A stretch of 64,000 nucleotides of DNA, from NCBI GenBank assembly GCA_047601445.1, contig JASGJH010000001.1, forward strand, positions 7,680,001 to 7,744,000, given 5' to 3'. Of this stretch, positions 1-64,000 are shown in pieces; positions within the stretch are counted from its first letter, which is position 1; each line of letters begins with the position of its first letter. The DNA comes from Myxococcales bacterium (GTDB lineage Bacteria > Myxococcota_A > Polyangia > Polyangiales > DASUME01). The translations under genes were made by a program, and so were the position numbers. The notes beneath the pieces are model-generated. The model searched no databases. It was given only the letters and a program-made list of their open reading frames with translations, and was not told where the DNA came from.

Positions 1-1
1 T

Positions 2-913
2 ACCGACGACAACGACGCCACGGGGGGACCCGCTTCGGGAGGGCCCGGCTGGCCCGCCTTCCGGAGCGATCCGATGGCCGTCGGCTACGAGCGGGCCATC
101 GCGATGCGCGTCGAGGCCGCACCCATGCTGCCCAGCGTGATCGGCGCCTGGAACTGGAATGGGCAAGCCTGGGTTGATCTCAAGCCCAAGAAGGACGACG
201 TGCGCGCCGAAACCGGCATCGGGGAAGACCCGCTGCGCGTGGGCCCGCGTACCCATGCGTTCTTGCAGATGGACGCCGTGCACGCCATCACCGGCCTCGA
301 CGCGAGCTGCGGCGGCAATCTGCTCTTGCGGACCTACTACGAGCAGCCCGGCACCCCGCGCGCTTTCGGTGACGACACCAAGTCGGGCCCGTGTCGGCCC
401 GCGCTCGATACCAACGGCGATCCCACTGTCATCCACGTGCAATGTACCAACGACGCTCAGTGCCCGAACGATGGCCGCTGCCGTGACGGGGTATGCCTGT
501 TCGCCTACGCCTGCAATGCCGACGTCGATTGCCAGGCCGGCGAGCGCTGCACCGCCAACGCATGCGTGAAGGTGGTCGATCGCACGTGCACCGACGCCAG
601 CCAATGTGACGGTCTAGTGTGTGAGAACGGCATGTGCGTGGCATGTGCGGAGTCCGGCGCCCGCGCCTGTGCTTCGGGCTATGCGTGCAGCCCCGACGGA
701 AGTTGCGTCAACACCGGGCCCATCGACATGAACCCGATGGGCAACGAGGTTTCCGAAGGCGAGGTGCGCGGAGGAGCCTTCAAGTGCAGCGCGCTCCCAG
801 GTGCCCGAGCGGGCGATCTCGCCTTCGCTTGCCTGAGCGTGCTCGGGTTGGCGGCCATCGCGCGTCGCAGGCGCCACAAGCGTGGTGAAGGCAACGAAGG
901 GAGGCAGTCATGA
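2..913 (+). CDS. Cys-rich repeat cell-surface protein with MYXO-CTERM-like C-terminal sorting signal (TraA-like architecture), 5' partial
   Basis: Frame is open from position 2. Tandem Cys-rich repeats (e.g. CTNDAQCPNDGRCRDGVC), then GGAFKCSA, a hydrophobic helix and RRRRHKR. Stop overlaps the next start (ATGA 910-913). Confidence 0.75.
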   Translation, partial: TDDNDATGGPASGGPGWPAFRSDPMAVGYERAIAMRVEAAPMLPSVIGAWNWNGQAWVDLKPKKDDVRAETGIGEDPLRVGPRTHAFLQMDAVHAITGLDASCGGNLLLRTYYEQPGTPRAFGDDTKSGPCRPALDTNGDPTVIHVQCTNDAQCPNDGRCRDGVCLFAYACNADVDCQAGERCTANACVKVVDRTCTDASQCDGLVCENGMCVACAESGARACASGYACSPDGSCVNTGPIDMNPMGNEVSEGEVRGGAFKCSALPGARAGDLAFACLSVLGLAAIARRRRHKRGEGNEGRQS

Positions 914-2502
914 AGCTGCGCTCCATGCTCCAGCGGACCTCTCTGTGGCTGCTCACGCTCGCACTCGTTTCGTTCGGCTCCGCGGCGTTGGCCGAGGACA
1001 TCGCGACCCAGCGCTTCTTGCCCCACGTCACCACGGGCGGCTACTTCCAGACGGAAGGCACCGAAGTGCGCCACCCGGTCGACCCGTTCAGCCTGGGATT
1101 GTGGCTGAACTACGGGGGCAACCCGTTGATCTCGGTCGCGGATGGCGATGTGGTGCGAAAGCAGGTGGCCCACGCGCTCGCCTTCGATCTCACGGCCTCC
1201 TACGCGTTCGCGCACTGGTTCGAACTCGGCTTGCACGTGCCCGTGGCCTATCTGAAGGGCGACGACGTCAACACGGGCGCCCTCGGCGATATCCGCGTGC
1301 TGCCCAAGTTCCGCTTCCTCGACGGCAACAAGCACGCCGTGGGCCTGGCCTTGTTGGCCGACGTTCGTCTGCCCTCGCACACCAACGAGTTCTACGGTGG
1401 AGCACGCCTGCCCGGCTTCGCGCCGCGCCTGTTGTTGGATCACCAGTTCGGGCTCAGCGGCTTCCGCTTGGGCTTGGACGTGGGCGTGTTGATCCAGAAG
1501 GCCACCGACTACCAGAACATCGATGCGGGCGCCGAGCTGCAGGCCGGCCTCGGTATGGGCTACCGCTTCAACCGCGGCCAAGCGCCGGTGGAGTTGATGT
1601 TCGACTTGCGCAGTTTCGTGGGCTTGCAGGAGACCAATGCCGAAGAGGTGGGCCTCGAAGGCCTGCTCGGTGCGGGCATCGACGTAGCGCGCGACTGGAA
1701 GATCAAGGCGGGCGGCGGCCTCGGCCTGCTCGAAGGCTTCGGCATCCCGACCGCGCGTGGCTTCGTGGGCGTGCGCTGGGAGCCTTCACCCAACGATCCC
1801 GATCACGACGGCGTGCGTAGTCCCGAGCCCAGCGAGCGCGATCAGGCTTACGTGGTAAAGGACGAACCTCCGGCGGCAGGGGACGAAGCGGCGGCCGAAG
1901 CCGAGCCCGCCAGCGTGGACGACGTGGACGATGCCGAACGCGCTGCGGCCATCAAGGGTGGCTACGACGCGTGTCCCGACCTGCCCGAGGACCTCGATGG
2001 CGTGGAGGACGAAGACGGTTGTCCCGAGGGCGACACCGACAAGGACGGCGTGCTCGACTACCTCAATCGCTGCCCCGACGAACAGGAGACCATCAACGGT
2101 TTCCAGGACGACGACGGCTGCGAAGACGAGGGCCCGGCGCAAATCGTGATCGAGGAGGGACGCCTGACCATCCTCGAGACCATCCGCTTCGAACCCAACT
2201 CCTCCAAGCTCGACCGACGCTCCGACAAGATCTTGGAGCAGATCGCGCTCACCTTGCGCAAGCACGATGAGATCGACCGGCTCGAGATCGGAGGTCACAC
2301 CGACAGCACGGGTCCGCGTGGTCTCAACATGCGCCTCTCGCGCGAGCGCGCGCGCTCGGTGCGTCAGTGGTTGCTCGGGCGCGGCATCAAGCCAGAGCGC
2401 CTGAGCGCGCGCGGCTACGGCCCCGACAAGCCCATCGCAGACAACAACACCGACTCGGGTAGGACCCAGAACCGCCGCGTGGAGTTCCTGCTGGTGAGGT
2501 AG
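910..2502 (+). CDS. Outer-membrane beta-barrel + thrombospondin type-3 repeats + OmpA peptidoglycan-binding domain protein (TraB-like)
   Basis: Signal peptide, amphipathic beta strands, DxCPDxPEDxDGxxDxDGCP repeats, OmpA motifs GHTDSTG, LSRERA, GYG and NRRVEF. Confidence 0.85.
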   Translation: MKLRSMLQRTSLWLLTLALVSFGSAALAEDIATQRFLPHVTTGGYFQTEGTEVRHPVDPFSLGLWLNYGGNPLISVADGDVVRKQVAHALAFDLTASYAFAHWFELGLHVPVAYLKGDDVNTGALGDIRVLPKFRFLDGNKHAVGLALLADVRLPSHTNEFYGGARLPGFAPRLLLDHQFGLSGFRLGLDVGVLIQKATDYQNIDAGAELQAGLGMGYRFNRGQAPVELMFDLRSFVGLQETNAEEVGLEGLLGAGIDVARDWKIKAGGGLGLLEGFGIPTARGFVGVRWEPSPNDPDHDGVRSPEPSERDQAYVVKDEPPAAGDEAAAEAEPASVDDVDDAERAAAIKGGYDACPDLPEDLDGVEDEDGCPEGDTDKDGVLDYLNRCPDEQETINGFQDDDGCEDEGPAQIVIEEGRLTILETIRFEPNSSKLDRRSDKILEQIALTLRKHDEIDRLEIGGHTDSTGPRGLNMRLSRERARSVRQWLLGRGIKPERLSARGYGPDKPIADNNTDSGRTQNRRVEFLLVR

Positions 2503-2515
2503 GGACGTCATCACG

Positions 2516-2537
2516 GGGGAGGTCACGCGACCTCCCC
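2516..2537 (+). terminator. GC-rich hairpin after the TraB-like gene
   Basis: GGGGAGGTC-ACGC-GACCTCCCC, 9-bp perfect stem, no U-tract. Confidence 0.35.
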
Positions 2538-2645
2538 GCCCGTCGCGGCCAAGCCGCGTCGGGACCCGCCCGCCCCAGCGATTCGCCTTGCTCACGCGGT
2601 TCCTCGAACCTGGCGCCGGTCTCCCCTTCGTGGTCTCCTCCCGTC

Positions 2646-3779
2646 ATGGCTGCACGCAAGAAGACGGGGGGCACCGCGGGGGACAAGGCGCCGGCTCCGG
2701 CTCCCGAAGGCTTCACACTCCAGGCGCCCATCGAGCCCATGTTGGCCAAGCTCAGCGAAGAGCTGCCGCAGGCGGAGGGGTTCGCCTTCGAGCCCAAGTG
2801 GGATGGCTTCCGGGCCATCGTGTTCCGCAAGGGCAGCCTGCTCTACATCCAGAGCCGCGATCTCAGGCCCCTCGATCGCTACTTTCCGGAGCTCCACGAC
2901 GTGTTGCTGGAGCGTCTGCCTGAAGACTGCGTGGTGGACGGCGAGATCGTGATCGCCACCGAGCACGGGCTCAGCTTCGACCTGCTGCAGATGCGCCTGC
3001 ATCCGGCGGCCTCGCGCGTGGCCAAGCTCGCTCAGCAAACGCCATCGTCGTTCGTGGCCTTCGACCTGCTCGCGCTGAATGGGGAAGACCTGCGCGCCCG
3101 GCCCTACCGTGAGCGACGCGAGCGACTCGAGACCGCGCTCGGCGGCGTGCAACCTCCGGTCTACGTGACCCCTATCACGCGGGATCGGGCCCTGGCGGTG
3201 GAATGGTTGGCCCGCTTCGAGGGCGCGGGCCTCGACGGTGTGATCGCCAAGCCCGAGAAGGGCGCCTACGAGCCAGGCAAACGCTCCATGCTCAAGATCA
3301 AGCACGCGCGCACGGCCGAGTGCGTGGTGGCGGGCTTTCGCTGGCACAAGAACGGCAAGAACGAGCTCGTGGGTTCACTTTTGCTGGGGCTCTACGACGG
3401 GGAGGGCACCTTGCATCACGTGGGCATCACCTCGTCGTTCACCAACGCCAAGCGCGCCGAGTTGGCGAAAGAGTTCGAGCCCTTTCGCGAGAACGCCCTC
3501 GAGCACCACCCGTGGCGCGCGTGGGCCGAGCACAGTGAGAGCACGCGCATGCCCGGCGGTCAGAGCCGCTGGAGCCAGGGCAAGGACCTCTCCTGGGAAC
3601 CCTTGCGCATCGAGCGCGTATGCGAAGTGAAGTACGACCACCTGCAGGGCGACCGGTTCCGTCACGCCACCACGTTCCTGCGCTGGCGCCCCGACAAGAA
3701 GCCTGAGGATTGCCGCTACGATCAGCTCGAGACGACGCCGCCGTACGAGCTAGCGAAGGTGTTCTCGCACAACAGTTGA
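2646..3779 (+). CDS. ligC: ATP-dependent DNA ligase, LigC-type
   Basis: PMLA, adenylation motif EPKWDGFR, VDGEIV, AFDLL, GLDGVIAK; C-terminal SRW...W.PLR.E.VCEV.YD..QG.RFRH typical of LigC. Confidence 0.9.
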   Translation: MAARKKTGGTAGDKAPAPAPEGFTLQAPIEPMLAKLSEELPQAEGFAFEPKWDGFRAIVFRKGSLLYIQSRDLRPLDRYFPELHDVLLERLPEDCVVDGEIVIATEHGLSFDLLQMRLHPAASRVAKLAQQTPSSFVAFDLLALNGEDLRARPYRERRERLETALGGVQPPVYVTPITRDRALAVEWLARFEGAGLDGVIAKPEKGAYEPGKRSMLKIKHARTAECVVAGFRWHKNGKNELVGSLLLGLYDGEGTLHHVGITSSFTNAKRAELAKEFEPFRENALEHHPWRAWAEHSESTRMPGGQSRWSQGKDLSWEPLRIERVCEVKYDHLQGDRFRHATTFLRWRPDKKPEDCRYDQLETTPPYELAKVFSHNS

Positions 3780-4062
3780 AGTCACTGGGCCAGGCTGTGG
3801 CCCACGTTCTGTCCTCTAACCGCTCGGATGGGGACAACTCGCGAGTCGTCGAGCGTAACGACAGCTAACTAGTCGGCAAGGAAAGATTGCTTGTTGTCGC
3901 ACGGCTCATCTGCGCAAGCTGGCGACACTTATCGAGCGTTCGCGGTCCTTCCCGCTGCTCCGTTGGCACCCTGGCGACAAGGGCTGGCGGAGCGGCGAGA
4001 GCGCACCGCTGCGTAGTGACTGCCCGGTCCAGGGACCGGCTTGGCTTGGAAAGAGCTGCCTC

Positions 4063-5286
4063 ATGCCTCGCGCATTCGGTCGACGACGACTACCCGTCAA
4101 TATCCCACTGCAATGCCGCAGAGGGCCCGAACCAGCGACAGGGTCGACGCTGGCGCGGTGCGCCGTGCTCGGTCTGCTCATCGCTTGTGGCTCCGACGCC
4201 ACCGGTCCCGGCTCGCACGGGCTGTTCGATGGAGGCAGCACGGAGGACACGACGGTTGGCGACGCTCCCAACGACACAGACCCTGCCGACGCCAGCCATC
4301 GCAGCGACGCAGACGCTGATCCTCCAGTCGAGGGTGGGACCGAGCCCACGAGGGATGCGAGCGCCGAGCGCTGTGAGCCGATGGACGCCGGCGCCAGCGA
4401 CACCGCGGAGTGCCCCGATATCGTCGACGCATTCCCCACCACGGGCGTATGCGCCAATGGCTGGACGTTTCGCGTGCGTATGGCCGGCCCAGAGACCGGC
4501 GAACCCGTCGTCCTCCTGCACGGCTTTCCCGAGAGCTCCTACGAGTGGAGTGCCCAGCTCCGGTCGCTGTCGACGGCGGGCTATCGCGTGATCGCTCCCG
4601 ACCAGCGCGGTTACTCCCCCGGCGCGCGTCCAATGGCGCCAGAGGCGTACAAGCTGCAAGAGCTGGTCGCCGATGTACTTGCCATCGCCGACGCGGTGGG
4701 GGCGCGCCGATTTCACCTGGTCGGGCACGACTGGGGAGGTGCCGTCGGTTGGTACCTCGCGCAGATCGCGCCCGAGCGAGTGATCTCTCTGACCTCCGTG
4801 TCCACGCCGAACAGCGGTGCGTTCCAGGCCAAGCTCGCAGACGAGAAGTCTTGCCAGTACGCTGCGTCGTCTTACTTCGAAATGTTCACCGACCCTAACT
4901 TCCCGAGCGCGCTGCTCGCCCTGAACGGCGCCGGCCTGAGCTTCCTGTTCAGCGAGCTCCCCGCGGACTCCCGGTGTGTCTACTTCCACAACATGAATGA
5001 CGAGGCGGCCCTCAAAGCGGCGCTCAACTGGTACGTCGCCAACGTCGCGGGCCGGCGCATCGTCGGCGAGGTGGGCCGGATCACCGTGCCTACGCTGCTG
5101 ATGTGGGGCGATCAGGATCCCTATTTTTGCCGGGACACCGTCGAGCTCAGCGGAGACTACGTCGATGCTCCCTACCGACTGGAAATCATCGCGGGCGGAG
5201 GCCACTGGTTGCCTGAAGGGAGCTCCGATCGCGTGAGCTTGCTGCTCCTTGAGCATCTGGCGGCGAACCGCACCCAACGACAGTAA
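4063..5286 (+). CDS. Alpha/beta hydrolase (epoxide hydrolase-like) with lipoprotein N-terminus
   Basis: LLHGFP, APDQRGY, GHDWGG nucleophile elbow, WGDQD, GHW; lipobox LIAC. Start uncertain. Confidence 0.85.
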   Translation: MPRAFGRRRLPVNIPLQCRRGPEPATGSTLARCAVLGLLIACGSDATGPGSHGLFDGGSTEDTTVGDAPNDTDPADASHRSDADADPPVEGGTEPTRDASAERCEPMDAGASDTAECPDIVDAFPTTGVCANGWTFRVRMAGPETGEPVVLLHGFPESSYEWSAQLRSLSTAGYRVIAPDQRGYSPGARPMAPEAYKLQELVADVLAIADAVGARRFHLVGHDWGGAVGWYLAQIAPERVISLTSVSTPNSGAFQAKLADEKSCQYAASSYFEMFTDPNFPSALLALNGAGLSFLFSELPADSRCVYFHNMNDEAALKAALNWYVANVAGRRIVGEVGRITVPTLLMWGDQDPYFCRDTVELSGDYVDAPYRLEIIAGGGHWLPEGSSDRVSLLLLEHLAANRTQRQ

Positions 5287-5431
5287 GGAAACAGGTTCGT
5301 AGCTCGGCGCTGTTTTGCACTCAGCGAGATGATGGCTTTGTCCATCGTGGGCTCAAGTGAGGAGGCTGGTTTCTGCTCGACGCCCTAGCGTTTCGTGCAC
5401 GACGACGCCGAGCCCCGTCCAATTCTCTCTT

Positions 5432-6622
5432 TCAACAAGCCTCCACTGCCTCTCCCGATTGCAACGTGCACATGCCTCCCACCGGATCCCCCGCGCTGCG
5501 GATGACCTCCTCCGCCGTCGGCTCGAGATACGTACCCGTGAGCTCCATGTCGACCATGCGCACGATGGCCTGATCCAACCGGGTCACGAAGTAGCAGGGG
5601 ATGCTCGGCTCCTTGTGCGGGCCGCCCACGCCCGAGTCGTCCGTGAGGAACAGGTAGCGTCCACCCGTGAGTTGGGCGGCGCCGCGCATGCTCAGCTCGA
5701 GCAAGTCGTCCGTGCCGCTCGCCGAGACTGGATACAGGTGAATGCCCTTGCGGCGCGCGCCGCGGATCGCTTCGAGCATGTCGGTGGCCTTGTTCGTGTG
5801 ATGCGGAGCATCGGCGACCCAAAACGCGAGCTTCGCCGTGTCGTTGCCAGTGCGCCATGACAATTGGTTCATGGCCGCAAGGGCGGCATCGGGCGCCTCG
5901 GGCGTATCGCCACCGCCTCCGGCCGATTGCTTGCTCAGGGCATTGCGTGTCTGTTCGGCGCCATCGGCGAAGTCCACCGTGCGCACGACGTAGGCATCGC
6001 CCGTGTCGCGGTAGGCGATCATGGACCAGCGCTGCGCGGCGTTGGGGAAGCGCTCGGCCAAGGTCTTGGAGATGGAGCTGAGCTCCGTCTCCAGGTAGTC
6101 GAGCTCGTCGGCCATGCTGCCGGTGGTGTCGATTACCAGAGCCACATCGAGGCTGACCTTGGCGGGACGTACGCCTCCGAACTCTTGCTGGGCCGCTTGC
6201 TGCTCCTCGGCCGTGAACTGGATCGCGCCCGAAAATTGATTGCTTATCAGGGGGGACTGATAGGCCTTGAAGCGCTCGAAGTTGCGGTTGTCGTCCCAGG
6301 CGCCCGCCGTGAGCGTGCCGGCCTGTGGCTCCGGCTGGGCAGCGCCGCCTGCGGCAGGGTCGAGCGGATCCGCAGCGCTGTCGCCGTCGCCGCTATCGAT
6401 GTCCCCACTCGCCTCCGAGGAGTCGTCCCCGCCCTCTTCGCCGCCTCCATACTCGGACCCGTATCCCGAGCGCCCGCTGGTATCGCCAGAAGATGTCGCC
6501 GGGAAATCACCCTTTGAATCATCCGCGCAGCCCGCGAGTCCACCCAGACACAGCGCCACGCTGATCGCGGCGATGGACCGAGAGCCGCGTAACCTGGCCG
6601 ACCGAAGTTCAAGCTCGAGCAT
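5432..6622 (-). CDS. VWA-domain lipoprotein
   Basis: Lipobox LAGC, acidic Gly-rich linker, MIDAS motif DTTGSM, GGGDTPEA. Confidence 0.85.
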   Translation of the reverse strand: MLELELRSARLRGSRSIAAISVALCLGGLAGCADDSKGDFPATSSGDTSGRSGYGSEYGGGEEGGDDSSEASGDIDSGDGDSAADPLDPAAGGAAQPEPQAGTLTAGAWDDNRNFERFKAYQSPLISNQFSGAIQFTAEEQQAAQQEFGGVRPAKVSLDVALVIDTTGSMADELDYLETELSSISKTLAERFPNAAQRWSMIAYRDTGDAYVVRTVDFADGAEQTRNALSKQSAGGGGDTPEAPDAALAAMNQLSWRTGNDTAKLAFWVADAPHHTNKATDMLEAIRGARRKGIHLYPVSASGTDDLLELSMRGAAQLTGGRYLFLTDDSGVGGPHKEPSIPCYFVTRLDQAIVRMVDMELTGTYLEPTAEEVIRSAGDPVGGMCTLQSGEAVEAC

Positions 6623-6673
6623 GGATCCCTCCTAAGCGGCGCGCCGGGAGTGGAGCGCGCCGGGACCGCAACG

Positions 6674-6689
6674 AGCAACTTGCGAGCCA
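6674..6689 (-). promoter_or_regulatory. Sigma-54 (-24/-12) promoter of the VWA lipoprotein
   Basis: Minus strand TGGCTCGCAAGTTGCT = GG-N10-GC with canonical TTGC, about 50 bp upstream of the start. Confidence 0.65.
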
Positions 6690-6774
6690 AGCCTCGAGAC
6701 CCTGAATTCACGATGTTTTGGCGTATCACCCTGGGTCGAACTGTGTCAGACGGATCCGGGTGACGGTCGGGGCT

Positions 6775-8052
6775 TCAGTTCCAACCCGGCGTCTCGTCCG
6801 GATCCAAGGCTTCTTGAGCTGGCCGAATCGCCTCGGGCACGTGCTGCAGGTTGATGCGAATCCGGGTCCACGTGGTGTGACGCCCGCGCATCGAGTCCAC
6901 CAGCACGTCCGCCTCCTGCAGGTGCTGCGCCGCCTCCGGGTGTCGCTCCTTCCAGCGCGCCAGCCCCGCCAGGGCCGCGTCCTTCTTGGGGGAGCGTGCG
7001 ATTTCGATCAGCGGATGCTTGGGCGTTCGCCGGCCGGACGATGGGCTCTTCTTGGCGCGCGACGGCGCCACACGCGTGGGTTCGTCGGCTTGCTTGCGGT
7101 AGTGGGGCGGCCACGGGGCGTCGCCTTGGCCTGCCTTCTCCTGTTGCTCCGATAGCTCGAGGAGCTTGTCGATGGAGAAGGCGCGTGCGTCGATGTCTTG
7201 GTGACGATCTCCGAGCTCGGCGAATCGCTTGGGCATCGTGAGCATGGTGAAGTCTTCAGGCTGACAGTCCGCGAGCTCTTGCCAGTTCAAGGGAGCGGAC
7301 ACGCGCGCATCCGCGGTGGGGCGCACCGAGTAGGCGCTGCAGACGGTGCGATCCTTGGCGTTCTGGTTGTAGTCGATGAACACGCCATGACGCTCCTCCT
7401 TCCACCACTTGCTGGTGGCCAAGGTAGGGGCGCGCCGCTCCACCTCGCGCGCCAGGGCCAAGGCTGCGCGGCGTACCTTGTCGAAGCCATGACGCGGCTC
7501 GATGCGCACCTGGATGTGGATGCCGCGTGAACCCGAGGTCTTGGGCCAACCCACCATGCCGAGGTCGGACAACGTCTCGTGCACCACCATGGCCACCTGG
7601 CGGATCTGCGGCCAGGTCACGCCCGGCACCGGGTCGAGGTCCACGCGCAGTTCATCTGGATGTGCGAGGTCCTCGGCGCGCACCGGGTGCGGGTGCAGCT
7701 CGAGGCACGCCAGGTTGGCCATCCAGATCAGCGCGGCGGCATTGCGGGGCACTACCTCTTCGGCGCTGCGGCCAGAGGGGAAACGCAAGCTGATCACGTC
7801 GACGAAGTCGGGGCGGGAGCTGGGTGCGCGCTTCTGGTAGAAGAACTCGGCGCCCACGCCGTCCGGGTAGCGCACCAGCACGTTGGGACGGCCGCCCGCG
7901 TGACGCAGCGCGCCCTCGGCCACCGAGAGATAGTAGAGAGCCAGGTGGCGCTTGCTGAGGCCGAGCTCGGGGAACAGCACCTTTTGAGGGTTCGTGATGG
8001 CCACGTCGTGGCCTGCCACGCGGATGATTTCGCGCTCTGCCTGCTTGGCCAC
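6775..8052 (-). CDS. Stand-alone LigD-type primase-polymerase (AEP family), resembling mycobacterial PolD/Prim-Pol proteins
   Basis: ITNPQKVLFP, RYPDG...FFYQK, PDELRVDLDP, KTSGSRGIH, FIDYNQN. GTG start at 8052 with GGGAG upstream; the longer 8949 ORF is a shadow of the opposite-strand gene. Confidence 0.88.
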   Translation of the reverse strand: MAKQAEREIIRVAGHDVAITNPQKVLFPELGLSKRHLALYYLSVAEGALRHAGGRPNVLVRYPDGVGAEFFYQKRAPSSRPDFVDVISLRFPSGRSAEEVVPRNAAALIWMANLACLELHPHPVRAEDLAHPDELRVDLDPVPGVTWPQIRQVAMVVHETLSDLGMVGWPKTSGSRGIHIQVRIEPRHGFDKVRRAALALAREVERRAPTLATSKWWKEERHGVFIDYNQNAKDRTVCSAYSVRPTADARVSAPLNWQELADCQPEDFTMLTMPKRFAELGDRHQDIDARAFSIDKLLELSEQQEKAGQGDAPWPPHYRKQADEPTRVAPSRAKKSPSSGRRTPKHPLIEIARSPKKDAALAGLARWKERHPEAAQHLQEADVLVDSMRGRHTTWTRIRINLQHVPEAIRPAQEALDPDETPGWN

Positions 8053-8163
8053 TTGAGCTCTCCCTGCGCACCCCGCGGGTGCTTCCTTCGACGTTATGCC
8101 ACGCCCCGGGAGAGGACAAAGTTCTGCAACTGGAGCCGATTGTGTGGCAGGTTGGCCTCGAGC

Positions 8164-9237
8164 ATGGAGCGCCAACGCAAGCTGTGTGATCTGCTGGGCA
8201 TCGAGCTGCCCATCGTGCAAGCGCCCATGGCGGGAGCCCAGGATCCCCAGTTGGCTGTGGCGGTGGCGAGCGCAGGCGGACTCGCATCGTTGCCCTGCGC
8301 GATGCTGAGCCCGGAGCAAATTCGCACCCAGGTCCGCGCCTTCCGTGCGTGCGCCGAGCGTTCGCTCAATCTCAACTTCTTTTGTCACTCCGCGCCCAGC
8401 CCAGACCCGGCGCGTGACCAGGCTTGGCGCACCCGGCTCGCGCCCTACTACGCCGAGCTCCACGCCCCCGAGGCCACGCTGCCCGCGCCGCTGCGGGCGC
8501 CCTTCGACGCGACGCTCTGCGAGGTCGTGGAGGAGCTGAGACCGAGCGCGGTGAGCTTTCACTTCGGTCTTCCTTCGCCGGCGCTGCTCGAGCGCGTCCG
8601 GGCCACGGGTGCGGTCGTCTTGAGCTCGGCCACCACCGTTGCCGAGGCGCGCGCGCTCGAGGACCAAGGCTGCGACGTGATCATCGCCCAGGGGGCCGAA
8701 GCTGGCGGTCATCGCGGCATGTTCTTGACGGACCGCGTGGCTTCGCAGGTAGGCACGCTGGCCCTGGTGCCCCAGGTGGTCGACGCCGTGAAGGTGCCCG
8801 TGCTGGCGGCAGGTGGCATCGCCGATGCCCGCGGTGTGTTGGCGGCCATCGCGCTGGGTGCGTCTGGTGTCCAGGTGGGCACTGCGTATCTCAAGTGCCG
8901 GGAGAGCACCGTCAGCGCGCTCCACCGAGCCGCCCTGGCGGCTGCGCAAGACGACTCCACCCAGCTCACCAACGTGTTCACGGGGCGACCGGCCCGCTCG
9001 CTGGTGAACAGGTTGGTGCGCGAGGTCGGTCCGCTGAGCGCGGATGCGCCGGAGTTTCCCGGGGCGGCGTCAGCACTCGCGCCGTTGCGTGCGCTCGCGG
9101 AAGCGCAAGGAGCGAGTGATTTCTCACCGCTTTGGTCGGGCCAAGCGGCGGCGCTCGCTCGCGCCGAGAGCGCCTCGGAGCTCACGCGAGCCCTGTGGAG
9201 CGATGCTCTGGACCTGCTCGGTAAGCTGAAAAGCTGA
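8164..9237 (+). CDS. Nitronate monooxygenase family flavin oxidoreductase
   Basis: LGIELPIVQAPMAG, QGAEAGGHRG, AAGGIAD, TNVFTGRPAR, LWSGQ. Confidence 0.9.
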   Translation: MERQRKLCDLLGIELPIVQAPMAGAQDPQLAVAVASAGGLASLPCAMLSPEQIRTQVRAFRACAERSLNLNFFCHSAPSPDPARDQAWRTRLAPYYAELHAPEATLPAPLRAPFDATLCEVVEELRPSAVSFHFGLPSPALLERVRATGAVVLSSATTVAEARALEDQGCDVIIAQGAEAGGHRGMFLTDRVASQVGTLALVPQVVDAVKVPVLAAGGIADARGVLAAIALGASGVQVGTAYLKCRESTVSALHRAALAAAQDDSTQLTNVFTGRPARSLVNRLVREVGPLSADAPEFPGAASALAPLRALAEAQGASDFSPLWSGQAAALARAESASELTRALWSDALDLLGKLKS

Positions 9238-9274
9238 GCAAAAACCTGAGGTGCTGTCCCTGGTTCCCGCGTCT

Positions 9275-9502
9275 CTAGGGCTTGGGCGGGATCTCGGTCC
9301 AGTGCCGGCGGTCGCCTACCCAGAGCTCCGGTTCGCCGGCCTCGCTCTCGCGGGTGACCACGAAGCGCCCCTCCGCGTCCGGGCCGCCGTTCATGACCAC
9401 GCCCGCTTGCGGGTCCACCGTCATGTGGGGTGCGTCCGGGTGAGCATCGCGCTCGAGCCAGGTCCATGCTTTCGGGCGGAAGTTGCGGTCGCGCGTGGTC
9501 AT
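9275..9502 (-). CDS. Small hypothetical protein (75 aa)
   Basis: ATG at 9502; protein-like composition (MTTRDRNFRPKAWTW...HWTEIPPKP); fills the gap between flanking genes. Confidence 0.45.
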   Translation of the reverse strand: MTTRDRNFRPKAWTWLERDAHPDAPHMTVDPQAGVVMNGGPDAEGRFVVTRESEAGEPELWVGDRRHWTEIPPKP

Positions 9503-9614
9503 GTACACGGATGGTACAAAAGCCAACGTGGGGCTGATCGGGCTTCGCACCGAAGCGTGATCAACTTCACCGTTCAGCGGGAACAACGAGCTTTGGTGTA
9601 CACTGCCCGTCGTA

Positions 9615-10214
9615 GTGGACCAAGAGAGCCTCGTCGCGCTGCCGACCACCTTGTCGCCGTTGACCTCGGTGCGCAGCACGCTCATCCAGTCCTCCTTGAA
9701 CACACTGCGTCAACGCGGCCACTTCGACCGCTACCGCGACCTGGTCCACCCCGAGCACCGCGAGACCATCCTCGGTTCGCTCGCACCCGAGTGGCTGCCC
9801 ATCGACGTGGCCATGGCGCACTACGCGGCCTGCGATGCGCTGCAGATGAGCGCGCAAGAGCTCCACGAGATCGGCGAAGAGGTCGGCAACCGCATTCAGG
9901 GCACGTTCCTCGATCACATCGTGCGGCGCGCGCGCGCCATGGGGCTCACGCCCTGGATTCCGCTGGCTCAAATCGGGCGCCTCTGGGAACGCCTCTTCGA
10001 GGGCGGCGCGCCCGGGCTGACGAAGGTGGGACCCAAAGATGCCATGGTCGACCTGCGCAACCTCAAGCTCTGCCGCTATGCCTATTTTCGGGCGGCGTTT
10101 TGCGGCGTGCTCACGTCGGGCATCAAGCTCGGTGCCGGCCGCGCGGTTCACACGCGCATCCTCGACCTGCGCGAGCCCGAGCATCGCATGCGCGTACGGG
10201 TGGAGTGGGTCTGA
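9615..10214 (+). CDS. Myxobacterial hypothetical protein (DUF2378/TIGR02265-like)
   Basis: Typical layout of this paralogous family: WLPI, IG..VG, W.RLF.GG, C-terminal RVEW. Confidence 0.65.
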   Translation: MDQESLVALPTTLSPLTSVRSTLIQSSLNTLRQRGHFDRYRDLVHPEHRETILGSLAPEWLPIDVAMAHYAACDALQMSAQELHEIGEEVGNRIQGTFLDHIVRRARAMGLTPWIPLAQIGRLWERLFEGGAPGLTKVGPKDAMVDLRNLKLCRYAYFRAAFCGVLTSGIKLGAGRAVHTRILDLREPEHRMRVRVEWV

Positions 10215-10270
10215 GCTGAGTCCGAGCTTGTCTCCGTGACCGCACGGGGCAATCGATCCATGCTCCCCGT

Positions 10271-11998
10271 GTGGTGCGCGACGCTCACCGAATCGGTGCC
10301 GACCTCCGTGAGATCGCGGCGCTCCTGGGGCTGTCCAAGGATGCCGCGCGCTTCAAGGCCAAGGCCTACGAGCAGGGTGCCCTGTTGGTGGACAGCGTGG
10401 GCGACGTGTTGGGCGAGCTCATCGGGAGCGGCAGCCTGATCGACGTGAAGGGCATCGGTCCGAGTCTGTGTCGGGACATCCAGGAGATCTGGCACACCGG
10501 CTGCTCTTCGCTGCTGCAGCGCCTGCGCGAGCAACATCCCCTAGGCACGGGGCAGCTGGCGCAGATCCCTGGTCTCACGGCGCGCCGCATCGGGGTGCTG
10601 CAGGAGAAGCTGCACGTGACCTCGGTGGCGATGTTGGAAGAACTCTGTCGCAAGCACGAGGTGCGAGGGCTGCCGGGCTTCGGTGCGCGGGTCGAGGAGC
10701 GCGTGCTTGCGGGCATCGAGGCGGCGCGCAAGCCACGGAGGGGTCCGATTCGGCTGCGGCTCGCGGAGGCGTTGGGGCTGGCAGAGCGCCTGCGCGAGGA
10801 GCTGCAGCAGGCGCTTCCGAGCGCGCAGGTCGAACTCTCCGGGGGCGTGCGTCGTCGCGACGAACTGGTGGACGAGATCGCGCTCGTGATCGTGGGGGCC
10901 GAGGAGAGCGCCGCGCTGGACGCGGTGGCTGGCCTGAGCTCGGTGATCTACTTGAATCGTGCGCGCTGCCAGGCGCGCCTGAGCGACGGCATCGGCCTCA
11001 GCGTGTACCTCGCGCCATCGGAGAGTGCGGGGGCGGGTAGGGTGCGCGCGAGCAGCACCGGCGAGCACTGGGCGGCCCTCGTGGAGCGCGCCCGTGAACG
11101 CGGTCTGGCCTTGCAGGTAGATGGCCTCTACGACCACGGACAGCGCTTGCCCCAGAGCGGCGACGAAGCCGGGCTGTATGCGACGCTCGGGCTGCCGGCC
11201 ATCCCCGCGGAGCTGCGCGGACCGTGGCAAGCGCCGGGCGAGCTATTCGCTCGCGACACCTTCGACGATCTCTTGAGCGAGCAGGACGTGCGCGGCGCGG
11301 TGCACTGCCACACCACCTACTCGGATGGGCGCAACAGCATCGAGGAGATGGCGCTGGCGGCCGAGGCGCTCGGGCTCGAATACATCACCATCACCGACCA
11401 CTCGCCCCTCGCCAGCTATGCAGGCGGCGTGACCCTCGACCGGCTCGCCCGCCAGTGGGACGAGATCGCCGAGGTCCAGGCGCGCGTGAAGATCAGGATC
11501 CTGCGCGGCACCGAGTCGGACATCTTGGCCGACGGTGCGCTCGACTACCCGGATTCCGTGCTGGCCCAGTTCGACGTGATCATCGCCAGCATTCACGGGC
11601 GCTTCGGCATGGGACGCCGCGAGATGACCGAGCGTTTGGTGCGCGCCATGGAGCAGCCGGTCTTCAAGATTTGGGGTCACGCATTGGGGCGCTTGCTGCT
11701 GGAGCGGGAACCCTTCGAGTGCGACGTGGAAGCCGTGTTGGACGCGTTGGCGCGCTCGCGCGGTGCGGTCGAGATCAACGGTGATCCCTACCGTCTCGAC
11801 CTGCCGCCGGAGTGGGTTCCCCACGCGCGCAAGCGGGGAATTCCGTTCGTGGTCTCGGTGGACGCCCATTCGACCCAGGGCCTCAACGTACTGCCCTACG
11901 CGGTGATGATGGCGCGCCGCGGTGGCCTGAGACGCGACGAGGTCCTCAATACGCGTTCGGTGGAGGCGTTCATGGCCCAGGTGAGGCCCGGGACTTAG
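10271..11998 (+). CDS. polX: PolX family protein with PHP domain; polymerase active site appears degenerate
   Basis: HhH motifs (VKGIGP, LPGFG), IPAELR, intact PHP motifs HCHTTYSDG, TDH, ESDI, GH, DAH. Confidence 0.88.
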   Translation: MVRDAHRIGADLREIAALLGLSKDAARFKAKAYEQGALLVDSVGDVLGELIGSGSLIDVKGIGPSLCRDIQEIWHTGCSSLLQRLREQHPLGTGQLAQIPGLTARRIGVLQEKLHVTSVAMLEELCRKHEVRGLPGFGARVEERVLAGIEAARKPRRGPIRLRLAEALGLAERLREELQQALPSAQVELSGGVRRRDELVDEIALVIVGAEESAALDAVAGLSSVIYLNRARCQARLSDGIGLSVYLAPSESAGAGRVRASSTGEHWAALVERARERGLALQVDGLYDHGQRLPQSGDEAGLYATLGLPAIPAELRGPWQAPGELFARDTFDDLLSEQDVRGAVHCHTTYSDGRNSIEEMALAAEALGLEYITITDHSPLASYAGGVTLDRLARQWDEIAEVQARVKIRILRGTESDILADGALDYPDSVLAQFDVIIASIHGRFGMGRREMTERLVRAMEQPVFKIWGHALGRLLLEREPFECDVEAVLDALARSRGAVEINGDPYRLDLPPEWVPHARKRGIPFVVSVDAHSTQGLNVLPYAVMMARRGGLRRDEVLNTRSVEAFMAQVRPGT

Positions 11999-12080
11999 GC
12001 GAGCTCGGCCATTGCCGAATGTGACGCGTGTCTACTCTTCCTGAGAGGCGACGGAGGGTCGCGAAAGGAGACAGAGAGCC

Positions 12081-12209
12081 ATGGAACGCAATCGCGAGGA
12101 TCTCGCAGAGAAGCAAAGCGGGCGCGTGCTCGTGCCGGCGGTCTTGTGGATGGCGGGCGTCCCGTTCGGGCTGGTGCTCTTACTCTGGTTCTTCTTCTTC
12201 CGGGGCTAG
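12081..12209 (+). CDS. Small single-pass membrane protein (42 aa), not in the ORF track
   Basis: AAAGGAG RBS; MERNREDLAEKQSGRVLVPAVLWMAGVPFGLVLLLWFFFFRG*. Confidence 0.7.
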   Translation: MERNREDLAEKQSGRVLVPAVLWMAGVPFGLVLLLWFFFFRG

Positions 12210-12298
12210 ATCGGCGCAAGATTTTCCAAGTCGAGGGCGGCGGACGAGCCTATCTCGTGGGTGAACCCGGCAAGCACAATCAATCAGGAGGGGAACCC

Positions 12299-12694
12299 AT
12301 GGCTACGGTCGAACAAGAAATCTTCATCGACGTCCCGCGCGAGGTCGTCTGGGATGCGGTCAGGGACGTCGGTGCACTCCATACCAGGCTCGTGCCCGGC
12401 TTCGTGGTCGACACCAAGCTCGAGGGCGATTCGCGCCTGGTGACCTTCGGCAATGGCATGCAGGTGCGCGAGCCCATTCTCTCCGTGGACGGCGAGCGCT
12501 TTCGTCTGGCGTGGGGAGCCGAAGGAGGGGCACTCACGCACTACAACGCGGGCCTGCAGCTGTTTGCGGAGCACGGTGGGACGCGCGTGGTGTGGACGAG
12601 CGACCTCTTGCCCCACGCCATGGCCGATCAGGTCAGTGGCATGCAGAGAGAAGGACTACGCGTGATGAAACAAACGCTCGAGGAGAAGCGCTGA
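12299..12694 (+). CDS. SRPBCC (polyketide cyclase/dehydrase-like) family protein
   Basis: IDVPREVVWDAVRD, RLVTFGNG, GTRVVW; GGAGG RBS. Confidence 0.85.
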   Translation: MATVEQEIFIDVPREVVWDAVRDVGALHTRLVPGFVVDTKLEGDSRLVTFGNGMQVREPILSVDGERFRLAWGAEGGALTHYNAGLQLFAEHGGTRVVWTSDLLPHAMADQVSGMQREGLRVMKQTLEEKR

Positions 12695-12848
12695 ATTCGA
12701 GCGCGCTGCTCGCATAGACACTGCTAACTGGTGTGACCACTCCCGTCCATTCACGTTCGTGAGCTGGTGCGGATCGACGCGTGCGACCTTGGGTGCCATG
12801 GTTGGCCCCATTGCTTTCGCGCGCCCCCGCGCGCGCCGCCCGAGCCGT

Positions 12849-14069
12849 ATGACCCTCTCGAAGCCAAGCGCCCACATCGAGCACGCCGATCCTATCGAAG
12901 CCCTGGCCCATCAACAGTTGAGCGCCCTGGAACGCGCCGGCACCTTGCGAACCCTGCGCACCTTCGAGGGGCCCCTGGGCCCACGCATGCGGGTCGAGGG
13001 CCGCGAGGTGTTGATGTTCTCGAGCGGCAACTACCTGGATCTGGCTCACCACCCGGAGGTCGTGGCAGCGGCTGCCGAGGCGGCCCTCGGCGTGGGCACG
13101 GCGGCGAGCGGCTCGCGCCTGATCACCGGCAACTTGAGCTGTCATGACCTCCTCGAGCGCGAACTGGCGGAGTTCTTCGGCAAGCAAGCCGCCCTCGTGT
13201 TCAGCACCGGCTACATGCTGAACGTGGGGGTCATCCCGGCCCTGGTGGGGCCCTCGGACGTGGTGTTCTCGGATTCCCTCGTGCACGCCTCCATCATCGA
13301 CGGCGTGCGGCTCTCGCGGGCCGAGGTGGTGATCTTCCCTCACGGCGATGTGGATGGTCTGCGGGAACGGGTGCGTGAGCGCCAGGGGCGTGCGCGGCGC
13401 ATGCTGATCGTGGTGGACGGCGTGTACAGCATGGACGGGGATCTCGCGCCGCTCGCGGGCATCGCAGGAGTGGCCAGCGAGTTCGACGCGATGTTCATGG
13501 TGGACGACGCGCACGGCACGGGCACGCTCGGTAAGCTCGGTCAGGGCGCGGTGGAGCTCCACGACGTGCTGTCGCGCGTGGACATCTTGGCGGGTACGCT
13601 CGGCAAGGGGCTCGGCTCCTTCGGAGCGTTCTTGGTGGGCTCGCACAGGTTGCGTGATCTGCTGATCAACACGGCCCGCAGCTTCATCTTCTCGTGCGCT
13701 TTGCCTCCGCCCCAAGTGGAGGCTGCGCGCGCTGCGCTGCGCATCGTGCAGCGCGAGCCCTGGCGCAGACAGGCGCTGCAAGAGCGCGCCCAAACCCTGC
13801 GCATGCTGCTCCAGGCTGGCGGTCTGAGCACGGCCCCGAGCAACACGCACATCGTGCCGGTGATCCTGGGCGACAACGCGCGCACCATGACCGTCACCCG
13901 TGCCCTGCTCGAGCGCGGCTTTCACGCCCAGGGGATCCGCTATCCTTCGGTGCCGGAGGGCACGGCCCGCTTGCGGCTGACTCCCATGGCCACCCACACG
14001 GATCGAGAGGTCCGCGACCTGGCGGCCGCCGTGCTCGACGTCACGCGCAGCATTCCAGCAGCTGGTTGA
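12849..14069 (+). CDS. bioF: 8-amino-7-oxononanoate synthase (PLP-dependent alpha-oxoamine synthase family)
   Basis: FSSGNYL, GSRLITG, FSTGY, HASIIDG, YSMDGD, DDAHG, GTLGK, IRYPSVPEG. Confidence 0.82.
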   Translation: MTLSKPSAHIEHADPIEALAHQQLSALERAGTLRTLRTFEGPLGPRMRVEGREVLMFSSGNYLDLAHHPEVVAAAAEAALGVGTAASGSRLITGNLSCHDLLERELAEFFGKQAALVFSTGYMLNVGVIPALVGPSDVVFSDSLVHASIIDGVRLSRAEVVIFPHGDVDGLRERVRERQGRARRMLIVVDGVYSMDGDLAPLAGIAGVASEFDAMFMVDDAHGTGTLGKLGQGAVELHDVLSRVDILAGTLGKGLGSFGAFLVGSHRLRDLLINTARSFIFSCALPPPQVEAARAALRIVQREPWRRQALQERAQTLRMLLQAGGLSTAPSNTHIVPVILGDNARTMTVTRALLERGFHAQGIRYPSVPEGTARLRLTPMATHTDREVRDLAAAVLDVTRSIPAAG

Positions 14070-14134
14070 GCGGAAAATCCGCGTTCCGAGCTGCCTCCAT
14101 GGGACCGCCTCGAGGCCTGCGGTACACTGGCCAG

Positions 14135-14992
14135 ATGGGTGCGCGCACCATCTACCAGAGTCCCTCGCTGCGCGTCGACGACTACCGTTGCGGCGCTGCG
14201 CCCGGGGACCCCAGTTTTCCGGAGCAGCACCACACGCACTGCCTGGCCTTCGTGCGACGTGGCAGCTTCGGCTATCGGGTACGCGGCAAACCCCATCAGC
14301 TCGTCGCGGGGGCGCTGCTCGTGGGACGCAAGGGCGACGAGTTCGTGTGCACCCACGACCACCATTGCGGCGGAGACGAGTGCCTGTCGCTGCACCTTTC
14401 GGAGGAGCTGGCGGATCAAGTCGGCCAGCGGCTCTCCGTATTCGAGGTGGGCTGCGCGCCACCCTTGCCGGAGCTGATGGTATTGGGCGAGCTGGCCCAG
14501 GCAGCCGCCGAGGGCAGTAGCAGCCTCGCGGTGGAGGAGGCCGGCATGTTCCTGGCGGCACGTTTCGCGCAGCTCGTGAGCGACCGGCCTGCCAAGTCAT
14601 GCAGGGGCACCAGCGTGGACCGCCGGCGTGCGGTAGATGCCGCGCTCTGGCTCGACCAGCATGCGCATGAGGAAGTCGGGCTCGAGGATTTGGCGCGCGA
14701 GGCCGGCCTTAGCAGCTTCCATTTCCTGCGCATGTTCTCCAACGCACTCGGCGTGAGTCCGCACCAGTATCTGCTGCGGGTGCGCCTACGGCGGGCGGCG
14801 CGCCACTTGGCCGAGCGCGAGCTCTCGGTGACCGAGATCGCCTATGCGGTAGGCTTCTCGGACCTGTCGAACTTCGTGCGCACCTTCGGGCGAGCGGCGG
14901 GAATGACACCGAGCGCTTTTCGGGAGAGGGCTTGGGGGAAGAGGGTGGGCACTCAGACCAAGCCGTCCTCGGGGTCGAGAACGCATTCGTGA
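14135..14992 (+). CDS. AraC family transcriptional regulator
   Basis: Cupin N-terminus; LAREAGLSSFHFLRMF and IAYAVGFSDLSNFVRTF HTH motifs. Confidence 0.9.
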   Translation: MGARTIYQSPSLRVDDYRCGAAPGDPSFPEQHHTHCLAFVRRGSFGYRVRGKPHQLVAGALLVGRKGDEFVCTHDHHCGGDECLSLHLSEELADQVGQRLSVFEVGCAPPLPELMVLGELAQAAAEGSSSLAVEEAGMFLAARFAQLVSDRPAKSCRGTSVDRRRAVDAALWLDQHAHEEVGLEDLAREAGLSSFHFLRMFSNALGVSPHQYLLRVRLRRAARHLAERELSVTEIAYAVGFSDLSNFVRTFGRAAGMTPSAFRERAWGKRVGTQTKPSSGSRTHS

Positions 14993-14998
14993 CCGGCC

Positions 14999-15406
14999 CT
15001 ATGCTCCTCTCCCCACCCGCGCCTGAAGCGTATCGACGGCTTGCAGCAGCGCTCTTCGCGGCACGGGCTTGTTGAGCCAGTCGACCGCTCCCATCTTGCT
15101 GGCGGCGGTCTCGATGTCGAGGTGCGCCGACAGCAGGATCACGGGGATGTCTGCCCAGGCCGGGTCCGCCAGCTGGCGCTCGCGAAATTGCCAGCCATCC
15201 ATCACGGGCATGTTGAGGTCGAGCAGGATACCAAGGGGGCGACACGAGCCGCTGCGCAGGAATGCGAGGGCCTCGGCGCCATTGTCCGCCCTGCAGACCT
15301 TCCAGCCATGATCCTCCAATAGCTCTCCGATCACGTTGGAGACTGCCCGGTCGTCTTCGACGATCAGGATGCACGGCTTTTCGGCGCAGCACGGCTCACG
15401 CGTCAT
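14999..15406 (-). CDS. Single-domain response regulator (CheY-like)
   Basis: ILIVEDD, LLDLNMPVMDG, ILLSA, LNKP. Confidence 0.9.
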   Translation of the reverse strand: MTREPCCAEKPCILIVEDDRAVSNVIGELLEDHGWKVCRADNGAEALAFLRSGSCRPLGILLDLNMPVMDGWQFRERQLADPAWADIPVILLSAHLDIETAASKMGAVDWLNKPVPRRALLQAVDTLQARVGRGA

Positions 15407-16829
15407 GCTCACACCCGAGCGGCAGCGTCAGCGAGACGGCGCAGCCGCGCTCGCCCCGGCTCGCCACCGAGATGGCGCCAGCGTGGGCGTCGGCGATTTG
15501 CTTGGCCTTGAACAGACCGAGCCCGAGCCCCGCGTGATTGGCCATCGAGTCCAGGCGCCTCACACAGGAATGTTCGTCGACCAGCGCCATCCCTTCGTCG
15601 CAGACCTCCACGTGCGCAAACTCGTTGTGCCGGTGCAACGACACGCGCACCGGGCAGCCAGCGCCGAACTTCAGCGCATTGGACAACAGGGCGCGCAGGG
15701 CTTGCTCGATGAGCTCGCGGTCCCAGCTGCCCCTGAGTGGCTGCTCCGACGTCACGTAGATCGGACTATTGGCCCAGCGCGCCGCGCCCGCGAGCTTGGC
15801 GGTGACCGCCTGGACCGCGTCGGCGAGCTCGAACTCAGACAGCGTGAGCACCATGCTGCGGTCAGTCATGGTCGCCGCCAAGAGCTCATTGACCAGGGTA
15901 TTCAATGCACCGACGCTCGCCGCCGCGGCCGATACCTTGCCGGGTAAGCGCGCGTCCAGTTGCATTCCGTCTGCCTTGTCGGTGATGGCTTCGATGCTCT
16001 CCACCTGCAGGGTGAGGCTGGTCAACGGCGTGCGCAGCTCGTGTGCCGCTGTGGAGATGAACTCCTCGCGTGACTCGAGTGCCCGCCGCGTCTCCGCGAT
16101 CTGACGGTTGAGCTCCGAATAAAGTCGCACGTTCTCCATCGCCACCGAGGTCAGATCCGCGAGCGCCCGCAGCAAGGTCACTTCGGCGTCCGTGGCGCGG
16201 TGGTGTTGGGACCAGTAAATGCCGATGGCGCCCACCGGGTGGGCGGTTCGGATGGGGACCATCGCGAGGCTCGTCACGTAGGTGGCCCGATAGGCATCCA
16301 CCGGAACGCGTGAATCCTGGTAGATGTCTTCGATCACGGCAGCCTCGCGGTGCAGCATCGTCCAGCCGCTCACGCAGATACGCATGGGGAAGCGCGAGCC
16401 CTTCCAGAGCGGCTCGATCGATTCCTCGTCGGCATAGAAGCACAGGTCACCGTCGCGCAACACGAAGGACGCGCCGTCGGCCTGCGTGAGCTGGCGCGCC
16501 GAGTGTTTGACGATGGCCATCACATCGGAGAGTTCGCGAGCCGTGGAGAGTGTCTGCGCGACCTCGACCAGGTGTTGTGTCGCGTCGAGCTGGGAACGCA
16601 GGAGCGAGAGGTCGACGCTGTGCGCCTGGTGGTCAGCTAGGTGTGCGAGCGTCGAGCCCAAGACCCTTCCCTCCTCATCATTAACCTTACGGCGAAAATT
16701 CTGCGAGGTAAGGAAAAGATGCACAGCTCGCGTGAGTCGAGAGGAGACGCGCGCGAGATCGTCACGCCCGTCGCGAGCACGACTCGAGCCGGTCGCGGCT
16801 GGTGCAGACTCGGTCTGATGAATTCTCAA
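15396..16829 (-). CDS. GAF-domain sensor histidine kinase
   Basis: GAF domain, H-box AAHELRTPL, N-box LLSNALKF, GLGLGL. Start uncertain. Confidence 0.85.
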   Translation of the reverse strand: MRIHQTESAPAATGSSRARDGRDDLARVSSRLTRAVHLFLTSQNFRRKVNDEEGRVLGSTLAHLADHQAHSVDLSLLRSQLDATQHLVEVAQTLSTARELSDVMAIVKHSARQLTQADGASFVLRDGDLCFYADEESIEPLWKGSRFPMRICVSGWTMLHREAAVIEDIYQDSRVPVDAYRATYVTSLAMVPIRTAHPVGAIGIYWSQHHRATDAEVTLLRALADLTSVAMENVRLYSELNRQIAETRRALESREEFISTAAHELRTPLTSLTLQVESIEAITDKADGMQLDARLPGKVSAAAASVGALNTLVNELLAATMTDRSMVLTLSEFELADAVQAVTAKLAGAARWANSPIYVTSEQPLRGSWDRELIEQALRALLSNALKFGAGCPVRVSLHRHNEFAHVEVCDEGMALVDEHSCVRRLDSMANHAGLGLGLFKAKQIADAHAGAISVASRGERGCAVSLTLPLGCEHDA

Positions 16830-16944
16830 CCATGTCGATGCTCAGAAGCGCTGCGCGTACGGTCGCCATCGGTCGGAGATCTCGCTTGTGGACAGTGTCT
16901 GCTTCGGACGGGTGCAGATGGGGCGCACCTCAAGAGCAATCTCG

Positions 16945-17604
16945 TCAGGGACGCAGTCCTCGTAGCTGCAGCTCCAGCGAACCCCTGAGCACTGCGTCGC
17001 GCGCCGCTGGGATCGATGGCACGTGTCCGCTCACACCCGCCAACAAGGCTGCGAAGTAGAGCGCGAATAGGTTGTGCGCCGCTTGCATGGCCGGGACGTC
17101 CGCGCTGACTTCGCCTCGCACGGCGGCCTCGCGCACGAGCTCGGAGAGCCGATGCAGGAAGCCGAGCGTCATCGCGCGCAAGACCTGCCCGTTGGGTCCG
17201 CGCGCGGTGGGGAAGACGCGGATGAAGGAGAGTGCCAGCGCAGGATGCTCGCCGTACATCTCGAACAGCCCTCCGAACAGGTGCAGCAGTTGGACGAGCA
17301 GATCGCCGCGGCGAGGTAAGGTGGCGAACAGTCTGTCGACGGTCTCGCGCAGGCGGTCGTGCATCACCATGCACAGGAGGTCGTCCTTGTCGCTGGCGTA
17401 GAGGAAGAGCGTGCCCTTGGCGACCTCCGCCCGAGCCGCGACCTGCGCCATGGTGGCGGCCTCGAAACCCTCGGCCAGAAACAGCGCAAAGGCGGCGTCG
17501 CGGATGCGCTCTCGCTTGTCGAGCTTGTTGCGCTCGCGCGCGGAAAGCGCCGGAATCGCTGGGCTTTGAGTGCGCTTTCTCGGCTTTGTTTTGACCGCGG
17601 TCAT
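16945..17604 (-). CDS. TetR/AcrR family transcriptional regulator
   Basis: RERNK...RIRDAA..LF..GFEAATM..VA..AEVAKGTLFLY. Confidence 0.92.
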   Translation of the reverse strand: MTAVKTKPRKRTQSPAIPALSARERNKLDKRERIRDAAFALFLAEGFEAATMAQVAARAEVAKGTLFLYASDKDDLLCMVMHDRLRETVDRLFATLPRRGDLLVQLLHLFGGLFEMYGEHPALALSFIRVFPTARGPNGQVLRAMTLGFLHRLSELVREAAVRGEVSADVPAMQAAHNLFALYFAALLAGVSGHVPSIPAARDAVLRGSLELQLRGLRP

Positions 17605-17666
17605 CTAGGTCACCCGAAGATACCCTTGACTCCTGAGGCCATCAAACCAATATATGACCGCGGTCA
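17592..17666. promoter_or_regulatory. Two identical 12-bp palindromic operators TGACCGCGGTCA (17592-17603, 17655-17666) around a sigma-70-like promoter
   Basis: The perfect palindrome occurs twice: one overlaps the tetR start codon, the other abuts an AT-rich -10-like box downstream of TTGACT (17626). Confidence 0.8.
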
Positions 17667-17675
17667 GTTTTTTGG

Positions 17676-18311
17676 ATGGCCAAGGAGAGCCCGATGAATG
17701 GCAATGACGCCTACCCTGACGCATGGAACATGCTCGAGGCACGCGCGCGCTACTTCGAGCGCAACGGCTTCGGCGAGGGCGGCGGCTACGACGAGCCCTA
17801 CGTGGACTTCAAGCTAGGTCCGCTCGCGTTCCGGTTCCCCAACACCGAGGGCCGTTTGCGCGCGGTGCGCTACCACGACCTGCATCACGTGGTTACTGGT
17901 TACCAGACCGACGCGCGCGGTGAGTTCGAGATCTCAGCCTGGGAGATCGGCGCTGGCTGCAAGGGGTTCTTCGCGGCCTGGGTCTTGAATCTGGGCGGGT
18001 TCGCGGGCGGCGTGTTCAGCATTCCCAGGCGCACCTGGCGCGCGTTCGTGCGCGGACGGCGTAGCCGCACCCTCTACGGCGAGGAACTCGCCACGTTGCT
18101 CGCGGAGAACGTGGGCCAGGTGCGAGCGCGCACCGGCGTCGAGCCCGCCGAGAGTGTGGTCAGGATGCGTGCCTCGGACGCCGTCTGGTTCGTCGCGTTC
18201 GCGTGGCTCGGCCTGGTGATCGGGCTAGCCCTTTCGGTCGTCGGAGCCGTCCTGGCTCTGCCTTTGCTTTTGGCCAGGGGGGTACGGGGAACATCGGGGC
18301 TCAAGGCGTGA
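17676..18311 (+). CDS. Coq4-like HDxxH metal-binding membrane-anchored protein
   Basis: HDLHHVVTGY..D..GE.EI motif; C-terminal TM helix. Start 17676 or 17694. Confidence 0.6.
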   Translation: MAKESPMNGNDAYPDAWNMLEARARYFERNGFGEGGGYDEPYVDFKLGPLAFRFPNTEGRLRAVRYHDLHHVVTGYQTDARGEFEISAWEIGAGCKGFFAAWVLNLGGFAGGVFSIPRRTWRAFVRGRRSRTLYGEELATLLAENVGQVRARTGVEPAESVVRMRASDAVWFVAFAWLGLVIGLALSVVGAVLALPLLLARGVRGTSGLKA

Positions 18312-18786
18312 CCCGCAGCGCCAGGTGAGCGCGAATCTCGCCCAGGTTCGACTGTTGCGTGACCTCGAACGCATAGGGCCCTGGTGCCACCACCACGGCC
18401 ATCAACGCATCGGGAGGGCCACCACTCACGTGATAGGTACAGCGTGCACCCGAGCAGCACGCTGGAGCTAGCGCACGGCGGGCTTCGCGATTCCTGAATA
18501 GCTTGGTCAGGCGCGGCGCGTCGATGTCGAAGCCGAACGTGGGATCGATGGTGGCGGGCAGCGGCAGCGCGGCGCGCGCCACACCGCCGTGGAGCTGCGA
18601 GAACACGGTGGTGCTCAGCACGTGCTCGTTGCGCCTTTGCAGGTCACTCATCTCGAGCCACAGGACGCCGAGCAAGCACAGCAGCACGCACAGCGCGAGC
18701 CGCAGGTTCCAGTTCGCGAAGACACGGCTGGTGATGGGTTGGTGCGTGGAGCGCAACGGGAGGCGCCACTGCGCGAAGCGTGCCAC
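18301..18786 (-). CDS. Hypothetical membrane-anchored protein
   Basis: N-terminal hydrophobic helix. True start may be TTG 18756, just after a predicted sigma-54 promoter. Confidence 0.5.
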   Translation of the reverse strand: MARFAQWRLPLRSTHQPITSRVFANWNLRLALCVLLCLLGVLWLEMSDLQRRNEHVLSTTVFSQLHGGVARAALPLPATIDPTFGFDIDAPRLTKLFRNREARRALAPACCSGARCTYHVSGGPPDALMAVVVAPGPYAFEVTQQSNLGEIRAHLALRVTP

Positions 18787-18898
18787 CGGCGTGAAGCGTA
18801 AAAACCGGCCTCGACCACGGAGTCACGACGGTCTCGAAACGCCTCGTCAACAGTGCTTGGGGAATTGCCCCCCAGTGCGGCCGAGGAGAATCTCCCCA
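18770..18898 (-). promoter_or_regulatory. Putative sigma-54 promoter (18770-18785) with tandem 17-bp upstream activator sites (18858-18874, 18882-18898)
   Basis: TGGCACGCTTCGCGCA (GG-N10-GC); TGGGG-N7-CCCCA and CGAGG-N7-CCCCA. Confidence 0.5.
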
Positions 18899-19034
18899 CG
18901 TCCCGATTCTCAGCGCTATCAAATCCGCTTCCGTATTCGGGCTGGCTTTTCCGCCTCGAGCGGGATCCGAAGCGGCACCCATGACGTCTTGGAGTCACGC
19001 GTACGAACGACCGTCGGTCTTTCTCGGGGTGCCC

Positions 19035-20483
19035 ATGGCTGCTGCACGAGTTCTAGTGCTGGATGACGACGAAGCGCTCTGCGAGCTTCTCGCCAGCGAA
19101 CTCGAAGAGTGTGGCTATCAACCCGTGTGCGTGGGCACCGCTGCGGCGGCCTTCGACCACCTCGATGCCGGGCAGTTCGACGTGTTGGTGATGGACATCC
19201 GCATGCCAGGGCGTTCGGGAATCCATCTGTGCACCGAGATCGCCGGGGCTTGGCCCGAGCTACCCGTGATCCTGATGAGCGCCTTCGGCAACGCGGATAC
19301 CGCCATCCAGGCCATGCGCGCCGGCGCCTACGACTTCCTCATCAAGCCCTTCGAGACCGAAGAGCTCGACATGGTCTTGCGGCGTGCCGTCGAGCGCAAC
19401 GCCTTGCAGCGTGAGGTCAAGCGCCTGCAGCGGGCCGCTAACGCGCGGCCGGGCTTCACCGCGCTGCTCGGTGCTTCTCCCGTGATGGAGGCCCTATACG
19501 ACCGCATCGAGCGCGTGGCGATGTCGCAGGCTTCGGTCTTGATCTATGGGGAGAGCGGCTCGGGCAAGGAGCTCATCGCGCGCGCCATCCACGAGCTGAG
19601 TCGCCGTCGCGCGGGGCCGTTCGTGGCCCTCAACTGTGCAGCGGTACCCGACACGTTGTTGGAGAGTGAGCTGTTCGGGCACGAACGGGGCGCTTTCACG
19701 GACGCCAAGAGCGCGCGTCCGGGGCTCTTGCGCCAGGCCCACGGGGGCACCCTGTTCCTCGACGAGATCGGCGACATGTCCATCGCGCTCCAGCCCAAGC
19801 TCCTGCGCGCGCTCGAGGAGCGCACCGTGCGACCCGTCGGAGGTGATCGCGAGGTGATCTTCGATACCCGCATCGTGGCCGCCACCCATCGGGACCTCAA
19901 CGCCGAGGTCGGTCGTGGTAGCTTCCGCGCGGATCTGTTCTTTCGCTTGAACGTGGTGTCCATCGAGGTGCCGCCGCTGCGCTCGCGTGGCGACGACCTC
20001 TTGTTCCTGGCCAATCATTTCCTGGGTGAGTTCGCCACGCGCGACGACAAGCCTGTGCACGGACTCTCGGAGGAGGCCGCCCAGCGCCTCGCGCAGTATC
20101 GCTGGCCGGGCAACGTGCGTGAGCTGCGCAACTGCATGGAGCACGCCGTGGCCATGGCGCGTACCTCCCTGGTGTCCGGAGACGACCTGCCCGAGTACGT
20201 GCGTGCGATGCGCCCGGACCCCGGGGCCCCAGCACGCAGCCCGGGGCGGCAGGACCCGGCGCCGAACGAAAGCCAGGCCGGCGACTCCGCGCTGCTCAGC
20301 CTGTTCGAGGTGGAGCGTCGTCACGTGTTGCGGGTGCTGGAGTCGGTGGGGGGCAACAAGACCATGGCCGCCAAGATCCTCGGGATCGACCGCAAAACCC
20401 TGCATTCCCGCCTGACCCGCTACGAGCAGGATGCCATCCCGGCCTTCGAAGAAGCCGGCGACGCCGAGGCCCAGTCCCACTAA
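19035..20483 (+). CDS. Sigma-54-dependent response regulator (NtrC family)
   Basis: Receiver domain, GESGSGKE, ESELFGH..GAFTDA, LFLDEIG, WPGNVREL, Fis-type HTH. Confidence 0.95.
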   Translation: MAAARVLVLDDDEALCELLASELEECGYQPVCVGTAAAAFDHLDAGQFDVLVMDIRMPGRSGIHLCTEIAGAWPELPVILMSAFGNADTAIQAMRAGAYDFLIKPFETEELDMVLRRAVERNALQREVKRLQRAANARPGFTALLGASPVMEALYDRIERVAMSQASVLIYGESGSGKELIARAIHELSRRRAGPFVALNCAAVPDTLLESELFGHERGAFTDAKSARPGLLRQAHGGTLFLDEIGDMSIALQPKLLRALEERTVRPVGGDREVIFDTRIVAATHRDLNAEVGRGSFRADLFFRLNVVSIEVPPLRSRGDDLLFLANHFLGEFATRDDKPVHGLSEEAAQRLAQYRWPGNVRELRNCMEHAVAMARTSLVSGDDLPEYVRAMRPDPGAPARSPGRQDPAPNESQAGDSALLSLFEVERRHVLRVLESVGGNKTMAAKILGIDRKTLHSRLTRYEQDAIPAFEEAGDAEAQSH

Positions 20484-20506
20484 AGGCGGAGCCCCCGTTC
20501 TCAGCG

Positions 20507-20544
20507 GGGTCGTACGTGTGCCCGTGCCCGTGCCCGTAGACGAT
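20507..20544 (+). repeat. Dispersed intergenic repeat GGGTCGTACG-(GTGCCC)n-GTA.ACGAT, copy 1
   Basis: Near-identical to 34385-34416 apart from one extra hexamer unit. Confidence 0.65.
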
Positions 20545-20640
20545 TTCCGGTCCTCCGCCCGTCGGCTTGAGGGAGCCTGCCGCCTTTGCTACCCGAGCGG
20601 CTCGGCGCCTATGGGCGAGTACGAACGGAGCTCCTGAATC

Positions 20641-21681
20641 ATGGCCAATAACCTCAGCTGGCAACCCCCCCAACCCGAACAGCGCGGTTGGAACATCGAG
20701 CGGCACATTCTCGAGGGGCAGCGGGCGGTCAAAGGGGCGACCGGCGAGCTCACGGGCCTGCTGCAGCAGATCACCCTCTGCGCCAAGATCATCGCCAGCC
20801 GCGTGAACATGGCGGGCTTGGCCGACAACCTCGGGCTTACCGGCGAGACCAACGTGCAGGGCGAGGAGGTCCAGAAGCTGGACGATCTCGCCAACAACAC
20901 CCTGATCCGGACCCTGTCGCGCGGCGGCCGCGTGTGCGCCCTGGGCAGTGAAGAGGAGAGCGAGCCCATCTTCACGCCCGACGGCTATCCCTCGGGCAAG
21001 TACGTGGTGTTGTTCGACCCGCTGGACGGCTCCAGCAACATCGACGTCAACGTCAGCATCGGCACCATCTTCGCCATCCACGAGCGCGTAACGCCCGCGG
21101 GCGGCAAGGGCACGGCGGCCGATTTGCTACAGCCTGGCACCAAGCAGGTCGTGGCGGGCTATGTGATCTACGGCTCGAGCACCATGCTCGTGTACACCAC
21201 GGGGCAGGGCGTCCACGGCTTCACGCTGGATCCCTCGGTGGGCGAGTTCTTCCTGTCTCACCAGAACATTCGTATGCCCGAGCGCGGCAAGATCTACTCG
21301 GTCAACGAGGGCAACGCCGGCACCTGGGACGACGGCGTGCGTAAGTGGACCGAGTGGATGAAGACCCCCGACAAGAGCATCGGGCATCCCTATTCGGCGC
21401 GCTACGTGGGCTCCATGGTGGCCGACTTCCACCGCACCCTGCTCAAGGGTGGCGTGTTCGCGTATCCCGCGGACAAGAAGAACCCCAACGGCAAGCTGCG
21501 CCTCATGTACGAAGCCTCTCCGCTGGCGATGGTGGCCGAGCAGGCGGGCGGCGCGGCCTCCACGGGCAGCCAGCGCATCCTCGACATCGTGCCGACGGAA
21601 CTCCACCAGCGCGTGCCGATCTACATCGGCAGCAAGGGCGACGTGGAAGACGCCGTCGCGTTCGTGAACGGTCAACGCTGA
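20641..21681 (+). CDS. fbp: Class 1 fructose-1,6-bisphosphatase
   Basis: NVQGEEVQKLD, SEE, FDPLDGSSNIDVNVSIGTIF, RYVGSMVAD, GKLRLMYEA. Confidence 0.97.
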   Translation: MANNLSWQPPQPEQRGWNIERHILEGQRAVKGATGELTGLLQQITLCAKIIASRVNMAGLADNLGLTGETNVQGEEVQKLDDLANNTLIRTLSRGGRVCALGSEEESEPIFTPDGYPSGKYVVLFDPLDGSSNIDVNVSIGTIFAIHERVTPAGGKGTAADLLQPGTKQVVAGYVIYGSSTMLVYTTGQGVHGFTLDPSVGEFFLSHQNIRMPERGKIYSVNEGNAGTWDDGVRKWTEWMKTPDKSIGHPYSARYVGSMVADFHRTLLKGGVFAYPADKKNPNGKLRLMYEASPLAMVAEQAGGAASTGSQRILDIVPTELHQRVPIYIGSKGDVEDAVAFVNGQR

Positions 21682-21693
21682 GGACGTCCTGGT

Positions 21694-23224
21694 ATGGCCT
21701 CCTCCCCCGCCTGCGTGCACACTCGCCTGGGGATCTTGGAGGGCCATGCGGCGCCGCGGCACCTCGCCTTTCTCGGCATCCCGTTTGCCGAGCCTCCGTT
21801 GGGCAGCCGGCGTTTTCGCGCGCCGCAGCCGGTGCGGGCCTGGTCGGGCACACGGGAGGCCAAGACCTTCGCGCGCGCGGCCATGCAGGGGGCGGCGTTC
21901 GCGCCCGGTGTGCGCGTCGAGGGAGCCCAGAGCGAAGACTGCCTGACGCTCAACGTCTTCACGCCGGCGCTCGACGGGAAAAAGCGGCCCGTGATGTTCT
22001 GGATCCACGGCGGCGCCTTCACGGTGGGCACTGCTGGCATCGCGCTTTACCACGGGGGTACGCTGGCCGAGCTCGGCGACGTGGTGGTGGTCAGCGCGAA
22101 CTACCGGGTGGGCGCCCTTGGGTTCCTGGCGCTGGGGGAGATCGGGCGGAGCTGGGGCGCGCGCGCGAACCTGGGCATCCTGGATCAAATGCTCGCGCTC
22201 GAGTGGGTGCACGAGCACATCGCGGACTTCGGGGGAGATCCGGAGCGGGTGACGGTGTTCGGCGAGTCGGCCGGTGGCACCTTGGTGAACCTGTTGCTGG
22301 CTCTGCCCAAGACACGCGCGTGGTGTCAGCGGGCCATTGTGCAGAGCGGCACCGAGTCGCGCGTGCTGCTGCCTGCCGCTCGAGCCCATGCGATGGCCGA
22401 GCGCCTGTTGCACGCCCTCGAGATCCCGCTGTCCGACAGTGAGCGCTTGAGTCAGGTGCCGGTGGCAGCGTTGATGGCCGCTCAGGCGCAGCTGGAGGCG
22501 GGGTCCGGTTGGCCTCACTTCTTTCCCATCGTGGATGGCGAGCTGTTCGCGGAGGAGCCCGGAAAGGCGCTGCGCGTGGGGGCGCTGCGTGAGATCACAC
22601 TGCTCAGCGGCAGCAATCGCGACGAGTGGAATCTGTTCGCTGCGCCGGAGATCGCGAGCTGGCACAAGTCGCAGTCCGAAGCGGAGGCGTTGTCGGTGCT
22701 GGGGAAGAAGATGCGGTGGGCGCCGGAGGCCGAGCTGCAGACGCTCTTCGAGGGCTATCGAGCGTCACGCGTGGCGCTGGGGTTGCCCCACGATCCGCGC
22801 GCGCTGGTGCGGGCCATCGAGGGAGACCTGCGCTTTCGCATGCCCACCACGCGCACTGCAGAAGAGCACGTCGCCGCGGGCGGCCGCGCGTATACCTATC
22901 TATTCACCTACGGGTCGCCCGCCTTGCGCGGCGCGCTCGGGGCCTGTCACGCGCTCGAGTTGCCCTTCGTGTTCGGCTCGCTCTCGGCGCCCCAGCAGAG
23001 ATCGCTTCGCCGGCACGGGCCCTGCCCTCGAGCGCCTGAGCCACCGCATGATGAGTGCTTGGTGCGCCTTCGCACGCACCGGAGATCCGAGCTGCGAGGC
23101 CCTGGGGCCGTGGCCTGCCTTCGAGATCGAGCGACGCGACACCATGGTACTCGACCTCGAGTGCAGGGTCGAAGCGGCGCCACTCGAGGCAGAACGCAAG
23201 CTCTGGGATGGCTTGTTGGCTTAG
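21694..23224 (+). pseudogene. Type-B carboxylesterase (pNB esterase-like) with +1 frameshift near 22999
   Basis: SEDCLTLNV, WIHGGAF, FGESAGG, GACHALELPFVFG. The conserved C-terminus (W..FARTGDP...WP.F...TMVLD) continues in the next frame to a stop at 23224. May be a sequencing error. Confidence 0.8.
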
Positions 23225-24702
23225 GGCGCGAGAAGAACCCGCTCCAGCTCGCCGCCCTCGGTCGCGTGCAGCACGTAGAACGTGCCTGGCGTGGTGGCGA
23301 CCCAGACCTCGCGCTTGTCCGGGATGATGCGGGCCAAGCCGGGCACGCCCTCGCCGGCGGTGTCGAAGTAGGCCACTTCGCGCGGGCGCCATGGATTGCG
23401 GATGTCGTAGATGCGCAGGCCGCCTTCCCAGATGCCGCAGGCGAGCAGCCGGGGATCCTCGCGTCGGTCCACGTTGCAGTAGTGGGTGCCCACGCCGAAG
23501 CCGCTCGCGGGCTGGCCGCTGGCCATGCAGTGGGCGGGGTCCTGAGCTTCGGTCTTGAGCAGGGCCACGAGCTTGGGAGTCGTCTCGTCGCTGAGATCGA
23601 AGATGCGCGCATAGCCCCAAATGGGCTTCTCGGGATCGCTGCAGCTACCGGAGCCGAGCTCGTCGGACACCACCAGGTGAGGCTTGCCACGGATGCTGAT
23701 GGGGATGGCGTATTGCGAGACGTTGCCGTCGGCCCAAGTGATGTCCGCGATGACTTTGCCCTTGGCGCCTGGCTTGCGCGCCTGGAACTCGCTCAAATCC
23801 ACCACGGCCAGACTGCCCTGTCCCAGGTTGGCCACGTGCGGATAGGTGAAGTAGCCGCGATTGCCGTCGGCGCTGACGCCGAGATCGTGGGTGCCCACGC
23901 CGCCGAAGTCCGTGCCGATCACGCTCGGGTGCGCGGGCTCCTTCGAATCCACCGCGAAGACCTCGGAGGTGTAGAGTGAGCTCGCGTAGTAGATGCTGCC
24001 GTCGGCGGAGAAGTTGCCCGCGTGGCCGATGCTGGTGCCGAGCGAGCCGCGCAGCTCGAACGAACTCTGAAACAGCGGGGCCTTGCAGTCGGTGGCCACG
24101 TCGAAGACCGTCAGCGTGACGCCGTTGGACTCGTAGCCCGCCAACAGGCCGCTGACGTCGTTGGCCTTCATGGTCTCCCAGTTGCTGCGGAAGCCGAGCT
24201 GCGTGAGCGTGGTGGTGACGCTGGGCATCCCGTCCTCGGAGACGTGGATCACCGTGGTGCCGTCGTTGCCATTCACGTAGGCACAGTCGTCGTGCCATGC
24301 GAGCGAGAGAAAGTGCGGCGCCGCTACCTGGCCTGCGATCTCGAGGTTGCAGTGGAGGTCGCCGTTCAGGCCCTGAGTCTCGCCATCGGCCTTGTCTCCG
24401 GCACCACAGATCGCGCGCGGGGCGGGCTGGGTCCACGGCGTTCCCTCACCTTCGAAGGGCTCGCTGGGCCTGCTCCCGGCGTCGTTGTTGTCGCGACCGG
24501 CGTCGCGGTCACCTGGGGGGTCGTCGTCGCCGTCTCCCTGAGAGTCCGAGGGGCCATCTCCGTCGCCATCTCCATCTCCGTCGCCATCGCCAGCGCTGGG
24601 TTCGAGCGCCGTGCCCTGGGGAGCCGGGTCGCTGCTGCAGCCAGCCGCGCATGCGAGCAGGCAAGTGAAGAGGGCGGAATCGATAAGGAAGCGTCGGGGC
24701 AT
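23221..24702 (-). CDS. LVIVD-repeat-like beta-propeller lipoprotein with GD-repeat linker
   Basis: Lipobox AAGC, (GD)n, repeated motifs such as IFDLSD..P and GLRIYDIRNP..P.EVAYF. Confidence 0.8.
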   Translation of the reverse strand: MPRRFLIDSALFTCLLACAAGCSSDPAPQGTALEPSAGDGDGDGDGDGDGPSDSQGDGDDDPPGDRDAGRDNNDAGSRPSEPFEGEGTPWTQPAPRAICGAGDKADGETQGLNGDLHCNLEIAGQVAAPHFLSLAWHDDCAYVNGNDGTTVIHVSEDGMPSVTTTLTQLGFRSNWETMKANDVSGLLAGYESNGVTLTVFDVATDCKAPLFQSSFELRGSLGTSIGHAGNFSADGSIYYASSLYTSEVFAVDSKEPAHPSVIGTDFGGVGTHDLGVSADGNRGYFTYPHVANLGQGSLAVVDLSEFQARKPGAKGKVIADITWADGNVSQYAIPISIRGKPHLVVSDELGSGSCSDPEKPIWGYARIFDLSDETTPKLVALLKTEAQDPAHCMASGQPASGFGVGTHYCNVDRREDPRLLACGIWEGGLRIYDIRNPWRPREVAYFDTAGEGVPGLARIIPDKREVWVATTPGTFYVLHATEGGELERVLLAP

Positions 24703-24705
24703 CGG

Positions 24706-25515
24706 TCATCTCCCAGCGGAGCGCACCCCCTGGGAGATATCATCGTTCGCGTTGGCCACGGGCGGCCACCGCTGTGCCGAGGGCGGCCATTGCTGTGCTT
24801 TGCAGGCCGAACCGTCCCCGTGCGCGGCGCAAGGACGCGCGCGGGGAGCAGCTCCGCTCAGAATCCCTCGCGCGCGAGCTCCGCGTCCCGAGCCCGTACG
24901 CGGCTGAGCACCAGAATCCTTCGCGCGCTGCGGAGCCTGCGTTGGATTCCCTGCGTGCAACGGGGGCATGGGGTCGTACTCGATGGCGAGCTGGATCGCT
25001 TCGGCCACCTCCACACCCGCCAGCTCCATCACCAGCGAGAGCGCCAAGTCGATGCCTGCGGAGACGCCTGCCGCGGTGGCGTACTTTCCGTCGCGCGTGA
25101 CGCGATCTTCAGTGACCAACGCGCCGAACTCCGCGAGCCGAGCGCGCTGCGCCCAGTGCGTGCACGCGCGCTTGCCACGCAAGAGGCCTGCCGCACCGAG
25201 CACCAGGGCTCCCGTGCACACCGAGGCCGTAATCTGCGTGTGCTGGTCCATGCTGCGCACCCACTCGAGGACCTTGGGATCGCGTTCCAAGCGGCGCTGG
25301 CCGTAGCCTCCCGAGACCAGCAGGAGGTCGCAGCGCGAGACCTGGTCGACGCCGTGGTCGGCCAGCAAGCCGAGCGAGCGGTTGTCGGTGCGCACTGGCC
25401 CTGCCTGCGGCGCCACGAAGCGCACGCTGGCCTGGGGAACGCGAGCCAAGACCTCGTATGGACCCACGGCATCGAGCGCAGTGATCCCTTCGAACACCAA
25501 GATGGCGATCTCCAT
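24706..25515 (-). CDS. DJ-1/PfpI family protein (isonitrile hydratase-like); probable frameshift near 24915, native stop likely 24858
   Basis: LDAVGPYEVL, SVCTGAL.LGAAGLL, AAGVSAGID, IQL.IEYDP.PP. Removing one base gives a compact C-terminus KDLVLSRVRARDAELAREGF*. Confidence 0.88.
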   Translation of the reverse strand: MEIAILVFEGITALDAVGPYEVLARVPQASVRFVAPQAGPVRTDNRSLGLLADHGVDQVSRCDLLLVSGGYGQRRLERDPKVLEWVRSMDQHTQITASVCTGALVLGAAGLLRGKRACTHWAQRARLAEFGALVTEDRVTRDGKYATAAGVSAGIDLALSLVMELAGVEVAEAIQLAIEYDPMPPLHAGNPTQAPQRAKDSGAQPRTGSGRGARARGILSGAAPRARPCAAHGDGSACKAQQWPPSAQRWPPVANANDDISQGVRSAGR

Positions 25516-25540
25516 TGTCTTCTCTCCTGTTTGGGGAAAC

Positions 25541-26533
25541 TCAGGCGCGCGCAGGCCGCCCGAAGCGTGCGCGGTACTCGCGCGGGCTGATGCCGGCGCG
25601 GCGCGCGAGGGCGCGGCGCAGGGCCTCGGGCGTGCCGAAGCCCGACTCCGCGGCCACCACGTCCACATTGTGTTGGGTGGACTCGAGCAGGCGCCGCGCG
25701 GTCTCCACGCGCACGCGCTCCACGTAATCGGCGGGCGACGTCCCGGTCTCGGCGCGGAAAACGCGGCCGAAGTTGCGCACGCTCATATGGGCGCGGCGCG
25801 CGAGCGCAGGCACGCTCCAGTCGCGCTCGGGGTGCTCGTTGATGGTGGCCACCAGCTCGCGCAGGTTGCCGTCGCCCGAGCTTCGATCCGACAGCAGGGG
25901 ACTGAACTGGGACTGTCCGCCCGAGCGCCGGATGAACACCACCAACTGACGCGCCACCGTCTGCGCGATGGGAGCTCCCAGGTCATCCTCCACCAGCGCT
26001 AGCGAAAGGTCGATGCCCGCCGTGACGCCGGCCGAGGTCCAGGTCTTTCCGTCGCGCACGTAGATGGGCGCGGTCTCCACGCGGATGGCGGGGAACTCGG
26101 CGGCCAGTCGCTCGCACTGCGCCCAGTGGGTGGTGGCCCGCTTGCCGTCGAGTAACCCCGCGTGGGCCAACACGAAGGCCCCCGTGCACACGGAGGCCAC
26201 CCGTTGCGCTCGCGTCGCCGCTTCGCGTACGAGCCGCTGCACCGGCCGTTGCGAGGCGGCTTCTCGCGCGCCCGCGCCGCCCGCCACGATCAAGGTATGG
26301 AGCTGGGTTCGGGATGCCGCGATCAGCCGTGCCAGGGTGGTATGCGGAGCCAGTTGCAGCCCGCTTCGCCCACGCACCAGGCCCTTGCTCGGGGCCACCA
26401 AGAGCGGCTCGTAGGCGATGGGCTTGCGCAGCGCGTGCAGCGCCTGGTTGGCCGCCGCGAAGACCTCGAAGGGCCCCACCGCGTCGAGCGGCTGGCACCC
26501 CTGGAACATCACGATGGCGATTCGCTTGGGCAC
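25541..26533 (-). CDS. GlxA-family AraC regulator (DJ-1 domain + HTH)
   Basis: SVCTGAF, TTHW, TSAGVTAGID, RRSGGQSQFS, AraC HTH; GTG start at 26533. Confidence 0.92.
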   Translation of the reverse strand: MPKRIAIVMFQGCQPLDAVGPFEVFAAANQALHALRKPIAYEPLLVAPSKGLVRGRSGLQLAPHTTLARLIAASRTQLHTLIVAGGAGAREAASQRPVQRLVREAATRAQRVASVCTGAFVLAHAGLLDGKRATTHWAQCERLAAEFPAIRVETAPIYVRDGKTWTSAGVTAGIDLSLALVEDDLGAPIAQTVARQLVVFIRRSGGQSQFSPLLSDRSSGDGNLRELVATINEHPERDWSVPALARRAHMSVRNFGRVFRAETGTSPADYVERVRVETARRLLESTQHNVDVVAAESGFGTPEALRRALARRAGISPREYRARFGRPARA

Positions 26534-26561
26534 GAGTCGACTCTGGCGCCGGAAGGGTGCA

Positions 26562-26595
26562 TGGCGCAAGGACAACGATCGGACGTTTTCGGCCA
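26562..26595. promoter_or_regulatory. Imperfect inverted repeat upstream of the GlxA regulator (possible autoregulatory site)
   Basis: TGGCGCAAG...TTTTCGGCCA dyad just upstream of the start. Confidence 0.35.
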
Positions 26596-26661
26596 GTTGA
26601 AAACCGGGGACGTCACGCGAGCCCGCCGTTTCGCGAGGCTGCGCTCACGTGGTGCAATGAC

Positions 26662-27480
26662 TCAGTGGTCGCTGCGGTTCGTTGCCGACGCCACGACCCG
26701 CACCCAGCGCTGAAAGAGCCACGTACCTTCGCGCGCAGGTAGGCTCGTCTCGTGCACACAGCGCAGGCCCCGGAACAGCAGCGCGTCGTCCGGCAAGGCC
26801 TTGCCGAGCGCCGCGGGCGAGAGCGCTCCCTCGAAGCGCGAGAGCAAGAGCTCGTCGACCATGGGAGGCGCCTCGAAGAGCTGCCCCGACGTGCTCGGGC
26901 CGGCCTCCACGCTGACATTCGGCACCTGTGCGCGCAGCCAGCTCAGGGCCGTGCGCGCGCTTAGATCCGGCAGGGCGATGACCTGCGCGCGCGCGCCCAG
27001 GCGGCGTTCGAGCTCGGCGCTCCCTTCGGGACGCGTCAGCACGAGCTTGGGGGTTCCGTCGTGCCAGACAGGGTGCTCGAGCGGGAGGTTCCCGCTGCCG
27101 CTGAGGATGGCGCACAGCGGTGGATTCGCCTTGCCCAGTGCGCGGCGAAGCGCCGTCAGCGCGAGTGCGTGGGCACCGGCCAGCCGATGGGAGAGCGCGG
27201 GTTCGCGCCGTACGTTCTCGGCGCTAGTCAACAGCGCATCAGAGCGTGCTCGCGCCAAGTTGAGGCCAAAGAAGTCCGCCTCGCTTTGGGGGGTTGCCGG
27301 CGACCCGATGTCCAACACGTGCAGCCGTCCATCGCTCCCGCGCGCGGTGGCGGAGACCTGTGACACGCCGTGAAAGCCCAGCACATCGAGGCCGAATTGT
27401 GCCTCCGCGAGCTCGCGTGCCCGCGACACCAACTCGGCGACCTCTTCACTCTGCTCGCTGCCGCTCTGTTCGCTGCCCAT
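26662..27480 (-). CDS. RibD C-terminal / dihydrofolate reductase-like reductase
   Basis: RARSDALL....VR.E, ILSGSG.L, VSVEAGP, VDEL. Confidence 0.7.
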   Translation of the reverse strand: MGSEQSGSEQSEEVAELVSRARELAEAQFGLDVLGFHGVSQVSATARGSDGRLHVLDIGSPATPQSEADFFGLNLARARSDALLTSAENVRREPALSHRLAGAHALALTALRRALGKANPPLCAILSGSGNLPLEHPVWHDGTPKLVLTRPEGSAELERRLGARAQVIALPDLSARTALSWLRAQVPNVSVEAGPSTSGQLFEAPPMVDELLLSRFEGALSPAALGKALPDDALLFRGLRCVHETSLPAREGTWLFQRWVRVVASATNRSDH

Positions 27481-27489
27481 GAACCGCGC

Positions 27490-27735
27490 CTACTTCTGGA
27501 ACTTGGCCTTCCACTCTTCGTAGGGCATGCCGTACACAATCTCGCGTGCCTCGGGATCGCTCAGGGGTACGCCGCGCTCTTCGGCGGCCGCGCGATACCA
27601 CTTGGACAAGCAGTTGCGGCAAAAGCCTGCCAGGTTCATCAGGTCGATGTTCTGTACGTCGTTGCGCTCACGTAGGTGGGCGACGAGCCGGCGGAAGGCA
27701 GCGGCTTCGAGTTCGGTTTGGGTCGCTTGATCCAT
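27490..27735 (-). CDS. DUF1244 domain protein
   Basis: ELEAAAFRRLV.HLR.R.DVQNIDLMNLAGFCRNCLSKWY...VYGMPY.EWK. Confidence 0.92.
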   Translation of the reverse strand: MDQATQTELEAAAFRRLVAHLRERNDVQNIDLMNLAGFCRNCLSKWYRAAAEERGVPLSDPEAREIVYGMPYEEWKAKFQK

Positions 27736-27759
27736 TCCCAAGCTTTAGCACCGGCGTTC

Positions 27760-28431
27760 CTAGTGTGTGATCGTGGCGCGTGCGCGATCCGGAACGTTCA
27801 CGAACCAGAGCCCGAAACCGATGCCCACGCCGAGCAGGACGCTGCCCGCGGCCACACGCGCCGGGATCGCCGGCTGCTCCGACGGCAGCCCGGCGGCCAA
27901 CAAGAGTCCGCCCCCGACGGCGCCGCCCACCAACAGCACCCAACCCAGGATGCGCAGCGGCAGCCGACTCCTGTAGTCGATGACCACCTGATCACCGTCG
28001 TGGACTTGCAGTACCGGGTCGACCTTGACCGCACCGCGATCGCCCGTGCTCACGCCGAACACATAGGCGCGCGGGCGCAGACTTATTTCGCACGGCAGGC
28101 TGCACAGGGGCACGAGCTCACTGGTGTCGCGGTTGCCCGTGGGGCCCAACACCGCGTTCACGCCGCGCTCTTGGTAGAGCCTGAGCTCCAGCTTGTCGGA
28201 CCCTGGGGCCACCGAGAAGTGCACCGGCGGGTGCCGGTCGCTCCGCACCGCGCGTAGCGTGAGCTCGTCGCTCGGCGGGGGCGGATTGGCAGGGGGCGGC
28301 GACATCGGCGGACCGATGACGGTTTGGGCAGCGAGGGGACTGCCGATGAGCAAGCTGGTCAACACGAGTCCAGCCAGGAGGAGATTGCGGAGCACGAACT
28401 GTGGCGTAGGGCACACTCGGCACGTCGTCAA
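27760..28431 (-). CDS. Hypothetical exported/membrane protein
   Basis: Signal peptide, Pro-rich linker, C.LPC beta domain, two C-terminal TM helices. Confidence 0.65.
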   Translation of the reverse strand: MTTCRVCPTPQFVLRNLLLAGLVLTSLLIGSPLAAQTVIGPPMSPPPANPPPPSDELTLRAVRSDRHPPVHFSVAPGSDKLELRLYQERGVNAVLGPTGNRDTSELVPLCSLPCEISLRPRAYVFGVSTGDRGAVKVDPVLQVHDGDQVVIDYRSRLPLRILGWVLLVGGAVGGGLLLAAGLPSEQPAIPARVAAGSVLLGVGIGFGLWFVNVPDRARATITH

Positions 28432-28492
28432 CGCTGCGCGACATGGGGCTTCTTGCGATATGCTGCTGCCTTACCTTACCTTCGAGGTCTCC

Positions 28493-29245
28493 ATGCCTTC
28501 TGCTGCGCCACGCTCTCGCTGTTTCTATCTGGCGCCCCGACTCGACGTAGCCGCGGTTCTGCTCGCCCTTTGCGGGGCTGGCTGCTCGGAGCCTGCTCCC
28601 ACGACGGGGACGAGCCTGGGTGAAAGCGGCGACGGCGACGGTGACGATAGCGGCGATGGTGATGGTGATGGTGACGGCGATGGTGACGGTGATGGTGATG
28701 GTGACGGCGACCTCGCGGGTGATGGTGACGGCGACACCACGAGCAGTGGCGACGGAGATGCCAGCGGTACCGGCGAGGACTGCGCGCTCGGCGAAGCCGG
28801 GAGTTTCGCCACGGATCAACAGCTCAATCTGTTCGGTGACGTGATCTATTTCGCCAAGGGTAAGGACCTGCCCGAGGGCCACTACCGAGTCACCTACCAA
28901 GATGGCTGCATGAAGTACAACGCCGCCTACACCTGGACGGTGAACTCCGTGCTCGGAGGCAGCGACGGCTGGTGGTTGGTGGGCGCGAGCACGAGCGACC
29001 GCGTCACGCTCCTGCCCGGCAAGGGCGGCCTGTTGCCGCCGGATGGATTCACCGATTTCGAGGAGTGCGTGAAGGCCAACCAGGCCCTGCCGCCCAAGGA
29101 GTTCGACTTCAAGGGAGGCAAACTCGGCATCTATCTCAACGACTTCCCCTACGACGACAACCAGGCAGGCGAGGGGGGACGGAACCCCAAGTGGAAGTTG
29201 ACGTTGTTGGGGAGGGAGTGCCCGCCAGAGTTGGTGTTGCTGTAG
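28493..29245 (+). CDS. Lipoprotein with GD-repeat linker and small beta-sandwich-like domain
   Basis: GAGG RBS, lipobox GAGC, (GD)n, C-terminal D..Y.DN motif. Confidence 0.75.
28628..28735 (+). repeat. Coding (Gly-Asp)n hexamer repeat
   Basis: GGYGAY tandem units. Confidence 0.8.
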
Positions 29246-29322
29246 TCCGCCGAAGGCGAGTTACTTCGTGGTCGTGGTCGTGCTCGGTCTCGGCGCCGCC
29301 GATGTCACTGCAGCTAGGCGCA

Positions 29323-29625
29323 GGTCGTCGCCGTCGCCGTCGCCCTCAACCGCTTTGCTGACCACGACAACGTCAACCGCTTCGCTGTCAACGTCAACCG
29401 CTGCCGCTGTCAACGTACGTGGGTTGGGGCTCGCCTCGGAGACTTGATCCGACCTCGTGGCGGTTCGAACCGGTGAAGCCAACGAGACTCCACCCGCCTC
29501 GCACACCAGAGGCAGCATGAGACCAGCTCCCGTTGACGTGGTCAGCGCGAGCGGTTGACGTTGTCGTGGTCAGCAAAGCGGTGGTCAACGTGAACAGCGA
29601 AGCGGTCGAGGGCGACGGCGACGAT
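29323..29625. repeat. Composite inverted/tandem repeat element between convergent genes
   Basis: Perfect 33-bp inverted repeat 29349-29381 / 29550-29582, an outer imperfect inverted repeat, and tandem 21-22-bp units CAACGTCAACCGCT..GCTGT. Confidence 0.8.
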
Positions 29626-29651
29626 CCCATCACCGCCGCCAAGCACCCCAA

Positions 29652-30767
29652 CTAAAAATGAAACCTTCGCATCGATACATTCATCAACAAGCCAATCCCG
29701 ATCATGAACGTCAGCACACTCGAGCCACCGTGCGAGAACAACGGCAGGGTCACGCCCACCACTGGCAGGAGTCCGAGCACCATGCCCACGTTGATCACGG
29801 TGTGGAAGAAGAACATGGCGCTCACGCCCACGGCCAACACGGCGCCGAAGCGGTCCTTGGCCTGAGAGGCGACCTTGAGGCCCCACATGATGAGGAAGAA
29901 GTAGGCGCCCAGTAGCACCAACACGCCGAGCAAGCCGTGCTCCTCGGAGAACACCGCGAAGGGGAAGTCGGAGTGATTGTCGGGCAAGAAGCCGTATTGG
30001 TTTTGCGTGCCCTGCAGGTAGCCCTTGCCCCAGATACCGCCGCTGCCGATGGCAACCTTGCTCTGGTAGGCGTGCCAGCCCGAGCCGAGCAGGTCGTGTT
30101 CGGGGTTGGTGAATGAGCTCCAGAACGAGGTCACGCGCTCCTTCTGGTAGCCCTCGAGGATGAACTGCCAGGTCAGCGGAATACATGCCAAAAAGGCCAC
30201 CACCAAGGTGAGCAGCGAACGCAGCTTGAGGTTGGTCAGCAGCATGACGGACCCGAAGATCGCGGCGCAGATGAGCGCCGTGCCGAGGTCGGGTTGCTTG
30301 AGGATGAGGATCATCGGGAAGCCGAGGATCAGGCCGGGCAGCACCAAATCCTTGAGCGTGCGACCCGTGGTCTTGGGATCGTTGTGCAGGTACTTGGCGA
30401 GCGCGATGATCAAAAAGATCTTCATCAGCTCACTTGGTTGCAGCGAGAAGGCTCCTATGGAGAGCCAGCGTACCGAGCCGCGCACGCTGCGCCCGATGAT
30501 GAACAGCAGTACGAGCGTGGAAACACCGATGCCGTAGGCCACCCAGCCGTGGCGCTCGTAGTGCCGATAGTCGATGGCCGCCACCACCACCGCCACGCCC
30601 GACCCCAGCGCGAGCCAGTAGATCTGCTGCATGTAGATGTTGGCCATGCCGTCGGTGGCCGCGCTGGTGGCGCTGTAGAGGTTGGTCACGCCGGCCAGGG
30701 CGATGAAGGCCACGGTGACGAACAGGGGCCAGTCGAACTGCTCTTTGAGACCGCCACGGATCGCCAT
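29652..30767 (-). CDS. rodA: Rod shape-determining SEDS glycosyltransferase RodA
   Basis: RW....LQPSE..K, QPDLGT, AIGSGG..GKG, LP..HSDF.F, LLPVVGVTLP..S.GGSS; AAGGAG RBS. Confidence 0.95.
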   Translation of the reverse strand: MAIRGGLKEQFDWPLFVTVAFIALAGVTNLYSATSAATDGMANIYMQQIYWLALGSGVAVVVAAIDYRHYERHGWVAYGIGVSTLVLLFIIGRSVRGSVRWLSIGAFSLQPSELMKIFLIIALAKYLHNDPKTTGRTLKDLVLPGLILGFPMILILKQPDLGTALICAAIFGSVMLLTNLKLRSLLTLVVAFLACIPLTWQFILEGYQKERVTSFWSSFTNPEHDLLGSGWHAYQSKVAIGSGGIWGKGYLQGTQNQYGFLPDNHSDFPFAVFSEEHGLLGVLVLLGAYFFLIMWGLKVASQAKDRFGAVLAVGVSAMFFFHTVINVGMVLGLLPVVGVTLPLFSHGGSSVLTFMIGIGLLMNVSMRRFHF

Positions 30768-30894
30768 CAGGGAGCTCCTTTGACAGACGGGGAGGGCACG
30801 CGCCCTCTCCGCCCCTCGCGGCGAAGCCGCGCTGGGCCCCACCCCACCGCGAGGTTCGCTGCGCTCACGATCGGACCCTGCATCAGGGAGCTCC
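30765..30894 (-). mobile_element. MIRU-like 116-bp insertion with 14-bp flanking direct repeat, encoding a 38-aa translationally coupled mini-ORF (30767-30883)
   Basis: CATCAGGGAGCTCC occurs at 30765-30778 and 30881-30894. Minus-strand ORF MQGPIVSAANLAVGWGPARLRREGRRGRVPSPSVKGAP* overlaps the mrdA stop and the rodA start, both via TGATG. Internal hairpins present. Confidence 0.65.
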
Positions 30895-32763
30895 ACGGGT
30901 GGTGAGGGCCGTTTGGTTGCCGCTGTCGCCGTAGTAGCTCTTGAGCGCTTCGATGGCGATGGGCGCGGCGTTCTTGCCGCCGCCGCCGCCGTGCTCGACC
31001 ATGACGACGATGGCGAGCTCGGGCTTATCCGCCGGGGCCCAGCCCGCGAACCAGGCGTGCGAGCGGTGCATGTACCAGGAGCGCTGTTCGTCGTCCTTGG
31101 CGCGCTGGTGGTGCTCGACCTGGGCCGTGCCGGTCTTGCCCGCCACCTGCACCTTGCCACCCGCGTACTTGGGGTCGTAGGCCGTGCCGCCTTCTTCGTT
31201 CACCACGCCCCACAGGGCCTGGTGGATGAGCTCCATGTGCGCCGGGTTGTACTTGAGGGTGCGCCGCACGCGCGGCGTGAACCGTTCCAGCACCGTGCCG
31301 TCGGGCGCCTGCACGCTGTCCACGAGCTGCGGCACGTAAACCGTCCCGCCGTTCGCGAGCGCCGCGTACACCATGGCCAATTGGATCAAGCTGACACGCG
31401 TATTGCCCTGCCCGATCACGGTGTTGAGCGTGTAGCCCACGCGGAACACTTCACCGCGCTGCTCGTACCAGCTCTTGGTGGGGATGAAGCCGCGCGTCTC
31501 GGTGTTGATGCCGATGCCCGTCTTCTCGCCCAAGCCGAGGTCGGTGGCGAAGCGCGCCAGGCGGTCGATGCCGGCGAGCTCACCGAGCTTGTAGAAGTAC
31601 GTGTTGCACGAGCGGACTAGCGCCTCGCGCATGCTGACCTCGCCGTGTACGTGCTCGCAGCGGAAGCGCCGGTTGCCGAGCGTGTAGAAGCCGATGCAGT
31701 CGACGCGCTGAGTGGTGTTGACCAGGCCGTCTTCCAGGGCTGCCAGGGCGCTGATGGGCTTGAAGGTGGAGCCCGGGTAGTAGGTATCGTAGAGCGTCTT
31801 GTCGATCAGCGGGCGGAAGGGGTTCTCGTTGAGCTCGCGCGCGCGCTCCACGCTGAGCTTGCCGCTGATCTCGTTGAGGTCGTAGGAGGGCTTGGAGAAC
31901 AAGGCGCGCACCTGGCCCGTCTTCACGTCGACCACGACGGCCGCGCCCGAGGGGTGGCCACGGAACGCGCGCTCCAGCGTGCGCATGAGCTCCATGTCCA
32001 AGGTCAGCGCGAGATCGCGCCCCGGCACGGGCTCCTCGAGCATCACGCGCGCGTCTTTCACCGGCTTGATGCGGGAGCGACGTCCGCGCGCATCGACGTA
32101 GACCCGGCGGAACCCGCGCTGGCCGCGCAAGAACGACTCCCAGGCGCGTTCGATGCCGCTGCGACCGGCCAAATCGCCGGCGCGGTAGCCGAGGTCCTTG
32201 AGCTGCTCGAGCTCCTCGCCGCTGATCTCGTTGAGGTAGCCGATGGCGTGGGCCGCCAGCTTGCCGAACGGATAGTCGCGCACGGGCACGCTCACCACGT
32301 CCACAGCGGGGAGATCGCGTGCGTGGGTCTCCAGCGCCGCCAGCTGTTCGCGCGTGAGCTCGCCCAACATCTGGATTTGGTGGGTGCGTCGGCGCTCCGG
32401 CACGCGCGCGAGCTGCGCCTGAAAGGCCGCCTTGCCCTTCTCGTCCAGACCCAGCAGCTCCTCGATGCGCGCCATATCCTCGGGGCCGCGCAGGCGCGAG
32501 GGCGTGAGGTACATGCGGAAGGCAGGGCGGTTGCTGGCGATGACCCGGCCGTGCTGGTCGCGCACGACGCCGCGCGTGGCCGGCAGGTCGAGGGTCTTGA
32601 CGATGTTCTCTTGCGCGATCGCGGCGTACTCGTCGTGTGCGACCACCTGCAGGTACACGATGCGAGTGAACAGCGTGAGGAACGCGGCACTGACGCCCAG
32701 CGCCATCCATTTGTAGCGCTTCTTGAACTCGCCGACCTCGCGACTGACGCTCAAGAGATTCAT
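30883..32763 (-). CDS. mrdA: Penicillin-binding protein 2
   Basis: RG...DQ.G, PGSTFK (SxxK), SCN, KTGTAQ, HAWF; located between mreD and rodA. Confidence 0.95.
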   Translation of the reverse strand: MNLLSVSREVGEFKKRYKWMALGVSAAFLTLFTRIVYLQVVAHDEYAAIAQENIVKTLDLPATRGVVRDQHGRVIASNRPAFRMYLTPSRLRGPEDMARIEELLGLDEKGKAAFQAQLARVPERRRTHQIQMLGELTREQLAALETHARDLPAVDVVSVPVRDYPFGKLAAHAIGYLNEISGEELEQLKDLGYRAGDLAGRSGIERAWESFLRGQRGFRRVYVDARGRRSRIKPVKDARVMLEEPVPGRDLALTLDMELMRTLERAFRGHPSGAAVVVDVKTGQVRALFSKPSYDLNEISGKLSVERARELNENPFRPLIDKTLYDTYYPGSTFKPISALAALEDGLVNTTQRVDCIGFYTLGNRRFRCEHVHGEVSMREALVRSCNTYFYKLGELAGIDRLARFATDLGLGEKTGIGINTETRGFIPTKSWYEQRGEVFRVGYTLNTVIGQGNTRVSLIQLAMVYAALANGGTVYVPQLVDSVQAPDGTVLERFTPRVRRTLKYNPAHMELIHQALWGVVNEEGGTAYDPKYAGGKVQVAGKTGTAQVEHHQRAKDDEQRSWYMHRSHAWFAGWAPADKPELAIVVMVEHGGGGGKNAAPIAIEALKSYYGDSGNQTALTTRGAP

Positions 32764-33290
32764 GATGACACCGCCGCCGATTCTTCACGCCGGCGCAGGC
32801 CATCGATGCGGCGCACCAGCAGGAAGATGAAGGGCGCGATGGCGCCGGTGGCGAGCGCGGGAGCGAGCAAGGCCACGGCCAGGTGCCGCGCGCTCACCGC
32901 GTTGAACGAGAAGGGGGGGCGGAAGATGGCGCGCAGGGCGACCAGCGTGACGGACCCGATGAACGCGGTGAGGGCGGTGATCAGCACCTGCGAGAAGCGT
33001 CCGCGCATCAAGAGGCGGAAGCTCGCCGCGCGCGCCATCAAGAAGGTGGCCACGTGGACGAAGGTCATCAGGCCCATGGCGTTGCCGCAGGCCGAGTCGA
33101 GCAAGAGTCCCATCACGAAGCTCAGAATGGCGCCGCGCTGCAGCGAGATGTCCGGCGCCATGCCCAGGTAGATCACCACCGGCAAGAGCACGTTCGGCAT
33201 CAGCACGCCCAGGTCGAGCACGGTCCCCACGGCGGCCTGCACGGCCACCAGGAGGAACACGAACACGAGCAGGACGACGTCGCGCATCAT
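32760..33290 (-). CDS. mreD: Rod shape-determining protein MreD
   Basis: Multi-TM protein with GLLLD, between mreC and mrdA with ATGA overlaps. Confidence 0.85.
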   Translation of the reverse strand: MMRDVVLLVFVFLLVAVQAAVGTVLDLGVLMPNVLLPVVIYLGMAPDISLQRGAILSFVMGLLLDSACGNAMGLMTFVHVATFLMARAASFRLLMRGRFSQVLITALTAFIGSVTLVALRAIFRPPFSFNAVSARHLAVALLAPALATGAIAPFIFLLVRRIDGLRRREESAAVSS

Positions 33291-34162
33291 CGTGGCGGGG
33301 CTCCCGATTGCGAGGTCACGCTGGTGCTCTCGCGCGCACCCTCGGTGAGGATGAACACCTCTTCCAACTTGGAGAAATTCACGGCCGGGGTCACTTCTGC
33401 CAGTTGATACAAGCCGAAGTCGCGCTTCTCCACGTTCGAGATCGAGCCCACCTTCAGATTGGGAGGGAAGCGTCGTCCCAGGCCCGACGTGTACACCGTG
33501 TCGCCCACGCGCACCTCGTCGGCGCGCAGCAGGTACTGGATACGAGCCTTGTAGTTGTCCGTCTCGCCCGTGCCGCGCAGCATGCCGCGCGAGCCCGTGC
33601 GGTGAACCACCACGTCTACGGCGCTGCCCTCATCCACCGTCAGCATCACGTCGGCGTAGCGATCGCCCACTCGGGACACCTGGCCCACCAGGCCCTCGGT
33701 GCTGACCACCGGCATGCCGGCCACCACGCGGTCGTCTCGCCCGCGGTCGAGCCGCACGCGGATGACCCGGAACAGCGGCGAGACGTCCTTCGCGATGACG
33801 CGCGCACTAATCTTCTGTCCGCTGAGTTCGTCGCGAAGAACCAACAAGGTGCGTAGACGGTCGTTCTCGCGTTCGAGTTCCTCCAAATCGCGGACGCGCT
33901 GCTTGAGGCGGGCGCTCTCGTAGGTGAGACGCTCGTTCTCGCGCCCCACTTCCACCAGGTACACGTACTCCTCGATGAAGCCAGACACCCCGGTGGCCAT
34001 GCGAACCGCTACCCACTGAACGGGGGCGCTGATGGCGAGCAGCCAGCGGTCCAGGAGGCTCGCGCGGGAAGGGTCGCTGAGGTTCGCGCGCAGGAAAAAG
34101 AACGGCAGCGCGAGCAACAAGATCGCGGTCAGCTCGTCCTTGTAGCGCCGAAAGAAATTCAC
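33287..34162 (-). CDS. mreC: Rod shape-determining protein MreC
   Basis: Coiled coil ENDRLR.LL, LDRG, GLVGQV, TSGLG..FP, PAV.F..LEEV. Confidence 0.95.
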   Translation of the reverse strand: MNFFRRYKDELTAILLLALPFFFLRANLSDPSRASLLDRWLLAISAPVQWVAVRMATGVSGFIEEYVYLVEVGRENERLTYESARLKQRVRDLEELERENDRLRTLLVLRDELSGQKISARVIAKDVSPLFRVIRVRLDRGRDDRVVAGMPVVSTEGLVGQVSRVGDRYADVMLTVDEGSAVDVVVHRTGSRGMLRGTGETDNYKARIQYLLRADEVRVGDTVYTSGLGRRFPPNLKVGSISNVEKRDFGLYQLAEVTPAVNFSKLEEVFILTEGARESTSVTSQSGAPPR

Positions 34163-34384
34163 GCCTCGTCCCTTCCCATTCCGTGCGTCGCCCGGCCTTT
34201 AACCGAGCAAGCGGATGACCCGGGCCTGGCGGCATAGCGCATCGGGCTCGGGATGCCCGTCTAAGGGCCGGAATTTAGCCAGATCGGCGGGGCCCCGTCG
34301 CGTTTTCGGGGCATGTGGTGAGGGGCGTGCCGGGGTGGGTGCTGGCCCAAGGTCTGACGCGAACGGGCGGGGTGTTCGGCCTCT

Positions 34385-34466
34385 GGGTCGTACGCGTGCC
34401 CGTGCCCGTACACGATGTCTGGGCCGTGCGACGGATCCGGGAGGATCGCGTACGGGCACGCGTATG
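34385..34466. repeat. Dispersed intergenic repeat copy 2 plus inverted partner (hairpin) in the mreB-mreC spacer
   Basis: GGGTCGTACGCGTGCCCGTGCCCGTACACGAT (34385-34416) and inverted ATCGCGTACGGGCACGCGTATG (34445-34466). Confidence 0.65.
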
Positions 34467-34494
34467 GGGAGGGTGTGCGAGGCTGGAAACGGTT

Positions 34495-35589
<1,095 letters not shown>

Positions 35590-35847
35590 CTAGCGAAAAA
35601 GTGCCGCTTTCGGGCGCGAAGGCAATGGACCGGCCAGGTTTAACAGAAGGTGTCGGGAGGATCAAGAATCGGGGGACCTGGGGTCCCGATGAAGGGGCGG
35701 CACGCAGCCGGGCGGCGCTAGCGTGGATTCAGCCCAGCAGGTAACTTTTCGGTCCTTCTAGCGGGCGCTCGCAGGGGAACCTGCCCGCCTGGACGAGGCC
35801 GCTCGGGGGCGGATGAACCGCCCGCTTCTGCAAGGGGTTTCTGCGCG

Positions 35848-37407
35848 ATGAGCACCAACGAGCACGTACGCATTTTCGACACCACGCTGCGCGATGGCGA
35901 GCAATCCCCGGGCGCAACCATGACCCTCGAGGAGAAGCTGCGGATCGCCCGCATGCTCGAGAAGCTCGGGGTCGATATTATCGAGGCGGGCTTCCCGGCC
36001 GCGTCCCCCGGCGAGGTCGAGAGCGTGCGCCGCATCGCGGAGGAGATCGAAGGCTGCGAGATCGCGGGGCTATGCCGCACGCGCCTGGCCGACATCAGCG
36101 CCGCCTGGAAGGCCCTCTCGCACGCCAAGCGTCCGCGGCTCCACACCTTCATCGCCACGAGCAAGCTCCACATGGAGCACAAGCTCAAGCTCAGCGAGGC
36201 CGAGGTGCTGGCAGAGATCACGCGCGGCGTGTCGGCCTGCCGCGAGCTCACGGACAACGTCGAGTTCAGCGCAGAAGACTCCACGCGCAGTGACCTTGGA
36301 TTTTTGCGGGAAGCGTGCACGGCCGCCATCGAGGCGGGGGCCAAGGTCCTCAACTTGCCCGACACGGTCGGGTACACCACGCCCGACGAATACAAGACCA
36401 TCGTGCGCGCCATCCTCGAGATCATCGGCGGCCGCGACGTCATCGTGTCCACGCACTGTCACAACGATCTCGGTTTGGCCGTGGCCAACTCGCTGGCCGC
36501 CATCAGCGCGGGCGCACGCCAGGTGGAGTGCTGCGTCAACGGTATCGGGGAGCGCGCTGGCAACGCGGCCCTCGAGGAGGTGGTGATGGCGCTGCGCGTC
36601 AGACCCGCCCTGTTCCCGGTCAGCACGCGTATCGTCACCGAGCACCTCTACCCCACGAGCCGTCTGGTCAGTGAAATCACGGGGCTCAACGTCCAGCCCA
36701 ACAAGGCCATCGTCGGACGCAACGCCTTCGCCCACGAAGCGGGCATCCACCAGCACGGCGTGCTCCAGAACCGCCGCACCTACGAGATCATGGAGCCCCA
36801 GCAGATCGGGCTCCCCACCAACAACATCGTGCTCGGCAAGCACTCGGGGCGCGCGGCCCTGCGGGATCGCTTGAAGTCCCTCGGCTATGAGCTCGACGAC
36901 ACCCAGCTGTCGCGGGCCTTCGATAGCTTCAAGCGCCTGTGCGACAAGAAGAAGACCATCTACGACGAAGATCTCTATCCGTTGGTGGCCGAGGACTTGA
37001 GCCTCGACGAGACCTATCGGCTGGTGAACGTGGAGTTCAAGGGTGGCAGCGAGACCGCGCCCTGGGCGCGCGTGACCATCGCCGTGGAAGGCGTAGAGAC
37101 CAGCCGCGAGGCCACGGGCGACGGTCCGGTGGAGGCAGTGATGGAGGCCATCAAGGGCATCGCCGACAAGCCGGAGCTCAGCTTGAAAGACTACGAGCTG
37201 AGCGCGGTGTCAGGCGGCGCGGATGCGCAGGGCAAGGTCAACCTTACCGTGGAGGAGGCGGGCCTCGAGTCGCGGGGGCAGGGCCGTCACACGGACGTGG
37301 TGTTGGCGAGCGCGCTGGCCTTCGTGAACGCACTCAATCAGCAGGCCTATCAAAAGCAACTGCACGCACGGAAGTCCGAGGCTCCCGGCGCGGGCAAGGC
37401 ACGCTAG
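35848..37407 (+). CDS. leuA: 2-isopropylmalate synthase
   Basis: FDTTLRDGEQSPG, HCHNDLG, GIGERAGNA, AHEAGIHQ, C-terminal regulatory domain. Confidence 0.96.
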   Translation: MSTNEHVRIFDTTLRDGEQSPGATMTLEEKLRIARMLEKLGVDIIEAGFPAASPGEVESVRRIAEEIEGCEIAGLCRTRLADISAAWKALSHAKRPRLHTFIATSKLHMEHKLKLSEAEVLAEITRGVSACRELTDNVEFSAEDSTRSDLGFLREACTAAIEAGAKVLNLPDTVGYTTPDEYKTIVRAILEIIGGRDVIVSTHCHNDLGLAVANSLAAISAGARQVECCVNGIGERAGNAALEEVVMALRVRPALFPVSTRIVTEHLYPTSRLVSEITGLNVQPNKAIVGRNAFAHEAGIHQHGVLQNRRTYEIMEPQQIGLPTNNIVLGKHSGRAALRDRLKSLGYELDDTQLSRAFDSFKRLCDKKKTIYDEDLYPLVAEDLSLDETYRLVNVEFKGGSETAPWARVTIAVEGVETSREATGDGPVEAVMEAIKGIADKPELSLKDYELSAVSGGADAQGKVNLTVEEAGLESRGQGRHTDVVLASALAFVNALNQQAYQKQLHARKSEAPGAGKAR

Positions 37408-37466
37408 CTCGTCTAGAGCAGCGATTTCTCAAGGGCACGGAACCAGCAGAAACGGGTAGAGGAAGC

Positions 37467-38558
37467 ATGAGTAAGCTTGAAGTCTTGGTCACCGCGGGCG
37501 ATGGCATCGGACCCGAAGTGACGCGCGAGGCGGTGCGCGTGTTGGAGGTCATGGCCAAGCGCGCGGGTCTGTCGCTGCACCTGGAGCACGAGCCGTTCGG
37601 TGGCGCCTCGGTGGACGCGCATGGCGTGCCCGCCACGGACGCCCTGCTCAAGCGAGCCACCGAGGTGGACGCGGTGTTGCTCGGCGCGGTGGGCGGACCC
37701 AAATACGACAGCCTGCCGGCCGACAAGCGCCCCGAGAAGGGCCTGCTCAACCTGCGCACGGCCATGGGCGTGTACGCGAACCTGCGCCCCGCCAAGATCT
37801 TTCCCGTGCTCGCCGACGCCTCGCCCCTGCGCAAGGACCTGGCCGAGCGTGTGGACTACGTGGTGGTGCGCGAGTTGATCGGCGGGCTCTACTTCGGCAA
37901 GCCCCGCAGCCTGACCGGTGAGCCCGGCAAGCAGGTGGGTATTAACACGCTCACCTACACCGAGGACGAGATCCGCCGCATCGGCCGGAAGGCCTTCGAG
38001 ATTGCGCGTCAGCGCAACAAGAAGGTGTGCAGCATCGACAAAGCCAACGTGCTCGAGACCATGGTGCTCTGGCGCCGTACGATGGAGGCGCTGGGCAAGG
38101 AGTATCCCGACGTCGCGCTGAGCCACATGTACGTGGACAACTGCGCGATGCAGCTGGTACTCAACCCCGGCCAGTTCGACGTGCTGGTGTGCGAGAACTT
38201 GTTCGGCGACATCCTCTCCGACGAAGCCGGCGCGACCACGGGGTCCATCGGCCTGCTGCCCTCGGCCTCCCTGGGAGAGAAGTGCGCGCTCTACGAGCCC
38301 ATCCACGGCTCGGCGCCGGATATCGCCGGTCAGAACAAGGCCAACCCGCTGGCCGCCATCTTGTCCGTGGCCATGTTGTTCGAGCACACGCTGAAGAACC
38401 GCGCATTGGCCGAGACCATCGAGCGCGCCGTGAGCGCGGTGCTCGACGACGGCCTGCGCACGGGCGACATCTTCCGGGGCTCCGAGGCTGGCAAGAAGTT
38501 GATCGGTACGCGCGAGATGGGTGACGCCGTGCTCGCGAAGCTCGCCGCGCAGGGCTGA
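37467..38558 (+). CDS. leuB: 3-isopropylmalate dehydrogenase
   Basis: [50 protein letters not shown]. Confidence 0.96.
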
Positions 38559-38776
38559 GCCGAGAGAGAGACGGCTCTCAAGGTCCGTTCAACTTGCTGC
38601 AGACAAGGTTCGTTCAACTCGTCACCGAGCCTCACGTCGCCCTGTCAAAGTAGCTTGCGGGTCTGCAGCGCGATGAGCGTACTTGCGGTGCGCTGCACGC
38701 GCGGGCCATGCAGTCCTGTTCACGGGGTGAACCAGCGACGCGACGCGGGCGCGCGTGAGCCGTTCGCTCGGCGTCA

Positions 38777-38791
38777 TGGCCCGTGAATTGC
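38777..38791 (+). promoter_or_regulatory. Sigma-54 (-24/-12) promoter
   Basis: TGGCCCGTGAATTGC = GG-N10-GC with TTGC, in a 500-bp intergenic region. Confidence 0.55.
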
Positions 38792-39074
38792 GCGCAAAAA
38801 AGCCCGCTTTTCGAGGGCGCGCGAGCGCTGTCGCATGACGTCGTACGGGCGCAGCAGCGGCGCCGCTCGCGCGTCCGCATCTCGGGATAAGCGTGCGCTC
38901 TTCACGCAAATCACCCCGCAGATCGCCGAATTGCAGGACGGTTTCGGCGTACCTTCGTGCTCGAAAGATCGCAGTGACAACACGAAGGACATGCCCGAGC
39001 AGCGATCTCTGTGCACGCGAGTTGGGGTAGGGTAAGGCTCTGCTAGCTCCTTTAGCTTTGGTTGGGAGGCACGC

Positions 39075-41084
39075 TTGTCCACTCACGCATCCGAGCCGTT
39101 TCAAAGCGACGCACACCTGCGCAGCACGCTCGAGGCCGCGGGGATCGGAACCTGGGAGTGGGACCTCGCGCGCGACTGCGTGCGCTGGTCCGAAAATCTC
39201 GAGCACGTCATCGGTGTGCCCATGGGGAGCCTCGGCACCACGTCGAGCGAGTGGCTGTGCATGGTGCATCCAGAGCATCGGCTGCGCGTCGCCAAGGGCG
39301 TGGCGGACTTCATCGATGGGACCGGCCCCTCGGAGATCGAGGTCTGCGTGCAGCGCCCCGACGGCAGCACCTGCTGGCAGAGTATGCGCTGCTCGTGCGT
39401 GCGGGACGAGGCGGGACGACCGCTCTACCTGCGCGGCATCGCCATGAACATCAGCGCGCGGCGCCAGGCCCAGCAGCGCGCGGCGGAGCTTGCCGAGAGT
39501 CTGGCCATCCGTGAGCGCCAGCTGAGGTTGAGCAATCAGGCCATCGAGGCCGAGCGAGCCCGCTTGCGCGCCGTGCTGCGGGACGCGCCGGCGGCCATCA
39601 GCATTCGCAGTGGTCCCGAGCTCGCCCTGAGCTTCGTAAACCCCACCTTTCGCGCGCTGATGGGGGAACGCTTCGAGGTCGGTCAGCCCCTGGCCGAGGC
39701 GGGCCCCGAGTTCGAGCGTTGCAGCGCGAAGCTGCGTCAGACCTTCGCGAGCGGTGAGCCCTACCGGGTGAACGAGGAGTGCTTTCCCATCGACGGGCAG
39801 GGCGAGGAGTCGAGTCATCGCTACTTCAACCTGCTGCTTCAGCCCATGCGCAACGCGCAGGGCGAGGTGGACTCCGTGGTCTCCTTCGCCGTGGATGTCA
39901 CCGAGCAGGTCGAGGCGCGTCGGCGCGCCGAGGAGCTGGCCCACGAGGCCGAGACGGCGAACCGCACCAAGGACGAGTTCTTGGCCATGCTGGGGCACGA
40001 GCTGCGCAACCCGCTGGCGCCCATTCTCACCGCCATCGAACTGATGAAGCTCCACGACGCCGGCTACTTCCCGCGCGAGCGCGCCGTGATCGAACGTCAG
40101 GTGAAGTACGTCATGCGTCTGGTGGACGACCTGCTCGATGTGTCCCGCATCGCCCAGGGCAAGGTCTCCATCGAGCGTCAGCTGGTGGATCTCGCCAAAT
40201 GCGTGGTCACCGGTATCGATCTTGTGCGTCCGTTGATCTCCCAGCAGCGCCACTCCCTGTCGGTGCAGCTCCAGGAGGGCACGCAGGTATTCGGCGATGC
40301 CACGCGCTTGGCCCAGGTGTTCGCCAACCTACTCAGCAACGCGGCCAAGTACACCGGGCCGGGTGGGCACATCGAGGTGGGTTCGGAGTTCGAAGGCGAC
40401 GAGATCAGGGTCTGGGTTCGCGACACCGGCATCGGCATTCGCTCGGAGATCCTGGCGAGCGTATTCGAGCCCTTCGTGCAGGAACGTCAGACCATCGATC
40501 GCTCGGGCGGAGGACTGGGACTCGGTCTCGCCATCGTGCGCTCGTTGGTGGAACTGCACGGCGGCAGCGTGGAGGTGGAGAGCGCCGGACATGGGCGGGG
40601 CAGCACCTTCAGTGTGCGACTGCCCGCGGCTGCCCGCATCGCTGAACCTGCGTCGCTGGTTCCCGCCGCCGAGGCCCCGCCCAGCGCCAGTTGTCGCCGA
40701 ATCCTGGTGGTCGATGACAATACGGACGCTGCGGAGCTGCTCGCGGACGCGCTGCGCTACCTCGGTCACACCGTGACCACGGCCCACGAGGGTCGGGTCG
40801 CGCTCGACGTGCTCGACCAGTTCGAGCCCGACCTTGCCCTGCTCGACATCGGGCTGCCAGGGATGGACGGTTACGAGCTGGCACGCCGGATTCGCTCGGA
40901 CTCCAATCACTCGACTTTGCAGTTGATCGCGGTCACGGGTTACGGCGACGGGAAAGCGCGCCAAGCGGCCCACGACGCGGGCTTCACCGGGCATCTCGCC
41001 AAGCCTGTGGACCTTCCTGCCCTACTGGAAGTCATCGCGCGCGGTGCCAAGTCCATGTCCGGACAGGCCCTCAGCGTGAAGTAA
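39075..41084 (+). CDS. Cytoplasmic PAS-PAS hybrid histidine kinase / response regulator
   Basis: PAS domains, GHELRNPL, NLLSNAAKY, GLGLGL, C-terminal receiver LLDIGLPGMDG. Confidence 0.93.
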   Translation: MSTHASEPFQSDAHLRSTLEAAGIGTWEWDLARDCVRWSENLEHVIGVPMGSLGTTSSEWLCMVHPEHRLRVAKGVADFIDGTGPSEIEVCVQRPDGSTCWQSMRCSCVRDEAGRPLYLRGIAMNISARRQAQQRAAELAESLAIRERQLRLSNQAIEAERARLRAVLRDAPAAISIRSGPELALSFVNPTFRALMGERFEVGQPLAEAGPEFERCSAKLRQTFASGEPYRVNEECFPIDGQGEESSHRYFNLLLQPMRNAQGEVDSVVSFAVDVTEQVEARRRAEELAHEAETANRTKDEFLAMLGHELRNPLAPILTAIELMKLHDAGYFPRERAVIERQVKYVMRLVDDLLDVSRIAQGKVSIERQLVDLAKCVVTGIDLVRPLISQQRHSLSVQLQEGTQVFGDATRLAQVFANLLSNAAKYTGPGGHIEVGSEFEGDEIRVWVRDTGIGIRSEILASVFEPFVQERQTIDRSGGGLGLGLAIVRSLVELHGGSVEVESAGHGRGSTFSVRLPAAARIAEPASLVPAAEAPPSASCRRILVVDDNTDAAELLADALRYLGHTVTTAHEGRVALDVLDQFEPDLALLDIGLPGMDGYELARRIRSDSNHSTLQLIAVTGYGDGKARQAAHDAGFTGHLAKPVDLPALLEVIARGAKSMSGQALSVK

Positions 41085-41162
41085 GGTCGCTCCTGACCGA
41101 CCCCGATTGGGAAGTCTTTTCGGGGTGAGCGACCGCTGCCAAAGGTCCGTTCGCGACTCGCG

Positions 41163-44039
41163 ATGCTTGTTTCCTCGCGATTGTCCGCGGCGGGAGTAAT
41201 CTTTGCCCTGATGGGGGAGATGACCTGGGCACGCCGGATCAGCGCGGCCGTGGCATGCATTGCCGGCCTCGTGCTGCTTGGTTGGTGCCTCGCCTTCGAG
41301 CCTCTTCAGACCTTCATCCCCGCGCGCAGGGTGACGCGCCCCGAGAGCGCCATCGGGTTCCTGCTCGCCGTAGTCGGTGTGTGGGGGCTCGGTTCGAAGC
41401 GCGCGTCCATGCGCCATGTCGCCACCGTCGCGGCGCTCCTGTGCGGTGCGATCGGAGCCACGGCGCTGACCCTTCACGCGTTGGACACCACGATCTCGCT
41501 GCAGCTGCTGCTCCCCCAGAGTCCTGGTGGTGCGCGGCTGACTTCCGTGCCGGCCGCTTCCGGGCTTTGCATGACGAGCCTCGCCCTGTTGGCTTCGCGT
41601 TCACGTGATCGCTGGGCGCTCTGGGTATTTGACGTGGCCACGGTGTCTACGTTCGTGGTTGGCACGCTGGGGATCCTGGCGTCCCTCTACGGTTGGTATG
41701 AGGCGAGTTCCCTCGCCATGGCCTTTCGCAACACGGCGTTCCCTTCGGGCCTCTGTCTCATGGGGCTCGGCTTGAGCACGGCTTTGCTTCACCCCGAGCG
41801 TGGTCTGGTGAGCCGAGTGCTCGAGGTAGGACCGAGCGGCACGCTCTTGCGTAGGCTCTTGCCGGCCGCGGTGTTGCTCCCGGCGGTGATGGGTTTCTTC
41901 GAGAATGCAGCCGCGCGCAATGGCTGGTTCGCGGGCTTCGGGAACGCGCCCTTCGTGGTGGCCGAGGCCGCCGGCATCGTTTGGTTGGTGGCGTTGAGCG
42001 CCCGTTCGGTGCGGCGCTTCGACGCGCAGCGTGAGACAACGCAGCGCGCGCTGGAGGAGGAGATGCGCGCCCACTCCTCGCTGCTCACCGAGCGCGAGCT
42101 GCGCTTCCGGTTGCTGGCCGAGACCGCGCCGCAAATCGTGTGGACCGCGCGTCCCGACGGAGCGCTCGACTACCTCAGCTCCGCCTGGTCGCGCTTCACC
42201 GGCGTCCCGGAGGAGCGCTCCCATGGCTGGCACTGGGACGAGTGCATCCATCCGCAGGACCTGGCGCGCGTGGTGCAACGCTGGAAGGAGGCGGCCGAAG
42301 CCGGGGAGTCCTACGAGCTGGAGTACCGCCTGCGGCGTCACGACGGCGACTACCGCTGGTTCTTGAGCCGCGCCATTCCGTCGCGCGACAGCGACGGGCG
42401 CGTGACTCGCTGGTACGGCGCTGACACCGACGTGCACGAACTCCACGAGGCCCGCGAGGCGCTGCGCATGAGCGAAGCTCGCTTTCGCCTGGCGCTCGGG
42501 GACCGCGCTTTCATTGCCTGGACCCAGGACGCGCACCTCCGCTACACGTGGGTCTACAACCCGGCTGCAGGCTACGAGCCCGAGCGCTCCATCGGGCGCA
42601 CCGACTTCGACGTGCTCGACATGCGGGGCGACGCGGAGCGCCTGGTGGCCATCAAGCGCAGCGTGCTCGAGACGGGCGAGTCCTTCTCGGGACAAGTTCC
42701 GCTCATGATCAAGGGAGAGCAGCGCTACTACGAGATGCGGCTCAACTCCCTCCTCGATGGCGCTGGCGAGGTCACCGGTCTGGCGGGCGCCGCCTACGAC
42801 ATTACCGATCGCAAGCGCTCGGAGGAGTTGCTGCTCAGCGCGCAGAAGTACGAGTCGATCGCGCAGCTGGCGGGGGGCGTGGCCCACGACTTCAACAACC
42901 TGCTGACCGGCATCATCGGCAACGCCGACTACGTGCTGGGCAAGCTGCCCTCGAGCACGCCCACCAGCCTGCGCGTCGCGCTCACGCGCGTCATCGATTC
43001 CGGGGAGAGCGCCGCCGAGCTCACGCAGCAGCTCCTGGCCTATGCGGGCAAGGGACGCTTCCACGTGCAGCCCACGGACCTCAGACGCCTCAAGGACTCG
43101 CTCTCGGGCTTGGTCCGCGCCTCGGTCCCCAGCGGCGTGCGGGTCGAGTACGACGTGCCCTCGGATTTGCCGTTGGTGCGCGCCGACGAGAATCAGCTGC
43201 AGCAGATGCTGACCAACCTGCTGCTCAACGCCATCGAGGCCATCGGCGACCACCATGGCGTGGTGCACATGGTGATGCGTGCCGTGACGCTCGACGCCGC
43301 GTCTGCGAGCACGCTCGACGTCCCCGATGCGAGCGACGGATCCTACGTCCAGATCGAGGTGCGCGACGATGGTCCCGGGATGCCCGAGGAGACGCTTCAG
43401 CGGGCGTTCGAGCCCTTCTTCTCCACCAAGTTCATCGGACGTGGCCTCGGCCTCTCGGCGGCACAAGGGATTGCCCATGCCCACGGCGGCGGCATCGTGG
43501 CCCATAGCAAGCCCGGCGACGGCGCGACCATCCTCGTGACCTTGCCTGCGCTCAGGGAGCCCGCGCTCAGGGCGTCCGCGCCCGTGACCCGCACGGACAC
43601 GGTGGAGCGACCGTTCGCCTTTCCCGGCGCGGGCGTGCTGTTCGTGGACGATGAAGCTCAGCTGCGCGAGATCGGTCGCCTCAGCCTTACCGAGGCCGGC
43701 TACCGCGTGTTCATCGCGGAGAACGGCGCGGAGGCGCTCGAGATCATGGCGCGCATCCACGAGCAGATCGACGTGATCGTGCTGGATATGACGATGCCGG
43801 TGATGGGCGGAGCCGAGGCGGCGCGCAGCTTGCGCAAGGAGCGCGTGGGCGTTCCCATCGTGGCCTCGTCGGGTTACTCGGAGTCGGAGACCCTGGAGCG
43901 CTTCGGCGACATCGCTCCGCTCTTCCTGCGCAAACCCTATCGTCCCAACGAACTGCTCGCGGTGGTGGCGAGCGCGTTGGACCAAGTGCGCGCGGGCCGC
44001 TCCGCGAGCGGCGAGAGGCAAAGCACGCTGCGTGGTTAG
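41163..44039 (+). CDS. Membrane-bound PAS hybrid histidine kinase
   Basis: Multiple N-terminal TM helices, 2 PAS domains, AHDFNNLL, FEPFFSTK, receiver domain. Start may be 41211. Confidence 0.92.
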   Translation: MLVSSRLSAAGVIFALMGEMTWARRISAAVACIAGLVLLGWCLAFEPLQTFIPARRVTRPESAIGFLLAVVGVWGLGSKRASMRHVATVAALLCGAIGATALTLHALDTTISLQLLLPQSPGGARLTSVPAASGLCMTSLALLASRSRDRWALWVFDVATVSTFVVGTLGILASLYGWYEASSLAMAFRNTAFPSGLCLMGLGLSTALLHPERGLVSRVLEVGPSGTLLRRLLPAAVLLPAVMGFFENAAARNGWFAGFGNAPFVVAEAAGIVWLVALSARSVRRFDAQRETTQRALEEEMRAHSSLLTERELRFRLLAETAPQIVWTARPDGALDYLSSAWSRFTGVPEERSHGWHWDECIHPQDLARVVQRWKEAAEAGESYELEYRLRRHDGDYRWFLSRAIPSRDSDGRVTRWYGADTDVHELHEAREALRMSEARFRLALGDRAFIAWTQDAHLRYTWVYNPAAGYEPERSIGRTDFDVLDMRGDAERLVAIKRSVLETGESFSGQVPLMIKGEQRYYEMRLNSLLDGAGEVTGLAGAAYDITDRKRSEELLLSAQKYESIAQLAGGVAHDFNNLLTGIIGNADYVLGKLPSSTPTSLRVALTRVIDSGESAAELTQQLLAYAGKGRFHVQPTDLRRLKDSLSGLVRASVPSGVRVEYDVPSDLPLVRADENQLQQMLTNLLLNAIEAIGDHHGVVHMVMRAVTLDAASASTLDVPDASDGSYVQIEVRDDGPGMPEETLQRAFEPFFSTKFIGRGLGLSAAQGIAHAHGGGIVAHSKPGDGATILVTLPALREPALRASAPVTRTDTVERPFAFPGAGVLFVDDEAQLREIGRLSLTEAGYRVFIAENGAEALEIMARIHEQIDVIVLDMTMPVMGGAEAARSLRKERVGVPIVASSGYSESETLERFGDIAPLFLRKPYRPNELLAVVASALDQVRAGRSASGERQSTLRG

Positions 44040-44049
44040 CACGACCCAG

Positions 44050-45123
44050 TTACTTGAGGGCGGCCAGGTGCCCGTCGAGCGCCTGCAAGATTTCGCGGTT
44101 TCCATCCTGGGCGTAGCCCGAGAGTTTCTCCTCACAGCTCGGGAGGGCCTTCACGAACTCGTGAACGCTGTCCGGATCGCTGAGGTCGTCGGCCCAGCGC
44201 CCGTAGCCCAGCCGCTCGAGGTAGCGCGCATTGAGGACCTGTTCGAACTGTCCTGCCACCGGCACCGCCAGCATCGGCTTGTGCAGGTACACGGCCTCAC
44301 CCATCAGCGTGAAGCCACCCCCTGCGATCACGCCGCGCGCCGACGCGAGGTCCGAGATGAAGCCCGCCTCGCTGAAGGGACGATAACGCAGGTTGCCCTC
44401 GACTTGCTCTTCGGCGATGCCGCGGCGCATGCCGTAGACGCGGCACTCGAGGCCGGTGTGCTGCAGCGTGTCGGCCAGTTCGTCGTGGCCTTCGGCCGTC
44501 TGATAGACCAACAAGTGGTCGCCGCGCGTGCGCTCGGCCGCCAGAATCTCGGGCCGCAGGATGGGCGGAAACAGGCTGGTGTTCGGCTTGCGCACCGGCA
44601 GCCGAAAAAAGCTGGTGATCAGGTACTGCTCGCAGAATGGCAGCTTGCCCTTGACGAACGCCTTGGCGATCTCGAACTCCGCGCGGTAGCCGTCGATGAC
44701 GTCGTCGTCGATGGTGCAGCGGTTGAGCACCTGCATGTTGTCGATGCTGATGATGGGCAAGCGATGGGTCTGGCCGAAGTAGTAGGTCCACGACTCGAAG
44801 TCGCTGATGACCACCTCGGGCTTGAAGTCGCTGATTAGCTCGAGGTAGGCGGCGATTTGACGAGGAACTGCCGCGCTGCCTGCCAGCACGTTGGACCACA
44901 GGGTGGAGCCGCGCTGCACGCGGTTGTCGTCATAGACGATGTGCAGGCCGTGGATGCGGTGGACCCAGGCGTGCTGCGCGAAGCGCTTGCGCAGGAACTC
45001 GGCGGCGCGGCCCGAGGCCATCACCTCGACCTCGTGGCCCTGGGCGACGAGGTGCTCGAGTACCACGCGGGAACGCATGGCGTGCCCCATTCCTTCTCCG
45101 ACCACGCCGTACAAGATTCGCAT
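44050..45123 (-). CDS. GT-B glycosyltransferase, MJ1255/VC2487-like
   Basis: MRILYGV.GEG.GH..RS, ISDFE, GGFTLM.EA..L.KP, GQFEQ..NA.YL. Confidence 0.85.
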   Translation of the reverse strand: MRILYGVVGEGMGHAMRSRVVLEHLVAQGHEVEVMASGRAAEFLRKRFAQHAWVHRIHGLHIVYDDNRVQRGSTLWSNVLAGSAAVPRQIAAYLELISDFKPEVVISDFESWTYYFGQTHRLPIISIDNMQVLNRCTIDDDVIDGYRAEFEIAKAFVKGKLPFCEQYLITSFFRLPVRKPNTSLFPPILRPEILAAERTRGDHLLVYQTAEGHDELADTLQHTGLECRVYGMRRGIAEEQVEGNLRYRPFSEAGFISDLASARGVIAGGGFTLMGEAVYLHKPMLAVPVAGQFEQVLNARYLERLGYGRWADDLSDPDSVHEFVKALPSCEEKLSGYAQDGNREILQALDGHLAALK

Positions 45124-45168
45124 TCCCGGAGCCTAGCAAAGACCGCCCCGGCGTCCTACGAAGCGGTC

Positions 45169-45717
45169 ATGGCGAGTATCGGACACGTGGCGGTGGGATT
45201 GGCTGCCGCCCGCTGGGAGCACGCGCGACCACGTCCCCTCTTGACCTCGCTCGTGGCGTCCATGGTGCTCTACGCGGGGCTCTCGCTCTTACCAGACTTC
45301 GACGTGATCGGCTTTCGCTTGGGTGTCGCCTACGAGGACCCCTGGGGACATCGCGGGGCCACGCACTCGCTGTTCTTCGCGCTGTGCACCGGCTTGCTCG
45401 TGGCGCTGTTGGCGCGCCTTGCCCAACGTCCCTTCGCGCGCACGTTCGCGTTGTGTTTCCTGGTGGTGGTCTCCCACGGCTTGCTCGATACCTTGACCGA
45501 CGGTGGTCTCGGCGCGGCCCTCTGGTGGCCCTTCTCGAACGACCGCATTTTCGCGCCCCTGACGCCGCTTCCGGTGGCTCCCATCGGGCGGGGGTTGCTG
45601 TCGCAGCAGGGGTTGCGCGTCATGCTGACGGAGTTCGTCTGGTTCGCGCCGATGTTCGTGTACGCGCTCCTGCCCCGACGTGCCACGCGCACTCCTTCCC
45701 AACGCCACGATCACTGA
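45169..45717 (+). CDS. Membrane-bound metal-dependent hydrolase (YdjM/DUF457-like)
   Basis: GH, LPDFD, GHRGATHS, SHGLLD, WPF. Confidence 0.88.
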   Translation: MASIGHVAVGLAAARWEHARPRPLLTSLVASMVLYAGLSLLPDFDVIGFRLGVAYEDPWGHRGATHSLFFALCTGLLVALLARLAQRPFARTFALCFLVVVSHGLLDTLTDGGLGAALWWPFSNDRIFAPLTPLPVAPIGRGLLSQQGLRVMLTEFVWFAPMFVYALLPRRATRTPSQRHDH

Positions 45718-45762
45718 AGCGACTTCGTACGTGATGTCGATTGCAGAGCGTGCGCCGGCGCA

Positions 45763-45866
45763 CGCGTGGGATCTCCCCAGTGGAGGAAAAACTCCCCAGT
45801 CGCAGAACACGCGCCGACACGCTGCCGACACGAACACAGGCGTTTTGGGCCGGCACGGCCGATGCT
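45763..45866 (+). promoter_or_regulatory. Putative sigma-54 promoter (45851-45866) with tandem CCCCA-ending activator sites (45763-45779, 45782-45798)
   Basis: CGGCACGGCCGATGCT (GG-N10-GC); GAGGAAAAACTCCCCA matches 18883-18898 at 14/16 positions. Confidence 0.55.
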
Positions 45867-45906
45867 TCGTGAGGGAGTGATTCGAGGCAATCAACAGGAG
45901 GCTTCC

Positions 45907-46107
45907 ATGAAGCGGTCCCCCATCTTCGGCTCACTCACCCTGCTCGCTGGCTTGCTCGTCGTTCTCGTTCAGCCGGCCCAGGCGCAGGGAAACCAAGCGC
46001 GTACCAAGCCGGTGGTCGACGCACCGCAGCAACACCGCGCTCACCATACGACGCGGCAGCACGCCCACGGGAAGCCGCGCCATACCCACTACAAGCCTGC
46101 AAGCTGA
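45907..46107 (+). CDS. Small secreted His/Arg-rich protein (66 aa)
   Basis: CAGGAGG RBS, Sec signal ending AQA, mature part rich in His. Confidence 0.65.
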   Translation: MKRSPIFGSLTLLAGLLVVLVQPAQAQGNQARTKPVVDAPQQHRAHHTTRQHAHGKPRHTHYKPAS

Positions 46108-46110
46108 GCG

Positions 46111-47139
46111 CTACAGGAGCCGCAGGCGGCTCTCCCGCGCGCGCGCTCGACCGTCGTAGTCGCTCGGCAGATCGAGGTCCAGCGAGGTCGCGATGGCCCC
46201 CGTGCGCAAGGCATAGGAGCGCTCGGCATAGGCCGCGTCGTCACGCCACAAGCCACGCGCCACATGCTCCACGAACGGACGCACGGCGCCCTGCATGCGC
46301 CCGAGCAAGCGGAAGCCCAGGCGCTCCGAGGTCGCCAGCGTCGTCTCGAGGATGGCCGTGCGTCCCGGCGCCAGCGGCGTCGCGTGGGTCTCCACCACCG
46401 AGCCTCGGCCTTCGCCGTCGACGATGGTCATCACGATGGTGCGTGGGTCGGGGCAGTGGAATGTGGCGTCCACCTCCACCACCACCGGGCCGAGCACGCG
46501 ATATTGGACGCGCAGCTTGAGCAGCGCGTCGGAGGCTTCGGTGACGCGCAGGTTGGTGAATACACCTGGATGGAAGTGCGCTCCGTGCCAGGGGTCGAGC
46601 CGGTTGGCGATCACGTCGTTGGGCTCGCAGCGAGCCTCCACGCGCACGGTCCCTTCGAGGTAGCGCTCCGGGCGCGGCGCGAGGAAGGGGCGCTCGCTCA
46701 AGGTCTCGTGTTCGTGCAGTCCGTCGAGCCTCACCCAGGTGAGGACGCCGTCGTCGTGCACGGGCATGGGGTGCCAGGCTCCGTGCCGCTGACGGCCGAG
46801 CTCGAGGCCATGCCACGGACACACCACCTTGCCGCGACACACGCGGCCCTCGCTCAGCGAAGCGCCGAGATGGGGGCACTCGTCGAAGCCCATCGCCACA
46901 CCCTGCTCATCGCGAAAGGCCACGAGATAGCGGCCCGCGATCTGATAGCGCGTGGGCCCCATACCGATGCGGCGCGAGGCATCGACCGCGTACCAGCCGC
47001 CGGAAGGCAGGCTCAGGGCATGGTCGAGGGCGCTGCGGATGCGCGTGGGGCTCGCCTGCGCCCAGTCGGGCCCGGCATAGGGACCCTCGCGGGTGAGCGG
47101 AGCCAAACGGCGGCCGAGTCGAAAGGTGCGTTCAGTCAT
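46111..47139 (-). CDS. crtV: Rieske [2Fe-2S] DUF5914-like protein (CrtV-like)
   Basis: CPHLGA...CPWHG Rieske motifs, ANRLDPWHG.HFH, VVETHATP; ATGA-coupled to crtU. Confidence 0.7.
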   Translation of the reverse strand: MTERTFRLGRRLAPLTREGPYAGPDWAQASPTRIRSALDHALSLPSGGWYAVDASRRIGMGPTRYQIAGRYLVAFRDEQGVAMGFDECPHLGASLSEGRVCRGKVVCPWHGLELGRQRHGAWHPMPVHDDGVLTWVRLDGLHEHETLSERPFLAPRPERYLEGTVRVEARCEPNDVIANRLDPWHGAHFHPGVFTNLRVTEASDALLKLRVQYRVLGPVVVEVDATFHCPDPRTIVMTIVDGEGRGSVVETHATPLAPGRTAILETTLATSERLGFRLLGRMQGAVRPFVEHVARGLWRDDAAYAERSYALRTGAIATSLDLDLPSDYDGRARARESRLRLL

Positions 47140-48698
47140 GGATTCACTCCGGGCAGAGGCTCGCGCGCGGGATTCATGGCGGCACCGCGGCTCGGCCAGC
47201 TGGGCAGGTGACCTAGCGCCAAGAGCCCGCGACGCGGCACCGAAAACACGGGACTTCCGATCACGTCGCGCTCCGCGAGCAGGTGGTTGGCGGCCAGCAT
47301 GCCCGCGGCGGTGGCGCGCTCCATCAGGGCGCTCGGCATCGGCAGCTTGACGAAGTCGCCCGCCAACGTGAGGCCCCGCAAGGGAGTGTTCGGCGTGGGG
47401 CGCTGCGCGTGGGAGCCGGGTGCGAACGCCGGGCAGTCCTCGCGCACCAACCAGCGCTCGTCGAACACCCGGGCGCCCGCGAACTCGGGATAGAGCGCGA
47501 GCGTGGCCTGCCAAAGCTCGTCGCGCAGCGCCGACTCCTCGAAGTCGGGCTCCACTGCGTAGGCATGGATCTCCACCACCGAGCCGCCGTGACGCTCGGC
47601 CCAATCGTGGCTCTGGTCCTCGAACCGCTCGAACAGCGAGATGTTGTCGATGTGCCCGAGCTCGTTGGTGCCCACGAAGCCGTGGCGTTCGGCGCGCGCA
47701 CGCCGGTCGATCCAGCGCCGCCACACCACGAACGGTCGTGTGGTCTCGAGGCTCTGCACCGAGCGCCGAAAGCCCGCGTGCGAGAGCTCCGGCGAGCGCT
47801 CGACCAGGGCCTTGAGGGCGGGCACGCTCAGCGCGAGCACCAGCTGATCGGTCTCGAGCTGCTCGCCCGCGCATTCCACCACGTAACCGGCGCCGCGCGG
47901 TGACACGCGCAGGACCTCGGCGTGGGTGCGCACGTCGACGCGCAGGGCAGCGAGCTCGCGCGCCAGCGGCTGCCAGAGGCCGGTGGAGAACGGCTGGTTC
48001 AACACGTCGAAGACCAGTCCCTCGCCGCTACCCGTGAAGTAGAAGTGGAACATCATCAAGAGCTCGGCCGCGGACATCTCTTCTTCGGCGTTGAAGAACG
48101 AGTGAGCGAACACGTTGAAGAGCATGGCGCGCGCCTGGGGCGGGAAGCGCAGGGAGTCGAGGTAGTCGCGTGCGCTCAGGTGATCGTACCGCGCGTAGGT
48201 CGTCGCGCCGTCGTAGGCCACCATGGCCAGCGCCTCGCGCACGTTCACGCGCAGTAGATCGCGCAGCTTGAGGTAGGGAGTGCGCCGCGTGAGCTCGATC
48301 AGATTGAAGGGGGGCTGGTTGGGGATGCCGACGAAGGTCTGCACGGCGCCGCCTCGTCCGTGCACCGGATAGTCGGTCATGGGCGTCAGCATGTGCAGCT
48401 CGGGGTCGAGTCGCTTCAGCAGGTTTCGCAGGTTGTAGTACTGGCGAAAGAACGCGTGAAAACCACGGCCCATCTGGAAGCGCTCGCCCGTGGCGAGCTG
48501 GTCGTCCCAGGCGGACACGCGTCCGCCGAGCACGCCGCCCGCCTCGAGCAGCGTGGTCGTGACCCCGCGCTCGGCCAGGCTCAAGGCGGCGGACACGCCC
48601 GCTAGCCCGCCCCCCACGACGACCGCGCGCGTGGGCGTCGCGACGCGCGTCAGGCGCCCTCCGAGATCCGGCAGCTTCTCTGGAGCCATGAACCTCAT
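47136..48698 (-). CDS. crtU: Carotenoid phi-ring synthase / isorenieratene synthase-like FAD oxidoreductase
   Basis: VVGGGLAG...LAERG...LGGR, RGFHAFFRQYYNLR, LMMFHFYF, ALMERA. Confidence 0.8.
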   Translation of the reverse strand: MRFMAPEKLPDLGGRLTRVATPTRAVVVGGGLAGVSAALSLAERGVTTTLLEAGGVLGGRVSAWDDQLATGERFQMGRGFHAFFRQYYNLRNLLKRLDPELHMLTPMTDYPVHGRGGAVQTFVGIPNQPPFNLIELTRRTPYLKLRDLLRVNVREALAMVAYDGATTYARYDHLSARDYLDSLRFPPQARAMLFNVFAHSFFNAEEEMSAAELLMMFHFYFTGSGEGLVFDVLNQPFSTGLWQPLARELAALRVDVRTHAEVLRVSPRGAGYVVECAGEQLETDQLVLALSVPALKALVERSPELSHAGFRRSVQSLETTRPFVVWRRWIDRRARAERHGFVGTNELGHIDNISLFERFEDQSHDWAERHGGSVVEIHAYAVEPDFEESALRDELWQATLALYPEFAGARVFDERWLVREDCPAFAPGSHAQRPTPNTPLRGLTLAGDFVKLPMPSALMERATAAGMLAANHLLAERDVIGSPVFSVPRRGLLALGHLPSWPSRGAAMNPAREPLPGVNP

Positions 48699-49423
48699 GC
48701 GATTACCTCTGCCACGAACGTATGCGTCACCCCGCGCTGCCAGCCGTCCATCGGCAGCACCTCCACGCGCCCGAAGCCCGCGCGCTCGAGCCGCGCCACG
48801 AAGGCTCGCACGCCGTCGAACTCGTTGACGCTGCGGCGCAGGTACCGAAAGAGCTCGGGCGCCCGGCTGAGCGAGCTTCCGAGGGGCACGATGACGGTGC
48901 TCGACACGGCGTTCCAGATCGCCCGCGCGAGCGCGCTGTCGGCCACCGAGTACTCGTGGAAGGCGACGCGCCCGCCCGGCTTGAGCAGCGACTTGAGGTG
49001 CCTCAGGCAGAGGTCTTTGTCGGGCACGTTGCGGATGCCGTAGGCCATCAAGATGCCGTCGAAGGGCCCGCTCGCGCCGTGGGCCGCGGGATCCGTGGCA
49101 TCTCCCAACAGGAAGCGTACCGCCGTGAGCGCAGGCTTCTTGGCGGCCACTGCGAGCATGCCCGCCGAGGCGTCGAGCGCGCTAATGCGCGCGCCGGGGT
49201 AGGCCGTGAGCAAGGCCTGGGTGGAGAGTCCCGTTCCGCAACACAGGTCGAGGAGCTCCGCGTCGGGTCGTGCGCGCAAGCGCTCGGCGCTCCAGGCAAG
49301 GTGTTTGCGGTAGCCCGGGTTGAGCGCATTCAACAAGTCGTAACGGCTGGCGACGGTGTCGAATTCGCGGCTCAGGGCGGCCGATCCGAAGTTTTCGTGG
49401 GGTAACTCAGTGCGGGTGTCCAA
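48695..49423 (-). CDS. crtT: SAM-dependent methyltransferase (UbiE-like, CrtT-like)
   Basis: LNPGY..HL, LDLCCGTGLS, DASAGML, AYGIRN, HEYSV, GWQRG..HTF; coupled to crtU. Confidence 0.7.
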   Translation of the reverse strand: MDTRTELPHENFGSAALSREFDTVASRYDLLNALNPGYRKHLAWSAERLRARPDAELLDLCCGTGLSTQALLTAYPGARISALDASAGMLAVAAKKPALTAVRFLLGDATDPAAHGASGPFDGILMAYGIRNVPDKDLCLRHLKSLLKPGGRVAFHEYSVADSALARAIWNAVSSTVIVPLGSSLSRAPELFRYLRRSVNEFDGVRAFVARLERAGFGRVEVLPMDGWQRGVTHTFVAEVIA

Positions 49424-49468
49424 GCGGCTCGTCTTTCTCGAACGCGGCCCAACCGCTGCGGCGTCTCG

Positions 49469-50035
49469 TCAGTAGTAGTGCATGTGAATGGTTACGGTGG
49501 CGTCGCCGCCAGGCTCTAGCGTGAGCTGGGCGTCCTCGAATTTGGGGGGCCCCATGCGTCCGCGCGCATCGCGCGAAAAGCCGATGCCCTCGCGCGGGAT
49601 GCCGAAGATGCCGGTCTTGACCTTGCGATTGCGGTCTTCGTCGTGGAGCACCGAGATGGCGAACACACCCGGCTCCACGTCCTCGAACACCACGCGGGTC
49701 TGGGCCCGCGCGATGGCGGTGGCCACCCGGCGCTCCGCCCGAAGGGGCTCCTCCGGAAAGCCCGCGTCGCTGCGGAACAGGGCGAACAGCGCGTCGCCCA
49801 CGTCGTTCCGGAAGTTCTGGACCGTCACCACGATGCGCCCGCTGGTCTGCCGGGCTTTCTCGGTCGGCGCGGCCGGTTCGGCCTGCGCGCTCGCGTCCAT
49901 CGAGGTTCCGCTGTTGGCGAGCATCGTCACCACCACCCCCGTGCCCAGGAGACGCCGCAGAACGCGAGCCGCACCACGTTTGCCTGGTGTGGTCGGGAAA
50001 GGTACCGCCGCCGATTGCTCTCGGGCCCCCATCAA
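49469..50035 (-). CDS. DUF2141 domain protein
   Basis: F..V.PG.FAISVLHDED.N....G..GIP.EG.GFS...GPP.F. Confidence 0.85.
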   Translation of the reverse strand: MMGAREQSAAVPFPTTPGKRGAARVLRRLLGTGVVVTMLANSGTSMDASAQAEPAAPTEKARQTSGRIVVTVQNFRNDVGDALFALFRSDAGFPEEPLRAERRVATAIARAQTRVVFEDVEPGVFAISVLHDEDRNRKVKTGIFGIPREGIGFSRDARGRMGPPKFEDAQLTLEPGGDATVTIHMHYY

Positions 50036-50141
50036 GAGGATGCTACCCGACTCCTACAGAAGCGCACGCGTTCCGAACAGTGCTCCAATTTCTCACCGTG
50101 CAAGTTCTGCGAAACCCAGGCCCGACCGTGATACGCTCGAT

Positions 50142-52058
50142 GTGACGTTTTTCACGGGGTTTTCGCTGTTGGACAGCCTGCAGTTCGCCGAATCCAGCCC
50201 GGCTCCGCGCGCAGCCGCGCCCGCTCCCGAAACTAGCCCGAAGCTGGGATTCTCCTACCAGCCGGCGCTCGATGGTCTGCGCGCGCTTTGCGTGCTCGCC
50301 ATCATGCTCTACCACGCCGACCTGCCGTGGCTTCCGGGGGGCTTCCTGGGCGTCGAAGTGTTCTTCGTGATCAGCGGTTACCTGATCACCTCGCTCATGC
50401 GCGCCGAGTTCGCCCAGAGCGGCAGGATCGACCTGGTGGCGTTCTGGGGGCGGCGTGCGCGTCGCCTATTGCCCGCGCTGTGGGCGCTGCTCCTGGCCGT
50501 TTCGGTGGCGGCGGTGGCCTTCTTGCCCGGTGAGGTCTGGCGCCTGCGCGGCGAGGTCGCGGCCGGGCTCACCTACGTGTCCAACTGGTACTCCATCTTC
50601 CGGCACGAGAGTTACTTCGAGTCGGTGGGGCGCCCGTCGTTGCTTCGGCACCTGTGGTCGTTGGCCATCGAGGAGCAGTTCTATCTGGTGTGGCCGCCCC
50701 TGTTCGCGGTGCTCGCGCGCCGCTTCTCGGGGCGCACCAGCGGGCTTCTGTGCGCGGCCTTGGCGGCAGCATCGGGGCTATGGATGGCGTTGCGCGTGGT
50801 GCCTGGCGAGGATCCGTCGGCGCTCTACTACGACTCCTTCGCGCGCGCGGCCGCGATGCTGCTCGGCGGCGCCCTGGCTTGCCTGTGGGCCCCCCGGAGC
50901 GCGCCCTCAGTGACCCCTCGCAAGCCGCTGGTGGACCTCCTGGGGCTGGGCGGACTGGCTGGTCTATTGGCCGCGTCCATGGCGCTCGGTGAGGCCGATG
51001 CCGTGGTCTTCCGCGGCGGCCTCTTGCTGGTGGATCTATGCGCGCTGCTGGTGATCGTGGCGCTGGTGCACCCGCAGGGCGGGCTGCTCAAGCGTGCGCT
51101 GGCCGTGGCTCCGTTGCGCTTCGTGGGCACGCGCTCCTACGGGCTCTACCTGTGGCACTGGCCCCTGTTCGCGCTGACGCGTCCCGGGCTCGACCTGCCC
51201 CTGGAGGGTACGGCGTCCCTGGCGCTGCGTTTTACGGCGGCCTTCGTGCTCGCCGAGTTGTCGTTCCGTTTCGTCGAGGAGCCCGTGCGGAGTGGTCGTT
51301 TCATGAAGGCGTTGAGAGCGGTGTGGGAGTCCCGTGCGCGCGTCGGTTACGCGCGAGCCATCTTGGTGGGCGGCTTCGTGTGCGCCTTGAGCTGCGTGTT
51401 CGTGACGCACGGATTCGTGCGCGCGCGTCCGCCCCAGGAGCCCAACTGGGAGACCACGCTGCCGGCCCCGGGCAATCAGCCCACGCTCACCGGTAGCGCG
51501 CCGCTGGCGACTTCTTCGGCTGCCATCGCTCGCGCGGAGCAACAGCCCGGGGCGGAGCGCGTGGTGAGCGACGGCGTGGCCGAGAGGCCCCACGTGCTGA
51601 TTTTCGGCGACTCGGTGGTACTCGGTGCCCGGAACTACCTGCGCCAGGGGCACGAGAGCGAAGTGGAGTTCGACTCGGAGATCGGCCGCACCAGCAGCAC
51701 CGGCTTGCCACGCCTGCGCAAGCTCGCGCGCCAGAAGAAGCTGCCGCGTGTGGTGATCATTCACCTGGGCAACAACGGCTGGGTTTACGAGGAACAAGTC
51801 CACGAGATGATGACGCTGCTCGAGGGCGTGGAGCGGGTGGTGTTCGTGAATGCCCACGTCAACAAGCGCTGGCAAGATCGCAACAACGCCACGCTGGCCG
51901 CGGCGCTCGCGCAGCACCCGCGCGCCGTCCTGGTGGACTGGCTCAAGGCCAGCGAGAAACACCGCGAGTGGTTCGGCGCGGACGGCCTCCACCTCACGCC
52001 CATCGGGGCCGCCGCGTTCGCCGCGCTCCTCAGTCCTTATTACGCGATCGCGCCGTAG
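50142..52058 (+). CDS. Acyltransferase-3 + SGNH domain protein (OatA-like O-acetyltransferase)
   Basis: LDGLRA, GGFLGV.VFFVISGYLIT, HLWSLAIEEQFY, RSYGLYLWHWP, SGNH motifs GDSV, HLGNN, DGLH. Start approximate. Confidence 0.88.
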   Translation: MTFFTGFSLLDSLQFAESSPAPRAAAPAPETSPKLGFSYQPALDGLRALCVLAIMLYHADLPWLPGGFLGVEVFFVISGYLITSLMRAEFAQSGRIDLVAFWGRRARRLLPALWALLLAVSVAAVAFLPGEVWRLRGEVAAGLTYVSNWYSIFRHESYFESVGRPSLLRHLWSLAIEEQFYLVWPPLFAVLARRFSGRTSGLLCAALAAASGLWMALRVVPGEDPSALYYDSFARAAAMLLGGALACLWAPRSAPSVTPRKPLVDLLGLGGLAGLLAASMALGEADAVVFRGGLLLVDLCALLVIVALVHPQGGLLKRALAVAPLRFVGTRSYGLYLWHWPLFALTRPGLDLPLEGTASLALRFTAAFVLAELSFRFVEEPVRSGRFMKALRAVWESRARVGYARAILVGGFVCALSCVFVTHGFVRARPPQEPNWETTLPAPGNQPTLTGSAPLATSSAAIARAEQQPGAERVVSDGVAERPHVLIFGDSVVLGARNYLRQGHESEVEFDSEIGRTSSTGLPRLRKLARQKKLPRVVIIHLGNNGWVYEEQVHEMMTLLEGVERVVFVNAHVNKRWQDRNNATLAAALAQHPRAVLVDWLKASEKHREWFGADGLHLTPIGAAAFAALLSPYYAIAP

Positions 52059-53529
52059 CGGGCTTGGGCTGCTTGCCGCGCGGAGCGACCAGAGCCTCCG
52101 GCGCCGGCTCATCGACCACTGCCACCGGATTCGCCTCGCTGGTGTTCACACCCAACAACCGGTCGGCGATGCGATCGCCCAGCAAGGCGTAGCCTCGTCG
52201 CGTGAAGTGGATCAGGTCCTTGGCTCCGAGCGGCGGGTCGGCCTTGACCCAGCTCAACATGGACAGCGGGCCGCCCATGCTCTCGATTACGTCGAAGTAC
52301 GCGCAGCCGAATTCCGCGGCCGTCTTGCGCTGTAGCTCGTTGATCTGCGCCGTGCGTTCGCGTGGCTGGTAGACGCCCTTCTTGATGCGCTCGGGGAAGT
52401 CCGTGGGGCCCACCAACAGGCAGCTCGCGCCCGGGGCGCTCTGGCGTAGGCGACTGACGACCTCGTGCAGCTGCGCCGCATAGTCCTGGATGGGCTGCGT
52501 GACGTCGGTGGACTCGTTGGTGCCGTAGCTGAGCACCCACAGGTCCGGCGTGCGCCGTCCCAAGTGCTCGAGGAAGAGCGGCTGGTCCCAGTACAGCTGG
52601 GCACGCGCGCGCGCACCCGGGATACCCAGGGTGTCGAGCACCACACCGGGGCCTTCGAGCTCGGCCACCAAGCCGAACCAGGTCAGCGGAACGTCGAGGC
52701 CGCTCGCGATGGTCACGTCGTGGGGCTGATCGTTGGGCGCGTCGAAGGCGACGTACTGGCCCTGGGTCGAAGCGTCCGGGAGCGCCGGAGCGGGCGGCAA
52801 CTTGGAGGGCGCCTGGCCATCGACTGCGAAGTGGGGCAGCGGACCGGGCAGCAGGAAGAACTCGTAGTGCGTGGCGCGGCCCGAGGGATTCACCGCATTC
52901 GTGAGGCGCAGGCGCACGAGCGGGGCCTCTGGCACCGGCTCGGCCGGCTCCACCTTCTTGGGCGCGGGGCGCTTGCCCTTGCTCGGCGGGATGGGCTCTG
53001 GCTCGGCGATGGGCTGCGGCGCGAACGCGACTCCGGCCAGCCCGAGGGGAAGTGCATCGCTCTCGGGACGCTTGCGGATGTAGGTGCCTTTGAGTCCCTT
53101 GGCCTCGAGCAGCTCTGCGCGGCTATGGCGATAGGAGCGCCAGGGGCGTCCGGTCATCACGAAGCCGGGCCCACCATCGCCGTATTCGGCCTGGAGCCGC
53201 TCGCGCACGCGTCCGCTCATGAAATCGGCAGCCGTGTGGGAGTCACCGAAGAACGTGATGTGAGTCTTGGTCCGCGCGTTCTTGGTGCGCTCCAACGCGC
53301 TGTGAAAGAACTCGAGCGGGGCGGCTTCACGGGCGGGCGGAGCGCTGTTGGCGCTGACGGGCGTCGCAGCGGAGGAAGCCGCAGGCGCGCGTGGCGGTGC
53401 CGCGGGCAGCGCGGTGTTTACGCGCGGGGAAGCCGGCGGCGGTGAGGCCGTGGTGCGGGCCGAACACGTGGAGAGCAGCAGCACGTGCAAGGCGCAGACA
53501 ACGGTGTAACCGCCCTGTCGAGAGACCAT
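52030..53529 (-). CDS. Exported SGNH/GDSL hydrolase (Ape1/PatB-like architecture)
   Basis: FGDSHT, YGDGGPG, G..GAR, YGTNE, DLIH.T..GY; Pro-rich N-terminus. Confidence 0.8.
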   Translation of the reverse strand: MVSRQGGYTVVCALHVLLLSTCSARTTASPPPASPRVNTALPAAPPRAPAASSAATPVSANSAPPAREAAPLEFFHSALERTKNARTKTHITFFGDSHTAADFMSGRVRERLQAEYGDGGPGFVMTGRPWRSYRHSRAELLEAKGLKGTYIRKRPESDALPLGLAGVAFAPQPIAEPEPIPPSKGKRPAPKKVEPAEPVPEAPLVRLRLTNAVNPSGRATHYEFFLLPGPLPHFAVDGQAPSKLPPAPALPDASTQGQYVAFDAPNDQPHDVTIASGLDVPLTWFGLVAELEGPGVVLDTLGIPGARARAQLYWDQPLFLEHLGRRTPDLWVLSYGTNESTDVTQPIQDYAAQLHEVVSRLRQSAPGASCLLVGPTDFPERIKKGVYQPRERTAQINELQRKTAAEFGCAYFDVIESMGGPLSMLSWVKADPPLGAKDLIHFTRRGYALLGDRIADRLLGVNTSEANPVAVVDEPAPEALVAPRGKQPKPATARSRNKD

Positions 53530-53582
53530 GGGCCCCCATGGTCGCAAGAACGGGGCCCCGAGGCAAATCGGGCGGAAAACGG

Positions 53583-54170
53583 CTAGTTCCGCACGGCGCA
53601 GTGATGATCGTCGGCACAGTCCACGGCAGGGGGCTCGCCCTGCGGGCACGCCTGCAGACACGGCGGTACCGGATCGCATTCGGGGGCTGTGCTGTCTTCA
53701 ACCCCCTTGTGGAAGGCGAACCAACCGCTCGGGTCGTCGGCGCAGCCGGCGCAGCAGCCCGTGGGGCGCGCCTCGCAATCGTTGGCGCTGCTGCAACGTG
53801 TGGACTCCTCTTGGCGTAGGTCCACGACGGCACAGGCGCCGCTGACGCAGGCGGCACGCAGCTGCGGTCGAATGCTGTCCGGCACTGGTTCGGGGCACGC
53901 ACCGCACAGAACGTCGCAGGTCAGTGGCCGTTGAGTCGTGGGGACCGCGCGCACCTGGCTCCGATCGGGTTCACAGGCACCGCAGCACCCCACGGGAATC
54001 AACCAGCAGTCCTGGTTCTGCTCGCACTCCTGCGCGGACGCATCCGAGTGCGCTCCGCCGTCCCCTGGTGAGCCAGCATCCCGATTGCCTTGCGAGCCGT
54101 TGTCACAGCCCCACACCAAAGCCGCTCCAAGGAACCACCAGGCTCTGCCAGTCTGTGCCGCGTGCCGCAT
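53583..54170 (-). CDS. Cys-rich repeat lipoprotein
   Basis: Lipobox VWGC; two repeats C...DC....GCC..C...C..C..C...C. Confidence 0.75.
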   Translation of the reverse strand: MRHAAQTGRAWWFLGAALVWGCDNGSQGNRDAGSPGDGGAHSDASAQECEQNQDCWLIPVGCCGACEPDRSQVRAVPTTQRPLTCDVLCGACPEPVPDSIRPQLRAACVSGACAVVDLRQEESTRCSSANDCEARPTGCCAGCADDPSGWFAFHKGVEDSTAPECDPVPPCLQACPQGEPPAVDCADDHHCAVRN

Positions 54171-54257
54171 ACCTCGCCAGGTAAGCACGGGACGAGCCAA
54201 TGCCCAACGGGGAGCGACGCTCTGGCCTTTTGTGTCCCTTGGCGGTAGAGCCAGAAG

Positions 54258-54917
54258 ATGTCCATCACCGCCGTGATCCTGCTCAAGGTCGACTCCTGTT
54301 CACCCGCACCGCAGAGCGGCATGCGCGCGGATCTGCTGGAGGACGCAGCCCTTCTGCACACCGGGCTGCCCTTCGCGAGCGAGCCCGATGAGCTCTTGGA
54401 GCGCGTGCGCGCCGCCGTGGGTGACGACCTCCTGGCCGAGCACGAGGACCCGCGCGGCCTGTTCGTGATGCCCGACGTGGCGGCGCCCCGGGCGCGCAGC
54501 TATCTCGACGTGATCGACGAAGTGGGCGAGGGCGGTTCCTGGCTTCCACTCGAGCAGGCGAGTTCCTATGGTCTTCCCGATGGTCTGGGGGCGCTCGGCG
54601 CGGTGCTCGGGAGCATGCTGCAGAACATGCCCGAATCCGTGCTCGAGGCGGCCAGTGCTGCGGCCCGGGGCGACCTGGCGGCCTTCAGCCAGGTGTCGGA
54701 TCAGGTCGCGTCACTGATGGGTCACGGCAGCGAAGGCGTGAGCCTGGCCAGTTTGGCGCGCCTCATGGGCGACGGGCGCGCGCTCGACCCCTCCTCGCCA
54801 GCGTTTCAGCAGATCCTGCACACGCTCGAGGGCGAGCTCGAAAGGAACCCCGAACAGGTGGCGCGCATCGCCGAGCAGTTCTTCGGTGCGCCCCACAGGG
54901 ACGACGACGAGCGCTGA
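54258..54917 (+). CDS. Hypothetical protein
   Basis: 219-aa ORF with typical codon usage; no motif recognised. Confidence 0.65.
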   Translation: MSITAVILLKVDSCSPAPQSGMRADLLEDAALLHTGLPFASEPDELLERVRAAVGDDLLAEHEDPRGLFVMPDVAAPRARSYLDVIDEVGEGGSWLPLEQASSYGLPDGLGALGAVLGSMLQNMPESVLEAASAAARGDLAAFSQVSDQVASLMGHGSEGVSLASLARLMGDGRALDPSSPAFQQILHTLEGELERNPEQVARIAEQFFGAPHRDDDER

Positions 54918-54941
54918 GGCGACCGAGCCAAACGTTCGCAG

Positions 54942-55643
54942 CTAGAATCGCAGCGCCAGTTGGGGCCCGAGCTTTTGCGGGCTCACCGCCACGTCGAAGC
55001 TCAGCGAGCGTCCCCGCGGCAGCTCGATGGACGCGTAGCCGAACTCCTCACGCCGCCGCTTGCTGGTGGTGTATTTGACGATGCCTGCCACCATCATCAC
55101 GGCACCTCCGAGCTCGATGGCCCCGTAGAGTGCCAACCATCCCGGAGCATGCTGGGCCGGGCCGATCGCCAGAAAAGGGCCGAACACGGGGATGAACATG
55201 AATGCCCCCACCTGCTGGCAATTGCGGCAGGTCTCCTTCTCGATGTCGAGCAGGATGGCTCCAGTGAGCGCGGCGATCAGGTAGGAAGTCCCGAGCGTCA
55301 CGATGCCGCCGATCATCAAGCCGCGGCTGATGCGTGGCGGTCGCGCAGGAAGCTGCCCGGGCGTCGTGAGGACGGTGCCTGGAGGCGGGCGGTTGTAGTC
55401 CGGTTGCGTCGCGTAGCCCGGTGCGGTCGCATACGGAGCGGGTGCGTACGGAGCGGGCGCGGCCTGGGTCGGTGCTCCGTACATTTGCGGGGTTGAACTA
55501 GGTGAGATCGGCGGCGCGGCGGTGGGAGCAGGTGCTGCCCCGGGCGGCGCGGCTTGTTGTGCGCGCGCGGATGCGCCGAACGAGAGCAGGACGCAGCAGA
55601 GCACGAAGGCTCCGCGCGAGCGAAGACAGGACCCCCAAAACAT
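54942..55643 (-). CDS. Hypothetical exported Pro-rich membrane protein
   Basis: Signal peptide, PAPY repeats, TM helices with IPVFGP, terminal LRF. Confidence 0.7.
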   Translation of the reverse strand: MFWGSCLRSRGAFVLCCVLLSFGASARAQQAAPPGAAPAPTAAPPISPSSTPQMYGAPTQAAPAPYAPAPYATAPGYATQPDYNRPPPGTVLTTPGQLPARPPRISRGLMIGGIVTLGTSYLIAALTGAILLDIEKETCRNCQQVGAFMFIPVFGPFLAIGPAQHAPGWLALYGAIELGGAVMMVAGIVKYTTSKRRREEFGYASIELPRGRSLSFDVAVSPQKLGPQLALRF

Positions 55644-55696
55644 GTCCCGATCTAATCATGACAAGCGCGAGCCTGACAACCCGCAGATGACCACGC

Positions 55697-57538
55697 CTAG
55701 CGATAGCCCTCGGCCTGCAAGTTGAATAACCGCGCATAGCGGCCGTTCTTCGCCATGAGCTCCTCGTGGCTCCCCTGCTCCACGATGGTTCCATCGGCTA
55801 GCACCACGATTTGGTCGGCCATGCGCACAGTGGAGAAACGGTGCGAGATCACGATGCCCATGCGCTGCGCGGAGAGCGCTCGAAAGCGCTGGAACACCTC
55901 CGCCTCGGCTTCTGCGTCCATGGCCGAGGTCGGCTCGTCGAGGACCAGGATGTCTGCGTCTTCGCGCATGAAGGCGCGTGAGAGCGCGATCTTCTGCCAC
56001 TGTCCTACCGACAGCTCCTGCCCACCACCGAACCAGCGACCCAACTGAGTTTCATATCCCTTGGGCAGCTTCTGGATGAAGGGTTCCGCCATGCCCTTCA
56101 CGGCGGCGCGCTGCCAGGCGGCCTCGTCCTCGAAGGCCTCCACGTCGCCCGCGCCGATGTTCTCTCCCACCACCAGCTGATAGCGGATGAAGTCCTGGAA
56201 GATCACGCCGACCCGGGCGCGCAACGCGTCGGGGCTCCACTCCGAGAGGTCGAGGCCGTCGAGCGTGATGCGCCCGGACGTCGGCGAGTAGAGTCGCGTC
56301 AAGAGTTTGATCAGCGTGGTCTTGCCGGCGCCGTTCTCCCCCACCAACGCGAGCTTCTCTCCCGGGCGAATGTGCAGGGTCACGTTGCTCAGCGCGGGCC
56401 GCGGATTGCCGCGATAGGCGAACGACACGTCCTCGAAGCGCAGGCCTTCCGCGGGGCGCGGACCTTGGCTCTGGCTGCCGCTCAGGGGAGGTGAGGGATG
56501 GTCCAGGTACTCGTAGAGGTTCGAGAGATAGAGGTTGTCTTCATACATGCCGCCCACGGCGCTCAAGAGTGCCGAGAGCGAAGCCTGACCTTGCTTGAAC
56601 ACCAGCAAGTACATGGTCATGTCGCCGAGCGTGATGGAGCCCTTCACCGTGTGCATCACGATGTAGCCGTAGGCGCCGTAGAAGCCGAGCGTGCTGATCA
56701 ATCCCAGCGCGAAGCCCCACGAGCTGCGGCGCAAGGTGAGCGCCCGGTCTTCGGCGAACAACTTCTGGAAGATCTCGCGGTAGCGCCCCAAAAAGAGCGG
56801 CCCCAGGCGAAACAGCGTCACTTCCTTGGCATTGTCTTCGCGCGCCAGCAGCGACTCCAGGTAGTTCTGCATGCGCGTCTCGGGTGCACGCCAGCGGAAG
56901 AGCCGGAAGGCATCGTCCGAGAAGCGTTTCTCGGCCAGGAACGCCGGCAACGCGGCGAAGGCCAGCGCCAGCACCGCCCAGATCGACAGCTTGAACAGCA
57001 GGCCGCCGTACACCAGCAGCGTCAAACTATTCTGCAGGAGCCCGAAGACTCGCTGCACCAAGCTCAGGGGACGCCACGAGGCCTCGCGGCGCGCTCGTGT
57101 CATGCGGTCGTAGAACTCGGAGTCCTCGAAGTCGGCGAGGCCCAAGGTCAGCGCCTTCTCCAGGATCATCTCGTTCACGCGCTGACCCAGTAGCGCCCGC
57201 AGCAAGGACTCGCACAGGCTCAGCCCACGCTGCACGCCCGCCATCAGCGTCACCAGCACGAGCTCCGCGCCCAGATAACGCAGCGCCAGGTTGGAGCGCG
57301 CCCCGAAGCTACCCGGCTCCGCATGCACGACCGCGTCCACGATGAGCTTGCCCACGTAGGCGATGGCGCCCGGCAGCACGCCGGCCACCACGCTCAGCAC
57401 CACCAGCCAGATTGTGATGGCGCGGCTGGTGGCCCAGACCAGCTCGAAGGCCTTGCCCGTGTACTGCAGCACGCCCAGGAAGTTCGAGAAGCTCAGCTTC
57501 TTGCTCGGATCCTCGGCGGGTGCGTGCGGGATGCGCAT
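55697..57538 (-). CDS. ABC transporter, fused permease / ATP-binding protein
   Basis: TM domain, GENGAGKT, LSVGQWQK, LDEPTS, ISHR. Confidence 0.93.
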   Translation of the reverse strand: MRIPHAPAEDPSKKLSFSNFLGVLQYTGKAFELVWATSRAITIWLVVLSVVAGVLPGAIAYVGKLIVDAVVHAEPGSFGARSNLALRYLGAELVLVTLMAGVQRGLSLCESLLRALLGQRVNEMILEKALTLGLADFEDSEFYDRMTRARREASWRPLSLVQRVFGLLQNSLTLLVYGGLLFKLSIWAVLALAFAALPAFLAEKRFSDDAFRLFRWRAPETRMQNYLESLLAREDNAKEVTLFRLGPLFLGRYREIFQKLFAEDRALTLRRSSWGFALGLISTLGFYGAYGYIVMHTVKGSITLGDMTMYLLVFKQGQASLSALLSAVGGMYEDNLYLSNLYEYLDHPSPPLSGSQSQGPRPAEGLRFEDVSFAYRGNPRPALSNVTLHIRPGEKLALVGENGAGKTTLIKLLTRLYSPTSGRITLDGLDLSEWSPDALRARVGVIFQDFIRYQLVVGENIGAGDVEAFEDEAAWQRAAVKGMAEPFIQKLPKGYETQLGRWFGGGQELSVGQWQKIALSRAFMREDADILVLDEPTSAMDAEAEAEVFQRFRALSAQRMGIVISHRFSTVRMADQIVVLADGTIVEQGSHEELMAKNGRYARLFNLQAEGYR

Positions 57539-58821
57539 CAGCGCAACTCGTCGCGGTGGGTTTCACGCCCGAGATAGACCGCGGTCCCCGAGACCACGGC
57601 CAGGATCATCAAGTAGTAGGCGGGGCTGAGCTGAGAGCCCGTTTGTCGGGTGAGCACGGAGGCCACCATGGGGGCGGTGCCACCGAACACCGCCAAGCTG
57701 CCGTTGTAGCCGATGGAGAGGGCGCTGAAGCGCGTGCGCGGTGGGAACATCTCCGCCATCGTGGACGGAACGGGGCCGATCACCATGGCGGTGATCAACG
57801 TGAGCGCGATTTGGGCCAGCGTGACCTGCACGAAGTCCAGGCTGAACAACATGCGATAGAGCGGGACCACCAGAAGGAGTGTCGCTGCGACCCCCGTGAG
57901 CATCACGGGGCGGCGCCCGAAAATATCCGACGCATAGCCCGCCGCGGGCAGCGCGAAGATCAACACCAGGAGCGCACAAGAGGTCGCGAGCTGGGCCCGG
58001 TGGGCCAGCATGCCGGCTTCAACCAGCGCCGCCTGCACGAACAGGTACAGCACGTAGAAGAACGCCGAGCCCAGCGCGTACAGCAGAAAGAGCCGCAGGA
58101 TGCCGCGGCCTTCGTGGGTGATGGCTTCGCGCACAGGCTGTTTGGCGATGGCGCCCTCCCGACGCAGCCGCTCGAACGTGGCCGTCTCGGCCAGACTTCG
58201 GCGCACCCACAGGGCGACGCCGGCTACGAATACGCCCAACAGAAACGGCACTCGCCACGCCCACGTTTGGGTCTCGCGATCCTCGCTGATGCGCGACGTG
58301 ACGAATGCGGCCAGCGATGCCAACAGGATGCCGATGATGGCGCCGCAGGTGGTAAGCGCGCCGTGCAGGCCACGCCGGTGGGCGGGGGCGTGTTCGATCA
58401 CGAACGAGAACGACGCGGTGTACTCGCCGCCGACCGAGAGCCCCTGGGCCAGCCGCAGGAGCAAGAGGCCGATGGGGGCTGCGATGCCGATGTTCTCGTA
58501 GGTGGGCAAGAAGCCGAACAGCAGGCTCGGGATGGCCATCAGAATGACCGAGAGCTCGAGCGCGCGCTTGCGCCCGAAGCGGTCGCCCACGTGGCCGAAC
58601 AGCAGCGCGCCTACCGGGCGCATCACGAAGCTCACCGCGAGCACACCGTAGGCCGCGATCAGCGCCGCCAGGGGATCCGAGCTGGGGAAGAACAGGTCCT
58701 TGAGGGTCGGGACGAAGTACCCGTAGACCATGAAGTCGTACCACTCGAGTACGTTGCCCAACAGACCTGCCAGGACGGGGCGAGAAAAGAAGCCGGGTGC
58801 GGAGTGCTGGGGTGGGTTCAC
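57538..58821 (-). CDS. MFS transporter (metabolite:H+ symporter, ProP-like)
   Basis: GNVLEWYDF, RP.GA..FG..GDRFGR, RL.QG.S.GGE, WR.PF. Confidence 0.92.
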   Translation of the reverse strand: MNPPQHSAPGFFSRPVLAGLLGNVLEWYDFMVYGYFVPTLKDLFFPSSDPLAALIAAYGVLAVSFVMRPVGALLFGHVGDRFGRKRALELSVILMAIPSLLFGFLPTYENIGIAAPIGLLLLRLAQGLSVGGEYTASFSFVIEHAPAHRRGLHGALTTCGAIIGILLASLAAFVTSRISEDRETQTWAWRVPFLLGVFVAGVALWVRRSLAETATFERLRREGAIAKQPVREAITHEGRGILRLFLLYALGSAFFYVLYLFVQAALVEAGMLAHRAQLATSCALLVLIFALPAAGYASDIFGRRPVMLTGVAATLLLVVPLYRMLFSLDFVQVTLAQIALTLITAMVIGPVPSTMAEMFPPRTRFSALSIGYNGSLAVFGGTAPMVASVLTRQTGSQLSPAYYLMILAVVSGTAVYLGRETHRDELR

Positions 58822-58982
58822 GACGTGGGTGCGCGTCGGGTCGTCGCTCGCGCGGGCAGAACATAGCCTGAAAAGGGCGTGTGAGGATCTTTGCAGAAAT
58901 AGCGGTTTTGCTTGCCCATGGCGCCGCGCTGGCGTCCGATGGACCGCTCGCGCGCGGCGCGCCGAGAGTAGGGTCCACAACC

Positions 58983-59774
58983 ATGTCTATCGTTCTGCAT
59001 ACCCAACCGCGTCAACCTGCGATTCGGTTCGCACTCACCTTGAGCTGTCTGCTTGCCGTCGCGGCCTGCGGGGACGACGAGCCGGGCAGCGGCCTGGATG
59101 CGTCGACCGGCGACCACGGGGATGGCGATGGCGATGGTGACGGGGATGGCGACGGAGACGGGGATGGGGATGGGGATGGGGATGGCGACGGGGATGGCGA
59201 TGCCGTCCGCGACAGCGGCACCAAGCCCACAGGAGACGGCGACGCCGGCACGATGATGACGCCCGCGACGGATCCCGAAACGGGTCGGCTCAAGGGGATC
59301 ACGCGCTTCCACAACGACGCTCGCGCGCGCGTCGCCGCGACGCCCAAGCTCAACCCGCTCACGTGGGCCCCCGAGATCGCCAAGGTGGCGCAGGCCTACG
59401 CTGACAAGTTGGCCAAGGATTGCAAGCTCCCGCTGACTCACTCGCAGCCACAGGATCGCAACAACTGGGGCGAGAACCTGGCCTGGTTCGGCGCGCTCCC
59501 TTCGGGCTCGCCGTCGAGCGGCTCCGCAGAGAAGACGGTGGGCATGTGGGAGGGCGAGAAGTCCTGCTACACGCTGGGTGTGATCGGGGACGCCAGCACT
59601 TGCTCCGCGGCCTGCGCCAAGTCGAGCTGCGGCCATTTCACCCAGGTGGCGTGGCGCAAGACCACCCGCGTGGGGTGCGGCGTCGCCGACTGCGCCAGTG
59701 GCGCGGGGCGCGGTAGCTACTGGGTGTGCAACTACGACCCGGCCGGCAATTTCGTGGGGGAGAAGCCCTACTGA
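58983..59774 (+). CDS. CAP/SCP (PR-1-like) domain lipoprotein with GD-repeat linker
   Basis: Lipobox VAAC, (GD)n at 59118-59201, HN..R, GENLA, GHFTQV.W, VGCG, CNY.PAGN. Confidence 0.9.
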   Translation: MSIVLHTQPRQPAIRFALTLSCLLAVAACGDDEPGSGLDASTGDHGDGDGDGDGDGDGDGDGDGDGDGDGDGDAVRDSGTKPTGDGDAGTMMTPATDPETGRLKGITRFHNDARARVAATPKLNPLTWAPEIAKVAQAYADKLAKDCKLPLTHSQPQDRNNWGENLAWFGALPSGSPSSGSAEKTVGMWEGEKSCYTLGVIGDASTCSAACAKSSCGHFTQVAWRKTTRVGCGVADCASGAGRGSYWVCNYDPAGNFVGEKPY

Positions 59775-60005
59775 GCGCGTTGGGGGCCAAGCCCGCCGGA
59801 TGTGCGATGTGGCCCGATGTGCGCCCTGAGTCTGTGGGCTAGCCCGCCCGCAACCGCCCCCTGCGCTGCGCACCCCTCGCCCGGCTTCTGGGCGCGCACA
59901 AAGTTGGGTAAATTGGGGTGCTTGCTCGAGAGCCCCGGAAAAAGCGTCGGCCTTGGTCACGGCTTTCCCGGTGGCTGCTAGGAGTAATCAAAGGAGCTTG
60001 AGAGC

Positions 60006-60200
60006 ATGTCGATGACCAACTGGAAGAGCACTTTGTGCAGCCTGGGCGCAGCCCTTCTGCTCGGGGGAGTCGGGGCGGGCTCGTACCACTACCTCACGTC
60101 TTCTTCGGCGTCGGAGTGCTGCAAGCAGGGCGCAGCCTGTTGCAAGCCGGGCGCCGAGTGCTGCAAGCGCCACGCGCATCCGAGCAACGAGCCTGGCTGA
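60006..60200 (+). CDS. Small membrane-anchored/exported Cys-Cys repeat protein (64 aa)
   Basis: AAGGAG RBS; hydrophobic N-terminus; ECCKQGAACCKPGAECCKRHAH. Confidence 0.7.
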   Translation: MSMTNWKSTLCSLGAALLLGGVGAGSYHYLTSSSASECCKQGAACCKPGAECCKRHAHPSNEPG

Positions 60201-60211
60201 AGGTCCTCTGG

Positions 60212-60787
60212 GTGGTGGAGCCTCAGCAGGCGCGAGCCCGTTCGACTGCGGAACGTGAACTCGATCTCCTGATGGCCCAGCTCTCCGCGGGAGAGCGCAC
60301 CGCCTTCGATCCGTTGTTTCGAGCCCTCTACCCGCGCGCACAGCGCTTGGCGGCCTTGCGTCTCGGCCACGCGCAGGCAGCGGATGTGGCCCAGTCGGCG
60401 CTGCTCAGGGTGTTCGCCCGCGCCAGCGAGTTTCGTGCGGGCAGCGCGGTGTTGCCCTGGTTCTACGCCATCGTCGCCAACGAGATTACGGCCGCGCGGC
60501 GCAAGCGAGGGCCGCTGTCTGCACGCGAGAGCGGCGACGATCCGGCGCGCACGGGAGAGCCCGCGCCCGAGCTCGAGAGCGATCCCGAAGCGCAGCTGCT
60601 GGAGCAGGAGTTGGTGCGGGCCGTGCGGCTCGCCATCGACGAGCTCGATCGCCCCTCTGCGGAAGCCATTGCGGCCATGCTGGAGGGCAGCGCCATCCCC
60701 GGCCTCACGGCGCCGGCCTTTCGCAAGCGGGTCTCGCGGGCCTACGCGCGGCTCAGGTTGCTCCTACGAGGTTCCCATGGAGACTGA
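60212..60787 (+). CDS. ECF RNA polymerase sigma factor
   Basis: G...AF..LF, A.DVAQ...RVF, W.Y.I..N, region 4 RKRVSRA..RLR. Confidence 0.85.
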   Translation: MVEPQQARARSTAERELDLLMAQLSAGERTAFDPLFRALYPRAQRLAALRLGHAQAADVAQSALLRVFARASEFRAGSAVLPWFYAIVANEITAARRKRGPLSARESGDDPARTGEPAPELESDPEAQLLEQELVRAVRLAIDELDRPSAEAIAAMLEGSAIPGLTAPAFRKRVSRAYARLRLLLRGSHGD

Positions 60788-61358
60788 CTTGCACATCGAT
60801 CCGGAGCTCCTCGTACGCGCGCGGCGCGCCTACGAGCGCGGGCGCTTGTTGAGCGGTCTGGTGCGGGCAGCTGGCCTCAGTGCGATCGCGGGCCTGGTGG
60901 CGCGTCTCGGGCTCGAACTCGATGTGTTGCCGTGGTTGCCCCTGAGCTTCTTGCTGTGGCTCTCGGTGTACTACAAGGGTGGGGCGCTCCTGGATGGCGC
61001 GCGCTACGGCTTGTTGGCAGGGGTGCTCACGTGGCTCTTGCCGCTGTCGATTCTGCGGCCGTGTTGTCGGCATGGCATGGGTGCGGGGCTCGAGACGCCC
61101 TGCACGATGCCCAGCATGTGCGTGCTGGCTGGCGCGGTGCTGGGGCTCGGTTTGGTCGCCACCATGCCACGCATGCGCGCGGGTAAGCGAGCGCTGACCA
61201 GCTTGGGCATGGTGCTCGGGGTGCTGTCGCTGGCAGCGCTCAAGTGCTCGGCGTTGTTCGCGGGCGAGGCGCTGGGGCTGCTCGGCGGCCTGAGCGCGGG
61301 CATCCTGGGGCTGGCGGCCTTCGAGGCGCTGCTCGAGCGTCGCCGGGCGGCGCACTAG
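60777..61358 (+). CDS. Multi-TM Cys-containing putative anti-sigma factor
   Basis: Overlaps the sigma gene; about 6 TM helices; loop RPCC...PC....C and LKCS. Confidence 0.65.
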   Translation: METDLHIDPELLVRARRAYERGRLLSGLVRAAGLSAIAGLVARLGLELDVLPWLPLSFLLWLSVYYKGGALLDGARYGLLAGVLTWLLPLSILRPCCRHGMGAGLETPCTMPSMCVLAGAVLGLGLVATMPRMRAGKRALTSLGMVLGVLSLAALKCSALFAGEALGLLGGLSAGILGLAAFEALLERRRAAH

Positions 61359-61372
61359 CTAGGGGACGCCCC

Positions 61373-63931
61373 CTAGGCAGAGGAGCGCTCGTCCTCGCTA
61401 GAGTTGCCCTGGAGCGCAGCGTCGATGTTCTCGATCAGGGTGTGCGCGTAGACGGGGCGGCGAATGTTCAGATCGCAGTCGAGCTGGTTAAGATCGGGGT
61501 GGCTGCCGACTTCGACCCCGATCACCTGCAGATCCGGGTACAGCGCTCGAGCCGTGTGCGGCAAGCTCGCCACGCTCTGACCGAGCTCTCCATCCACCAC
61601 CAAGACGTCGAGGGGACCCGCGCCCAGCTGTGCTGCGGCGTCGCGGGCGGAACTCACCAGGATCACGTTGTAGCCGGCCTGGCCGATGGATATCGCCACG
61701 TCGTGGTCGATGTTGGGGCCGAACACCAAAAGCACGCGCGGCGCTCGTACGACCTCGGATTGCAGCGGTTCGCGGCGCGCCGAACGGGCGGCGTCGTGCC
61801 GGGGTAGGAAGATCCGCATGCGCGTGCCCTTGTTGAGCTCGCTGTCCACCTCGAGGAAGCCGCCGGCCTCACGCACGATGCTCTGGCAGATGGCGAGCCC
61901 GAGGCCCGTGCCCTCGCCCTCGGCCTTGGTGGTGAAGAACGGCTCGAAGACCTTGCTCAGGGTCAGCTCGTCCATGCCGCGTCCGTCGTCCTCCACCCCC
62001 ACCACCACGAATTCGCCCTGACAGTCGAGCCGCTCTTGCCCGGCGCGCTCGGCGTCCACGAACTCAACGTGGCTCGTCAGCAGGATGTCGTGTCCGTGGC
62101 CGTCGGTGGCCTGCGCGGCGTTGGTGACGAGGTTGAGGATCAGCTGGCGCAGCCGGCTGCGATCGATGAGGACGCTGCCGCCTTCTGCGTGCAGATGCTC
62201 GGTGATGCGCAGGCTCCGGCCCGCCATCGCTTGCACCAGGGGCTGCAGCTGCTGGAGCAGCTCGTCCACGTCGGTGACTTGCTTGTGCTCGGGCGTCTTG
62301 CGCGCGTACACCAGCAAGGACTGGGTCAATTCTTTCGCCTGGGTGAGGGCTGCCTCGAGCGAGGCCTTGCTGCGTTCCGCCCGCTCGCCGTGCGCCGAGC
62401 ACGCCAAAAACGCGGTCTGATTCATGATCACGGTCAGCAGGTTGTTGAAGTCGTGGGCCACCGCCGAGGCCAAGTGTCCCAGGCTCTCGAGCTTGGCCTG
62501 CTGCGTGAGCTCCGCCTCGAGCCGCAGCCGATCGGTGAGATCCATGCCGAGCGTGATCACACCGCGGGAGCGACCGCTGGTGTCCTTCAGCACCGTGCGC
62601 GTCCACAACAGCCGACGCACGTCACCTGCCTTGGTCCGGATGGCGTACTCCACGCGCGGCGCGATGGCGCCCACCCGCAAGGCGGCGTCGTAGCTCGCGT
62701 GCAGCCGCACCGCTTCTTCGCGCGAGTCGAGGTAGTCGTACCAGGAAGTCCCGAGGACCTCGTCTCGCTCGTAGCCCAAGACCAGCGAGAAGTAGGGGTT
62801 CACGTCCTGGATGCGCCCCTCGGTATCGATGTGCACCGCGATCATCGCGATGTTGTGGAGCAGCGTGCGAGCCCGGCGCTCGCTCTCCTCGCGTGCGAGT
62901 TCGGCCTCGCGCTGGGCCGTGATGTCGGCCAGCACGCCCTGGAAGGCCATCGGGTTGCCCTGGGCGTCGCGGATCAACGTGCTGCTGTCGCGGATCCAGC
63001 ACACGCCACGCCCCTCGAGATGCACGCGGTACACCAGCTCATCCGCGAAGCCCCGCGACAGATCCTTGCGGTAGCGCTCGAGCACGCGGGGACGATCTTC
63101 CTTCACGATGCGGTTCAGCCACGCGCGCGGCCCCATGCGCAGCCAGTCGCCCACGCTGAAGCCGCCGAACTCGTTGACCTTGGGGCTCAGGTAGCGAAGC
63201 CGTTTGCAGCCGGCGTCCATCGAGTAGACCGTCACGGGCAGGGACTCCACCAAGTTACGGTAGCGAGCCTGGGCCTCCTGCGCGGCGTACTCCGCCCGCA
63301 CGCGACGTTCCGCCTCGACGCCCAGCGCCACCAGCGAGCCTAGCTGCGAGGCGAAGGCGAGCTCGGCGGGCCACCACGTCCGCGTTCCTCCGAGGTGCTC
63401 CAGGCAAACCACGCCGATGGGCTCTCCCTGGGCCAGCACCGCGATGTCCAACAAGGCGCCCACGTTGTGTTCTTCGAGGTAAGCGCGCAGCTCACGCAAG
63501 CGCGCGTCCTTCCGCGTGTCCGTCACCGCCAACGGTTCCTCGGCGCGCAGCGCGCTGAAGTAGCTGGGTGCGTCTGCCGGTCGAAGCAGCAAGCCATCCG
63601 CAGAGACCTGGACGCCGTCTACCAGCAGCACTCGACAGCCGAGGTTGCCGTGCCGATCGGTGAGCCACACGCTGACGCGCCGCACCTGCACCGCCTGCGC
63701 CGTGAGCACCGCGATGGCGTGCATGGTCTCGAGCAGATTGGTGTCGTTGGGGGGGCGGTTCCTCAGAACGCGCTGCAGCGTATCCGAGCACGCGCGCAGT
63801 CGTTGACTGAGGTCGTGTTGGCGCCGCAGCTGCTCGCGGTAGGCCGCCTCGCGCGCCTCGAGTTCAGACCGCCGTCGTTGATTCCAGAAGGAGTCGCGAA
63901 CTTCGTCGACCACGGGGCCCCCCAATCGCAA
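61373..63931 (-). CDS. GAF-PAS-PAS hybrid histidine kinase with degenerate receiver
   Basis: GAF (GVVCLEH), 2 PAS domains, AHDFNNLL, FEPFFTTK..GTGLGL. Start uncertain. Confidence 0.9.
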   Translation of the reverse strand: MRLGGPVVDEVRDSFWNQRRRSELEAREAAYREQLRRQHDLSQRLRACSDTLQRVLRNRPPNDTNLLETMHAIAVLTAQAVQVRRVSVWLTDRHGNLGCRVLLVDGVQVSADGLLLRPADAPSYFSALRAEEPLAVTDTRKDARLRELRAYLEEHNVGALLDIAVLAQGEPIGVVCLEHLGGTRTWWPAELAFASQLGSLVALGVEAERRVRAEYAAQEAQARYRNLVESLPVTVYSMDAGCKRLRYLSPKVNEFGGFSVGDWLRMGPRAWLNRIVKEDRPRVLERYRKDLSRGFADELVYRVHLEGRGVCWIRDSSTLIRDAQGNPMAFQGVLADITAQREAELAREESERRARTLLHNIAMIAVHIDTEGRIQDVNPYFSLVLGYERDEVLGTSWYDYLDSREEAVRLHASYDAALRVGAIAPRVEYAIRTKAGDVRRLLWTRTVLKDTSGRSRGVITLGMDLTDRLRLEAELTQQAKLESLGHLASAVAHDFNNLLTVIMNQTAFLACSAHGERAERSKASLEAALTQAKELTQSLLVYARKTPEHKQVTDVDELLQQLQPLVQAMAGRSLRITEHLHAEGGSVLIDRSRLRQLILNLVTNAAQATDGHGHDILLTSHVEFVDAERAGQERLDCQGEFVVVGVEDDGRGMDELTLSKVFEPFFTTKAEGEGTGLGLAICQSIVREAGGFLEVDSELNKGTRMRIFLPRHDAARSARREPLQSEVVRAPRVLLVFGPNIDHDVAISIGQAGYNVILVSSARDAAAQLGAGPLDVLVVDGELGQSVASLPHTARALYPDLQVIGVEVGSHPDLNQLDCDLNIRRPVYAHTLIENIDAALQGNSSEDERSSA

Positions 63932-64000
63932 GCTTCAACTTTCAGCCTGGCTCGCGTGCGCAGCGCACACAACGCTTCACCGCCGAATTCGCGGGTGAAT

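What the first reader, a model, noticed from the sequence alone, without database searches (positions are those of the whole stretch)
30765..30894. MIRU-like 'translational relay' insertion inside the mrdA-rodA junction
Seen: the 14-mer GGAGCTCCCTGATG (minus strand) occurs twice, 116 bp apart. The first copy is the end of mrdA (Gly-Ala-Pro-stop), with an ATG overlapping the stop. The second copy supplies the RBS and ATG of rodA. From the first ATG a 38-codon ORF (MQGPIVSAANLAVGWGPARLRREGRRGRVPSPSVKGAP*) runs without stops and ends in TGATG on the rodA start. The 3n+2 spacing preserves -1 translational coupling. The insert carries hairpins (CCTCGCGG...CCGCGAGG; GAGGGC-GCGT-GCCCTC). Known: mycobacterial MIRUs insert at overlapping stop/start junctions and carry coupled mini-ORFs. 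Inference: this is a non-autonomous element that duplicates the stop/RBS/start junction and so enters cell-shape operons without polarity. I do not know of a described myxobacterial equivalent. A partial look-alike (CGCGAGG..CTGCGCTCACG) lies at about 26632-26649.
Basis: partly seen in the sequence, partly recalled or inferred. Interest (0 to 1): 0.8.

Follow-up and report, generated by a model that had tools for sequence, protein, structure and literature searches.

The report
Mobile hairpin repeat inside mrdA-rodA junction
A 102-base copy of a hairpin-rich repeat found at 156 places in this soil bacterium's genome sits exactly on the overlapping stop/start of two cell-wall genes and is flanked by a 14-base duplication that gives the downstream gene its ribosome site and start back; the 38-codon frame this creates would likely hand ribosomes on to that gene, as mycobacterial MIRU repeats are thought to do.

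Summary
GGAGCTCCCTGATG occurs twice on the minus strand, 116 bp apart (0 expected by chance). The first copy ends mrdA. The second carries rodA's GGAG and ATG. A 38-codon ORF bridges them, stop-on-start at both ends.

The insert is not unique. It belongs to a ~100-bp, three-hairpin repeat family with 215 profile hits at 156 loci in this 9.5-Mb genome. Some loci are tandem arrays of period 96-107 bp. The family also occurs in related Polyangiales MAGs.

All 8 same-genus relatives examined have an uninterrupted mrdA-rodA junction. A soil-metagenome contig, about 97% identical, skips exactly these 116 bp and keeps one 14-mer. This is therefore a recent insertion with a 14-bp target duplication.

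The "relay" is not a family trait. Only 39 of 156 loci lie sense between co-directional genes, and 2 of those 39 have a bridging ORF. Array periods are not multiples of three, and open frames are trivial at this GC content. Most copies sit against gene stop codons, as REP/BIME elements do. Long duplications flank only 3 of 89 loci, and each spans a stop codon.

No transposase partner, terminal inverted repeat or Rfam match was found. Translation of the mini-ORF is untested. Verdict: MIRU-like at this locus, a new repeat family, moderate interest.

The parts
30883..32763 (-). mrdA (PBP2), ending Gly-Ala-Pro-TGA inside duplication copy 1
   Evidence: ORF list; Pfam Transpeptidase 2.4e-67 and PBP_dimer 9e-41
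30881..30894 (-). Target-site duplication copy 1, GGAGCTCCCTGATG: last mrdA codons, the TGA, and the SD and ATG of the mini-ORF
   Evidence: a single copy in the metagenome empty allele ('both = 14')
30767..30883 (-). 38-codon bridging ORF (MQGPIVSAANLAVGWGPARLRREGRRGRVPSPSVKGAP*); its start overlaps the mrdA stop and its stop overlaps the rodA start
   Evidence: codon log-odds -0.175 per codon against +0.52 (mrdA) and +0.51 (rodA); no Pfam family
30779..30880 (-). Inserted element proper, 102 bp: leader, three hairpins and an A-rich tail
   Evidence: Absent from all relatives' junctions and from the metagenome contig; 92-93% identical to other genomic copies
30870..30880 (-). 5' leader CAGGGTCCGAT, the weakly conserved end of the family
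   Evidence: Information profile of 113 copies
30847..30870 (-). Hairpin 1 (CGTGAG ... CTCGCGG) with the family's conserved T.G wobble
   Evidence: Pair counts in 134 distinct copies: T.G in 124
30812..30836 (-). Hairpin 2 (CCCAGCGCGGC-TTC-GCCGCGAGGGG), the covarying stem of the family
   Evidence: Columns 57-75 GC 73 / AT 22; columns 62-70 GC 98 / AT 12; different compensated stems in relatives' copies
30789..30810 (-). Hairpin 3 (GGAGAGGGC-GCGT-GCCCTCCCC)
   Evidence: Columns 87-94 TA 81 / GC 45, with 8 of 134 copies unpaired at that position
30779..30788 (-). A-rich 3' tail GTCTGTCAAA; the family signal ends here and the duplication begins at the next base
   Evidence: Information content falls to background at +11 after CCTCCCC
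30765..30778 (-). Target-site duplication copy 2: SD (GGAG), the mini-ORF TGA and the rodA ATG
29652..30767 (-). rodA (SEDS family); its start is conserved in relatives (MAIRGGLKEQFDWPL)
   Evidence: Pfam FTSW_RODA_SPOVE 7.6e-102; junction alignments
2509..2607 (-). Second full copy of the family in the window, with the stop of an opposite-strand gene 14 nt beyond hairpin 3
26604..26652 (+). Degenerate remnant in reverse orientation: hairpin-3-like piece plus hairpin-1 piece
   Evidence: read by eye; below the nhmmer threshold

Best explanation
A 102-bp copy of a dispersed, non-coding, three-hairpin repeat inserted recently into the overlapping TGATG stop/start of mrdA and rodA with a 14-bp target duplication. 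The resulting 38-codon frame is likely translated and would carry or re-load ribosomes onto rodA.

Shown directly: the family exists at 156 loci. Relatives and a near-identical metagenome allele have the empty, directly coupled site. The duplicated 14-mer holds GGAG, the stop and the start, so mrdA keeps its native C-terminus and stop, and rodA keeps its native SD, spacing and ATG.

Inferred: the first 14-mer now serves as SD and ATG for the mini-ORF in the way it once served rodA. Ribosomes that finish mrdA would re-initiate there, melt the three hairpins, terminate on the rodA ATG and re-initiate again. GGAGCUCC is self-complementary, so in the predicted mRNA fold the two copies pair and bury both SDs. 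A ribosome terminating on mrdA would open this stem, which would keep rodA translation dependent on mrdA translation.

I read the relay as a permissive accident that let this insertion survive in an important operon, not as a designed property of the family. The family otherwise behaves as a REP/BIME-like selfish or structural repeat parked at gene ends. Its mobilising enzyme is unknown.
For: Family. BLASTN of the insert against its own genome gives 191 hits, 137 of them near full length (66 plus, 71 minus). nhmmer gives 215 hits at 156 loci, 123 solo and 33 arrays of 2-7 units. Only 6 loci overlap called genes by more than 20 bp.

Empty site. The RodA locus was recovered in 8 of 9 same-genus genomes. 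Seven of the 8 have T(G/A)ATG overlap and one has TAG-C-ATG. None has an insert, and the junction is equally tight in other families of the order. Run X1 contig 2 (230 nt, 7 differences) joins 30764 to 30881, skipping 116 bp with 14 letters that fit either side.

Boundary. The family's 3' information ends at +10 after CCTCCCC, and our duplication starts at +11.

Other duplications of the same kind. G000 1413549 has 11 bp and G000 6206937 has 13 bp; both span the stop codon of a sense-oriented upstream gene.

Structure. Compensatory pairs occur in hairpins 2 and 3, and hairpin 1 carries a conserved T.G. The sense strand folds better than the antisense strand in 83 of 99 copies.

Relay geometry. 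The ORF and peptide were verified. The paired GGAGCUCC copies appear in both the MFE and centroid structures.

Analogy. MIRUs are described as inserting at start codons with an internal ORF coupled to the downstream gene (passage of PMC12548453).
Against: There are no expression or ribosome data: no run listed as RNA holds the stretch.

The mini-ORF has non-coding codon usage and no family match. It is at best a ribosome conduit.

rodA keeps its own SD and ATG, so it may be translated de novo and the relay may be irrelevant.

The correct phase plus an open frame would arise by chance in about 1 insertion in 5. This is my estimate: 1/3 for the phase times about 2/3 for an open frame.

The sense-strand fold of the region is no more stable than shuffles (z = -1.26).

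Eighty-six of 89 testable loci in this genome, and all 37 copies examined in relatives, lack a long flanking duplication. The insertion mechanism is therefore unclear, and the 14-bp duplication may not be the family's normal footprint.

The filled allele has not been checked against reads of the same strain.
Confidence: 0.7

Rival explanations
1. The element is a host-serving RNA module placed here to set the PBP2:RodA ratio, acting as an mRNA 3'-end stabiliser, processing barrier, attenuator or translation brake. The mini-ORF is irrelevant. On this view the stable hairpins would protect the upstream mrdA segment from 3' exonucleases or slow ribosomes near the stop, as reported for E. coli REP sequences (recalled: Newbury 1987; Liang, Rudd and Deutscher 2015; neither was read here).
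For: Hairpins are conserved with compensatory changes within the genome and across species. The family's strong preference for positions 0-17 nt from stop codons fits a function at gene 3' ends. The G.U-type wobble makes the sense strand the better folder in 83 of 99 copies.
Against: Copies face adjacent genes in either orientation about equally, which fits a strand-specific RNA function poorly. The element is absent from this junction in all 8 relatives examined and in a 97%-identical allele, so the operon works without it. No U-tract terminator was found and there is no Rfam family. Conserved hairpins are equally expected if a transposition enzyme recognises them in single-stranded DNA.
Confidence: 0.15
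2. The family is a true MIRU-type relay element whose normal way of life is to enter stop/start junctions with a coupled internal ORF.
For: This locus fits. At ligD-ku, three 102-bp units are read in frame by the upstream ORF, which ends TGA on the ku ATG. The locus at G000 7000252 has a 44-codon bridging ORF. Tandem arrays recall MIRU arrays.
Against: Only 39 of 156 loci lie sense between co-directional genes, and 2 of those 39 have a bridging ORF. Ninety of 156 loci have their 3' end against the stop of an opposite-strand gene. Among the 25 array periods of 90-115 bp, the residues mod 3 are 2:12, 0:7 and 1:6. The two relay-like loci use different frames of the element. All three antisense frames and two of the three sense frames are open regardless.
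Confidence: 0.07
3. The insert and its 14-bp flanking repeat arose by local replication or repair error, not by a dedicated transposition reaction. One route is template switching to another copy of the repeat at a stalled hairpin, resolved by microhomology.
For: Most copies lack target duplications. No terminal inverted repeats were found: end-to-end score 6 against a shuffled mean of 5.2, with 163 of 500 shuffles at least as high. No gene-carrying master copy was found. No linked transposase was found. Module-level mosaics and arrays point to frequent slippage and recombination.
Against: The three independent duplications of 11-14 bp all begin right at the family's 3' boundary and all have the same geometry. 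This looks like a staggered-cut footprint. The inserted unit is complete from leader to tail.
Confidence: 0.08

Closest known systems
MIRU (mycobacterial interspersed repetitive units; Supply et al. 1997, seen only as cited in a passage of the review PMC12548453)
   Same: A short non-coding unit, dispersed and often tandemly repeated. At this locus it sits at a gene start inside an operon, in the genes' orientation, with an internal ORF whose stop overlaps the downstream start. Insertion should therefore cost little expression.
   Different: No homology was shown and the host phylum differs. The overlap here is TGATG (1 nt), not the 4-nt type named in the review. The junction is rebuilt by a 14-bp duplication. 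At family level only 2 of 39 suitably oriented loci have a bridging ORF, and most copies lie at gene 3' ends in either orientation.
REP / BIME / REPIN elements with RAYT transposases (abstract of PMC3337134 read)
   Same: Extragenic, GC-rich, hairpin-forming repeats in hundreds of copies. They are packed against gene 3' ends and convergent gaps, occur as mosaic and tandem arrangements of modules, usually lack a target duplication, and show covarying stems.
   Different: This family has three different hairpins in a fixed order, not one palindrome or an inverted REP doublet. The genome's only Y1 transposase gene (G000 59924-60280) lies in an AT-rich stretch with no family copy within 1.5 kb. 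There is no replichore strand bias (88 vs 68). Three copies carry 11-14-bp duplications.
MITEs such as Neisseria Correia elements and enterobacterial ERIC (recalled, not read here)
   Same: About 100 bp, non-autonomous, co-transcribed with neighbouring genes, with filled/empty polymorphism between close relatives.
   Different: No terminal inverted repeats, no fixed short duplication, and no related autonomous element found.
Rickettsia palindromic elements and pneumococcal BOX elements (recalled, not read here)
   Same: RPEs are tolerated inside reading frames because they stay in frame. Compare the ligD-ku array read in frame, the 7 genes that end at the TGA inside the element's GTGAGCG, and the 38 opposite-strand genes that end in its tail. 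BOX elements are modular, with a repeated middle module. Compare the arrays of hairpin-1 modules followed by hairpin-3 modules.
   Different: No sequence relation was shown, and here coding overlap is limited to the last few codons of genes.

Membership tests
MIRU-type relay repeat | Short dispersed unit, often in tandem arrays | tested here: met
   215 hits at 156 loci; 33 arrays of 2-7 units; periods mostly 96-107 bp
MIRU-type relay repeat | This copy lies in the genes' orientation at a start codon, with an internal ORF whose stop overlaps the downstream start | tested here: met
MIRU-type relay repeat | The coupled-ORF arrangement is the rule across the family | tested here: not met
   39 of 156 loci are sense between co-directional genes; 2 of the 39 have a bridging ORF; array periods are not multiples of 3. 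Gene starts come from my own crude caller, so the count is approximate.
MIRU-type relay repeat | Sequence homology to mycobacterial MIRUs | not tested
   No MIRU sequence was available from any tool. Rfam has no matching family.
REP/BIME/REPIN-RAYT | Extragenic hairpin repeats concentrated at gene 3' ends | tested here: met
   Convergent gaps hold 47 of 156 loci (30%) against 18% of all intergenic gaps. The element's 3' end faces a stop codon at 90 of 156 loci, at a median distance of 0.
REP/BIME/REPIN-RAYT | Unit is a single palindrome or an inverted doublet of it (REPIN) | tested here: not met
   Three distinct hairpins in a fixed order; the ends are not complementary
REP/BIME/REPIN-RAYT | Cognate single-copy Y1 (RAYT) transposase gene flanked by family copies | tested here: not met
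   One PF01797 gene in the genome. No family hit at E<=10 in its 3.3-kb region, and its flanks are unique in the genome. A shared 11-mer turned out to be common in coding sequence.
MITE | Terminal inverted repeats | tested here: not met
   Local alignment of the 30-nt ends scores 6 against a shuffled mean of 5.2; 163 of 500 shuffles score at least as high
MITE | Target-site duplication of characteristic length at most copies | tested here: not met
   In the position-restricted test, 4 of 89 loci have a repeat of 8 nt or more (0.85 expected), and one of the four is an array artefact. No terminal repeat was found in the 37 copies from relatives.
MITE | Filled/empty polymorphism between close relatives | tested here: met
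   also the locus at G000 8280384 against G007 and two further loci
Intrinsic terminator | GC-rich hairpin followed by a U-tract | tested here: not met
   0 terminator-like sites in 30500-31200 on either strand; the tail is A-rich on the sense strand

The most novel reading that the evidence does not exclude
The family is moved by an undescribed mechanism that cuts across stop codons. All three young insertions that still show their footprint have variable 11-14-bp duplications. Each duplication starts right after the A-rich 3' tail and spans the stop codon of a gene in the element's own orientation. The element's structure is also biased to that same (RNA-sense) strand. This pattern would fit integration coupled to the 3' ends of translated messages, for example an RNA-mediated, target-primed route. 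It would make this the first stop-codon-seeking mobile repeat in bacteria, with relay insertions such as mrdA-rodA as its natural by-product.
Probability: 0.1. Interest if true: 0.85.

Novelty: new variant of a known kind. Interest (0 to 1): 0.5.

Why it matters
This is a clean natural experiment on translational coupling. An overlapping stop/start between the two partners of the elongasome's wall synthase (PBP2 and RodA) has been split by 116 bp of strong hairpins, yet every signal was rebuilt by the insertion's own target duplication. A 97%-identical empty allele exists for comparison. The system lets one ask, in a single organism, whether a junk ORF can carry coupling across structured RNA. 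That idea has so far rested mainly on mycobacterial MIRUs. The finding also defines an undescribed three-hairpin repeat family of a largely uncultured Polyangiales genus. The family supplies stop codons and C-terminal residues to dozens of genes, marks at least one 7-kb indel, and has no known mobiliser.

Tried and rejected
- RAYT link: rejected. The one Y1 transposase has no family copies nearby. An 11-nt identity in its flank (CGTGAGCGAAG) proved common, with 33 occurrences outside the family, mostly in coding sequence.
- Retroposon-like 5' truncation: not seen. Among 123 solo copies, 16 are truncated at the 3' end, 13 at the 5' end and 1 at both.
- Replication-strand bias: 88 vs 68, not convincing.
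- Gene-carrying master element bounded by a 5' part and a 3' part within 8 kb: none found.
- RNAalifold on all 134 distinct copies returned an empty structure. I used explicit pair counts instead.
- Precise empty sites for other loci in same-genus genomes: coding identity is only 67-85%, so intergenic junctions could not be aligned base for base. They show absence of the element but not exact breakpoints. The locus at G000 7000252 found no orthologue in 5 genomes.
- RNA evidence: no RNA holder is listed for the stretch.
- Run X1 gave no cover on the second duplication locus, so nothing can be said there.
- Rfam: only chance-level matches with E of 2.9 or more, far below the gathering scores.
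- Sigma-70 promoter scan of the insert: 0 sites.
- Literature. The search 'myxococcus/repetitive/intergenic/repeat' listed 20 of 35 papers and none describes this family. The search for 'unique repetitive DNA sequence' plus 'Myxococcus xanthus' found 0 papers. That 1991 paper on an 87-bp M. xanthus repeat is recalled only, and I could not compare it. The search on MITEs plus translational coupling found 0 papers. The paper on REP sequences and stop-codon-proximal stalling is recalled; it was not among the 8 of 20 papers that one search listed, and one search found no 'REP sequences' passage in the held text of PMC5009743.
- This scan's earlier notes hold nothing resembling the core sequence.
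Full report
OBSERVATION

On the minus strand, GGAGCTCCCTGATG lies at 30894..30881 and again at 30778..30765, 116 bp apart. A search allowing one mismatch finds only these two copies in 64 kb, with none expected from 100 shuffles.

mrdA is the ORF 30883..32763. It ends ...Gly-Ala-Pro-TGA inside the first copy. An ATG sharing the A of that TGA opens a 38-codon ORF (30883..30767). The TGA of that ORF shares its A with the rodA ATG in the second copy.

Pfam confirms the gene order mreB, mreC, mreD, mrdA (Transpeptidase + PBP_dimer) and rodA (FTSW_RODA_SPOVE). The mini-ORF product matches nothing.

THE INSERT IS ONE COPY OF A LARGE FAMILY

The window lies in a single 9.50-Mb contig. BLASTN of the 130-bp region against this genome gives 191 hits, of which 137 are near full length (66 plus, 71 minus) at 80-93% identity.

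A profile built from these hits finds 215 matches at 156 loci: 123 solo copies and 33 arrays of 2-7 units. Most full-unit array periods are 96-107 bp.

The conserved core is about 84 bp, from CGTGAGCG to CCTCCCCG. It is followed by a roughly 10-nt A-rich tail and preceded by a weakly conserved leader of about 10-16 nt.

The core holds three hairpins:
- Hairpin 3 covaries cleanly, with TA in 81 and GC in 45 of 134 distinct copies at one pair.
- Hairpin 2 covaries at two pairs. In related genomes its stems are quite different but still compensated.
- Hairpin 1 carries a T.G wobble in 124 of 134 copies.

Because of that wobble, the strand shown here folds better than its complement in 83 of 99 copies.

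Negative results on the family:
- No terminal inverted repeats.
- No Rfam family.
- No gene-carrying version.
- No link to the genome's single Y1 transposase gene.
- No clear replication-strand bias.

The same family occurs in 4 of 9 same-genus genomes, and in weaker, partial form in three other families of the order. An exact 27-nt motif of hairpin 3 was found in 15 stretches from four assemblies, titled Polyangiales or Myxococcales MAGs, in the representative-genome collection.

WHERE THE FAMILY SITS

I used my own codon-statistics gene caller, which called 7161 genes and recovered the mre/mrd genes correctly. By this annotation, only 6 of 156 loci overlap a gene by more than 20 bp.

Convergent gaps hold 30% of loci, against 18% of all intergenic gaps.

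The element's 3' end faces the stop codon of an opposite-strand gene at 90 loci, at a median distance of 0. Its 5' end faces the stop of a same-strand gene at 86 loci, at a median distance of 25 nt.

For opposite-strand genes, measured from the last C of CCTCCCC, the stop codon lies at +2..+8 (inside the tail) in 38 of 66 loci and at +12..+17 in 19 of 66. Seven same-strand genes stop at the TGA inside GTGAGCG. The family is therefore packed against gene ends, often donating the stop codon. This is REP/BIME-like behaviour.

IT IS A RECENT INSERTION INTO A COUPLED JUNCTION

The RodA locus was recovered in 8 of 9 same-genus genomes; the ninth yielded only a paralogue. In all 8, mrdA runs straight into rodA:
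- Seven have T(G/A)ATG overlap, for example GGAGGTCCGTGATGGCC and GGAGCTCCATAATGGCC.
- One has TAG-C-ATG.

Genomes of other families in the order are equally tight.

In a soil-metagenome run, one 230-nt contig with 7 differences from the window joins 30764 directly to 30881. It skips exactly 116 bp, and 14 letters fit either side. That is the precise empty allele with a single 14-mer. A second, more distant contig also lacks the insert.

The inserted unit (30880..30779, 102 bp) is complete from leader to tail. The duplication begins at the very base where the family's information content drops to background.

IS THE DUPLICATION TYPICAL?

No. With both ends anchored, 109 loci give a distribution of longest flank repeats no different from mismatched-locus controls, apart from this locus (14 bp) and G000 1413549 (11 bp).

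A position-restricted test on 89 loci finds 4 with a repeat of 8 nt or more, against 0.85 expected. These are the two loci above, G000 6206937 (13 bp) and one array artefact. None of the 37 copies fetched from four relatives shows a terminal repeat.

All three real duplications have the same geometry. The element is in the orientation of an upstream gene, and the duplication spans that gene's last codons and stop...CCC-TGA-TG; GAACGAGGGCT with TAG or TGA completed by the next two bases; and AAGAGAAG-TAG-GC. With n = 3 this is only a lead.

IS THE RELAY A FAMILY TRAIT?

No. The evidence against:
- Only 39 of 156 loci lie sense between co-directional genes.
- Of those 39, 2 have an ORF that starts within 15 nt of the upstream stop and ends at the downstream start: this locus and G000 7000252.
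- Two of the three sense frames are open in 87 and 90 of 99 copies. All three antisense frames are open in at least 95 of 99. An open frame is therefore the default.
- The required phase (spacing of 3n+2) has a prior of 1/3. I estimate the chance of a relay arising by accident at about 0.2.
- Among the 25 array periods of 90-115 bp, the residues mod 3 are 2:12, 0:7 and 1:6.
- The mini-ORF has non-coding codon usage (-0.175 per codon, against +0.52 for mrdA and +0.51 for rodA).

One further locus is instructive. At ligD-ku (G000 5976727-5977035), three 102-bp units are read in frame by the upstream ORF. That ORF ends TGA on the ku ATG and uses the other open frame of the element.

HOW IT MOST LIKELY WORKS HERE

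What is shown: the duplication leaves mrdA with its native end, and leaves rodA with its native GGAG, spacing and ATG.

What is inferred:
- The first 14-mer now drives the mini-ORF in the way it once drove rodA.
- Ribosomes would traverse and melt the hairpins, terminate on the rodA ATG and re-initiate.
- GGAGCUCC is self-complementary. In the predicted fold, the two copies pair with each other in both the MFE and centroid structures, enclosing the element and burying both SDs. A ribosome finishing mrdA would open that stem, so rodA would stay dependent on mrdA translation.

The sense fold as a whole is not unusually stable (z = -1.26); the antisense fold is (z = -3.81). A 2025 review describes the same logic for MIRUs (passage read). 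No RNA data exist for this organism in the indexed runs, so translation remains untested.

VERDICT

The claim that this is the family's strategy is not supported.

I file it as a new variant of known kinds. It is MIRU-like in its effect at this locus and REP/BIME-like in family behaviour, but it is a member of neither by the defining features tested. I found no description of the family in four full-text searches. An older M. xanthus repeat paper is recalled but could not be read.

It pointed me to the REPIN review, of which I read the abstract.

Noticed in passing
G000:C1:5976521-5977045 (outside the window): At a ligD-ku junction, three tandem 102-bp units of the repeat are read in frame by the upstream ORF, which has a ligase-D-like C-terminus. 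That ORF ends TGA on the ATG of a Ku-like gene. The 2.5 kb upstream is split into several short ORFs in two frames, so ligD may be broken or mis-assembled.
   Followed up: partly
G000:C1:8271418-8278468 (locus L025 419-7469): A roughly 7.1-kb segment bounded on both sides by copies of the repeat is replaced by 89 bp in the syntenic contig of relative G007. This is an indel or island with repeat copies at both edges.
   Followed up: partly
genome-wide, e.g. G000 3024534, 5263493, 2273113: Thirty-eight opposite-strand genes end on a stop codon inside the element's A-rich tail (mode 6 nt after hairpin 3). Seven same-strand genes end at the TGA within GTGAGCG. The repeat therefore supplies stop codons and the last residues of dozens of proteins.
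   Followed up: partly
G000:C1:59924-60280 (locus L067): The genome's only Y1 (IS200/IS605-type) transposase gene lies in a markedly AT-rich stretch with small flanking hairpins. Its flanks are unique in the genome and it is not linked to this repeat.
   Followed up: partly
G000:C1:3432147-3432488 and 7639910-7640217: Mosaic arrays in which the hairpin-1 module is repeated 3-4 times, followed by repeats of the hairpin-3 module. This modular amplification resembles BOX/BIME elements.
   Followed up: no
window 30881-30888 and 30771-30778 (minus strand): The duplicated SD region GGAGCTCC is a perfect palindrome containing GAGCTC. The insertion therefore created an 8-bp long-range stem that did not exist in the empty allele.
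   Followed up: partly
window 29652-31160 (minus strand): The rodA frame stays open upstream through the whole insert and 280 nt into mrdA (a 502-aa ORF from a GTG). The conserved N-terminus in relatives argues for the ATG at 30767.
   Followed up: partly
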